The notes under the pieces were generated by a model. It was given only the letters and a program-made list of their open reading frames with translations, was not told the DNA's origin and did no database searches. From assembly GCF_018977255.1 (NCBI RefSeq), contig NW_024704743.1, forward strand, positions 22,384,001 to 22,448,000: a stretch of DNA of 64,000 nucleotides, written 5' to 3'. Position 1 is the stretch's first letter; every line of letters starts with the position of its first letter. The DNA comes from Callorhinchus milii. Taxonomy: Eukaryota. The position numbers and the translations under genes were made by a program. Shown one piece after another: positions 1 through 64,000 of this stretch.

Positions 1-54
1 TTAAAAGCCGTGTTAAAACCACACACCCATTGAAAAGAAGAGATCAAATGGAAA

Positions 55-250
55 AAGAGAAATGTTGGAAATCTCAAAATAGATTCAGGAAATGCGAGCA
101 GATCAGTCAGGGTCTGAAACAGAGAGAGGTTCAGATGTGACGTGCATTCAACAAGACGAAGGGTCAAACCCAAAATGTTGACCTCGCCGTCACTTTTAGA
201 TGCTGGTCAACCTGCTGTGCAATTTCCAAGCATTTTCTGATTTTATTTAA
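55..250. mobile_element. Penelope-like palindromic non-autonomous element with degenerate minimal hammerhead core
   Basis: Imperfect inverted arms (GAAATGTTGGAAAT ... ATTTCCAAGCATTTTC) around aaGACGA-aGGGT caa ACCC-aAAA-tgttgac at 153-182. Confidence 0.55.
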
Positions 251-819
251 AAAATTTCCCATGGCTCAACATGTTCCAAGGACAAAATATACAACAAGCA
301 TATAATAGTGCTTCTATTTAAATATAGCATTACCAGCAGGACATCAGAACACAGAAAACATACAAGCGCTTTATAACCAGCCTGACTTGCTTCACTGTGT
401 GCATCACATTATTCATTCTCCTCTCTGAGAAAGCACGCTTCATGCATGGGCAAATCACCCATTTATAATAATTCACACTGGCTGAAGAACTTCCTAGTAA
501 TCAACTGGGAATAATCTCTCACTCAGACAGAGATACTGAGCCAGTCATTGCACGCACTGAGATCATCCACACACATCAACCACTCACTGACAAAGCCATC
601 CGCACAGAGACGTAAACCTCACCATCACTCACAAATGCATTGGTTAAGAGAATGATTAGAAAACAAAATGATTTGTACCCTGTTACCTTACCTTTAGAAC
701 ACTGTTACCCTGTTACCTTACCAAAGAACACTTTGGGCCTACTTCACTGATGTACCACCTAAACCCCTCAATTGGATCGTTTACCATTTACTGTCTTATA
801 CATGACCCATCTGAACACC

Positions 820-1085
820 TTGATTAGATCACTGCCCTATAATCACTCCCTGGTATCTGCTATTATATACACAACACTTCCTAGGTTAGATCATTCCCTG
901 TGATCATTCCCATATATCTACTTTTCTATACATACACACAATCTGCATCCTCCAATTAGATTACTGTTTTATAATCACTCCTGGCTATCTACTGGATTAT
1001 TGTACATGTAAGCAATCTGCTTCTAACTATTCCCACATATCTACTGTTCTGTATATAACCCACTTGAAGTTCTCAATTAGACTTA
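820..1085. repeat. old degenerate tandem repeat, ~65-bp period (TTAGATCAcTg...ATAATCAcTCCc..TATCTaCT)
   Basis: Motif recurs near 825, 886, 956, 1027 and 1077. Confidence 0.55.
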
Positions 1086-1092
1086 GAATTAC

Positions 1093-1200
1093 CCTCAGTT
1101 TCCATTCCTCCATAAATAAATCCTCAAGTGCCTGTAGCCTCAGCTGACAGACGTTTTGGGAAATCAAAAGATGCCTGTCGTCATCGCCAGGTGATGACAT
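1093..1200 (-). CDS. candidate first coding segment of an unidentified minus-strand gene (MSSPGDDDRHLLISQNVCQLRLQALEDLFMEEWKLR), continuing left of the window
   Basis: acaATG at 1200, phase-0 donor AGG|GTAATT at 1093, downstream of the ZNF143 promoter. No homology recognised, so it may be UTR. Confidence 0.3.
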
Positions 1201-1639
1201 TGTTCTATAAAAATATCTGAACTCCTCGGCACTCTTCACTTGTAATCAAATGGATCACCACTAAGATAAGATCAAGTCATTGACTTCTCTCGTCTCCAAG
1301 AATCCACACTAACACCAACTAATCGGAGCAAGAAGGGACGTTGGAACATGCTCTCAGGGCCTCTGGCAGTGCTGCATCACAGCAACGATCCTCCACAATT
1401 TTCCCTCTTTCTGTCACCTCCCGCAGCAAGAGATACTTGGCCTCTCCTAACTCCTTCCAGGAACAGACATCAGGCAGCACACCGATTTGGTACTTCAAGC
1501 ACTCAGCAACTTTTTCAGTGTACTACAGTAAAACTCACACAAGTCATATTAGTCGAGACCATAACATTTAATATGACTTACCCGAAGTCCAAATTGCAGG
1601 CAAATTGTATGTCGTAGAAAATCCGATTTAATTAATAAT

Positions 1640-1905
1640 CTACACTGCACATGCGTAATTTAAAACGCATGAAATTTAAAGTGCACATGCGGTGTTGGGT
1701 TAAGACTACACTTCCCGCGATTCAATTAACCTTGACCCGTCGCCACAAGCTTTGGAATCCCAAAGAATCACAAGAAATTAAGTACTTCTGAGTGTGCATT
1801 AACAGATCAGGACTACGTTTCCCACAATTTAATGGAGCTGGCGGTAAGTGCACATACATCGACCGGTCAGGACGTCATTTCAAGGCAGCCGGAAAGGGCG
1901 GGAGT
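1640..1905. promoter_or_regulatory. housekeeping-type promoter with two ZNF143/THAP11 (ACTACAnnTCCC) motifs
   Basis: GACTACACTTCCCGCGAT at 1704-1721 and GACTACGTTTCCCACAAT at 1811-1828; TGCACATGCG twice (NRF1-like); GACGTCA, CCGGAA and GGGCGGG at 1870-1903; locally CpG-enriched. Confidence 0.65.
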
Positions 1906-2794
1906 AATGGAGAGTAGGGGAGCTGAGGTTACAGAGTTAGAAGGCGATTAACAATAATAATAATAATGCTTTCATTTGATTTAGTGCCTTATCACATCTT
2001 CGAGACGTCTTAAAGCGCTTCACAGAATATACTGTAAAGTGAATTGACTGTATATTTTGTGGGCAAAATGCAGCAGCCAATGGCGCACACACGCTATACA
2101 TACACATATACTATGAGATACACACACACCACAAAACATGCACCCACACACGACATATACACATGCACACTCGAACTGCAAAATGTACACACACACACAA
2201 ACAGGCTACACTCACATATACGGGATATGAAACACACAAAAACCCTCCACCCGCAGGTTATGCAAACAAGGGACAGAGACATACACACAATCTGCACGTT
2301 AGTGCCTTCTGTTCTGGCATCTCTCTAGAGGAGTCAGGACCCGAACTTTCCCTTCATTCCCCCCTCCCACGCCAAATGTCAACATTTTACAGTTCATATT
2401 GGTATACACTGGCCCTAGCCAGGAGAGAGGTTTCCATTCAATCCCAAGCAATGGTTGTGGGAGTCCTTGCTGAATAAATCAGCAAGCAAACACGGCTTTG
2501 TGCAAGTGCTGCCACAACGACAATGCTTTAATGTTCCCGTTAACATCAGGCACATATTAGTTTCAATGTTTTCTAATGCTGCAGGCTGCTCAAGCCAGTG
2601 AGCTCATTACATAATAAAACCACCTCTTGACTTACTGCAGCTGAGGAAGGGAGGTGTCCCAACATAGCAGCATGCCACATCTACAAGAGAAGCGTCGATT
2701 TCAAGCTCTTCAACCAAACACTTCCTACACTTTCGGTCAACCAATTTTATTGGAGCAGAACGTATCCAATCCAAAATATCCACACGCAGACCTC

Positions 2795-3087
2795 AAACTC
2801 GCCTTGCAAGCGAGACACCTGGGTTCAATTGCAGGCAGGGCAAAACCTTGGGCAAGTTTCCTTACTCCACACGCCTCATAATAATCCCTCCAAAAACAAA
2901 ACAATAATAAATTGGTCATTTTCAATCCACGACTCTTTGTGGGACACTGCTGTGCGCAATTGGCTGCCGCGTTTCGCCCACAAATATACCGTCAATTCAC
3001 TTTGCAGTCTATTCTGTGAAGCGCTTTGAGACGTCGAGAAGACGTGAAAAGCGCTATATCAGATGCAAGGATTATTATTGTTATTAT
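2795..3087 (+). mobile_element. tRNA-derived SINE (short subfamily, 5'-clipped)
   Basis: B box, CCTTGGGCAAGTTTCCTTACTCCAC, Deu-like body, (TTA)n tail. Confidence 0.85.
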
Positions 3088-3629
3088 AAACCCAGCTCTC
3101 TCTCCTTCCATGGCCACAGCTTCCCTCCCACCATCTCACATTCTCTTTCCACATCTGCCCCATCACTCACCTTATATAAACACCAGCCACGAACCCCTCC
3201 ACTTTCCACCCTCACAACAGCAACAAATTACATTCATACAGCTCTTTTCACGACGGGAGGACATCCCACCCAGCAGATATACCATTGTGTCCTGTGAACC
3301 GGCTCGACTTGTGCCGGGGGGCCGTGGGAGGGGTAACTTCCCTGGATTCCAAAGTATGTCAAGTCGACTTTGGGCAACCTTAAATCCTCCACTCAGCTGA
3401 CTCTGAGCTCCTACCAGTCCCTCGTCTCCTCTGCTCCACCGTCGACCGTCGTGCTTTCAGCCGCTACGCTCTGAAGCTTTGGAACTCTCTCCCCCAATTC
3501 CTCTGCCTTTCCCCCTCTTTTAGATCACAAATAAAAACCTTCCTTTTAGACCATGCTTACGGTCACCCTTGTCTCCCCCCTGGAATATTGCAAAGTTTCC
3601 CCTGAAGTTTTGTCACCTTATGTGTTAGT

Positions 3630-3930
3630 CTGGTTGGCTCAGTTGGTAGCACGCTCGCTTCTGAGTTAGAGCGTTGTGGGGTCAATCTCCACATCAGGAT
3701 TCATATATTCTAGCCTGACACTCCAGTGCAGTGCTGGGGATGTGCCATCCTTTAGATGAAATGTTAAAGATTTGCTGGCACTATTCAAATAGAGAAGGGA
3801 GTTTTTTCCTGCACCTGGCCCAAAAATACCCAGATAGAACTAGTTATTCACTCCATCGGTATTTTTCAGAGGTTGCTGCATGCAAATTGGGCTGATACAC
3901 ACACTACACCTTGCATTAAATCCTGTGAAG
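3630..3930 (+). mobile_element. older SacSINE1/DeuSINE-like element
   Basis: TGGCTCAGTTGGTAGCACGCTCGCTTCTGAGT head, CTGACACTCCAGTGCAGT and CCTTTAGATGAAATGTTAAA Deu-type motifs. Related fragments at ~21060-21325, 38690-38830 and 56730-56975. Confidence 0.7.
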
Positions 3931-3936
3931 GATTTA

Positions 3937-4261
3937 TAATAATAATAATAATAATCCTTGCATTTGATATAGCGCTTTTCATGTCAGGAGGACATCCCAA
4001 AGCACTTCACAGAACACACTGTAAAGTGAATTAACTGTATATTTGTGGGCGAACGCGGCAGCCAATTGCGCACAGCAATGTCCCACAAACAGTCGTAGAT
4101 TGAAAATGACCAATTTATTATTGTTTTGGGTTTTGGAGGGATTATTATTAGGCGTGTGGAGTAAGGAAACTTGCCCAAGGTTTCGCCCTGATCTGCCTGG
4201 AATTGAACTCAGGTCTCTCACTTGCAAAGCGAGTGCTCTAACCACTGAGCTACAGGACTCC
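3937..4261 (-). mobile_element. full-length tRNA-Ala-derived SINE (short subfamily)
   Basis: Nearly identical to the 18296-18619 copy. Confidence 0.9.
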
Positions 4262-6867
4262 ACATTTGAGATGTCTTGATGATATGAAAACACACTAAAT
4301 GAAATGCAAAGATTATTAACCTCTAGTTTGTACATTAACCACTCGTTTGAAATGTTTCAACATTTGTTTAGCGCCTTTCACGTCGTGAGGATGTGCCAAG
4401 GTGCTGAATGGTACATTTACCATTTAATGTACATTTCCTTGCCTATTTTTCTTCTTTTCGGTATTAGATTGCAGCTGCCTTCTATCTGCCCATCACCTGT
4501 GGTTGAAGGAGCAGGAGGGTGAGCTACCTAGCTCTGCAATCACCTCAAACCCTACTGACATGGCCTCTCTTTTCGCTCAGCGGGCTCCAGATTGCTTCAT
4601 GGTCAATGGCCCATCTGCCCCACCATCGGTGGGTGGACTATTAGCCTTTTTTTGGCCCCACTCTATGGAACTCCATCCCAGAGTCCCTCCAACTCGCTCC
4701 CTGCCTCACCTAGTTCTACCTTTTTGAACGTCAGACCTTAGCAGCCAAGAAACCCAGGAAAACAGGAATAGGAGGAGGCCATTCAGCCCATTCAGCGTGT
4801 TCCACCAGTTTTAGCTCTTCACAGAACTTAAGATGGGCAACAAGCAGAACACGGGGCAAGAAAGGAAAAGTCAGCAAAAAATAAATCGCATAAGCATTCC
4901 GACACCTGTAAGATTGACATTCAATGCCATACTTCCCACTAAGAGACGTGTGGTCAACCAATGTACAACCTCAGAGACACACCGGAAATAACAGGCCCTG
5001 AAAGCGGGGGTGAACTTGAGGAAGAGCACTGTAATCCATCAAGTTTCAGGTCTTTGAGTGCTCTGAGACGCTATCCTGCATGGAGGGCGCTATATACGTG
5101 CAAGTTGGTGTTGTCGTTAACTTTGTAAGCTGTAGTTTAACTTGGGTTTATATATAAACTGGACAAACCAGAACTCGTGCAAGTGGTATTATTTCAAATA
5201 AACCACACCGCGGTGCAGTGTTAACACTGGCGGTTCTGTTTACATTAAGATTAAGTTGGTTTCTTTGAATACCTCCTCCCCCCACTCTCCCCCCATGTGG
5301 AATCTCTGCCCATTTATCCAGCATAACTTGCGATATGAACGGTTACTTAAACGACCAATGTGATTCTGGCATTCCAATGCAGATCACCTGGGACAGCACC
5401 CAGGAACACTTGACCTGGAATATAAACAGGGACTTAAAACCACAGTCACAGTTGTCAAACAAACAATAACTGAAGGATTTCAGTGACACACGGTTACCCA
5501 AAATAACTGCTGCAGACAAGCTGCCTCTTGCACTCGTGCCTCTGGTTAGGGCAAATGGCCAATTGCGGCAAAAGCACATTTTCCTCCTAAAGAAAGCAAT
5601 CGGCACCAATCCAAAGGAAAGGTTGCCAAGTCTCCACAACGTTTATACTGGAAACATTCAGTCCTTTCCACTCCCCCACCCCCCCTCACTGCAGCTGGAT
5701 TCCATTACGCGGGCTCCAAATTACTTACGGAAACGAACAAAATACAGCAAAAGAAACAAACATATAAAGTGGAGGGGGGGGCGGGGGAAGAGTCAGACTG
5801 TTTTCTGTGTAAAAAAAATAAAAATCCAAAATAAATTTGAAGGCACGTGAAGCACTTCATAAAACACATAATGCTACCGCATTGAGACAGATCAGTCAGC
5901 AAAGAAAGGGTACATCAAGCTCCTGAGTTAAAGGATTCGAGAGGAGAGGAAAGGGGCAAAGAAGACCAAAGCAAAATTCAAAACAAGTTATATGTGCTAA
6001 TTCGCGCACAAACAAATTTTAGTGATAGCACTGCTGAGGGCTGGGAGAGGGTCATCTGTCTGAGAAGTCACTCAGGAATTAAGTACATGTGGTAGTGTGG
6101 AGATAAGAAAACAAGATGAATTTTAAAAAGAGAGTTTGGGATAAGGAGTTGGACAGAGGGGAGGAAGGATTTACTGTGCATCTCCCCACCCTCACCTTCC
6201 CCGCAGGAGGTGGGAAGAGAAACCAGAGAGGCAGGAAATGATGACCTGGGGGCCACAGGATGGGGAATAATAATAATATATAATAATAATAATCATTCTT
6301 GCATTTGATATAGCGCCTTATCACGTCTTCGAGACATCTCAAAGCGCTTCGCAGAATATAGTGTAAAGTGAATTGACTGTATACTTTGTGGAGCGAAAAG
6401 CGGAAGCCAATTGCGCACAGCAATGCAGCAATGGCACTCTGGGAAGGTCAGCAAACATCAACTCAATCCTCCCCACTTGACTTACACCAAGTGAGTAGAG
6501 GTTGAATGTCGATGGGAGTGAACATGCAGCTGATGGGTGGGGGAGCGACAACTTTCGAAGCGCAGGCATATTAACAACAGCAAGAAAAGGTCAGAAATTA
6601 GGCATAAAAAAAGATTCCTGCACCATGGAGTCCAAGTTGCAGAATTGCCATCTCACCCTCCACTCCAGCAGTAGCTGGTATCTGAGTGGAATTCGCAAGG
6701 GTCTGCATGACATGCTATCGGACAGAGTCCCTATTTGCACATCTCGGGTTCCTTACTAAGGAATGCTGTGAAGAAACAGCACAAATTAGATCCCAGGATC
6801 CAAACACAGAAATATGAACGCTCGCAAGGCAATCAAACTGGCTGGATTATTTCATTCACAAATCACT

Positions 6868-7298
6868 GCAACGACAACAACAAATTACATTTGTATAGCA
6901 CCTTTCATGTCAGGAGGACGTCCTAAGGCACTGGACAGTCAGGGATCCACACCTGAGCTGGTGGTTGGAATTCTGAGGGGTGGAAGGAGGGTAGGGCTAG
7001 GAAGGTGACCGAAGGCACGTTCGAAGAAGAGGGTCTTGAGACGGGTCTTGAAAGAGACAAGGGAAGGGTTGAGGCGGAGGGACTGTGGACAGAGCTCCAG
7101 AGGGTGGGGGCAGAGAGGCTGAAGGCCCACCCGCCAATAGTGGGGCGGCCAAAGTGGGGGATGTGAAGCAGGCTGGAGCCCACTGAGCGGAGGGAGTGGA
7201 TAGGTTGCTCGGGGGTTAGGAGAGGTAGAGAGGAGCAAGGCCGTGGAGGACCTTAAAGGTGAGGACCAGGATCTTGAACTGTGTCCTCTGAGTGATGG
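6868..7298 (-). mobile_element. L2 3' fragment
   Basis: PTIGGWAFSLSAPTLW and SFKTRLKTLFF plus tail. Similar fragments at 50228-50660(-), 54680-55022(+), 63475-63677(+) and 47320-47546(+). Confidence 0.85.
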
Positions 7299-10157
7299 AT
7301 TATTATTATTATTATCAACAGTTCACATTGCACAGACACAAGCATTAGAAGATGAAATTAGTGGACAGTGGGGTTGAAAAAGTGATTTTCTGGAGATTTT
7401 GTAACACGTACTGTTCTGAATGTAAATGCTGCGATTTTTCTCTAGGACATACAAATGTCTTGATTATTAAGTCCACGTTTTGCATGCGTATTGACATTTG
7501 AAAAGAATAGCCAGTCAGTCTCTTTGTGGTACAGTGTGTGCTTAGCTGAGATTCATTTTATGGCCTGAATAGGGCATTCAATGTTTCTATAAATTATATT
7601 TAAACTGCTCTCTGTAAAATAATTATAACCTATGTTCTCATTTCTCATAACAAAATAACTTTATGGTATGGTTGAACCTTGTACAACTGGGAAACCTCTC
7701 TCACTTCCCTTTTGCCCATGTAATTTATTTTAATGAACAGTCCTCTCTTACTGTAAAGGCAGCATCAGCCCTAACATCGTCAAGGGACTATCTATTCATG
7801 TGGACTGAAATCAGGAAACTGCAATGACACAATAGTGGGGGGTAATTTCCTAGGAGTTTTAAAACAATAATTAAGTTATTCTGAGAAAAGTCATTAGTGC
7901 TTTTTTTTAAAAACAATTTTTAGCTTTCAATCCATTGACTCCCAAAAAAGTCCAGGGATTTCTAATGTCTCTGTGCACTTGTCTTGCACAACAGCAACTT
8001 GCATTTATATAGCGCCCTTCATGTGAGTAGAGAAGGGAGTCCAAAAAGAGAAGCGAGATTCTCCCAGTGTTCTAGCCACCAATATCCCAAATAAAATTGG
8101 TCATTCACTCCATGGCCAGTTGTGGGACACTGTTGTGTGCAAACTGGCTGCTGGGTTTCGCCTACAAAATACACAGTCAATCCACTTTATAGTATATCCC
8201 GTAAAGTTCTTTGAGGCGTCTCGACAACATGATAAGGCGCTATATGAAATGCAAGGATTATTATATTATCTTTTCCCCATTTCCTAAAAACTACGTTCTT
8301 AGCAAGGTAGAAACACACTTGCATAAAGGAGAGAGCAACACACAGTCTGAGATTCTGCCCCACTGTAGCTCCTGCTGCTATAGCCTGCCGTAATAAAAGT
8401 TTGTTCCCTAGCCTGCAGGATGCGGTGAAAGCTTTGGAATGGGCTCCTTCAGGATTCTCTGCACCAGCACTTTACATCAGAGAAACAAGAATGTCTGGTT
8501 TGACAGATCGGTTTCAATAACTGTCAGCTTTTTCTCTTTTGCAAGAATGAGGCAGAACTGGTATAGACAGGGCTGGCATAACATCTACTCCCTCAACAGA
8601 TGCACAAACACATTCAACGATGCCTTTAAGCAATCAAGAAGTGCTCAGGTACGGTTTAAGAGCAGCATGAGCAGACACGTCCGAGTTATACTGTCCCGCT
8701 GGCACCTCTCTACAGCCAGGGGAAAACTAAACACGAGGCACGAGAACACCTTTCAAATGTCTGTCACTTGTGAGACTCGAGCAGTAAGAGACAACCTCCT
8801 CCATGTGATCTCCCTCCAAAATGAACATTTCTCCCAGAAAATACAGTCAATTCACTTTACAGTGTATTCTGTGAATCGCTTTGAGACGTCTCAAAGACAT
8901 GATAAGGTGCTATATTAAATGCAAGGATTATTATTATTAGATAACATAGGCCACATTGAGTGAACTCTCTCTTCAAGACATCTCAAAGCACTTCACAGGA
9001 TATAGTGCAAAGTGCAGTGACTGTGTATTTTGTGGGCAAATGTAGGCCATCTACACATGGAAATTTTCCCTGTGTCTGGAATGCAATGTGTGCTCTTTCC
9101 CTGGAGGAATGCACGCTGCTGACCTAATTCCAGATATGACGCACAGTTGCCAACGCTTAGGGTCTCCAGAATGTACGCTAGAGTTCAACCAACTAAACCT
9201 GCACTGCTTGCTGTCAAGAGCTACTGTCTGGCAAGCTTGCCACTGCTTGCCCAGGGACAACTATCCTACTCATTAGGAGCTCACTCCATTCTCACATTCG
9301 GTTGGTAAAAACATCATCTTGGAGCCAGTTCAGCTCCTGATTCTAAGCCACCAGTCTATACCCAGAGGTTGACTTAGATAAGGAAGCTGGCAATATTAGC
9401 CGTGCTGATAAGAAATACCGTTATTTCCTCTTTCTTCCCCTCTCCCAGCCATTACTCCGAAGTGTGTCCATTTTAACATTGAGCAATTTGCAGCAAATCT
9501 CATTCCGATACTTAACATAAGCTTTAACTCACTGCAGAGCCAACAGATCAGTCGAAGTGTTAAAGACACAAGTTCCTGTTCTGTCTCCAAAAATAGATGA
9601 ATGGGCAACAGCTGAACACAGGCTCCTCACACGAGTTTCTGGTTTGAAGTTCTCGGCTGCAGACCAGAAACGAAATGGTCCATTTCCTGCAACACCCACA
9701 ACTTGATGTCTAGTTATATTTTAGTTTTTTTTTAAATAGTGTGGAAGGTAAGAGTTCCCTCCACCCCATCCAATCCCAGTGATGTGGTACCACTCTCCGC
9801 AGTTCACATAACGTATGATAACCCATGTGGCTCAAAGCCAAAGTTCAAGCCTGACAAGTAAACCGCTGACCATAAGATATTTTGACAGATTTGGGTTTTA
9901 TGCGGTTCATCCAACATCAGCAAACAGGTTGCAATGAATTAAATCAATATGGCTTTAACCCATTGAGAGCTTCAAGCTGGGACTTCAGGAACCGCCATGT
10001 GAAACAATACAATACAAAAAATGGTCTAATCCAGGGTGTAATAGTAAGGGTTTCGCAACCAGTGATGAGGGCAAGTTTATAGACATCATTTGGGATGATT
10101 TGAACCTTTTTAAACATGCGAATACATGCTTATACATCACAGCATTCTCCCTAGTGG

Positions 10158-10570
10158 ATGGTCTCCTTTGAGCTGAACTGGCCCTAAGGTGTCACACTTA
10201 GCAACGGAACGTCAGAATGGAGTTAGTGTCTGTGGTAATCTCGGTGGTGAGCCAGGCGAGTTTGCAGGACTCGCAGAACATGGAAGGGGAAGACCAGACA
10301 CTGGGGGCAGGGATTCTTTCTACTCAACTCCTATTAACCCTGTTAAGCCAAAGGCAAGCTATGCGGTTTTAGCTGGTTAGCTTCCAGCAGTACCCCAACC
10401 CCTACTTTGGGGTCTCCAAGCTTTGGCTCTTGTTAACCTGCGTCTATTACTCTCTTGAATTAGGTAAGCGGAGCACGTTCTTCTGGAAAGCGAGTGAGCA
10501 TTCCATTCGAGACACAGGGAAGTTGACGGGTTTCCACATGTTTCAGACATTTCGCTGTGATAAAAAAAAG
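10158..10570 (+). mobile_element. unclassified ~600-bp element, internally deleted copy
   Basis: Shared 5' hairpin, GGTTTTAGCTGGTTAG block and A tail. Further partial copies at 9050-9340(-), 26796-26876(-), 28437-28545(+) and 41600-41815(+). Confidence 0.72.
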
Positions 10571-10756
10571 CCATATACACCATATTTAATGAGCATCACA
10601 CAGATAGCTCAGTGGGTAAATGCACAACATGCAGTGCAGATCGGGAAGATGTCATGTTCAAGGGGTTAGAAAAATAGATAAAGATCCATTTCCTGATTTT
10701 CATCCAAAGACATACCACCCATTTGAGGTGTGTCCTGAGGAAGCCGAGCGAACATG

Positions 10757-10867
10757 TACAGGGTGATCAAAAAGTTGTTATAAGTACCCTATTATTGAAA
10801 AAAATCATAATTTCTTTAAGATTCATTAGACATCGTAATGGTATTATGACTTTTCGGTCACCTTGTA
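10757..10867. mobile_element. Tc1/mariner-type MITE (107 bp plus TA target duplications)
   Basis: TA|CAGGGTGATCAAAAAGTTGT ... ATGACTTTTCGGTCACCTTG|TA, imperfect ~25-bp TIRs. Confidence 0.7.
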
Positions 10868-11874
10868 TTAAGACCCGACTGCGAAAATGTTTCCTCCCCT
10901 CCACCCTGGCCAGCTGGCCAACATGTGTTAGTTCGGGTCACTCTTCAACATCGGCTACTTGAACACGGTGCTAGGCGGCTGCCGACACATGAGGAACTTC
11001 AACCTAGGGCAACTCGCCTACAAGTACACAGTCAATTCAATTTACATGTATTCTGCGACGCGCTTTGAGACATCTCAATGACGTGATAAGGCACTATATC
11101 GACTGCAAGTATTATTATATATATATTTACATAAAAAACTCACCTATTGAACGGTAAAGGTACTGCCCCGATACAGCACTGGGTTTACAGACCTGAAAGC
11201 GTCAGATTCAATTCGCAGTCTGCGTTGTTAGACGGTGTCAGCCAGAGACGGCCGCTGACGGGATACTTCAATTAACTTCGGGGCTTCTGATTTAGGGGAG
11301 GATAGTACAGCAGGGTTCCTTCCACATCTTGATCGCCATCTAGAAATGCCTGATGGACATTGGGGAGAAGACTGGTTTGGCTGTGATGTTCCAACAGATG
11401 AGAAGACTGCCGACACTCACTCGTGAAGACTGGACGCTTTGGAAAGAATAGAAGAGCAGAGCCCAATCCTGGCTCTTCATCCATCAGAAGCTGCGTTAGC
11501 GGGCACTCAATTCAGCCGAGGGATCTGCTCCTAATGACTAGCCCTGCGGGCACCCGTGCTGTGAGTGGCTGTGTGAATATCGACTGTGTGAACATCAGGC
11601 TCGTCTACAGTGAATAACCAGGTTCCCATCATTTTGCACAGACGTTTTACCAAACCCAGACCTGAAAATTTCACCGAGTGCTCCTCGATTATAGTTTGCG
11701 AGTACGGAAAGTAGTCTCTTTAAGGTTTATTCACGGGATTTATTGCCCAGGTCCAAACTTGGGCTGCCCAGTGTTCATTAATTGGGGGAGAGGGGCTTTT
11801 CAAAACACAATTCAATACCACTCTTTAAATAAGAAATACATTTCGGAACACTGCAATTCTAACACCTGTATAAA

Positions 11875-12192
11875 ATAACAATAATAACAACCCTTGCATT
11901 TGATATAGCCCTTGTCATGTCTTCGAGACCTCTCAAAATGCTTCACAGAATTTACTGTAAAGTGAATCGATTGTGTATTTTGTGGATGCAGCCAATTGCA
12001 CATAACAGTGTCTCACACAAGAGTCGTGGGAATTATGTATTTATTTATTTCATTTGAGGGATTATTATGCCCGGAAAGCGAACCGCCAATTGACTAACAA
12101 CAAGGAAACTTGCCTGAGGTTTCACCCTGCTCAGGATTCGAACTCAGGTCTACTCGTTTGTGAGGCAAGTGCTCTAACCAATACGCCGCAGC
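11875..12192 (-). mobile_element. tRNA-derived SINE, diverged long-type copy
   Basis: Head, partial CORE-like block, Deu-like body and tail. Confidence 0.75.
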
Positions 12193-13489
12193 TCTCCACG
12201 GGGCATTGCCAATTCCCAGCAGTTTCTAAATGAGCCGCGCTCAAAGTTTTTAGGTTCACGTTGGAGACCGTCTCTATTCAATAATTTAAATCACCAGCTC
12301 CAATTAGTGCAATTACGCTAATCCAAGTCAGTCACAAAAGGGAGGATTAAAGGATAGCTGGCACCATAAGTGAAGTCTTGAACGTAACTAATGTAACAAT
12401 CCACAACAACAGGTGTATCATTCAACACCAGCTGAACTTTCTATTCTCACGGTTTCAGCCAACGTTCAGCATTGCTCTCACAGCAAAAAAACGGACTTAC
12501 CTCTTTAAAACTGAACATAGTCTTCGAAGCCTGGCAGAAACAAAAGCATTTATGCTGCCATTTCTATATTAAAAATCTGTACTTTTCGCTTCACTGCATG
12601 TCTTTCAAAACATTAGCAGCAGTCATAAAGTCGTTGCCTTGCACTTCACATAGCTGCATCCACTTCCTCTAGATTTATTATTGTTATATTATTTTTATTA
12701 TTATCATCAATTTCTGCAGCACTTCTGATGACTAATCCACTGGGATTTTACTGTGCGGTCTTTCTTTTTGAAACGAACTAGGCTTCAAAATAGCCAAGTT
12801 GGCTGATATTGTGCAAAAACTGTTAACTGGGTCATGCCAGATTGTCAGATTTTCCATTCCCTACATCAGAATTAAATAGGGCTCCAGTGCATAAAATATT
12901 AGGGAACGTCACTTGGGAGATAGAAAGAAATCAATTGTTAAATGTTTCATACTGTACACACGCACACACTAAAACAAGTATGGCATTAAACACAGTGATA
13001 AAAGATGCAGCTGTAGTAAAAGGTCAAGACAATCTAACAATTCGGCTATTGACAAGCATTGCTGGATGTTACCCTCCCTCGACCCACATACACACAAACA
13101 AATGAATCTAACTCTTACATGAACTTCACCAGTGGTGACTCAGGCTTATACTGTACTTATACAGTCAAACCAAGATCCTTGTAGTTCTTTTTCCACACTC
13201 CATCACACCACCCCATACACACACGCATACACACACACACACACACAGGGCATTAAAGACTGCAAGAAAAGCTGCAGCCAGAACTGAAGGTCAAGATTAA
13301 GTGAAATTTCATAACAAGCACTTTACAGGTCAGATCCCCACCCAAAATATGCCCATCAGTGATGCACTCACACATGTACTATAATCAGGAGAACCGAATT
13401 CCCACTGCCCTCCTACTTCAACACTCTGGATTCTCTCTCTCACTCCCCCCCCCCCCCCCAAAAAAAAATATTGCATCTTATTCTTGCAC

Positions 13490-14269
13490 CTTATTCTTGC
13501 AGTGAGCTGTATGCACAGACCCCTAAGCTGTGTGTACAGCTATATACACTGTATACCTAACCCCGAGCAGAGCCAAGCATATGGGCAGCCCCCAGTTTGT
13601 GTGAGTGTGTGGTCCACAACCCAGGCAGTACGTGTGTGTATACAGACCCCAGGCGCTGTATGTATGCATGTGTGGATGTGTGTGTGTATATGTGTGTGCA
13701 TGTATGCATACAGACCCTCAGGCTCTGTCGGTCTGTCTGTCTGTCTGTCTGTATGTGTGTGTGTGTGTGTGTACAGACCCCAGGCTCTGTATGTGCTTCT
13801 GCATCTGTGTGAATATACACAGATCTGTGTGTATGTGTGCATATGTGTACAGATCCCTGGCTGTGTGTGTGTGTGTGTGTGTTTCTACACAGACCCAAGC
13901 TCTTGTGTGAGTGTGTAGACCCCAGGCTCTGTATGTGTGTGTGAGAGAGAGACAGAGAGAGAGAGATGGCTGAGGGGAGTTGCAATGTGTGTGTGTGTGG
14001 GGGGGGGGGGGTGATGGCTGTGAGTGAAACATTACAGCATTACAATTCTCACCCCTTACACCCCCCCCACCCCCCCCCCCACACACACACACACACTGTA
14101 TTGATATTGATTGACACACTGAGAATCTGGGAATTGCTCCCCATCCTTAACACTCACTGAATACAATTTGCAATCATTTTATATCTAAAGCTGTACTCAC
14201 AGACACACACACACACACACACACACACGATTTATTAATAAAATAGGAAAATTGCAGACTGAGCAGAGA

Positions 14270-14300
<31 letters not shown>

Positions 14301-14610
14301 TGTGCAGGGCCCAACTCTGCACCAGCCCACACTCAAAACACTGACCAACAAACACCTTTGTGTGTGTGTGTGTGTGTGTATGTTTGTGTGTGTAATAAAA
14401 TGCAAAAAAACACACACACACACACACACATACACACACAAGGCTTTTCAAACAAAAAAAAACCCAGGACAGGGGAAGAGGAAATACAAGCCAAGCCATT
14501 GCAACTGGGCTTTGAGATTTGCAGCAACCTCAATAAAACACTAACCTCCCCCACTCTCTCTCTCTCTCTCTCTCTTCCTTCCTTCCTTTCTTTCTCTCCT
14601 CTCTCTCTCT
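13490..14610. repeat. microsatellite field: degenerate ACAGACCCCAGGCTCTG(TG)n minisatellite followed by (CA)n, (GA)n and (CT)n tracts
   Basis: Repeated ACAGACCC anchor separated by TG runs; dinucleotide tracts extend to 14610. Confidence 0.85.
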
Positions 14611-14741
14611 CTCCTATTTTTTTTTAAAAACCATGCATTTGCACCACTTAGGGTTAGGGTCCAGGGTGTTTTTTCCCTTTGAATGACTGAGAGAGAGCTG
14701 ACCCCAGAGGAGAGACGTGTTAAAAAGGAGCAGTGACTGAC

Positions 14742-14805
14742 CTGCTGCTGCTGCTGCTGCTGCTGTTATTATTGCTGCTGCTGCTACTGCCGCCTTTTCC
14801 ACCAT
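14742..14805 (-). other. candidate first exon (MVEKAAVAAAAIITAAAAAAA-G, or non-coding 5' exon) with (GCA)n tract
   Basis: gagATGG at 14805, donor CAG|GTCAGT at 14742, surrounded by CA/CT microsatellites. No downstream partner exon found. Confidence 0.3.
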
Positions 14806-15082
14806 CTCAGTGTGTGTTGAGTGAGTGAGTGAGTGAGTGTGTGGCTGAGCTCTGTGCTGACTGTCACTCTGCTCTCACACACCAACACACACCTCCTGCT
14901 GGACACTGTCACCTCCTGCAACCCCCACCCCCACCCCCCACCACCAACATTATTATTATTATTATTATTGTTATTAGGGTAAGCACTAATAACAACAGTC
15001 ATCATCATCATCATAGTCCTTGCATTTGATAACAACAACAACAACAACAACAGCACAACACAACAAAATGACATTTGTATTT

Positions 15083-15420
15083 AATAATAATACTAATAAT
15101 AATAATAATCCTTGCGTTTGATATCGCGCTTTTCACCGTCTTCTCGACGTCTCAAAGCGCTTCACGGAATAGACCGTAATGTGAATTGGCCGTATATTTG
15201 TGGGCAGAACGCGGCAGCCGATTGCGCACAGCAGTGTCCCACAAACAGTCGTGGATTGAAAATGACCAATTTGTTATTGTTTTTGTTTTTTTTGGAGGGA
15301 TTATTATTAGGCTCTGCGTGGAGTAAGGAAACGTGCCCAAGGTTTCGCCCTCTGCCTGGAATTGAACCCAGGTGTCTCGCTTGCAAGGCGAGTGCTCTTA
15401 ACCACTGAGCTACAGGACTC
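15083..15420 (-). mobile_element. full-length tRNA-Ala-derived SINE (short subfamily) inserted in an L2 tail
   Basis: Same head, body and tail as other copies; L2 tail sequence resumes at 15421. Confidence 0.9.
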
Positions 15421-15966
15421 TACATAGCGCCTTTCACATCCCCGAGCGCTGGACAGTCAGTATTTCGGACCCGAGCTGGGGGTCGGGATCGGGGAACGGC
15501 GGAGGGCAGTGGGGGGGGGTAAGGAGGGTGGCCGAAGACACGCTCGAAGAGGAGGGTCTTGAGATGGGTCTTGAAGGAGGCGAGGGAGGGGCGAGGCAGG
15601 GGGACTGCGGGATCGAGTTCCAGAGGGTGGGGGTAGAGTGGCTAAAGACCCGCCCGCCAATGGTGGGGTGAGCGAGGCAAGGCCAGAGCCCGCTGAGCGG
15701 AGGGAGTAGGCGGGTTGGTAGGGGGTTAGGAGGTCACAGAGGTAGGGGGGAGCAAGTCCATGAAGAGCTTTGAAGGTGAGGACCAGGATCTTGAACTGTA
15801 TCCTCTGTGTGATGGGAAGCCAGGGGAGTCTGGCGAGGATGGGGGGGTGATAGGGTCGCGGAGCCTGGTGCAGGAGAGGACACCGGCTGCAGAGTTCTGG
15901 ATGATCTGCAACCTATGGAGAGAGGAGTTGGGGAGGCCGACAAGCAGGGAGTTTGCATAGTCAAGC
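15421..15966 (-). mobile_element. L2 3' fragment
   Basis: RLDYANSLLVGLP...IIQNSAAGVL plus 3' UTR. Confidence 0.88.
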
Positions 15967-17104
15967 CTTATCACGTTATTAAGACACCTCAAAGCGCTTC
16001 ACAGAATATACTGTAATTTGAATTGACTGTGTATTTTGTGGCCGAATACAAGCAACAACAACAAAATTACATTTATAGAGCGCCTTTCACGTCAGGAGGA
16101 CTTCCCAAGGGTATCAGTGGGAGTAAAGGAGTAGCTGAAGACTTGTGTGGAGTATGAACACCAGTGCCGTGATGTTTTACGAAGGAAGTACAGCACGTAA
16201 AGAGGCCACTTGGCCCAACCTGTTTCTGTGCTGTACTTTCTTCATAAATCTTTGTACGTTTCTCACAGCATTCTCCCCAACAACCCCCTCCCCCACTAAA
16301 AGTTGGTCACAATAAAAGTGGGTCACTCACTTCGTTGGCTGTTTGTGGACGTTACAAGAAGAAACAATACAAAATATTGGAAGTGCTGTGTCTCAGAAGA
16401 AGAATCACATAAGAGCTCTGCTCACACCATGCTAAAGTTTGCTGTCTGCTGGTTAACGCATAGGGCAGAATTGGGCAATTCACCTTCCCAGCTGAGGAGG
16501 AGGCCTTCGAGTTGATGAAGGGTTCCATGAGCAATGAGTATCTTCTGGTATTTTACCCAAGAGACCATGGTTCATGTGTGAACCCTGTCATGTTAAACTG
16601 CCGAACTCAATCCTGCTCTCGCCCATTAAATCCACACTTCCAGGAGTGCTTTCTGGATGGCAATTTAGAAAGAAAACTCCGTCTGATTTTCCCCTCCCTA
16701 ACCCAACAGTGCTGAGGATTGTAGTAGCCTCAGTTGTTGCTCTGATTGAGATGACTCAACACAAGCTGAGATTCAAAAGCACAAGTTTTTGTTCAGCTGA
16801 GTCTTTTCGTTCAGCCTTTTTGTAACCTACGCTGTGTTATATTTAGAATCATAGAATCTTACAGCACAGAAGTAGGCAATTCGACCCATAGTGCCTGTGA
16901 CAACTATTTGAAAGAGCAATCTAATGAGTCCCACTTCCCCATTCTTACCCCTTAAAGCTGCAAATGTTACTTTACCCAATAATCAGGGCAACACTATGGT
17001 GCACACATTTACTTAAGTCTAGTGTGGATCCATGGTCAATTTGAAGCATGATACACAGGTGATTTCTGACTTCCTATGCAGACTAGCCAGCTTCTTGACT
17101 GGGA

Positions 17105-17703
17105 AGGTAAGCGGGGTCTCCTTGAAGCTGAACTGGCTCCAAGGTGACATGCTTGGCAAACGAAATGTTCGAATTGAGCCAGTCCTCTGGGGTGGTCTCG
17201 GTTGTCCAGTTCCTGAGCGAGGCAGGTCAAGCAGTATTCCAGAGCACAGCTGATGACAGCACAGCTGGCTCATTGGCAGGACCTGGAAGGGCAGACCAGT
17301 CACTGGGGGCAGGAAGTTATCCAACTCATCATCTGCTAACCCTGCAAGCAAAAGCCGATCAGATAGCACTGTCCTAACTGTACAAGCAGCAGGAAAGCTT
17401 GCCAGACAGCAATATCAATGGCAAGCTATGTGGTTTTAGCTGGTTAGACCGGCAGTACCCCAATACACGCACACTCTGGGGTCCCCAAGTCTTGGCTCTT
17501 GCCAACCTGCGCCTAATACTTTCCAGAATTAGGGAAGCAGGATGCATCCCTCTCGGGAGAGAGTCTGCATTCCATTCCAACAATCTCTCTCTGGGATTTC
17601 CATGTGTAGGTGCAACGCATGAAAATCTCAGTTTGGTTTGGATACTTTTAAGCACGGTGATGGGTTTCCACATGTGTCAGACACCCGGCTGACCAAAAAA
17701 AAA
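17105..17703 (+). mobile_element. unclassified ~600-bp poly(A)-tailed non-coding interspersed element, most complete copy
   Basis: Begins GGTAAGCGGGGTCTCCTTG.AGCTGAACTGGCTCCAAGG and ends GTCAGACACCCGGCTGACC-A(n); at least 10 other copies in the window. Confidence 0.8.
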
Positions 17704-18084
17704 CTACCCAGGTCCCCACACTGACCCAAAACCACTTCTGGGTTGTCTGGTCAGAACAATAATAACCACAACAACTTGCATTTATACAACGCCCTTCACG
17801 CGGGTTAGTGTCTTGGAGCTCTGATGTCGGGTCACAGCTGTCATCACCTCCTGTATGTTCTACCCAAATGCACTAAGGACAGAAAGCATCACTGGCGACA
17901 TTTCCTGCAGCTGCAGGAAGCACAATTTACAAAGGAAGTGATGTGAACGCCACTTCACCAGTGATAACCCATTGTCTATTTTTGACCACATTTTTTGTCC
18001 ATGTAACTATTATCACAAGTGATATTACTGGATCATAAACTCGGTAAAGGAAGCCCTTTGCCATTCCCGACACCAGCTGTTCTT

Positions 18085-18970
18085 CTGGCAGAACGAGGGG
18101 ACAGTGAGGGCCTGTCTCAGGCTGGCGCACGCTAGGATCAGGGACTATATACTGAGGGACAAGCTGAAGTTCGGCTCAACAGATGAGGCCTGACCCTGGC
18201 AGGAACCTCTCCGGCACAACCCACTCAGGGCGCACCCACCGGGGTAGTCCACGAGCGCACCCGAAACTGACTGAAGTAAGGGTACAGAGATGTAATAATA
18301 ATAATAATCCTTGCATTTGATATAGCGCTTTTCACGTCGGGAGGACGTCCCAAAGCGCTTCACAGAACACACTGTAAAGTGAATTGACTGTATATTTGTG
18401 GGCGAATGCGGCAGCCAATTGCACACAGCAATGTCCCACAAACAGTCGTAGATTGAAAATGACCAATTTAATTATTGTTTTTGGTTTTTTGGAGGGATTA
18501 TTATTAGGCTCTGTGTGGAGTAAGGAAACTTGCCCAAGGTTTCGCCCTCTGCCTGGAATTGAACTCAGGTCTCTCACTTGCAAAGCGAGTGCTCTAACCA
18601 CTGAGCTACAGGACTCCGGGATGTAACCAAAGAGTGCCCTGAAAACGTACGAACGGTAAACATGTGCGCGTACGGTGCACATCGGGGCGCCCTCCGAAAG
18701 TGGCGAGTCTGCCTTATCAGGGTGTGCGCGGGCGCACACGTGGATGTGGTGTACACAGGGGTCACTCCCGACTGTGTTAAAGGGAGCCTCCCAAAAAAAC
18801 GTGAGCACAACCTATGTGCGGTGAAGGAATGTTACTGTAAACAACGGAATTTGTTTTGTATCGGGGGAAAAAAGGGAAAAAATTGTAACAAAAAGATGTT
18901 GTGCTTGTTTTGGATTTCTGTCGTACTCAATATTGTATTGATAAATAAATATATATTTTAAAAAAGAAAA
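18085..18970 (+). mobile_element. 5'-truncated Tx1/L1-clade LINE (ORF2 C-terminus plus CpG-rich 3' UTR), interrupted by a SINE
   Basis: Encodes GTVRACLRLAHARIRDYILRDKLKFG, resembling Tx1 ORF2 ends of the C.RLAH..V.DY.LRD.LK.G type; ends AATAAA plus A-rich tail at ~18944-18970. Confidence 0.7.
18296..18619 (-). mobile_element. full-length tRNA-Ala-derived SINE (short subfamily) with L2-type tail
   Basis: Head GTAGCTCAGTGGTTAGAGCACTCGCTTTGCAAG...GTTCAATTCC (A/B boxes), Deu-like body, (TTA)n end; TSD GATGTAA at 18289-18295 and 18620-18626. Confidence 0.9.
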
Positions 18971-21900
18971 TATTACCACATGCTAGAAATTTTGACGACC
19001 ACGTTTTTTAAAGGCTTGCTCTCTCCTGTGGCTTTCAGATCATAAGTGAATACTATCAAATTCATGTTATTATTCCATAGAATTACATAGAACATGAGGC
19101 ATGGAAACACGGTCTGTGCTGCTATTTATACTCCACATGAACCTTCACCCCTCCTAATCCCCAATCCCTATACCCCTCTATTCCCTTCTCCCTCCCGCAC
19201 TACATTACATACACTGAACATTGATTATTATGTTAGTTAAATGACAGATTATTCTTGATGTGCGTGCAGTAATGCTGCCACAAGAGTAAATCCTTTTGTA
19301 TGACTATCATCTCAAATCAAGGGCATTGAGGTTACTAACAGTTGTTATCCATAGTGACAGAATTTGCCATCTGCACTGTCAGCCAACACCAGCACAATCA
19401 CTGACCCAAACCACACATAAAATAGAAGTACTATACACAGATTGTTGTGATTTGGATTCTGTAATCCAGCTTTGTTGTTCAATTGTCAATGTTTTGCTTA
19501 GATCAATGTTTTGTTACCATCCTAATGTATTGTTTAGTCTCTGTTTTAACCATTGTTACTTATTGTATTGAGAAATAATAATAATAAATTGGTCACTCAA
19601 TCCACGCCTGTTTGTGGGACACTGCTGTGCTTAAATGGCTGCTGTGTTTGCCCACAAAATATACAGTCAATTGACTTTACAGTATATTCTGTGATGCACT
19701 TTGAAACATCTCGAAGACTCGATAACGTGCTATATCAAACGCAAGGATTATTATTATTAATATAAATAAAATTTCAGCTTTTAATTTTTCCCTTCAAAAA
19801 TGCAATTGTCGAGTCTGAAGCCCATTGAAATTTCTCTTCATTCTTCTCCTCGATAACAGTATATTGCCATAGCTTGAGCTTTTCCAGATTGGACGTTTGC
19901 AAGATCAGTTTCACCAGTAGCTATAGCATTGTCAGCACTCTTTCCTTTCAGTTCATTGGTGCCATTATTTGGACGTCCATTGTCTATACCAATTCTAACA
20001 CTGTCAAGAACTTTCTTGATGTCCTTTGAACAGTGGCCTTTGAACAGAGGCCACTATTGCCACCCAACACAGCTATGGCATACCACACTTTTGCAGGGTA
20101 GTTGGACTCACCAGCAACTAAAGTAAAAATATCACTGCTGACCACAAAATAAACATGAAGCCTCATACGACAGCTACACAACTCAGCAACTTGTACACAA
20201 AACAGTACATGGTCACTATGCTTTACTGTACATCCTATGAAGCACTTTGAGATGAAAGGTTCTATAACAAATGTAAGGATTATTATAATAATTATTATTA
20301 ATAATAATACATTTTTATAATTCCAAGCAACATGGGATTAAACCTAAATTCTATCTGAACCTCACACGTTAAATTCACTTGAACGTTTCAATTATTACAC
20401 ATAAGATATGGCAGGTGGGGAATGTCTATTCAAAATAGTTTTTCCTAACATTGTGCCAGTCCCTTCGTTTCATGTATAACTTTCCTAATTGTATCTGAAA
20501 ATTAGAGTCTGCAGTGTCAGGTGGTGCAGGTGAAGGATATTAATTGTTTTTAATGTAAAACCTGATCCATAATACAGGAAAACCCATTATAAAGTCCCTT
20601 TTGGTAAAGCGCAGCCTCAATTATAGCATTGGTGTCCTATGGACCCATGTTAACCTGAAGCTAACCATACACTTGGCTTTCTTGCAGTAAGTAGCCAGTT
20701 ACAGATAATAATCCTTACATCTGATATAGCACCTTATCAGGTCGTTGAGACGTCCCAAAGATACTCAACCTGTGGGTCGCAGGTGACATCATTAGCTATA
20801 AGGCCACAGACACTGGGTGCAGGAAATGCTGCGATCTGACTTTGCAAAGGAACTTACATGAGTGGCACTTCTTGCACTCAGCAGCAGTGATGTCAGTGGT
20901 GCCTTCTGTGCATAGTGTGGATCCGAACAAGTCACAGGAAATGATGATAGCGGCAACCTGATGCCCCAGAAGTCAATTATTTTTTCACATTCCGCCTATA
21001 ACGCAGTCTCTGAGTTATTAGTGTCAAGGAGTCTGTTTTAACTGGGTTGCTCTGTATTTCTTGAGCTCATAGTCTAAGCTGTGCTGTGGAGCTCTGCATT
21101 GCCTGATCCTTTGGATGAGATGTTAAACCCAGTTCCTGTCTGTCTGTTCAGGTGGACATTAAAGATTCTCATTCTATAAGACACTATTCAAAAAGAGAAA
21201 GGAGTTTTTCCCAGTGTACCGACCAACAATATACAAGTATGCTTTTACCTCATGGCTGTTTATGTGTCCTTATTTGAGATGTTTTGAAATTAAAAATGTT
21301 ATAAAAATGCAAGTTCTTTCTTTCTATATGTTGCTACCCAAATTCTATGGTGAGGAGCTTTAGAGTAAATTATAAGCAAAACCTATTTTATTTTCGATAC
21401 CATACGCTGTACATGGTTGAATTTATATATGTAAGATTGCTACATTAATCTGTTCTGTAATGGAATTCCTATAGCAGCATTACATAACCTAGTTTTAAAT
21501 AGGCCAGCTGTCCTTATTCACGATCTTACTGAAGTGGAATAACATGAAGTCACTGAAAGAGACATCCTACAATAAAAATAGCTGTTGCAAAACCAGTTTT
21601 GACCATCACTTTGAAGCTGTGGAAAATAGGATTGACAAAAGTAAACATATCTTCCATTGAAATCTTTAGGATTACTATTTACACTTTAACATATCGGCTT
21701 TGGTACCTTTTCCTTATTTTTACTTAGACATGGCAATTACTGACATCCATAATACTTATCAATATTTATAAAGCTTCTTTGTCAGATGTCAAAATTGTGA
21801 AAGGTTTTCCATAGAAAGAGGTATTGAACACTTGAATTTTTTGTAAGTTTTTCGAGTCAGTTGAGAAATGTTTAGCCTATTCTTTCTTAATCTCCTTTTT

Positions 21901-22294
21901 CGCTTTTAAAACCTCTTTAATTTCTTATAATACAGGCTTTAGCTTCTGTACACAGAATGGCCATTACAAGCTTTTCTCCGGGTGCTGGTAGATGTTTTTC
22001 TTTATTTAGAGACATCTGGAGCCTATGGCATCCAAATTGTACATGTAAAAGCTCATTGAAATCCTGCTTGTGGTAGAAGCAACAAATCGTTTGTAAGATT
22101 TAGTCAGCAAACCATAAAACAAATCTGTTATAAGTTCCCTAGATTATGTTTTACAAGCATAAGGAGCCCAGGCTGATTCCTTTTTCTCTTCATGTTGGTG
22201 ATTATAAGCCTGAGGTAGGTTCCCTAGTCTCACTCGCCACTTAGAGCACTTTGGGGTTTGAAATTCCATTAGGCAAACAGTATATGAGTAAAGG

Positions 22295-22406
22295 GAATAA
22301 AAACAGAAGTCACTGGAAACACTCAGCAGTTCAGGCAGTATCTATGGAGAGAGTTCTATCTATCTATGTGAGTTAATGTTTCAAGTCGATAACCTTTTGT
22401 CAGAAT
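22295..22406 (-). mobile_element. half of the same Penelope-like palindrome, hammerhead-like core on the minus strand
   Basis: Minus strand reads CTGACaA aaggtt atc gactt GAAA cattaact; arm CTGGAAACACTCAGCAGTTCAGGCAGTATCTATGGAGAGAG. Confidence 0.55.
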
Positions 22407-23391
22407 TTGAGTAAAGGCATCTGTCTGGATAACCTTTATGGGGTTTTTTTTACACCAAAACATTAAAATTTTACTATCAATTTCAATGCTAGTCTCAAAG
22501 GTGTCTGTAGGATTTAATTTAGCAGCTCAAATCTCCATCGGGCTCTGCCTCTGTTAATGTTCCAAGACACTGCCCATGTTTTGTGATCAACAAAGACGAT
22601 TAGGTTGAATGGAGGAAAGAGACCTAGCAATGCTAAACAAGTCGCTAGTAATTCAAGACATTCAGCGATGTTTGATAAGCCATTACAATTAACAGTGCAG
22701 AAATTCAACCCTGAAAATCCAAGATGGGGTTGTATGAACTTGACAAATACCATAAAATTTACCTGTGGTTGGTGCAATGAGTATTATGTTTATATTCACT
22801 GTAATTTAATTGTTCCTGTTGCTCCAATGGTAGTATCAAATACAAATGAGTTCACAAAAAAACAATTTTTAAAAAATTCTGCATTAATTAATGTTTTTTA
22901 AAAAACTGAAGCATTTCATTTAGCGACTCACATCAGAGGGACGTATCAAATCACAGGACTTACTGTAAAGAGTAATGACTGTGTATTTTCTAAGCAAATG
23001 TCACTGTTGCTGCAAATTTTTAAAAGAATTTTGAAGCACAGCCTCTCTGGGTTGAAGTAAATAAATACATACACTGTTGTGTAGTTCCATGCTGTGATTC
23101 CACAGGAGTGCACAGAATTGTTGTCTAGTCAGCTGTGTGAAGCACTTTGATGTGCAAGGCCGTATATTAATGTAAATTATATTGTTGGATTGAATCATAC
23201 TTCTGCAAAAGGGGCCTGTGCGTGATGCTGTTCTATGTATACTTTCAGTGCACGTTCAGCTATATAAGAACATTCTAAATTAAATACAAGCTTATGGACT
23301 TTTTATTGTCAGATAATCATCCCTTTTTTAATTGAATGATTTTTCTCCTCATGCTAATTCAAGACAATGATTCTAATTATTTCAGTTGATG

Positions 23392-23773
23392 GAGTCCTAT
23401 AGCTCAGTGATTAGAGCGCTTACCTCGCGAGATGGAGGATCTGGGTTCGATTCCCGACCAGGGCAAAACCTTAGACAAATTTCCTTACTCCACATGCCTC
23501 TGTTTACCTAGCAGCAAGTAGGAACCCGGTGGTTAGTTGATTGGCGGATCGCTTTCCGGGGATAATAACTTTTCAAAAAAATAAATAAATAATGACAATT
23601 TGGTGACTCACTCCACGACTGTTTGTGGGACACTGCTTTGCACAATTGGCTGTCCCGTTTCACCCACAAACAACACAATCAATTGACATTACAGTATTTT
23701 CTGTGAAGCGCTTTGAGACATCTCAATGACGTGATCAGGCACTATATCAAATGCAAGGATTATTATTATTATT
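23392..23773 (+). mobile_element. tRNA-derived SINE, long subfamily with complete CORE-like segment
   Basis: Extra block GCCTCTGTTTACCTAGCAGCAAGTAGGAACCCGG...GGCGGATCGCTTTCCGGGG between head and Deu-like body. Confidence 0.85.
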
Positions 23774-25384
23774 GATGAGCCACGCATCTCATTGTTGTTC
23801 ATAGAACATTGCTGGTGCTGCTGCATTCGCCTCCATAAAAACATTTGTTTTATTTCTAATTAATGTCCCCTCACCAAGATATTTCTTTTGTCTGGAAAGC
23901 GCTCTGTGAATGAAAGTTGTGGGTACAATTCCACATTGTTTGGCTGGAGTTGCGACATGGATGGTATAATGCAAAATAATAATAGAATATAAAAATTCTA
24001 GAGTTGAAATGCACATTAATAATCCAGATATGTTTGTAAAGTCAGAAAAACACTCTTTTTTACTGCTATCTTGTTGATGTTGAAACCTATGGTCATCTTA
24101 CCAATAAATATTTGAAGTGTTTTATGCAGGGAAAAATACAAAAGAAAGTACAGTACAAAATATAGGTTCTTCAGAAAAGCAATGTAACAAATCCAGAGAA
24201 TCAGGGGCACGAAATTCCTATTGCCATTTAATACAACAACACCAGTGATGTGTAGGCATGATGGAACTTCTAAGCAGATATTAGTAACTCAGAATTGTGG
24301 CGTAATCACCTCATGCTAATCCCCAAAAGTACCTGCCAAAGATAATTGTAACTAATGGCTTTTAAAGCTTTTACAGGTTTTAATGTCATGAAAATGGGAG
24401 CGTGGCTTATTAACTATAAATCATTTGATGTGCTAACATTTGCCACTAGACATGTCCAGCCACGCACCATAGCAATGAGGTATATGTATAACCTGGGGCA
24501 TTATAGCAATGACTCTGGTTGACTCCATAACCTGTTCGTAAAGTATCATTGTAATCTATATTACAAGCAAATGTCTTGTATGTATGGAGAAAAAAGTCTG
24601 CATTTTGAAGCCCCACCATAATTATAAATTATTTCTGAAATTTCAATAGAAAGGATTGTTATTCAGAATAAAACATAGGAGATGTTTGGAGATAATCACC
24701 ACAGTAAAAATGATCTCCAGATTGGAAACTTTTAGACTCGTATTTACAGGAGAGGTGCTCACAATAAATCAAGGAGAATGCTTGGGTTTATAGCATATAG
24801 TAAATACGATTGAAATTGAGCTGCATATGAAGCTTGTTTTGTTTTGTTTGATATTGGTGGTAGCTAAATTGGTAGACTACAGTTGCTTCATATCAGAAGT
24901 ACAACCTTTGCGTTTGGAGAAATACAGCTATTATGTGATACACTAAGTACCTCTTTCAACAATCCTTTCCCATGTATTCTATGTTCTGCTCATTCACAGC
25001 TCTTTGTGTAAAATAATTAGACCTAAACTGTTTTTACTTTCCTCTCCTGGTTTGAGTTTAAAGGAGACAGAGGCAAAGACAATTTTCAAGGTGAGTCAAT
25101 ACCTAGAGGCCATAAATCTAGGATTATTACCAAAACAACAAAGGGAGAAGTTAGCAAAAATGTTTTTACTGTAGGTTATTGTAAGGGGTTTGCCCTACCA
25201 AAAAAAGCAGAACCCAGAATAACTTTTAAGAGGGAATTAGACACATACTGGAAAGATAAAAAAGAAAAAGGCCTGGGGCGAGGGAAGTATAGCCCTTTCA
25301 GAAGCTGGCACAGTTACAATTAGCACAGCCACGCACCATAGCAATGAGGTATATAATTAGGATAGAACTCAGAATTATATACAG

Positions 25385-26440
25385 ATACAACAACTTGCAT
25401 TTATATAGCACCCTCCATGCAGGGTAAGGTCTCAGAGCGCTTAACAATGGTGGAGCCTGACTCCGAGCCGGGGGAAGGAGGGAGGTGGCCGTAAGCATGG
25501 TCGAAGAAGAAGGTCTTCAGGCGGGACTTGAAAAAGGGGAGAGAGGGGGCAAGACGGAGGGATTGAGGGAGAGTGTTCCAGAGCTTTGGGGTGTAGTGGC
25601 CGAAAGCCAGCCTCCGATGGTGGGACGGAGGGTGCGAGGAACGAGCAGGAGGCCGGTGCCAGTCGAGCGGAGACGCCGGGTGGTGGATTGGGAAGTGAGG
25701 AGGTCGGAGAGGTGGGGAGGTGCCAGGGAGTGAAGGGATTTGAACACGAATGTGAGATCTTGAAGTCGATCTGTTCCGTGATGGGGAGCCAGTGGAGCCT
25801 GGCCAGAACTGGTGAGATGTGGGTGGAGTTTGGTCCGGGTCAGTATGTGGAGGGCAGAGTTCTGAATGAACTGGATCTTTTGAATAGTGGAGCTGGGGAG
25901 ACCGGCGAGGAGTGAGTTTGAGCAATCCAGGGAGGAGGTGACAAACACATGCACAAGGGTTTTGGCTGCATTTGGGATAAGGTACGGTCAGAGGCAGGAC
26001 ATGGAAGAGGGCGGTCCTGGTCAGGGACTGGATGTGGGGAGGAAGGACAGCTGGGGGTCGAACCGGACGCCTAGATTGCGCACTGTTTCGGTGAGTCTGA
26101 GAGAGAGTCCAGGGAGGTTGAGGAGTTCAGATCCACAGGAGTGAAGACGTTGACAGGAGCAAAGGGATATGGCTTGTGGGTCCATATTCAGCTGCAGGAA
26201 GTTTACCCTCATCCAGGCCCTGATGTCTGCCAGACAAACTGAGAGAACATCGGTGGACCTGGAGTTGGTACTGGAGGAGGCAAAGTAGATTTGTGTGTCA
26301 TCTGCATACGTGTGGAAGTTTACCCGTGTCTGCGGATGACATCGCCCAGAGGGAGCATATAGAGAAGAGGGCCAACGATGGAGCCCTGGGGTGCCCCACA
26401 GATGACTGGGTGGGGGCGGGAGGAGAAACCATTTGCAGAA
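25385..26440 (-). mobile_element. 5'-truncated L2 LINE (RT C-terminal half plus 3' UTR), degenerate
   Basis: Minus strand encodes GAPQGSIVGPL, YADDTQIY, VRNLGVRFDPQLSF, IQNSA and PKLWNTLP; (TTG)n tail. Confidence 0.9.
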
Positions 26441-27439
26441 ATAAAACGTAGGTGGTTCTCTAGACAGTGAGGACGATACAGATCCCTAGACAGCGAGGGG
26501 GAAACTAGACCAAAGCTATAAATTCAGTATCATTCCCTGTAGTTTATAGTCTATTATTTTAGCCTAAATCCCCCCTATAACATGCTTGCTCACTTCACTA
26601 CTGTTCGCTGTGCTGATAGTTTTGGCAATCTACCCCCATTACCCCATAAATCCCTCTCTTGTGTTGTGTCTTGAAGTCTAATACAATTCATCCTAAATTT
26701 GTATTGTTTATATTCCTTCCAATTTCTTCACTGTTTTTGTAAATAAAATAGTTGCCACTTGTAACTCCCTAATCTATTTAGGATCCACTTTCTCGTTTTT
26801 TTTTTGGTCAGACGGGTGTCCTGACGGATATGGAAATCTATCATCATGCTAAAGAATATCTAAATCAAATTGAGAATGCACTGCAGAAGCTCCTTTCCCA
26901 ATCCTTCCCATGCTATGCCTTCCAAGCACTTCAACATGCATGAAGGGTGTTGTATGAACTCACAATGTTGTTGTTGATCCAAACTTGTGGGCCAGTCTCC
27001 TTTGTGGCAATGTATCAAAAGCTTTCAAAATATTTGGCTAAAAAATAGATACTATACTTTGCAGTAAAATCCCGTAAGGTACTTCAAGATAGCCTCCCGA
27101 TTTGAATGATGTTATAATCCAAGGCAACGATTGTTATTATTATTTGAAGTATGTCAGTGCATAACCATCACTGAGTTGCCCCTAATCTGCAAGTTCCAGA
27201 TTTCTCTTCTCTCTTCTTCAGATTTGTTCGGTATGACTTCTCTCCTATATGTTTCCACACTCCTGTAGAGAACAAGCTTGTTCTAGTTGTTTTGATAGTA
27301 AAAATGGACGAGATCTCTCACAGTATCCCTGCAGTAGGGAAATCAATGGTGTTTTTTGTAAGGCAGCATAATGGAATGTATTTCCCAGCCAAGAAGAGGA
27401 AACAGTTGACTCATCTTTACACTTCTGACCTTATCTGAC

Positions 27440-27773
27440 CCTGTAGCTCATTGGTTATAGCACTCGCCTCGCAAGCGAGAGACCTGAATTCTATTCCGGC
27501 AGAGCAAAATGTTGAGCAAATTTCCTTACTCCACTTGCCTCTGTTTACCTAGCAATAAGTAGGAACCCAGTTGTTAGTTGGCGGATCACTTTTACNAAAA
27601 AAATTTGATCACTCAATCCACGACTGTCCGTGGGACACTCCTGTGCACAATTGGCTGCCACGTTTTGCCCACAAATATACAGTCAATTCACTTTACAGTA
27701 TATTCTGTGAAGTGCTTTGCCACATCTAGAAGACGTGAAAAGTGCTATATCAAATGCAACGGTTATTATTGTT
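27440..27773 (+). mobile_element. tRNA-derived SINE, long subfamily (contains an N at 27596)
   Basis: Same architecture as the 23392 copy. Confidence 0.85.
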
Positions 27774-29784
27774 ATCTTTACTTGGGAATTCCGCAATAGA
27801 ATCAAATAATCCTACAGAACAGAAGGAGGGCATTCGGCCCATCCTTCCTGCGCTGACTTCTTTGAAAGAACTACCAACTAGTCCAACAGAGCATTGAGCT
27901 GGGTCTAATGTATATTAATTGGATTGAATACATTGAACTCAATGTAGCAAATCAAAGCAATTTTCTTTTGTTCATCTCCCAGAATCCCTTCGCCTTCCCT
28001 TGCCCTCTTCGAGGTCCTTCTCAAACCTTCTTCTTTGATCGTGCCTCTGGCCATCTTCCCCCCCATCCTCCTTGCCCCCCTCCCCTCTTGAATCCAATGT
28101 CAAGCTCAGGTGCAAACCCTAGACGATTCAGCACTTTGAACATCCTCCCGACATGAAAAGCAATATATCCCTGACTGTCCAGCGTCTTTGAACATTCTCC
28201 CGACAGCGATATATAAATATAATTTTGTGTTGTATATAAATGCAATTTGTTGTTGGTGGTGGGAATGGAACTATCGTTCAATTGGAAATGATATGCATGG
28301 TAATAATGCTCCCATGGATTTCATACTGAGCTGTGAGGAAATTCGCCGGGAGTTCCTGGTACATGCCAACCACTTAGTGAGGGCTCAAACCCTGCCCTTG
28401 GCAAATGACCAATTAGTGACTATTTTCTTTGAGGGGAGTTAAGTCGAATCTCCTTGGAGCTGAACTGACTCCAAGATGACATGTTTGGCAACGGAATGTC
28501 GGAATTGAGCCAACCCTCTGAGGCAGTCTCAGAAATCCAGTTCCAAGCTAGAAATTTGGTCTAGTTTGGTGCAGGCCTGATGGGATTACCCACCTTAATA
28601 GCCATTCTGTTTTTCATCATATGCAGCAATAGTGGTTAAGTTACTCAAGAGAAGGACACTCTTTGCTGTAAAACAGTTACATCAATGACTTGAAACATGT
28701 CAATTGCCTACACAGGCAAACATCAAGAAACAGATTCTGAATAAAATAGCGTTCCTTAAGGGACAGATGGTTGAATAGTTGTGGGTACTTAGGTTGGTGT
28801 TTTTTCTATGTTAAGTTATATTTAATGAATGATCTGCTCTTTGCAAGAGAATTTTTATGCTGGATAAAAATACTTTCGGAGGTTTGTCTCATTGATTCAC
28901 CATAGAAACGGAGATAAATATCCATGTCATTAAGCAATGCTATTCTCACAAGATGGGGCACTTTTGTAACCTGAAGAACAGTGAAATCAGTTCAAATATA
29001 AATTTCTTTTGTGCAATTTAAGAATTTATAAAAACATCCTCAGCGATTAAAGACATGTTCATCATACCCATCAGAACAAAATGAACACAACAAATTTTCT
29101 CGTATCTAAAAGGATATATTAGCTCATGGTTATATTATACAACAGTGTCACCCAACAAATCGCGTGCAATCGCGTGCAGGAAAGGTTTAAATCGTGACTG
29201 AATCAGAAACGGACATACTTGTAACATATCACTGTTGCCTTACAATATATACAATTTAAAACATTTTTAGCAGGTTTATTTGCAATACGTGCTGTTCAAA
29301 TTTATCAAAATTAAACTTTTGTAATGTTATTTTGGTATTCTGATACCATTGCGTTTGAAATATAGTTTTATAGTAAAAACCTGATCACTCAACCCTGGCT
29401 CATTACCATTAAGTCATCAAGCTCTCAATATCCCAGCTACATTTATTAATGTATTTATACATATGCCTAACTTGAACCTGAGACATGTTCCCTTGGAGTG
29501 ACGAGTTATTAGGAATTTATTATATTTTCATTGCTATTTCTCTGCACAAGTGTCATTTAAGGCAACGGGTTCTATTTAGGACTATTTGTACCGTAGATGT
29601 GCAACACATTTAAATAAATGTCATTACTGCTAAACAAACTTTCAAAAAGTAAGCACATGCAGTTACCACAATTTATGAAGTAACGTCAACCCCGGGTTGA
29701 TGTTTTTAATTTATTTTCTCTCCTTCTGAAAACAATTCCAGTTTGTGGAATTGCTGAAAGAAACTCCCATATTCATTAATATTG

Positions 29785-30093
29785 GTGGGGGAATCCAGAA
29801 CAAGGGAGCATAATCTTAAAATTAGAACCTAGCCCATTTAGAAGTGAAATCAGGAGATGTTTTTTCACCCAAAGGGCAGTGGAAATCTGGAACTCTTTCC
29901 CCCAAAAGGCTTTGGATGCTGGATCAATTCACATTTTCAAGACTGAGATGGATATATATTTGTTAGGATAGGGTTATCAACGGATATGGGGCAAGGGCGG
30001 GTAATTTGAGTCGAGGTACAGATCAACCGTGATCTTATAGAATGGTGGAACAGGCTCGAGGGGCTGAATGTCCTACTCCTGTTCCTCTGTTCC
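29785..30093 (+). mobile_element. CR1 (shark HER1-like) LINE 3' end, antisense just downstream of the RP9 stop
   Basis: GESRTR.HNLKIR, FFTQRAVEIWNSFPQK and FKTEMD (with frameshifts), then GGCTCGAGGGGCTGAATGTCCTACTCCTGTTCCT tail. Confidence 0.88.
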
Positions 30094-30162
30094 CAATAAA
30101 GCACTCACTTTTCGCCTCAGCTACAGTTCATGACAGTTCTTTTATGATTCTTGCCTTTCACC

Positions 30163-30340
30163 TCAATCTGAGCTGTCATTTGATTTGCGTGTTTTGTGTT
30201 TCCTTTTTTTCTTCTTTTTCTCTTTCTTTCTCTTCTCTTTTTTCTTTTTCTTCTTTTTGTGTCTGTCGTCAGACTCCAAGGAGCTGGAACTCCCACTGTC
30301 CGATGTGGGATCCTCCAGTAACTGCTTTAGCTGTTGGATC
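30163..30340 (-). CDS. RP9: RP9 exon 6 coding part (R-IQQLKQLLEDPTSDSGSSSSLESDDRHKKKK...KRKHKTRKSNDSSD*)
   Basis: Acceptor TTTTTCCAG; same frame as ORF 30163..30375; TGA stop. Confidence 0.95.
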
Positions 30341-33300
30341 CTGGAAAAAGAAAAATATTTAAATTGACAGTACAATTAAAATTTTATATTTACATTTTAA
30401 ATGTATAGAACGCCCGTCACATCACGAGGAGGCTTGTAAATTGAGCAAATTGAATTCTTGGCACTTTGTAAAATAATTAGCTCATTTCAAGTGTAAATCT
30501 GTACGTTTATCACCCACCAGTGAATCCATTTAGCTTTCATAAAGTGGGGCAGGACGATTTGTTCCAGCTGTGTTGGAATACAAATGCTGAATAAGAGGCT
30601 AATTTGCAGATCACATGCGCTCTCACAGCTTGCATAACTGAATGCTTGGCAAAAGGACAGTTAAATTGTGTACTGCAGACCGACTGTAGTTAGTGGACGT
30701 CAGTTGCACACAACTTGCATCCACTCAAACTAATAGTTGGTGAATAAACTACAGACAGACTTTTTCTGATCCAAATTGAAACACTAAAATTGACAAAGAA
30801 GCTTAAAGCTTGTACAGAAGTCATTATATTTAATCATTTCACTGCAATGATGTGAGTTTATTGAACAACAATTTGCATTGATATAGCTCCCTTCAGGCAC
30901 CATAGCGGCCCGGAGCTATTCCACAAAATCACCTGAACATTCAATGCATCTCAGAAAAAAGTAATGCTTAACAATGATGATAATAATAGTAATCCTTGCA
31001 TTTGACATAGCGCCTTATAGTGCTTTCAAGATGCCTCAAAATGCTTCACAGGATTTTACTATGAAGCAATAGTGACTGTGTATTTGTAGGTGAATGCGGC
31101 AGCCAATTTGCACACAGCAATGTCCCACAACCAGGAAATGAATGACCACATCCTCGTGTCCACAAGTACACTTAAAACAAGGTTGATTCTCCCTCGAGTC
31201 AGAGAATACTAGAGGTAATATAGGAGTCCATTAAACCTGTCTGGAATCAGTTTAAGTACAGACCAAGACAGAATCTACTCTTGGGCAGGTTTTTATTGCT
31301 TGAGGAAGGGGCTCTGCCAATGTTGCCTTACATCCCAAGGTGGGGTTGATTCCACAACCGCCAGAATATAGAAAAAATTGAGCAAAAAGCAATTTTGTTC
31401 ACATTGCTGCCAAACCAATCTCATATGCAACATTAAACACTGTTCAGATAACAATCCAATCAAAGGAGTCTGACATCTTTCACACAGAATTGGCCCTGGA
31501 ATTGGGGAGGGGAAAAACAGAGATGCAACAATACATCTGGGAATTAAAATGGCAATGACATCCAATATTCCAATTTCAAATGGGATTCCTTAATCCTGAA
31601 AGTTGAGTGTAGACAATTCTGTGTAACTGGAAGTGGGTCTGGCTGAATCATGGGAACTCCACTGTGAAAGTACTGTATGAGAGCCCATGAGTTTCCACAA
31701 GTCATATTTTATGATTTCCTTATTAGGGCAACATATTAGAAATCACCATATTTTAGACCCCAATAGTCACCATGTTCACATTCATTATGGTGGCAATATT
31801 GTACCTCTTGGGTCTGTACATTGTGCTGTACTGGGACATCAGAGTTACATAAGAATTTTTATTTTTGCATTCATCAAACTAAGGGATATCAATGGAGATA
31901 AATAGAATTCTCTTCTACTCTAGTATAGAATATGAACATCAAACACTTTCACATCAGCTATATGTCAGGGTGGATACAGAACCAAGTTCTCTTTGTCACT
32001 TTGCCTGTCCTCCTGACGTGAAAGGCGTTATACAAATGTAATTTGCTGCTGCTGTTGTCGTCACTGGTACTCACCTGGTTTCCTTTTCATGGCGCTTGTT
32101 TTCTCTGATGACGTCATACATGGGATCCTCATGTGCCTAGTGAAGGAACACACTATGTTAATGGAATAAAATTGGTAATAAAGCCTAATACCATGTACGA
32201 TGATGTTACCTTGACTTTTTTTTACAACTTCTAGTCATGAAGGTGAATATTTTGGGGCATTCAGAAACCAGCAAAGCCTTTTTATTAAAAGAAAAGTGAA
32301 ATCCAATTTTTTGTCTAAGATTCCCCTCTTCAGAAAGTGTTTTTTGCCTCATTTTTCTATTTACTGGGGTACTGTTCCACAAGTGCCAGTTGCACTTGTG
32401 CCAGTACATCATTTGAGTGGCCATCATTCATGTATGTGCCTTGAGAGTGAATACTGGCACATTATTTGACAGTGAGGGGATGGGAATAGCAGTCACAGCC
32501 GATACATCTAACAGTCTTACACATGCATCTTCCAGCAAAGATCTCTGGTTACTCATTGGAAACAGTTCGATTTTCCTCTACATAACTCAAGAAGGTACTG
32601 AGGTCAAAAGTAACTGCCTAAGAAATGTTCAGTCAACTCAGCACAGACCTGAATTTGATGCCATGCCTTTCTGGTCTGTACTTACTGCTGTACTGGGCCA
32701 TCAGAGTTACATGAGAGCTTTTGTTTTGCACTCATCAAACTAAGGGATATCAGTGGAGATAAATAGATTACTTTTCTACTCTGGTACAGAATATTAGCAT
32801 CAAACACTTTCACACCAGCTATATGTTAGGGTGGATGCAGAACCCAGTTGTCTTTTGTTCTTTCCTAAAGATGGTCTTCAACCAGAAATTCAGACATGAC
32901 CTACACACCAGCAGTGTGAGATCACCATTTCTCATTGTGCCAGGAAGGAGAGTCAGGTTAGTGCTACACTGGGAATTCTATTCTCACTCAAAATCAGTTC
33001 AAGCCTGCCCAGGTAGAACCCATAGTCAGTAAACAGAAACGATATTCAATCCTCATGAGATTCACCTTCTGAAAACTTGACAGTCCATTTGCCTCTAATG
33101 TCATGCTGTCTTCTCCTCTGGCTCCGGTCTGCTCCACATCCCCCGCCCCAACCGCCCTACCATCGGTGGTCGGGCCTTCAGCCTCTCAGCCCCGAGGCTC
33201 TGGAACTCTATCCCCCAGTGCCTTCGCCGCCTTCTCCCTTTCCTCCTTCAAGGCCGGTCTCAAGACCTTTCTCTTTGACCGTGCCTTCAGCTCCCCTCTC

Positions 33301-36300
33301 GACTCTCTACCCCTCCTCGCTCCCTCCCTTCCCTCCCCTCACCCTGACCATTTCCCCAATGCTCGGGTCCTGACCCAACTGTACAGCGCCTTGGGAAGTC
33401 CTCCCGACGTGAAAGGCGCTCTATAAATGGAATCTTGTTGTTGTTGTTTGCTTCTCCCAGTGTTAGTTGTACTCATTTCAAGAAGTGCTGGGTTTATATT
33501 ACAGAGACGAGGTAAGTGGGGTCTCCTTGAAGCTGAACTTGCTCCAAGGTGACATGTTTGACAACGGATCATCAGAATCGAGCCAATCCTCTGTGGCTGT
33601 GTCAGTAGTCCAAGTTCCTGAGCCAGGTGGGTCTGCAGTACTTCAGGGCACTGCTGATGACAGCAGTGTTCTGAAGTCTGGCTTCAGGGCACTGCTGTCT
33701 GGCTCATCGGCAGGACTTGGAAGGGCAAACCAGTCACTAGGGGCAGGGATTCTTCTCACTCATAGGTGGAATACATGAAATTTTCATTCTGGCTTGGATA
33801 CTAAAGCATGGTGATGGGCTCCGCCGCATGTCTCAAAACAACCGGCAGATCCCCAAAAATACTATATTGCATAAAGGAAAGTAATCTAACAGGAGAAAAA
33901 TGCAAACGGGAGGGGAATGAAAGAGAAAATATTCTTTAAAATAAATTTTAGAAAATCAAAACACCAGAAAAAGGTTTAGTATCAGCTTCAGACTCATTTA
34001 AATAGTTAAATTTTCATCAACACAAGCACCAGAAACTAAATCAAAGTAAAATGATTTATTTTTTGAGTCCAACAAATTTCATGCACTCTATGATTTTGAT
34101 TTCAGTTCGTTGGTATCAAAGTGAATTCCAAAAGGAAGCATTTGTGCTTAAGTGGCTAAGTAAACCACTGAATGTCATAAAATAAAGAGTACAACATGCA
34201 GGAATGTTAGAGCAACTATTGCAAATATGTGACATAGCTAGTTCATGCCTACCAGTAGAACCACCATTATGAGTGAAAGCGAAACTACAAATACATTCCC
34301 AGCCTGTTCCTGTTTTGTGCCAACTTGCAGGCTCTGGTCAGATTTTCCACTGTATTCTTATTGATTAAATACTATTTTCGGAAAAATATTTCCGACCAGA
34401 TCATCATGATGCGACCTTTTCATTTGCCAACTGATAGGTTTTCTATGATTGAAACTGTCGAACAGACCTCTGGGAAATTAATCAATGCTGCTCATCTCTG
34501 CTGGAGGATTTTGAGTCTACTCAGATCAAATGGATTTATAGTGAGCAAAGGGCAATGTTCCATATTCCACCTTGTCCCTTTAATCCAAATCCTTTTAGAA
34601 TCAGCTGCAAGGATTGGGAGAATTTAAATGGTATGCTTTCACTCCTGGGATCTGGACTTGAAATCTAGCTTAGACTATAAAATACAAAAAAGCACGATAG
34701 CAAAATTGCTTGAGTGGTACCGGGGATGGTGTAGCTTCAAGAAATATAGCATGTGTAAATCAGGAAGTAACTTGGCGGCATCGCTATGACAGGAAATCGA
34801 CTATTTTAGCTTCTTGATGAAAATAAATGGCCGACTTACAGGCTGTCTGATTATCACCAACGTCACTTTCCTTTAGAGCAAACTCACAGAGAGGGAGCGA
34901 TAATGTGCCTCTCATTAGCACCAATCAACCCCCCAACTTTTCGCAAAATTTGGCAAATATTTCCTCAATTTTCTATTGGCCCTGGTTATAACCAAATGCA
35001 TGCTATAAAGAAGACAATCCAATAGGGCTATAATAAACAAAATATAATTTAAATGTACACACACACATATATTCTTACTGTTCCATAGGCTACAGGAGAG
35101 GCTTATTTTGAATGAAATATTATGCGTCCTTTCAGAAACACAAACCTCAAGACTAGTGTAAGCATTCAAAAGTAGAGAGAATAAAATCTGTTCCGACTTA
35201 CTACTCTGAAATGCTCTAACTTTTGATTTCCACTGATGAAGAATGGACATTCTCTATCTCCAGTTCTGTGTCCAAAATGTTTGCATCTCCAGCCTGGAAA
35301 CAACATTCCAAAACAGTATCAATAACCATTTGTCCTCATTTGGCCTGGTACAACTTCTAAGATGGCTCAGAAGAATCAACAACAACAACTTGCATTTATA
35401 CAGCGCTCCCTCATGCAGGTTTAGCATCCCAGAGCGCTCGACAGTGACGGAGAACGACGCTGAGTTGGGGGGAAGGTGACCAAAGAAGAAGATCAAGCCC
35501 GACCTGAAGATACGGAAGCAGGGGGTAAGGTGGAGAGATAGAGGAAGGGTGTTCCAGACAAAATCACAGTAACATGCTTTGTTGTGCATTGCTGATGTGG
35601 CCAATTCAGGCCAACATTGAAAGAATTTACAGACCTAAATCAAGGAACAGTTGAGATGTGGTTTGAACATGGGCTGTTTTAGATTTCTAATAAAATACAA
35701 ACTAGCAAAGTTTTTTTTTCACATATAAATATGGTGTGTCCAATCGTTTTTCTAATTTTGTCTTCATTGCCATATGCCCGGGGTGCAGATCCACGGGTGC
35801 CCTTCGGTACCCATCCCAATGCCTTTTATTCAAGTGTGAGCCTTGGGATTGAGTGTCAGTACGCCGCGTGATTTTGAGGACATCATGGTTGATCTTGACC
35901 TTTCCCATCCAACTGTTACACACATAAGAGGGTGCGAAAGAGGAGCAAGAAGAAGAATTGCTGTTTGTTTTTTCCCTCCCTAACCTGAGGAAAGACATGA
36001 CCAATTTTGCCTTCCCATACAGCTGAGACCTGCAAACCAGCCAGCTCCTAATCTGTTATCAGCCCCATGATGCCATTGGAGCTGCCCATATTTTGATCTC
36101 TTAATAATAATAATCCTTGCATTCGATATAGCGTTTTTTATGTCTTCTAGACATCTCGAAGAGCTTCACAGAATATACTGTAAAGTGAATTGACTATATT
36201 TGTGGGTGAAACGCGGCAGCCATTGATGCACAGTAGTGTCCCACAAACAGTCGTGGATTGAGTGACCAAGTTATTATTTTTGGGGGGGGATTATTATCCC

Positions 36301-39300
36301 CGGAAAAGCGATCCGCCAATCGATTAACAACTGGGTTCCTATTTACTGCTAGGTAAACAGAGGCATGTGGAGTAAGGAAACTTGCTCAACATTTCGTCCT
36401 GCTAGGAATAGAACCCAGGTCTCTCGCTTAATGTTTACATAATGCTAAGTAATGCATGACCTATTACATTCTTCTACAATTCAGTGAGACAGGATTGTAG
36501 ATCAATCAGTGCTCCAGAAGATTTGCAATACAGATCCCATGGGGGAAAAAAAACCTTACTTCAACATCGGTTTTCCTCTGTGGATTCTTTTAGATTCTGC
36601 CACTACTTCACTCATTTAAAACTGCAACTCAGCTGTCCTTTATTTATCCAGCCTTCTTCCCTCTCAACTTAACTTCCTTCTGTCACATGTGGAAAAGCTT
36701 TGAACTGGTCACATTGCAGCTTCTCTTCATTTTGTGAGATTAAAAGCAAGTCACTAGCCTCTTCAATTACCCCCCACCCCCACCCCCGCAAAAGAAAACA
36801 ACTTTATGTTGCTGACGGCATAAATAAAAGCACAAACAAGTGCAGCACAAGGCCATTCAAGATCAAGTGTTAGAATTCTGGTCTGCACCGAGTCAGTGGT
36901 AGAAGTCTTAATTTCGGAAGGGGAAATTTCAACAAGGTTCCTATTCCTGGATTCTAACCATAACCTGTCTGTAGTTGTTTTGTGCGTTGGCATCACTGTG
37001 CTCAGCTTGCATGCGGCTCAAATAACCAAATTAGAATGAACACTGTCAAGGCTCGTCAACAATGGGATTTAAAATAATGATTTCTAACAGGATTTCTTAA
37101 TACAAACTCCTCTTGCTGAACGGGGACTCAAACTACAGAAACTGTGCTTTCATATACTTGCGGATCGGTCAGTGGGACGAACTTCCCTTTACTTGTAGGA
37201 GTCCCCATTTGTAGGAGTGCCCATTTGTATTAGTCCCCATTTGTAGGAGTGCCCATTTGTATTAGTCCCCATTTGTAGGAGTGCCCATTTGTATTAGTCC
37301 CCATTTGTAGGAGTGCCCATTTGTATTAGTCCCCATTTGTAGGAGTGCCCATTTGTATTAGTCCCCATTTGTAGGAGTGCCCATTTGTAGGAGTCCCCAT
37401 TTGTATTAGTCCCCATTTGTAGGAGTGCCCATTTGTATTAGTCCCCATTTGTAGGAGTGCCCATTTGTATTAGTCCCCATTTGTATTAGTCCCCATTTGT
37501 AGGAGTGCCCACTTGTAGCAGTGCCCATTTGTAGGAGTCCCCATTTGTATTAGTCCCCATTTGTAGGAGTGCCCATTTGTAGTAGTGCCTATTTGTAGCG
37601 GTGCCCATTTGTAGGAGTGCCCATTTGTAGGAGTCCCCATTTGTAGGAGTCCCCATTTGTAGGAATCCCCATTTGTAGGAGTTCCCATTTGAGACTCGAA
37701 TTCTTTATTGGAATCTTTATAGGAATCACATTAGAAATCATTGCATTTTGGTTTCCTTACTCTTGTTTTGGGCTGTAATAATTTCAGTCAACTGTTCTAG
37801 TAAATGTTTCCAGTATTTCCCATTTTATTACTGGAACTGTTTCATGGAGCAGATATGTTCTTAATTTTCTGATTTGTTTTCATTGTGATAGAAATTTAAA
37901 AATTCTGCTTACACTGCATGACTTTCACTTCTCTCCCCAGTGGCATCCAAAGTCCTTTGGTAGGAGCGTGTGCCAGGAAGTCTCTTGCTCCTTCATTGCC
38001 TGGCAAATCTGGGATACAGTCTTCAGGCTTATCATCATCTTCCTGAACAAACAAAAACAGGTTGATTTATAAATTAAGTGTTTGTCTTTAAATTATATCA
38101 GTAATAAGAAACACTTTTCTGGCTAGTCCAAGACTCCCATTAAGTTGGATGCAATAATAATAATCCTTGCAGTTGACAGATCACCTTATCATGTCTTTGA
38201 GATGTCTCAAAGCGCTTCACACACTATACTGTAAAGTGAATTGACAGTATAGTTGTGGGCGAAACGCGGCAGCCAATTGCGTACAGCAGTATCCCACAAA
38301 CAGTCGTGGATTGAAGTGACCTATTTATTATTGTTTTTTTGCTTGAGGGAGTATTATCAGGTGTGCGGAGTAAGGAAACTTGCCCAAGGTTTCACCCTGC
38401 TGGGAATCGAACCCAGGTCTCTCGCTTGTGAGTCGAGTGCTCTAACCACTGAGTTACAGGACTTTAGACCCTCCTTAAATTAATATACACTTTTTCCTCG
38501 TATAACTGCTGAAATTTTGAGGACATCATGGTTGATCTTGACCTTTCCCATCCAACTGTTACACACATAAGAGGAGCAAGAAGAAGAATTGGGATACAGT
38601 CTGCGCATTTGTAGACAAAAACACAGCAGCCCATTTGTAATGCCATATTAACAGCTATGAAGTCAATGACCAATTATATCCGCAAGACTTATGGTGAGGA
38701 CACTGGAGGAACTCCTTTCTATTTTTGAATAGTGCTACGAGATCTTTAATATCGACCTGAACAGGCAGACCGAACCTCTGTTTAGCATCTTATCTGAAAG
38801 ACAGCAGCTCCAACAAAGACAGCACTGCATTGAAGTGCCTTCGCCTTGCTTCCTCCCTTTCCTCCTTCAAGGCCGGTCTCAAGATCTATCTCTTCAATCG
38901 TGCCTTCAGCTCCCCTCTCGACTCTCTACCCCCTCCTCGCTCCCTCCCTCTCTTCCCTCCCCTCACCCTGACCATTTCCCCCTGCTCAGGTCCCGACCCA
39001 ACTGTCCAGCGCCTTGGGACGTCCTCCCAACGTGAAAGGCGCTCTATAAATGAAATCTTGTTGTTGTTGTTGTTGAAGTGTCATCTAAGACTTAATGTAA
39101 TGCTCTCATTTCTGCCCAGGAACTTCTTATACGCTTTTATGATTTGCTAAAATTTTGCCCTGATATAACTTTAAAAGTTGCTTTTCTCTTAATTGTGAAC
39201 TCTAAAAGTAACCTGTCATTACATATTGCAAAAAATACTCAGTGAAGTGCTTCAACACATTTCGACTTGATAATCTGATTAGTTCCCCCCTCGAAATGGA

Positions 39301-42300
39301 TGAAAGCATTTCCAGGAGCAGACATTTTGTACCAAATGCTTTCATCTATAATCACTCAAAAAAAGAACTTTAGGACCGATACCAAGAAATATTTCCTTCA
39401 GTATCTTGAATAGTCTTGAATAGCAAAGAAAGGAAAACAATTCGGTTGGCATTGAAGACAGATAAGATCAAATGGGCTGAAGGGCATTCTTTGTCCGAAT
39501 CACTGGACAGAAATGTCAGAACATTATTGTAAAGAGGAAGATTGACCTTCACTAAATATCCGGTCCCATGTTGTCTCAACAACCATTTCAATACCCAAGG
39601 CACAGGAAGAATAGACAACTGAAAGACGTCAATTAGGACCACCTTATAATTTTTGAGATTCTGCTGAAATTTGATTCAAATTAAGTCAAGACACATTTCG
39701 CAAAAGGTTCCTACCCTAGTAGCCAGTAACAGCTGACTATGTGTGGTGCAGAGAGGACCATAAAGCACAAGTGAAACCAACGATAATAATGATATGCAAT
39801 AATTAGATTGACTACTAACCTTTACCATGCCTGGAGGTGGCTTCTCGTAACTATCAAAGAAATAAAAAAATTCACATTTCTTAAACAGCTCACATGAGAA
39901 ATATTCAATTGCTGTTGCTTTGCACCAGTTTGTCCTCCCCTTTAATAAATTTACCTGGCTTCAGACTTTGCAATTAAGAGACAGAAACAAATTAATTTGC
40001 AACCAAATTGAATATTAATGAAAAGGGATGTCCTATGACTCAGTGCACAAGTTTCAGCATTAAGGAACAAGATTGGCAGAGTATCTCCTTTCTCACGTAT
40101 TCAAGACTTGGCTACTAAAAACTACCAAATCAATGCAGAATTTGTTGAGGCCGAGTTGGCAAAATTGCTTCACTATGACAGAAGTACCATCTCAGGAACA
40201 CAGAAAGGTAGTTACTGAAGGAACAGGGAAAACACTGATCCCCATTTTGAAAATATCAATCAAAGAGCAGCATTGTTTATCTTAGAAGCATAGAAATTTA
40301 CAACGCAGAAGGGGGTAGTTCAGCCCATCAAATACGAACCGGCTTTCAGAGCAAATTGTTCATTCACTTCCACTGCCATGCCTTAACCCCATACCCCTCC
40401 AAGCCTCTTCCTTTCATATACCTGCCCTTCCCTCTGGAAACCCGCATGGGCTCTGCCTCTCCCGCCTTACTTGGCAGGGATTTCAACATTCCAACAACTT
40501 TCAGAGTGAAAGAAAATTCTACTAAACTCTCCTTTTGCTCTTTTCGCACAGTTGTATCACGTTCGTCACATCCAGGAGCCACTAACACAAACTCCCGCTT
40601 GTCGGCCTCCCCAACTCCTCCCTCCACAGGCTGCAGATCATCCAGAACTCTGCTGCCCTTGTCCTCTCCCGCACCAGGCTTTGCGACTCTATCACCCACA
40701 TCCTTGCCCGACTGCATTGGCTCCCCATCTCTCAGTTCAAGATTCTGGTCCTCAGCTTCAAAGCCCTCCTCCCTACCTCTGTGACCTCCTAACCCCCTAC
40801 CAACATGTCTGCCCCTTCTCTCAGTGGGCTCTGCCCTGGTTCAAATCACCCGCCTTCAGCCTCTCTGTCCCCACCCTCTGGAACTCAATCCCACAGTCCC
40901 TCCACCTCGCTCCCCTCCCTCAACCAACCGTGTCATTAGTCACCCTCCTACCTCTACCCTCTCCACCCTCCACCTAACCACCAGCTCGGGTGTGTTTTCC
41001 TAACTGTTCTGCGCCTTGAGACGTCCTCCTGATGTGAAAGGTGCTATACAAATGTAATTTGTTGGAGTTGTAAGTAAAGCAGGGAGCCACTAGTGACCAT
41101 CCAACTCAAGAAAAATGAGCATACTCCAAGGCCAAATTGGTACTCCAAGATTAGTACCCCAATAACCAACCTACACAATTATAGCAAATCTATTTCAAAT
41201 ACATACTCACAAAAAATTAAGACATGTATCACGGATTGAGACACAATCTTAAACCGTTTGTATCAAGGGAAAAAAAGATAAAGTATTGGAATTTGGTTAT
41301 GATCACACAGTAATTACAGAAGCAGAGAATAGGTATCCTGGTCACACTGTAAGTTGGGTAATGCTGCACAGTGCAAGGAACAGGATTTTGAAAAGGTTTT
41401 GGAGTTGTGTACTGGTCAGAAATAAAATCAGTGGAATTTTTTTGATTAGCTGGGTGACATGTCACGAAGATGTCTCGAAGCGCTTCACAGGATTTACTGT
41501 AAAGTGTACTGACTCTGTTTTTTGTGGGCGAATGTGGCAGCCAATTTGCGCACACCAACACCCCACAAACAGCCATGGAGTGAGTGACTAATTTTATCTG
41601 GGCGATTGTTGGCAACTGGCTTGGGAACTGGACTGCTGAGACAGCCACACAGGGTTGGTCCATTCCCGACACTCTTTTGCCAAGGAGACCCCGCTTACCT
41701 CGCCCCAACCAAGGCGGGCAATACTCTCCAGAATAAGATAAGGCAGGGTGCTCCCTTGTTGGCGAGATTGTACATTTCTATTCCAGACAGGGAAATGTCC
41801 ATGTTTAGATAGGCATACATACATGGTACTCCCAGTATGATTTGGATATTCTTAAATACCGTAATGGGTTTATGCTTGTGCCAAACACCCAGGTAACCCC
41901 CAAAAATGTGAGTAACTCGAAAAAGAGCAGAGAACTTGAGTGGTTAGCTCCAGTGGGGGAACCATCACCAGTATCAGCTGCACAGGCAAATGACATCCCC
42001 CTTTCTGGACTTTCCAATGGAACCAGGAAGTACATGCAAGTATTTATCCAGATGGCAATAATTACAACTCATATTTCTACAGCACCCTTCATGGGGGGGG
42101 GTGGGGGTGGTATCGTCTCGGAGCACTTTAAGCAGCTCGAAGCTATGATACAAAGACAAGGTGTGTGTTTTGAAAGGATGAGATCGAAAGGGTCACCATC
42201 ACCTGAATCGACTTTATGATCTTGCGTTATAGGCGTTAAGCTCTCTGTGAGGCTCCTGGCGTGACGGGCGCTATAGCATAATAATAGTAATATGTCTCAA

Positions 42301-43387
42301 AGCGCTTCACGGAATATGCTGTAAAGTGAATTGACTGTGATATTTTGTGGGCAAAACACGATAGCTGCCAGTGCTGCTTGTTGTTGTTGTTGTTGTTGTG
42401 TGAGCGGGGGAGGGGCTGCTGGTGGGGGGGGGCTGCTGGTGGGTGGGGGGGCTGCTGGTGGGTGGGGGGAGGGGCTGCTGGTGGGTGGGGGGAGGGGCTG
42501 CTGGTGGGTGGGGGGAGGGGCTGCTGGTGGGGGGAGGGGCTGCTGGTGGGGGGAGGGGCTGCTGGTGGGTGGGAGGGGCTGCTGGTGGGGGAGGGCTGCT
42601 GGTGGGTGGGGGGCTGCTGGTGGGTGGGGGGAGGGGCTGCTGGTGGGTGGGGGAGGGGCTGCTGGTGGGTGGGGGAGGGGCTGCTGGTGGGTGGGGGGAG
42701 TGGCTGCTGGTGGGTGGGGGGGGCTGCTGGTGGGTGGGGGGAGGGGCTGCTGGTGGGTGGGGGGCTGCTGGTGGGTGGGGGGAGGGCTGCTGGTGGGTGG
42801 GGAGGGGCTGCTGGTGGGTGGGGGGAGGGCTGCTGCTGGTGGGGGAGGCGCTGCTGGTGGGTGGGGGGGAGGGGCTGCTGGTGGGTGGGGGAGGGGCTGC
42901 TGGTGGGGGAGGGGGGGGGAGGGGCTGCTGGTGGGTGGGGGAGGGGCTGCTGGTGGGTGGGGGAGGGGCTGCTGGTGGGTGGGGGGAGGGGCTGCTGCTG
43001 GTGGGGGGAGGGGCTGCTGGTGGGTGGGGGGGAGGGGCTGCTGGTGGGTGGGGGGAGGGGCTGCTGGTGGGTGGGGGGGTCGGGGGGAGTGGCTGCTGGT
43101 GGGGGGGTGGGGGGAGGGGCTGCTGGTGGGGGGGTCGGGGGGAGGGGCGGCCGCTGCGGCGCTGTCGGACCGTTTACCCGTCGCCTTGTGCCCGTCTGCC
43201 CTCACGCGGGATTTATTTTTGTTTTTTGCTCTTACAACGTCTCCACATGTTTGATTTTCTTCACTTCCTGGTGCAGCCGCTTCTTCTTCTTCTTGTACCG
43301 GTCCCGGTCCCGGTCCCTCTCCCGCTCCCCGTCGGGCTCCTTCTCCTCCCGTTTGCGCCGCTTCGACCGCCTCTCGCTCTCGGCCAT
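30163..43387 (-). CDS. RP9: RP9 / PAP-1 pre-mRNA splicing factor, complement(join(30163..30340,32075..32136,35202..35293,37913..38042,39820..39850,43236..43387)), 214 aa
   Basis: Six GT-AG exons (152, 31, 130, 92, 62, 178 nt) join in frame to 645 nt. The translation contains the RP9 motifs FYEKPPPG, KPEDCIPD.PGNE.AR.FLAHAPTKGLWMPLG.EVKVMQCWRCK..GHRTGD.ECPFF, AHEDPMYD and RIQQLKQLLED, plus a Lys-rich tail. Confidence 0.97.
32075..32136 (-). CDS. RP9: RP9 exon 5 (AHEDPMYDVIRENKRHEKET-R)
   Basis: Acceptor CTTCACTAG, donor CAG|GTGAGT. Confidence 0.96.
33112..33450 (+). mobile_element. L2 3' end, same young subfamily as 52659-53334
   Basis: Near-identical 3' UTR and (TTG)n tail. Confidence 0.9.
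33508..33860 (+). mobile_element. unclassified ~600-bp element, internally deleted copy in RP9 intron 4
   Basis: 5' half and 3' end colinear with 17105-17703. Confidence 0.75.
35202..35293 (-). CDS. RP9: RP9 exon 4 (C-WRCKHFGHRTGDRECPFFISGNQKLEHFRV; CCHC knuckle)
   Basis: Acceptor TTTCCAG, donor GTA|GTAAGT. Confidence 0.96.
36103..36428 (-). mobile_element. tRNA-derived SINE, long subfamily (5'-clipped), RP9 intron 3
   Basis: Same architecture as the 23392 copy. Confidence 0.85.
37192..37691. repeat. 16-bp minisatellite (CCCATTTGTAGGAGTG / CCCATTTGTATTAGTC) in RP9 intron 3
   Basis: About 31 units; alternating A/B variants at left, more diverged at right. Confidence 0.95.
37913..38042 (-). 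CDS. RP9: RP9 exon 3 (EDDDKPEDCIPDLPGNEGARDFLAHAPTKGLWMPLGREVKVMQ-C)
   Basis: Acceptor TTTGTTCAG, donor T|GTAAGC; conserved RP9 core. Confidence 0.96.
38153..38463 (-). mobile_element. tRNA-derived SINE (short subfamily) in RP9 intron 2
   Basis: Same architecture as the other short copies. Confidence 0.85.
38834..39075 (+). mobile_element. L2 3' end, young subfamily
   Basis: Near-identical 3' UTR; TTGAAGTG duplicated at both ends. Confidence 0.9.
39820..39850 (-). CDS. RP9: RP9 exon 2 (F-YEKPPPGMVK)
   Basis: 31-nt exon, acceptor TTTGATAG, donor AAG|GTTAGT. Confidence 0.93.
40282..40530 (-). mobile_element. CR1 3' end
   Basis: CATAGAAATTTACAACGCAGAAGG...TTCAGCCCATC reverse tail. Related tails at ~4745-4810, 16845-16965, 19075-19200 and 27797-27885. 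Confidence 0.7.
40565..41070 (+). mobile_element. L2 3' fragment in RP9 intron 1
   Basis: IIQNSA and PTLWNSIPQSL motifs plus tail. Confidence 0.85.
42405..43150 (+). repeat. G-rich minisatellite, ~23-bp unit GGGGCTGCTGGTGGGTGGGGGGA, in RP9 intron 1
   Basis: About 30 tandem copies read directly; G-run lengths vary. Confidence 0.95.
43236..43387 (-). CDS. RP9: RP9 exon 1 (MAESERRSKRRKREEKEPDGERERDRDRDRYKKKKKRLHQEVKKIKHVETF)
   Basis: ATG at 43387 (gtaATGG), donor TT|GTAAGA, phase 2 matches exon 2. Confidence 0.92.
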
Positions 43388-43672
43388 TACCCACAACCCC
43401 CCACTCCCTCACACCGCTCCCCCTCCCTCCCTCCCCTCCCGGCCCCGCCCCCCGTCCCGCCCCGCGCTGCTCTACGTCACTGTACCGTCCTGCGCAGGCG
43501 CAAACCCGCCCCATGCTGGCTGCGCGTCCAAGACAATAACTTCCGGTCTGGCCTCCCCCCCCCCCCCCTCACGCGCGCTCGGCCACACTGAGTGGGTGGG
43601 GGGGGTGGGGTTTGTTGCACCGGACGTGACGTACCGCACACACACCAAAAAAACGCCATCGAAAAAAGAGCG
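43388..43672. promoter_or_regulatory. bidirectional CpG-rich promoter shared by RP9 and GGCT
   Basis: 285 bp between divergent ATGs. GC boxes (CCCGCCCC at ~43444, ~43456, ~43505), CRE/ATF half-sites (TACGTCA ~43473, GACGTGACGT ~43623), NRF1-like TGCGCAGGCGCA at 43491-43502, ETS ACTTCCGG ~43539. Confidence 0.85.
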
Positions 43673-43885
43673 ATGGGAAGCGTTGACGGTCGAGTCACCG
43701 GCCGATGGGCCCGAGCGCCACTGGCAGCGCTGCTCGGCCTGGTCGCCATGGTGACCGACCTGGACGGCGGCCGCCCCGACCACCCAGCCAGCTTCCTGTA
43801 CTTCAGCTACGGCAGCAACCTGCTGCAGCAGAGGCTCCGGCTCAACAACCCCTCGGCCGTGAAAGTCAACGTGGGCTGTCTGAAG
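43673..43885 (+). CDS. GGCT: GGCT exon 1 (MGSVDGRVTGRWARAPLAALLGLVA-MVTDLDGGRPDHPASFLYFSYGSNLLQQRLRLNNPSAVKVNVGCLK)
   Basis: In-frame ATGs at 43673 (gcgATGG) and 43748 (gccATGG); donor AAG|GTGGGG. Confidence 0.88.
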
Positions 43886-46800
43886 GTGGGGAGTGGGTAC
43901 TGCTGTCAGAGCGGGGAGTTGGGGGGAGTGGGTACTGCTGTCAGAGCGGGGAGTTGGGGGGAGTGGGTACTGCTGTCAGAGCGGGGAGTTGGGGGGGAGT
44001 GGGTTTGCTGTCAGAGCGGGGAGTTGGGGGGAGTGGGTTTGCTGTCAGAGCGGGGAGTTGGGGGGAGTGGGTTTGCTGTCAGAGCGGGGAGTTGGGGGGA
44101 GTGGGTCTGCTGTCAGAGCGGGGAGTTGGGGGGGAGTGGGTACTGCTGTCAGAGCGGGGAGTTGGGGGGGAGTGGGTACTGCTGTCAGAGCGGGGAGTTG
44201 GGAGGGGATTGGGTTTGCTGTCAGAGTGGGGAGTTGGGGGGAGTGGGTACTGCTGTCAGAGCGGGGAGTTGGGGGGAGTGGGTACTGCTGTCAGAGCGGG
44301 GAGTTGGGGGGGAGTGGGTACTGCTGTCAGAGCGGGGAGTGGGGGGAGTGGGTACTGCTGTCAGAGCGGGGAGTTGGGGGGGAGTGGGTACTGCTGTCAG
44401 AGCGGGGAGTTGGGGGGAGTGGGTACTGCTGTCAGAGCGGGGAGTTGGGGGGAGTGGGTTTGCTGTCAGAGCGGGGGAGGGGGGAGTGGTATGCTGTCAG
44501 AGCGGGGAGTGGGGGGAGTGGTTTGCTGTCAGAGCGGGGAGTTGGGGGGGAGTGGTTTGCTGTCAGAGCGGGGAGTTGGGGGGGAGTGGTACTGCTGTCA
44601 GAGCGGGGAGTTGGGGGGAGTGGGTTTGCTGTCAGAGCGGGGAGTTGGGGGGAGTGGGTACTGCTGTCAGAGCGGGGAGTTGGGGGAGTGGGTACTGCTG
44701 TCAGAGCGGGGAGTTGGGGGGAGTGGGTACTGCTGTCAGAGCGGGGAGTTGGGGGAGTGGGTTTGCTGTCAGAGCGGGGAGTTGGGGGAGTGGGTACTGC
44801 TGTCAGAGCGGGGAGTTGGGGGGAGTGGTTTGCTGTCAGAGCGGGAGTTGGGGGGAGTGGGTTTGCTGTCAGAGCGGGGAGTTGGGGGGGAGTGGGTACT
44901 GCTGTCAGAGCGGGGAGTTGGGGGGAGTGGGTTTGCTGTCAGAGCGGGGAGTTGGGGGGAGTGGGTCTGCTGTCAGAGCGGGGAGTTGGGGGGAGTGGGT
45001 TTGCTGTCAGAGCGGGGAGTTGGGGGAGTGGGTCTGCTGTCAGAGCGGGGAGTTGGGGGGAGTGGGTCTGCTGTCAGAGCGGGGAGTTGGGGGGAGTGGT
45101 ACTGCTGTCAGAGCGGGGAGTTGGGGGAGTGGTACTGCTGTCAGAGCGGGGAGTTGGGGGGGAGTGGGTTTGTTGTCAGAGCGGGGAGTTGGGGGGAGTG
45201 GGTACTGCTGTCAGAGCGGGAGTTGGGGGGAGTGGGTACTGCTGTCAGAGCGGGGAGTTGGGGGGAGTGGGTACTGCTGTCAGAGCGGGGAGTTGGGGGG
45301 AGTGGGTACTGCTGTCAGAGCGGGGAGTTGGGGGAGTGGGTTTGCTGTCAGAGCGGGGAGTTGGGGGGAGTGGGTACTGCTGTCAGAGCGGGGAGTTGGG
45401 GGGAGTGGGTTGCTGTCAGAGCGGGGAGTTGGGGGGAGTGGGTACTGCTGTCAGAGCGGGGAGTTGGGGGAGTGGGTTGCTGTCAGAGCGGGGAGTTGGG
45501 GGAGTGGGTTTGCTGTCAGAGCGGGGAGTTGGGGGGGAGTGGTACTGCTGTCAGAGCGGGGAGTTGGGGGGAGTGGGTACTGCTGTCAGAGCGGGGAGTT
45601 GGGGGGGGGTGGTACTGCTGTCAGAGCGGGGAGTTGGGGGGAGTGGGGTACTGCTGTCAGAGCGGGGAGTTGGGGGGGAGTGGGTACTGCTGTCAGAGCG
45701 GGGAGTTGGGGGGAGTGGGTACTGCTGTCAGAGCGGGGAGTTGGGGGGAGTGGGTACTGCTGTCAGAGCGGGGAGTTGGGGGGAGTGGGTACTGCTGTCA
45801 GAGCGGGGAGTTGGGGGGAGTGGGTACTGCTGTCAGAGCGGGGAGTTGGGGGGAGTGGGTACTGCTGTCAGAGCGGGGAGTTGGGGGGAGTGGGTACTGC
45901 TGTCAGAGCGGGGAGTTGGGGGGAGTGGGTCTGCTGTCAGAGCGGGGAGTTGGGGGGAGTGGGTACTGCTGTCAGAGCGGGGAGTTGGGGGGGGGAGTGG
46001 GTCTGCTGTCAGAGCGGGGAGTTGGGGGGGGAGTGGGTCCTGCTGTCACGCTTTAGGTCACCTTCCCACCCCACCCCACCCCCCCGTTGGCTGCACCCCT
46101 CTACACCCTTCTCAAATCCAACCACCAGTTCAGGTGCACACCCTCAACTGTCCAGCTCCTTGGGACATGCTTCAGGTCGCCGAGACAACAACAAGACTAC
46201 ACTTGTATAGCCCCTTTCATGTCGGGAGGACGTCCCAAGGCGCTGGACGGAGTACAGCATTTCAGACCCGAGCTGGGGTCGGGAGGAGAAGGGGAAGGGG
46301 GGTGGCCGATGGCATGGTCGAAGAGGAGGGTCTTGAGGCGGGACTTGAAGGAGGCTACGGAGGGGGCGAGGCGGAGTGATTGGGAGGTGGAATTCCAGAG
46401 GTTGGGGGCAGAGTGGCTGAAGGCTCTCCCGCCAATGGTGAGGCGGGTGGGTCAGGGGACGTGGAGCAGGCCAGAGCCGGCTGAGCGGAGGGAGTGGGTG
46501 GGTTAGTAGGGGGTTAGGAGGTCGCAGAGGTAGGGTGGGGCGAGGCCATGGAGGGCTTTGTAGGTGAGGACCAGGATCTTGAACTGGATCCTCTGAAGGA
46601 TAGGGAGCCATTGGAGTCGGGAAAGAATGGGGGAGATGGGGGTCACAAAGTTTGGTGCGGGAGAGGACACGGGCTGCAGAGTTCTGGATTATCTGCAACC
46701 TGCAGAGGGAGGAATTGGGAAGGCCGACAAGCAGGCAAGGGCAGGTCCGCGAAGATTAAGTAAAGAGGAGAGGCGGTGTATGAGGATGGGGTGGTCGACA

Positions 46801-49092
46801 GTGTCAAAGGTGGCAGAGAAGTCGAGGAGGACAAGGAAGCAGAGGGAACCCTGATCACAGATGTTCAGAATGTCATTAGTGACTGACCAGGGCTGTTTCT
46901 GTGCTATGGGCAGCGCGGAAGCTGGATTGGAGGGGTTCAAAGAGGAAATGGCGAGAAAGAAAGGAGCAGAGCTGGGACGCAATGACTCATTCCAGGAACT
47001 TGGAGAGGAATGGGAGGTTAGAGATGGGCGGTAGCTGGAGAGAAGGGATGGGTCCAGGGAAAGGTTTTTTTCAAGATGGGGGTGATGACGGCTGTTTTTA
47101 GCGGGGTGGGAACTAAACCGGTGGACAAGGAGAGGTTGATGACGTCGGGCAGGAGAGGGACCAGAAGCAACAACAGCGTTTGTATAGCGCCTTTCACGTC
47201 GAGAGGATGTCCCAAGGCACTGATCAATCAATGCGCTTGTGAAAGTCTCAAATGACATCCTCTCTATCTGTGACCAGGGCTCCCTCTGCCTCCTCGTCTT
47301 CCTGGACCTCTCTACCGCTTCAGCCACTACGCCCCGAGGCTCTGGAACTCCCTTCCTCACTCCCTTCGCCTCGCTCCCTCTCTTCCTATTTTCAGATCTC
47401 GGCTGAAGACTTTTCTTTTCGACCGCGCCTTTGGTCACCTTCCTCCCCCTCCCCCTGGTTCAGCCCCGGGATCCGTTATTGTGAAGCGCTCTGAGATACC
47501 GTCTGGCATGGAGAGCGCTATATAAATCCAAGTTGTTGTTGTTGTTTCGGGCCCGAGTTGGGGAGAATGGATGGCAGCTGGGGCAGGAGGGTGACCGAAG
47601 GCACAGTCGAAAATTAACTTGTTTCCCAATTGATTTGTGTGGTCAACAACGGTAAAGATTCCAATGTTCAGTATTGCTGCGTACAAAGTATGTGAAGTGT
47701 ATTGTTTTGGTGCAGTTCATTTTTTTTTCTTCAGGGCTACAAACTTGCATTTGGAATTCACAATAACACTTACAGCAGATGGGGTGGAGCGTCAGCCACC
47801 ATTGTCCGTAGCTCTGAAGATGAAGTGTGGGGAGTTGTTTGGCGCCTGAACCTTTCTGAGCTTGACTCTCTGGATAAGTGAGTACACAAATTGAATGGAG
47901 TGAGAGGAAAAAAAATTGGAAACACTAAGTTTCTAAATTTGAAAGCTTCTGCCTTAAAGAAACTTTACGGGAGAAGCTTTCCTAAACCACTACTAACTGA
48001 AGCTACTAACTTCTGTGTATTTGATTCATAAATTCTAATTCCTCTTTCACCTATAGACAAGAAGGTGTACCAGATGGGCATTACAATCCAATAGAGGTAA
48101 TAATTAAGCAAATAAGCCCAGGAGAAGATCAACTGTGCCGGTCCTATCAGATGAATGTTTCCAATTATTCCTTTCCATCACAGATTTACAAAGAGGTAAA
48201 TACCACATTTTCTTCCCGTATTTAATTTTAAAACCCAAATTTGCTGATGTTTGTGCCCATGAATTTGTGTGGATCTCTGAGACTAATTTTGATGGAATTC
48301 CAGTAATCCTTCCAGAACAACCAGTTCCAAAATCCTTGTTGAAAAGCCTGTACCAGAAATCCTTACAGAAAGAATATCACCTTTTAAAGAACTTCACTCC
48401 AGCAACCAGTTTTAAACTTTCACAAGATTCTTTCAATGACTTTTTACTTCTTCTGTTTCTCAGATTGTGTTCTTGTGGTGATTATCCCTTAATGGGGTTT
48501 GAAAATACAATAACAACTTGCACTTATATAATGCCCTCCACGCAGGGTAGCATCTCAGAGTGCTTAACAGTGGCGGAGCCTCACTTTAACAAAGTATTGT
48601 TAAATGCAGTATTGGCAAACCAGAATTAGCTGTTTGCCAATATCTTCAAATCCCTGAATGTCTTGGGACGTCCCCAAACGTGAAAGACGTTATACAAATG
48701 TAGTTTGTTGTTGTTGGATTAACAGCGACTATAGTTTGCAAATTTGTGGTATTCAGTATCTAATGTTTTATTTTAAATGGGAAAACTCCTTTTCACAATA
48801 GATGCATTCTGCTAGTGTGAACTGTGGGCATCCATTAATTTGAAGAAAGTTCCAGAAAGACATACAACAGCAATGGTAATTTATATTTGCTTTTCTTTTA
48901 TTTCAGGTAATTTGTACAGGGGCAAAACAAAATGGGCTGCCTGCTGAATATGTGGAGAAGCTGCTTGACATAGAAACTAACAGTTATAACGGAACAACAC
49001 CATTTATATTGGACATTAAAGAGATGCTAAATCAAGTAAAAAACAATCTAAATCCTCTCACTAGTTTTGGGAAAGTTGCAGTCTCTTTGTAG
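43673..49092 (+). CDS. GGCT: gamma-glutamylcyclotransferase family protein, join(43673..43885,47735..47877,48057..48195,48907..49092); 226 aa from ATG 43673 or 201 aa from ATG 43748
   Basis: Four GT-AG exons join in frame. Motifs FLYFSYGSNL, NPSA, WGGA.ATI, DEVWGVVW, SLDKQEGV (catalytic Glu), CRSY, PS..Y and GAKQNGLP.EY..KL match vertebrate GGCT. Orthologue versus paralogue is not resolved. Confidence 0.93.
43886..46048 (+). repeat. G-rich minisatellite, 33-35-bp unit GAGCGGGGAGTTGGGGGGAGTGGGT(ACT/TT/CT)GCTGTCA, in GGCT intron 1
   Basis: About 60 tandem copies starting at the splice donor; no stop codons in the + frames. Confidence 0.97.
46185..47160 (-). mobile_element. L2 LINE fragment with internal deletions, GGCT intron 1
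   Basis: LKTAVITPILKK, LVLLDFSATFDTVDH, IIQNSAARVL and 3' UTR. Confidence 0.88.
47735..47877 (+). CDS. GGCT: GGCT exon 2 (GYKLAFGIHNNTYSRWGGASATIVRSSEDEVWGVVWRLNLSELDSLD-K)
   Basis: Poly-T tract plus TTCAG acceptor; donor AA|GTGAGT. Confidence 0.95.
48057..48195 (+). CDS. GGCT: GGCT exon 3 (K-QEGVPDGHYNPIEVIIKQISPGEDQLCRSYQMNVSNYSFPSQIYKE)
   Basis: Acceptor CTATAG, donor GAG|GTAAAT. Confidence 0.95.
48907..49092 (+). CDS. GGCT: GGCT exon 4 (VICTGAKQNGLPAEYVEKLLDIETNSYNGTTPFILDIKEMLNQVKNNLNPLTSFGKVAVSL*)
   Basis: Acceptor TATTTCAG; TAG at 49090-49092; AATAAA candidates near 49470, 49676 and 50772. Confidence 0.94.
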   Translation, partial: VICTGAKQNGLPAEYVEKLLDIETNSYNGTTPFILDIKEMLNQVKNNLNPLTSFGKVAVSL

Positions 49093-51164
49093 TAGAATTT
49101 TGGATATTTTAAATGCGCTGAATTTGCTTTGAGGCTGTTCTTGTGAGAAGTGCAATTTTTATAGAGATGAAGTACAATGAAATCAGCTTTAGGCGGACGG
49201 ACGCTGGTTAACTCAAACATAACGGTCAGCCCCGATTCACTTGCATCCTTACCTGTTTTAAATATGCCAGTTAATTCGGACAAAAATCTGGTTATTCCGG
49301 TCAAAATGGCACGCTGGTCGCCACTGTATGTCAAGTGGCTCCAATCAGCCACGAGGGGCTGCACGATAGAGATGGGTGGAGTCTAAGATTGTTTGACAAC
49401 GGACTCCAGCCTTTCACCAGCGGGTGGAGTTGGGCTGTCAATCAGTGGGGGGGCGGAGAAATGGGGAAGAATAAAGGAGGGAAATGATGATTGATTGACA
49501 GCTGAGCCACTTGTGAATGGGTCGAGCCCAAACATTCACAGCCGCCTCCGAGGCTGTCAACCACCTCAGTGCAGCACCAATTGGTCCCCTTCCCGTCCAG
49601 TGGGAACGGCAGTGGGAGGGAGGAGGAGCCACCGCTGCTCCTCTGCTGGCGTGAAGTTATTTTGCAGCCTAACAAAATAAATATATTTCACTGAATTCTG
49701 TGAGAGTACAGTATTTTCATTCCGGGGTTAAAATACTCGGTGTCCTGTTTGGTTAGTTAACAATGCTTCAAGCAAAACAACATTATTACATATTATTATA
49801 CGGTGTCGGCAGCACTCTGCTGGGCAGGAATGGTATTTCAGCTAACCTCGGACACCTCTTAACCAGACAAAACAGATATCCCCGATGTGTCCGGCTTAAC
49901 AGGCTGTAATTTACAGTAGTTTATTTGTGGGTGATTTGCAAACTAGAAATATGTGGTATAATGAAGAGTACATTTTGGAAATGGAATTGTGCACAAGCAT
50001 GTAATGCATAGATCTTCTGTTTTGAAATGTTTATTTTCTGCAATATTTTCATGGTTACTTTTACCAGTTTCACTGGTTCTGGCAGCTTATCGGTCATTTC
50101 AGCTATTGTTTCATTGATTATCAAAAACTGAGTAAAATAGAATTAAATTAGTGATCAACTAAAGTCTGTCATCAGCTTATTACTCACTACTTGTTCCACA
50201 GCAGTTTATTTCATCAATTTATTGGAAACAACAACAACAACTTGGATTTATATAGCGCCCTCCACGCCGGACGGAGTCTCAGAGCGCTTTACAATATCGG
50301 ATCCCAGGACCGAGCCAGGGGGAGGGGGAGGAAGGTGACCAAAGGCGCGGTCGAAAAGAAAAGGCTTCAGCAGAGACCTAAAATGGGAAGGGAGGGAGAG
50401 AGATGAAGGGAGTGAGGAAGGCAGTTCCAGAGCCTCGGGGCATAGTGGCTGAAGGCATGGCCGCCGAGGGTGGAGTGGAGGACTCGGGGGAGGAGGAGGA
50501 GCCAGACCCGGAGGAACGGAGGCAACGGGTACTGTTTTGAGAGAGAGGAGGTCAGAGAGGTAGGGTGCAGGGCAATGCGACGGAGGTGGAAAAAGGCAGT
50601 GCTGGTAAGGGACCGGATGTGGGGGAGGAAGGATAATTGGGGTCGAACCTGACGCCTAAACTGTTTCATCAGAATACATTAACATTTTTAATAATGTTTA
50701 GTTACAGATGATACGAATCATTACGAATTATTTTAATAATAGTAAAACAGTTACTGTTTTTCCTTATTGATAATAAACATTAAACTATGCCTTTTTTTCA
50801 GTGTTCAAGAATTATCTTAAGGAAGTTATAATGTAGTACATTATAATGTGTCCATGGACATTTTAGTTCTTTTGGAGAGAGACCTTTAGCATTGGTAAGT
50901 CTTTTGAATACGGTGTCATTTGAGAGTTAATTCTGTCTTTAAAATATTTTTGATACTATGAATATTATATTCATATTTTAGAATTATTTTGACTTTCTTG
51001 CAAAAATGGTCATCCAATTTGTTTCCCTAAAAATAGTACCAAAATATACAAATACCAGTTGGTGATTTATTTTCTCCTTATCAAATACAGTACCTTACTT
51101 TTATGACATCTAACGTATTTAGATTACTCTTCAATTAGCCACTACATACACCTGCGTAATGTGA

Positions 51165-51940
51165 ACGCACCTTGCTCAAATCCAACTTAACAGTCCATCG
51201 GCAGATTTGGCTGGACCTTATCGAATCTTACCACTCCACCCTTGTCTCCACTAAATTGTCATTCTACTCCCAAGACAATCTTGGAAGCCAAGGACAACCC
51301 CAAGCTCCTCTTCTCAATCACCAACCGGCTCCTCCACCCATCTTCTCATGCCTTGCCCATCCTCACCTCCAATGCCAACTGCGAGGAGATGCTGGAATTC
51401 CTCAAAACCAATATCACGGGGATCCGCTCAGCTGCCTCTGCCCTTCCGACCATTACCCCCTCCCCATCTCCCCCTCATACCCTGGCCGCCACCTCCCTGC
51501 ACACCTTCGAACCTGTCTCGCCCCTCTCATCACCCCATAACCCACATGAAACCAATCACCTTCTCCCTCGACCCCATCCCTACCTCTCTCCTCCACCTCC
51601 TTGCCCCCCTACTCAGACATCATAAACCTCTCCCAGCCACTGGCACCATTCCGACCTCTTTAAGAATGTCCATCACCACTCATTCTTAAAATACCCTCCT
51701 TGGACCCATCCCTGCTCTCAAACTACCACCCCGTCTCCAACTTCCCTTTCCAAGGTCCTGGAGTGAGTTGTTGCTTTCCAGCTTCAGTCTTTCCACTCCT
51801 TCCCAAGCCCCTCCAATTGGGTTTCCGTGCACCCACAGTACAGAAACAGCTTTGGTCAACGTGAAAAATGACATTTTATTCATCTGCAACCAGGAGTCTC
51901 TGCCTCGTCGTCCTCCTTGACATCCCTGCTGCTTTCAATA
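51165..51940 (+). mobile_element. degenerate internal L2 ORF2 fragment
   Basis: NPKLLFSITNRLL, LDPIPTSLL and HSTETALVNVKNDI motifs with frameshifts. Confidence 0.8.
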
Positions 51941-52658
51941 TCGTTGTAAATAGTTGAAATTATAATATAAGAATCATTAGTATTGATTGTGTAGTGAATA
52001 GATAAGTTACGTAGAATGAATCCAAAATACAAACTGCCATGTGGCATGCAACACACACACACCCACCACAGTCCTAGTAAAGAAACACCGAGCTAGGCAG
52101 GAGTACACTGGAATGTGACATCGCCAAGGAAGATAGAATAATTGGACCAGGAGAATGGATGAGAGGCCATCTGTGGGCGGATATACAAAATCAGCAGTTA
52201 AAAAACGAGAAAAGCTTGATTATCCAGCGCCTTGGGACGTCCTTGGCTCCCATCAACGTCTTCATTCCTATGGATCTAAACTCCTCAACCTCCCTGGGCT
52301 TTCCCTCACACTCACCAAACCAGTGCACAACATAGGTGTCCGGTTCAACCCCCAGCTCTCCTTCCTCCCCATTCACAAGATCCATCTCATTCAAAACTCT
52401 GCTGTCCGCATATTGACCCGGACCAAACTCCGTAACCATATCTCACCAGTTCTGGCCAGGCTCCACTGGCTCCCCATCACCGAATGGATCAACTTCATGC
52501 TTTCAGCCACTACGCCCCAAAACTCTGGAACACTCTCCCTCAATCCCTCCGCTATGCCTCCTCTCTCCCCTCTTTCAAGTCCCGCCTGAAGACTTTCCTG
52601 TTCAACTGTGCTTATGGCCACCTCCCCCCGGCTCGGAGTCAAGCTCCGCCACTGTTAA

Positions 52659-53334
52659 CTGTTGCCAGACTACGGCACTACCTCACCCCTCACGCTGCTG
52701 AAACTCTGGTCCACACCTTTATCACCTCAAGGCTGGACTATGGGAACTCTCTCCTCGCCGGCCTTCCCGGCACCTCCCTCCACAAGCTGCAGGTCATTCA
52801 GAACTCTGCAGCTCGTGTACTGTCCCGCACCAGGCTTCGCGACCACATCACTCCCACCCTCGCTCGCCTCCACTGGCTCCCCATCCCCCAGAGGATCGAA
52901 TTCAAGATCCTCATCCTCACCTACAAGGCCATTCACGGCCTTGCTCCCTCCTTCCTCTCCGACCTACTATTCCCCTACCTACCTGCCCGTACCCTCCGTT
53001 CCTCTGGCTCCGATCTGCTCCACATCCCCCGCCCCAACCGCCCTACCATCGGTGGCCGGGCCTTCAGCCTCTCAGCCCCAAGGCTCTGGAACTCTATCCC
53101 CCAGTGCCTTCGCCGCCTCCTCCCTTTCCTCCTTCAAGGCCGATCTCAAGACCTTTCTCTTTGACCGCCTTCAGCTCCCCTCTCGACTCTCTACCCCCTC
53201 CTCGCTCCCTCCCTTCCCTCCCCTCACCCTGACCATTTCCCCCCAATGCTCGGGTCCTGACCCAACTGTACAGCGCCTTGGGACGTCCTCCCGACGTGAA
53301 AGGCGCTCTATAAATGGAATCTTGTTGTTGTTAA
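52659..53334 (+). mobile_element. young 5'-truncated L2 LINE nested in the tail of another L2 (52245-52658 and 53335-53390)
   Basis: Near-open ORF2 end SRLDYGNSLLAGLP...IQNSAARVL...LHWLPIPQRIEFK...RAFSLSAPRLWNS; TSD TGTTAA at 52653-52658 and 53329-53334. Confidence 0.92.
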
Positions 53335-55819
53335 GTCTCTGAGATGCTACCCGGCGTGGAGGGCGCTATATAAGTGCAAGTTGTTGTTCTTGCTCTCCCG
53401 CCGTAAAAGCTGCTATACAAATGTAATTTTGTTGTTGTTGCTAATAATGAACACAATGTGGTCTTTTTTCAAAAGGACATGAATATGCAACACAGATTTT
53501 CGGAAAAACAGTTCATGTTAATGGAGATTAATCGTATGGAACACGATAATCTCTACAGTTGCTGTGATGAAGGAAATATCAGTAAAAATATACGGCATTG
53601 GCATTTTGAATGCCAAAAAATTGCAGTACTGTTTTGATCCTGCCAGCAGAAGGTAGGGAATAAACTATCTTCTGCTCACGGGATTCAAGCTGAGTCCAAA
53701 GTCGATACCTGGCCACTGAAGTCAATTACATCAAATACATTATTAAACATCACAAATTTCACCCTTTAAGAAATGCTTCAGTATTCAAATGGTAAAAAAA
53801 GGACAGAAATGCTGGAAATAGGTAGCAAATCAATCAATCAAGAGGCAATACTGAAATGTTTCATCTGAATGGTCCCATCAAAAATATTAACCTAGTTCTC
53901 TACTTCAGATGCCAATTAACTGCTGTGCATTTAATCATTTGAGTTTCTAGCATCCGTTTTGATTATCATTTCTCCCCATGAGTGCAGCGCAGCTTCACAG
54001 TGAGAACTAAAAACAGTTTAATACAAAAAAAGCAGACAACTAATTACTTCTCTCAAAGCATATACCACCAGCTTCTCTAGACAATTTACTTTTCGCACAT
54101 AGGTAACATCATTACACTCCCTCAGGCTGAAGCTGAAGACCTGCTGTTTTTACAACACACACATTTAATGCCAATGTGCTACTTCAGAGACAGAAAGAAG
54201 ACATGCCAACATAAACATAAAAGAGAAGAAGCAGAGTATAATCCTAGGCCCTCACTACTGCTGCTCTGAAACTGGGAGTTACAAAGATACAATGAAGGAG
54301 GATTCCCTCTGTGATCCTGTTCCTTCCTTGATGCACAATCCCTGAATGCCCAGTTAAAATCAGGAGCTCGGGATGGAAGCAACTCTGATGCAACCCTCAG
54401 TCCTAACACTATGTGGCGCTCCAAATACAGAACCAAAACTGCACAGCTTTTTTTGTGCTTTTGCACTGTGCCAGTATCACACAGTAAGAGATTTGAGTAC
54501 TCTTACCGAGGAGAGTGACACTTAAATAGAAAAAAAGCCGATTTCTTAATTTAAGTAATGATGTAAATTACCCTCTGGGCAAAGAAAAAAATCATGGTAT
54601 CTGTCCTGAAATTGCCCTTTCCAACTTTAACCCTACGTCTCTTGTCCCTCTCTCTCTCTCTCTCCCCTCTTTCACGGTACGTCTCAAATCACCTCTTCGA
54701 CTGAGCCTTCGGTCATCTTTCCCATCCCCACTTCTCTCGGCTCCCACCCCCAGCTTGGGTGCCTATCCAGCACTGTGGAACTCCATTCCTGAATCCCTTT
54801 GCCTTGCCCCTTCCCTCGCCTCCTCCTTTGAGGTCCATTTGAAGACCTTTAACCATGCCTTTGGTCATCTTCCCTGCCTAGCCCCATCCTCCATTAGCTC
54901 CCCCCCCCCCCACCACCCTCTTGCATCTAACCCCCAACTCAGGTTCAAACCCTCAATTGTCCAGCCCCATGGGATAGCCTCCCGACATGAAAGGTGCTAT
55001 ATAAATGTAATTTGTTGTTGTAGAAGATTATGGGAACCTACCTCGGTTGCAAATCCTTGGTCTAAGATACTTCTACCTTCAAACAATTACATTGCATAGA
55101 GACAAAATGTGTTTCAGTAAATAATGAAGCACTTTGAGATGACGAGAAGATGTGAAAAACGTTATATCAAATGCAAGGATTATTATTATAACTTGACAAT
55201 TAGAAAAGAAGGACCTTCCTGTGATATAGCAAGATGTTCATTACCCAGAGGGTAATATTGCTTATTCACAAGATCTCTGAAAATCATGGTTTGAGGTTAT
55301 ATAGAAACAAAAACCTTCACTTCCTCTTCTTTGATTTTCTGTACTATGCTGGAAATCAGGGTATAATTTCCTACAAAACATTTTTCACAAGCACAAGAGA
55401 GTCTATGCTCCACACTGTTCTTGAGAAGGAAGAATTGCTAATCGTCTAGCTAGCATTTCAGCAATAATGCAAAGCACCGTTCATGATTGTAACTCATCAA
55501 AAAGACTTGTAGGTCCAGCCATACCTTCAATCCTGCAAACTGAAGCCCTATAATGGGTAGGACACTCCTAGCTGGACCATGAAATATACCAGCACGTGGT
55601 TACCATTATCATTCAATTTCTGGTCTGTGAGTATGAGTACTGTCCACAAATACCTAATTAGTAAAACGTATCCAATGGTAATTGTCAATTGAGTTTGAAC
55701 TCCATATGTAAATTGAGAATGAGATATTACTTTGAAATATATATAAATTTCTTTCTATCTTACATACTGAAATAAAATCATTATTAAAAATACATATTCT
55801 GCCTCAACACCTCAGATGC

Positions 55820-56390
55820 TGACAGCGTCACCATCCAAGGATGCACACTCCGCCTTACGAAGCCAGTCCGAAACCTTGGCATCTTGTTTGACCCTCAACT
55901 ATCCTTTCTATCCCACATCCGTGCCATAACTCGCTTAGCCTTTCCCCACCTCCGCAACATCGCCCGGCTCTGCACTGTCTCATACCACAAGCCGCCAGAA
56001 CCCTTATACACACATTCATAACATCCAGGCTTGACTGCACAAACTCCCTGCTTGTTGGCCTCCCCAACTCCTCCTTCCATAGGCTGCAGATCATCCAGAA
56101 CTCTGCAGCCCGTGTCCTCTCGTGCACCAGGCTCCGTAACCCTATGCTTCCCATCACACAGAGGATACAGTTCAAAGCCCTCCATGGTCTTGCTCCCCCT
56201 ACCTCTGCGATCTTCTAACCCTCTACCAACCTGCTCGCTTCCTCCGCTCAGCGGGCTCCGGCTTGCTTCATGTCCCCCGTCTCAACCGCTCCACCATTGG
56301 CGGTCAGGCCTTCACCCACTCTGCTCCCACCCTCTGGAACTTCATCCCTCAGTCCCTCTGCCTCACTCCCTCCCTTACTTCCTTCAAGGT
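55820..56390 (+). mobile_element. L2 3' fragment
   Basis: RNLGIL, IIQNSAARVL and APTLWN motifs. Confidence 0.85.
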
Positions 56391-58315
56391 CCAGTCAGAT
56401 CATTTTTTCTGGGAAACATATCACAAATTGCACTTTTCAAAACTTTTCACATGGAACACTGATGAACTAAAGAAACTGGTACTGAGCTAGAGCAGACACA
56501 TTGTGAACCACACAGAATCAAGCAGTCTTCTGCACTGAAAAAAAATCTATGATTCCATATGGTTGAATAAGGGGCTGATATAGTATAATGCTGATTAATG
56601 TAAAGCATCACATTTTGATAAGAAAAAGAGGAAATGGATTTATAACCTGAAGATAATGCTGTGTTCAATCTGTATATTTTTTTGTTTGATTGCAGCTTTA
56701 AAATATATGTATTATTTTCCAAGAAATGTAATTAAAGATTCCATGGCATTATTTAAAAAGAGAAGGGAATTTCTCCTGGTGTCCTGCTCTACAATCCACC
56801 ACAAAAATTGATCATTCACTTCATGGCTGTTTTGGGGACATTGCTGTGTGCAAATTGGCTGCCTCGTAAGCCTACAAATACACAGTCACTACACTTCATA
56901 ATAAAATTCCATGATCTGTTTTGAGGTGTCTTGACGACGTGTTAAGGTGTTACCCCAAATGCAAGAATTATTATTACGTGACCATGACTGCCACATTACA
57001 TTGATCACTTCAGAATTGTTGGGTAAAATAAAATTTCGAGTGCTGGACATTGCTGATACTGGCAAAGAACAACAGGAATTTTCACACATATTGTTGGATT
57101 TGCACATCTTAGCAGAACCTTTCGGCAGGGCGTACTCCAATTGCTCATAAAACGCACAGCAGGGGTAAGCCTAGATACTCAAACAGCTCTTTTCAAAGAA
57201 GGAACCCCAATGTGTGCGCCTTTGTGCTGTTCTCGATGAGTAAGGTCAACACTAATGATTGAAATGAGGCCCAAAAGTCTTATAGTCTTAGCCTTAAGAT
57301 CATTGACTTAAAATTAAGATCATACAGCATTTTTGAAAATCAAACATTTTGCAAAGTGGTTCAGCATTCAGCAAGTGATCTTTAACCAAATGTGAATGAT
57401 AAAATTTTGCTCGGCAACAAATTTCAGTCATCTATCTTCTCAAGTACTGCATCCATGACCAACAATTCACATCCTGACACTGCCAGCATTAGAAATGTGC
57501 TCTGGTCTAAGTGAAAAATTATAGATCAATTATGTTGCTGCAATTTCTATTAACCTGACCTGCTTTAAGTAGTAGCAATAAAGTGAAAATGATCTCAGTT
57601 CAATTTAATTCTTCAAACAAGATTAAAATCATTGAACATATGAATCTGTATTAAATACACTGAAGTTACTTTTGTTGATTAAGACTTGCATGGTGGGAGT
57701 AATATTGCTGAGAATTTGGTGAAAGCAACCTGTGTTAATGGTTTAGAATAGATCATCGTAAGCTAAGTTGATAAATTCCTTCAAAAATTAAACATAGCAG
57801 TGAATTATCCAGTGCAGGACATTACTACCAATGTTAATATAATAATCTAGGGTACTTCCAGGAATACTTCAGTCCATAATCACTTGCGTGCCCAGAGACC
57901 AGATTAATTAATTGCTAATTATCTCATCCAGTTTCAGAATATGAACAGGGATCGTTTTATCCTTTGCTGCATAATTGGAATGAAATTAATTGCATGTTAC
58001 TACAGTATAAATCTACAATTCTCTGGCAAAATGATATGCAAGATTCAGAAATTCACTACATTCACATTAAATCAAAGTACTAATTCAATATGAGATCGTA
58101 CAGGTTTTGGAGGAGACAGAACTTGCACCTGGGGGTCAAAGGGTTGTTGGTTCAAGTTCTATGTTGGGGTTTGAGCTCATTGTCAAGCCTGATACACCAT
58201 CGCCCACAAATGCATAGTCCCTACACTTCACAATATATTCTGTGAAGCACTTTGAGACTTCCTAACGACATGATATAACGCTGTATTTCATGCAAGGATT
58301 ATTTTTTATTATTAA

Positions 58316-58698
58316 TATAATAATAATAATCATTGCATTTGATATAGCGCCGTATCAGGTATTTGAGACATCTCAAAGCACTTCACAAAATATATTGTAA
58401 AGTAAATTGACTGTAGATTTTGTGGGTGAAATGTGGCAGCCAATTGTGCACAGCAGTGTCCCACAAACAGTCATGGGACACTGCTTTGCACAAACAGTAA
58501 ACAATTTCTTATTTTTTTAAAAGGAATTATTACTCCTGGAAAAGCGATCAGCCAATCGACTAACAACCGGGTTCCTACTTACTCCTAGGTAAACAGAGGC
58601 GTGGAGTAAGGAAACTTGCCCAACGTTTGTCCCTGCTAGGAATCGAACCCAGTCTCTCGCTTGCGAGGCGAGTGGTCTATCACTGAGCTATAGGACTC
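58316..58698 (-). mobile_element. tRNA-derived SINE, long subfamily, nested in an older DeuSINE
   Basis: Same architecture; older Deu-type sequence flanks it at ~58130-58200 and 58699-58860. Confidence 0.85.
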
Positions 58699-59261
58699 AA
58701 TGTAGTACTGAGGGAGTGCTGTATTGCCACAGATGTTGTCCTTCAGATAAGGTGTTAAACTGAGGTCACATGGAGTTTAAAGATCTTATGACACTATTTG
58801 AAAAGACAAGGGCATTCCTAACTTTTTCTTGGTCAGCCAGACGCATGCAGAAACAAATCGTCATGCTTAATAATAATAGTAATAATTATCTTTGCATTTA
58901 TTGTAGCACTTTATCATGTCTTCAAGACGTCTCAAAGCGCTTCACAGAATATACTGTAAACAAGAACAAATTACATTTGTATAGCATTTTCCATATCGGG
59001 AGGACGTCCCAAGGTTCTGGACAGTTAGGGATTTGGACCCAAGTAGGGGGTTGGGATCAGGGTGGAGGGCAGGGAGGGTAAGGGTAGGAGGGTGCCCAAA
59101 GGAGTGGCCCAAAAATCGTGTAACGATCGGGTTCCTACTTACTGCCAGGTAAACAAAAGCATGTGGAGTAAGGAAACTTGCCTAACATTTTGCCCTGCCC
59201 AGGAATTGAACCCAGGTATTCTCATTTGCGAGGCGAGTGCCCTAACCGATACGCTACAGGA

Positions 59262-59790
59262 TTCCAAACGGTATCCAAACCAAGCTGAGATTTCCATGCA
59301 CTCAACTACACGTGGAAATCCCAGAGAGAGATTGTTGGAATGGAATGCGCACTCTCTCCCCGGAGGGTCACATCCCGCTTACCTAATTCTGGAACGTATT
59401 AGGTGCAGGTTGGCAACAGCCAAGACTTGGGGACTCCAGAGCGTGTGTTGGGGTACTGCTGGAGTCTAACCAGCTAAAACAACATATAGCTTGGCTTTGA
59501 TATCAGTGTCTGGCAAGCTTTCCCACTGCTTGTCCAGTGAGGGCCATCCTACCTGTTACTGGAGCTGAGTGGAATGTTTCTTTGCCCCCAGTGACTGGTC
59601 TGCCCTTCCAAGTCCTGCCAATGAGCCAGGCTGGCTGTGCTGTCATCAGCAGTGCCCTGGAATTGTGCAGACCCGCCCGGCTCAGGAACCGGACTACTGA
59701 GACCGCCACAGAGGACTGGCTAGAATCCGACATTCCGTTGCCAACCATGTCACCTCGGAGCCAATTCAGCTCCAAGGAGACCCTGCTCAC
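59262..59790 (-). mobile_element. unclassified ~600-bp element, copy
   Basis: Colinear with 17105-17703. Confidence 0.8.
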
Positions 59791-60104
59791 GGCTTGGACA
59801 CGAGTTCCTCCTTGTGTCCAAGCCAGCAATTCTCCAGTTAATTGATTATTTAAGTTATAGGACTTTGCTGTCTGCAAATGGCTGCTGCATGTACCTACAA
59901 AAGCACTCATTATACTTAACAGTAGTTCCTGTAAAGTAATTTAATATGTTTCAACATAAAGCACTATAAAAATGCAGCTTATGTGTGTTGATGATATTCT
60001 TACTTCAAACCAATGAGACCTCTGCAATATAACTAGCTTTAGGATGGTCTTACCCAAATTAACAAGGATCAATGTAAGATTATCCAAACAGTAACTTACA
60101 CAGA

Positions 60105-60530
60105 TTCTTTTTGTCAGCCGGGTGTCTGACAATTGCAGAAACCCATCATCGTGCTTAAAAGTGTCAAACCAAACCATGTGTACCACCTATACGTGGAAAT
60201 TCCCATGATTGGAATGGAATGCACACTCTCACCCTGGAGGGATGCATCCTGCTTACCTAATTCCAGAGAATATTAGGTGCAGGATGATTTGAAGCCAAGC
60301 TTGGGAGCCCCAGCGTGTGTTTTCTGGGGTACTGCTGGTTTTACCTGCTAACACTACACAACTTGCTTATCATTGAAAGTATTGTCTGGCAAACATCCCG
60401 CTACTTGTCCACCTAATACCAGCCTACCTGTTAGGACTTTGGCTTGCAGGGTTAACAGGAGCTGAGTGGGATTAATCACTGGCACGATTAATGGTCTTCC
60501 CCTCCAAGTCCTACTGATAAGTCAGACTGG
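60105..60530 (-). mobile_element. unclassified ~600-bp element, 3' two-thirds
   Basis: T-tract plus TGTCAGCCGGGTGTCTGACA hairpin, then colinear body. Confidence 0.78.
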
Positions 60531-61842
60531 TTGGTCACTGAGAAGTATGAGAGGAGCTCAGGTCAGGAGCAGTGGTGAAAACATGGATAGAGACATAAAA
60601 TATTAAGTTTAAAACACTTAGGGAAAGTCCAATAGCAGATTTAGAATGTTAAAAAAACTGGTTTTGTAGTAGTACTCAAACAGAACTGTGTGGATGTGTA
60701 TAGCTACACAACATTTGCATTCAGATCAGAGCAGGGAAAGAATGGACTGGACTCAGCAATTTAACTGTAGTCAACCAGAATTGTGTCACATTGTGTAAAA
60801 CTTTATGTAAGAGTCTGTGGCTTTATTTTTGGGTAATGAAACAGTAGGAAACTGTCAATCAAGAATATATTGGAAAATAAATATTTTAAATTCACCAACT
60901 AGTGGCTCCTATCATGTTTATACTCCACAAGAGAATCCATCCTATTCCCTCCTCCCCAGGCTCCCCCATAAGCCTCTATTCCATTCTCTCCCAGAATTTG
61001 AGGACACATTAGACTTTAACCTTGTGTTATTTACACAAAAAATCTGATTTTTATAGCCTTCAGCCATAATAAAATGCCATCTTTATCTTTACACATTAGC
61101 CTTGTAAAGAACATTCTGAAATATTCTGAGGACTACAGAACCAACTCCGCCCCTTTATTGCTCACATGAGTCATTAGCTTATATTACATTCTCATTTCTA
61201 CATGATTTATGCCTTTCAAGTTTGGTGATGGATGCATATGTGCTAAACTGCATGTTACAATATGAAAAACTGCACTGCAGTATAGGTCAAAAATAAATCA
61301 GTGGTATGGGATGCATATTTTATTTTATTACGCCACAATTTTAATCCTGATGGACTGAAGTCAAAGGCACATACAAAGATTAAATGACATTTAGATAACA
61401 AGCAGAACAATACAACTCTATCTTTATGACAGACAATCTATATATTTGTTTATTTGTACAATATCTATTACTAATAATAATCCTTGAATTTGACATAGAG
61501 CCTTATTGCATTATTGCAACTGTTATTGCTGCACGGATCCAAAGCTTATTGGATTTTAATCAGATTACTCAATTTGATAAGTTTCTCGTTTGCTGTTAAT
61601 GTATGCTGTCCATATTGATGACTTACATTTGTTTTAGCATTGATTTCTTTCAGGGAACAACGGCAAAGACTGCTTTTTTTACTTTTGTTAAACAATACTG
61701 ACAACTGTTCAGGAACTCAGAGTAACCATTGCTGGACACCAGCTAATGACTTATCCTAAAGTACTGTTACATTAAACAAATTATCCTTTTTAACTGGAAT
61801 TCCACATCAAACAGAAAGTATATTTAATGTCAGAGAATATAA

Positions 61843-62315
61843 TTTTTTGGTCAGGTGGATTTCTGACACAGGTGGTAACGCATTACCAAGTTTCCAAACC
61901 AGACACAGTTCTGCATATATGCCTTCTATGCATTGAAATTTCCCTATGTCTGTAATGGAGTGCACACTCTCTGCCTGGAGGGACGCATTCTGCTTATCTA
62001 ATTCCGGAGAATATTAGATGAAGGTTGGCAAGAGTCAAAGTTTCGGGACCCCAGAGCCAGCTAAAACTGTATAGCTTGGCATCGAAAACAGTTTCTGACA
62101 AACATCTCCTTGCTTGTCCAAGCCAGCCTGTCCATTAGCTCTTGACTTCCAGGGTTAAGTGGAGCTGAATGAGAATAATACAGCTGCCAGTGACTGTCTG
62201 CCTCTCCAAGTCCTGCCGATGAGAGAACCTGGCTGGGCTGTCATCAGCAGTGCCCTGGCATACTTCAGACCTGCCTGCCTCAGGAATCGGATGACTAAAA
62301 TTGCCACAGAGGATT
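61843..62315 (-). mobile_element. unclassified ~600-bp element, copy
   Basis: Colinear body and T-tract. Confidence 0.78.
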
Positions 62316-62477
62316 CAAAAAAGCATCCTTTAGAGTCAGGATTGCTTCTCAAATTCTGCTTTCTGGAGGGAAACAACTATATAGAAAATGCTGATTGCTA
62401 GGTTGTACAATGGCATTTTCCCCTTGGGCCAATAAAGAGATAATTATCAAGTCAAATTGTTGTAATTTGATAGAAAG

Positions 62478-63047
62478 CCTCCAAGGGCTGAGCTGGCTCC
62501 AAGGTAATGTCGTCGGTGATAAAAGGTTGGAATTTTAGGAACCCTCCTTGGGCAATCTCAGTCTATTTCCTGAATCAGGTAGATCTGTTGTACTCCAAAG
62601 CATAGCTGATGACAGACCAGCCAGCATGGTTCATTGAAAGACTTGAAGGGGAAATTAGAAAATGGGGATATAAATTCTTCCTACTCTTCCTTTGACATGC
62701 TGTTAGCCCAGCAAGTCGAAGCCCCAATGTTTAGGGTGGTACTAGCTGGACAAACAGCAGGAAGCTTGAAAGACAGTGCTTTCAATGGCAAGTTATATGA
62801 TTTTAGCTGATTAAACTCCAGCAGTATATCAATTCATGCACTGTGGTTCCCGAGCCTTTCTCTCTCGGCAACTTGTCCCTTTCCAGAGTAAGATAAGCAG
62901 GACCACCCTTCAGGGAGAGAGAAAGTGTATGTTCCATTTTAGACACAGAGAAATTTTCATGGGTAGATGCCACCATATGTGAAATTCTCAATCTGGTTTG
63001 GATATTCCTCAGCATTCACATTTCTAAGACACCCAGCTGACCAAAAA
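62478..63047 (+). mobile_element. unclassified ~600-bp element, diverged full-length copy
   Basis: Colinear; ends AGACACCCAGCTGACCAAAAA. Confidence 0.75.
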
Positions 63048-64000
63048 TCCCCACCAAGGCAGAGTGAGCACAGTGCAAAGCCACTTACTCGATCAATACA
63101 GTGTGCAAGACTCATCAGGGTTCTTCAAAGGAGCTGACCTGCCAGTGATTCCTACTGCAGAGGTCAGCTGGGTGATCTACGAGCTCGATTCTTGGGGACT
63201 CCATACTGCACACCATTCTCCACTTGGTGTCCAAGCTGCTATCAGGTTATCACCAATCCTCCCAGCCCTCTGCCAAAGTGATTCTGAAATCACTCACTGG
63301 GAATTGTGAAACAATGACTTTCCTCTCACTGTGGGAAGGGCTTGGTCTCAGTGGGCAGTCCTGAATTCAGTGTGGCTCTACATGTAAAGAGCAAGGAGCG
63401 TCAATGTGCACGTATGCCTCTGTACAGGTTATTTTGGATGTGTCAGCCATCTGGCTGACCAAAAATCTCAGAAGCTCCCTCCACTCAGTGGGCTCCGGCC
63501 TGCTTCAAGTCCCCCGCCTTGCCCGCCCCACCATTGGCGGGTGGGCCTTCTGCCACTCTGCCCCTACCCTCTGGAACTCCCTCCAGCAGTCCCTTAGCCT
63601 CACCCTCTCCCTTGCCTCCTTCAAGACATCCTCCCAACATGAAAGTCGCTATACAAATGTAATTTTGTTGTTGTTTTGCTGATAAATTTTGTGTGCAAGA
63701 CCCATATAATTAATATTCTATTCGTAATATATTTTGTAAGTAGGTTTGTGTTCATCAAAGTTGTTTAATTTGAGTTTATTGCATTGGTAAAATCTTCAAA
63801 ATGAGCTTGAAAGGCGAAGTGGATGAACAGTTAACTAAAAGTGTCCATTAATCTGCTGACAATCTTTACATGAAATCGCTTAATTTGCATGTATGTTCAC
63901 AACCATTGGGCAAGGAAGTCCGTTACCATTAAATATAATGACTTTGAAATGCACACTTACAATAAGATTTTCCCAATGTGAAAGCAACTTGTTATTTCTA

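Follow-up and report, generated by a model that had tools for sequence, protein, structure and literature searches.

The window analyzed here, a 64,000-nucleotide stretch of Callorhinchus milii DNA (contig NW_024704743.1, positions 22,384,001 to 22,448,000), harbors a gene for gamma-glutamylcyclotransferase (GGCT) with two putative in-frame start codons. The first of them adds a signal-peptide-like leader, and sequence comparison indicates that GGCT very probably enters the secretory pathway, an estimate covering all readings that include such entry. The explanation favored here, with moderate confidence, is a two-start gene which would provide a freely secreted enzyme and, from the second start, a cytosolic form. 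The new point is a methionine conserved after the leader, at the position where short gene models start. The original prediction had proposed a secretory-pathway or extracellular GGCT at this locus. Entry into the pathway was supported by the presence of the upstream ATG in spliced contigs and by the conserved leader; the trait is not specific to this locus, the weight given to glycosylation sequons was not upheld, and a possible cytosolic form had not been considered.

Gene structure and identity of the protein

The GGCT gene is located on the plus strand and comprises four coding exons between positions 43673 and 49092 of the window, with GT-AG at every junction and a product of 226 amino acids. 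Coding exon 1 (43673-43885) contains the YGSNL motif, encoded at 43808-43822. Exon 2 (47735-47877) carries sequons N81 and N110, exon 3 (48057-48195) encodes the catalytic residue E121 at 48061-48063 together with sequons N152 and N155, and coding exon 4 including the stop codon (48907-49092) contains sequon N193 at 48988-48996. The first AATAAA past the stop codon, a candidate polyadenylation signal, was found at 49470-49475 of the same strand, and another one at 49676. A search with exon 1 returned a single protein, the C. milii gamma-glutamylcyclotransferase P0001 of UniRef. The 226-aa product is identical to P0001 over the full length; therefore, the long form corresponds to an existing public gene model.

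Pfam analysis assigned the protein to PF13772 (AIG2_2; 89.4 bits, cut-off 27) and PF06094 (GGACT; 31.2 bits, cut-off 22.8), and the score for ChaC (15.4 bits) was below the cut-off of 21. The AlphaFold model of P0001 showed a mean pLDDT of 84.8, with residues 13-30 below 50. The top Foldseek matches were human GGCT, with 3CRY aligning at 1.1 Å rmsd, a target TM of 0.96 and 48% identity; identity to GGCT chains was 48-50% as compared to 11-18% for ChaC2 and GGACT chains. A phmmer comparison with human GGCT 2PN7 gave an E-value of 2.4e-44 across residues 35-197. YGSNL (residues 46-50) aligned with 2PN7 residues 22-26 and E121 with Glu98, which is described as the acid/base residue of human GGCT (PMC7022552); retention of both elements, as had been claimed, was thereby confirmed. 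Furthermore, E121 and Y46-N49 were invariant in all 31 aligned sequences, and the Atlas clusters returned for P0001 were GGCT clusters only. By all tested features the protein is a GGCT of the C7orf24 type with predicted activity, and the gene is best explained as the chondrichthyan orthologue of vertebrate GGCT. Human GGCT (C7orf24; 2PN7, 3CRY) shares with it the YGSN loop, the catalytic Glu and one sequon (N87, equivalent to N110), but consists of 188 amino acids and has no hydrophobic leader.

Ser or Asn replaces the Gly following the catalytic Glu in homologues P0009, P0011, P0038, P0042 and P0044. Two apparent tandem GGCT domains were observed in P0271, P0272, P0269, P0121 and P0124 (sea urchin, starfish, an arowana isoform and unnamed; 319-419 aa). 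A shark-specific disulfide via C69 was considered and dropped, with Tyr or Arg present at this position in 4 of 12 chondrichthyans.

The upstream start codon and its leader

The predicted upstream ATG at 43673 was confirmed: it is in frame with the ATG at 43748 and adds 25 amino acids. This start codon and its 25-codon signal-peptide-like leader occupy 43673-43747 of the plus strand, with G at -3 and +4 (gcgATGg), and the nearest in-frame stop codon upstream is at position 43589. The second in-frame ATG (43748-43750, plus strand), encoding M26, likewise has G at -3 and +4 (gccATGg) and would give a leaderless form of 201 amino acids. An out-of-frame ATG of weaker context (C at -3), absent from the original prediction, is present on the same strand at 43705-43707; in the mRNA after splicing, it begins an overlapping frame of 70 codons.

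Leaders were scored by a Kyte-Doolittle (KD) hydropathy window, not by a trained signal-peptide predictor, with a 9-residue mean of ≥2.0 as our own cut-off. The best 9-residue window of the C. milii leader reached 2.77. Among 29,740 stop-free sequences obtained from 50,000 base shuffles of the leader, 0.047% reached at least 2.77 and 1.7% at least 2.0. Judged by hydropathy and residue inspection, the leader is modest in form: it has a 15-residue n-region with a net charge of +2, a short hydrophobic stretch of 7-11 residues and A25 as the likeliest residue at position -1. According to the (-3,-1) rule, signal cleavage is likely to occur after A25, so that the mature chain would begin with M26. 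The C. milii protein ends with VAVSL, hence with no KDEL-type retention tail, and chondrichthyan tails likewise have no KDEL-like end.

An extension of this kind can also be read as a mitochondrial presequence, for which the three Arg within leader residues 7-14 would be suitable. The acidic D5 and the unbroken hydrophobic run speak against this reading, as do homologous leaders, which contain much Leu, Val, Phe, Cys and Trp and, in most cases, little Arg; we regard it as scarcely credible. Alternatively, the leader may stay uncleaved as a type II signal anchor, or the enzyme may be sorted to lysosomes, so that it would be membrane-bound or luminal. The leaders of Carcharodon, Heterodontus, Mobula, Pristis and Clupea show 19-residue KD means of 2.0-2.3, enough to span a membrane, and many soluble glycosylated hydrolases are lysosomal. 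However, the best 19-residue mean of the C. milii leader is 1.41, which is below that of a typical membrane helix, the small residue A25 ends its hydrophobic run, and many leaders of homologues have a short, classical form. Anchoring or lysosomal sorting thus appears unlikely, and a cleaved ER signal peptide is the preferred reading of the leader.

Transcript evidence for the upstream start

Four of 15 listed runs were examined; the run type is not on record as RNA, and RNA status was deduced from splice junctions. In two of the four runs, X1 and X3 of one study, ATG 43673 was found inside contigs in which exon 1 is spliced to exon 2. The loose end of the X1, X3 and X5 contigs beyond 43886 corresponds to window positions 47736-47765. 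As the exon 1 donor is joined directly to exon 2 sequence, the X1 and X3 contigs are taken to derive from spliced mRNA. They begin at 43641 and 43647, respectively, and thereby define a 5' leader of the transcript at 43641-43672 of the plus strand, although the true start may lie elsewhere. The X4 contig from a second study starts at 43684, within the peptide leader and downstream of the first ATG, and the X5 contig from a third study starts at 43744, also downstream of it. Since contigs cannot show start sites, these later starts were not taken as alternative promoters. At least part of the mRNA therefore carries the upstream ATG, and the leader withstood this examination of RNA.

Conservation of the leader in vertebrates

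The first homologue set consisted of 120 listed of 209 matches to P0001, of which 119 were scored after exclusion of one isoform. Among these listed matches, whose kinship makes the counts non-independent, a leader (KD ≥2.0) was detected in 10 of 12 chondrichthyan models, the query included, in 3 of 8 amphibian and 5 of 18 ray-finned models, and in one of six unnamed rows, which groups with caecilians. None of 49 sauropsid and 26 mammalian models, 0 of 75 amniotes, carried a leader. The two leaderless chondrichthyan models start at the second Met and look like shortened annotations. A second search, with 120 of 1614 matches listed, was rich in teleost ggctb; removal of two echinoderm rows and four rows without the anchor motif and addition of ten earlier rows gave 104 ray-finned rows, of which 47 had a leader among the matches listed. 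Danio aesculapii ggctb (P0281) is one leader-bearing protein. Absence of the leader from the other 57 ray-finned rows and from 5 of 8 amphibian models, again among the matches listed, may be an annotation effect or true loss, and some long percomorph leaders may result from faulty models.

Leader hydrophobicity is conserved; leader sequence is not. Six amniote models extending upstream served as a negative control and scored just 0.17-1.54 KD; amniote models may, however, be biased toward the human start. Many models of teleost ggctb and some of the ggcta clade (Hucho, Gadus) show the same leader architecture as the C. milii protein, but belong to lineages separate from the chondrichthyan clade. 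Additionally, 148 new rows of unnamed 50%-level representatives were analyzed, and 21 of the 130 motif-bearing ones passed the cut-off, at least one of them via a simple repeat. Several leader-passing unnamed rows fall outside the vertebrate clade; exported GGCTs may therefore recur in other animals.

As judged from these models, the leader is broadly distributed over non-amniote jawed vertebrates. It is not a special trait of the C. milii locus, and the suspicion voiced with the original prediction, that signal-bearing GGCTs may already be annotated in other fishes, proved correct for many public gene models. The leader itself stood up to the comparison, with hydrophobic leaders found in sharks, rays, amphibians and teleosts. 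Because such signal-peptide-like leaders also occur in sharks, amphibians and bony fishes, these animals probably export GGCT.

The protein could instead be an ordinary cytosolic GGCT translated from M26, with the upstream ATG rarely used or with an extension that has no targeting role. Amniote and short fish models begin at the position of M26, mammalian GGCT is cytoplasmic and nuclear according to a study on the human enzyme (PMC4538363), and the X5 contig starts just upstream of M26, with the limitation on contig starts given above. Against this, stop-free, Met-initiated hydrophobic leaders occur in all four groups of non-amniote vertebrates named above, and the hydrophobicity of the C. milii leader is far beyond chance level in the base shuffles. 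Leader-bearing models that lack a second Met and the clade-wide N193 sequon likewise argue against an exclusively cytosolic enzyme, which we consider very unlikely.

The second methionine

A Met is located 15-20 residues ahead of the domain in all 12 chondrichthyan models among the matches listed. Each of the 10 leader-bearing chondrichthyans has it after the leader, and in an alignment anchored on the Met itself no flanking column agrees in more than 7 of 12 models; the background Met frequency is 2.1%. After 44 of 47 ray-finned leaders among the matches listed, a Met is found at most 14 residues from the domain, where short models start, and all three amphibian leaders also have a following Met. 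No Met near the domain was present in the leader-bearing ray-finned models P0129, P0366 and P0368 (two catfishes and one knifefish); consequently, the leader start can be the sole start in a model. P0129 had also been considered as a basal ray-finned fish, which was rejected because it is a teleost.

The conserved second Met suggests that a cytosolic form is made too, with this codon probably kept as its start. At the C. milii locus, the one for which codon context is known, the downstream in-frame Met is in good context. Each chondrichthyan species has one GGCT locus among the matches listed (120 of 209); cytosolic activity would therefore need the M26 start. Gelsolin, glutathione reductase and GPx4 are dual-location proteins in which initiation upstream attaches a targeting peptide and initiation at a Met further downstream yields the cytosolic version. 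These proteins are unrelated to GGCT, for which the second start is deduced from conservation alone.

Alternatively, only the secretory form might be made, and the second Met, then not a start codon, would be kept as the N-terminal residue of the processed enzyme. The likeliest cleavage, A25|M26, does place Met at +1, the Met is missing from the three ray-finned models named above, and the first ATG has a strong context. Moreover, the out-of-frame ATG 43705 between the starts would lower leaky scanning to M26, which also counts against a two-start gene. However, the Met of homologues is mostly found several residues past the hydrophobic run, with neighbors that vary freely, the context of ATG 43748 is ideal, and the single GGCT locus per chondrichthyan species among the matches listed would then provide no cytosolic enzyme. 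Exclusive production of the secretory form is quite unlikely in our judgment, and the two-start gene is retained as the preferred explanation.

N-glycosylation sequons

All five predicted sequons were confirmed (N81 NNT, N110 NLS, N152 NVS, N155 NYS, N193 NGT). Their number had been counted as evidence for secretion, for which it is weak: 20,000 residue shuffles gave a mean of 2.08 sequons and a marginal P of 0.041 for five, mammalian models have 0-3, and N110 is common to cytosolic human GGCT (N87). Sequon number was therefore rejected as main evidence. Among the matches listed, chondrichthyans averaged 3.25 domain sequons, as compared to 1.85 for mammals and 1.31 for sauropsids; the difference between chondrichthyans and mammals gave P = 0.001, with kinship ignored. 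A site equivalent to N110 occurs in human 2PN7 and in 10 of the 19 bony vertebrates aligned, mammals among them, and since it is shared with a cytosolic enzyme it is uninformative on secretion. Of the 11 other chondrichthyans, 10 have the N193 sequon, whereas none of the 19 bony vertebrates does; it is located in a loop of the AlphaFold model. N81, N152 and N155 are common to 2, 4 and 4 of 11 other chondrichthyans, respectively. Two further kinds of sequon are absent from the C. milii protein and were observed within P0002-P0014: one just past the second Met in many shark models (7 of 10 leader-bearing rows), and C-terminal sequons.

Phylogeny and proposed function

Trees were calculated from the domain alone with 53 rows, or 54 rows with an unnamed outgroup; P0179, meant as an ingroup row, is a crinoid. 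The trees recovered chondrichthyans (100/99) and ggcta (100/86) as clades and ggctb plus tetrapods as a less well supported one (81/87), with no firm order among the three. As Amia has both types, the ggcta/ggctb split predates teleosts. Each of these three vertebrate lineages included leader-bearing rows, and so did amphibians. The simplest reading would be a single origin of the leader, ancestral in jawed vertebrates, and its loss in amniotes.

From these comparisons we infer that a start at ATG 43673 would yield a 226-aa precursor, the leader of which would act as an ER signal peptide and probably be cut after A25. The enzyme would be N-glycosylated, with N193 as the best candidate site, and we propose its release from the cell because it has neither a KDEL-type tail nor a transmembrane helix. 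Ribosomes passing the cap-proximal first ATG, which lies some 30 bases into the transcript, would start at ATG 43748 by leaky scanning; alternatively, mRNAs beginning downstream of the first ATG, from a downstream promoter, would use this start. Its product would be an almost identical cytosolic chain. Either form would convert gamma-glutamyl amino acids to 5-oxoproline and a free amino acid, and the secreted one may contribute to extracellular gamma-glutamyl turnover downstream of GGT.

According to a review of the gamma-glutamyl cycle (PMC6073726), cells take up gamma-glutamyl peptides, which GGCT then cleaves intracellularly. GGCT-like proteins are reported from venom or venom glands of the parasitoid wasps Nasonia, Anisopteromalus and Torymus (PMC4776022, PMC7930282) and set a precedent for an exported GGCT domain; compared by description alone, they differ in their insect venom setting, with a function stated as unknown. 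Zebrafish ggctb is described as a marker of leptomeningeal cells (10.64898/2026.02.14.703877) and, together with epd, c4, cp and vtnb, as enriched in cells of the leptomeningeal barrier (10.1101/2025.04.09.646894); its co-markers include secreted proteins. In the portions available, these papers use ggctb as a marker alone and do not discuss its secretion. The literature searched, which consisted mostly of abstracts, contained no report of a secreted or signal-bearing vertebrate GGCT and no proteomic record of GGCT outside cells. PMC9808068 was rejected as a GGCT paper since it concerns CHAC2. Automatic database annotation may already flag such leaders.

Tentatively, and with slightly more doubt than confidence, we suggest that the ancestral jawed-vertebrate GGCT was both secreted and cytosolic from one gene. 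Fishes and amphibians would keep an extracellular cyclotransferase step acting on GGT-made gamma-glutamyl amino acids, e.g. from leptomeningeal cells into brain fluid, and amniotes would have lost this branch together with the leader. If so, the purely cytosolic GGCT of textbooks would have arisen secondarily in amniotes. With an exported enzyme, import would no longer be required, and extracellular glutathione salvage in non-amniote vertebrates would work differently; zebrafish ggctb, so far a meningeal marker alone, would gain a testable role, and caution would be needed in simply equating fish ggct genes with the gene for the cancer-associated human enzyme. Neither the enzyme family nor the leader-bearing gene models are new to public databases, which makes the finding less surprising.

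Surroundings of the gene in the window

A spliced minus-strand gene is arranged head to head with GGCT, with exons at 43236-43387 and 39820-39850. Its ATG is about 285 bases from ATG 43673, and the stretch between them is CpG-rich. The first exons of this neighbor resemble RP9, as we assume; Pfam and Atlas gave no usable match for them. Pfam also returned no match above cut-off for 12 other open reading frames of the window. Intron 1 of GGCT contains, from the splice donor onward, a G-rich tandem repeat of about 2.1 kb with a unit of about 35 bases (43886-46040), which creates spurious open reading frames of 789-872 amino acids; the RNA contigs still splice at 43885. A second G-rich tandem repeat (42400-43150) is located in the first intron of the minus-strand neighbor, on the other flank of the shared promoter. 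The window contains a single N, at position 27596.
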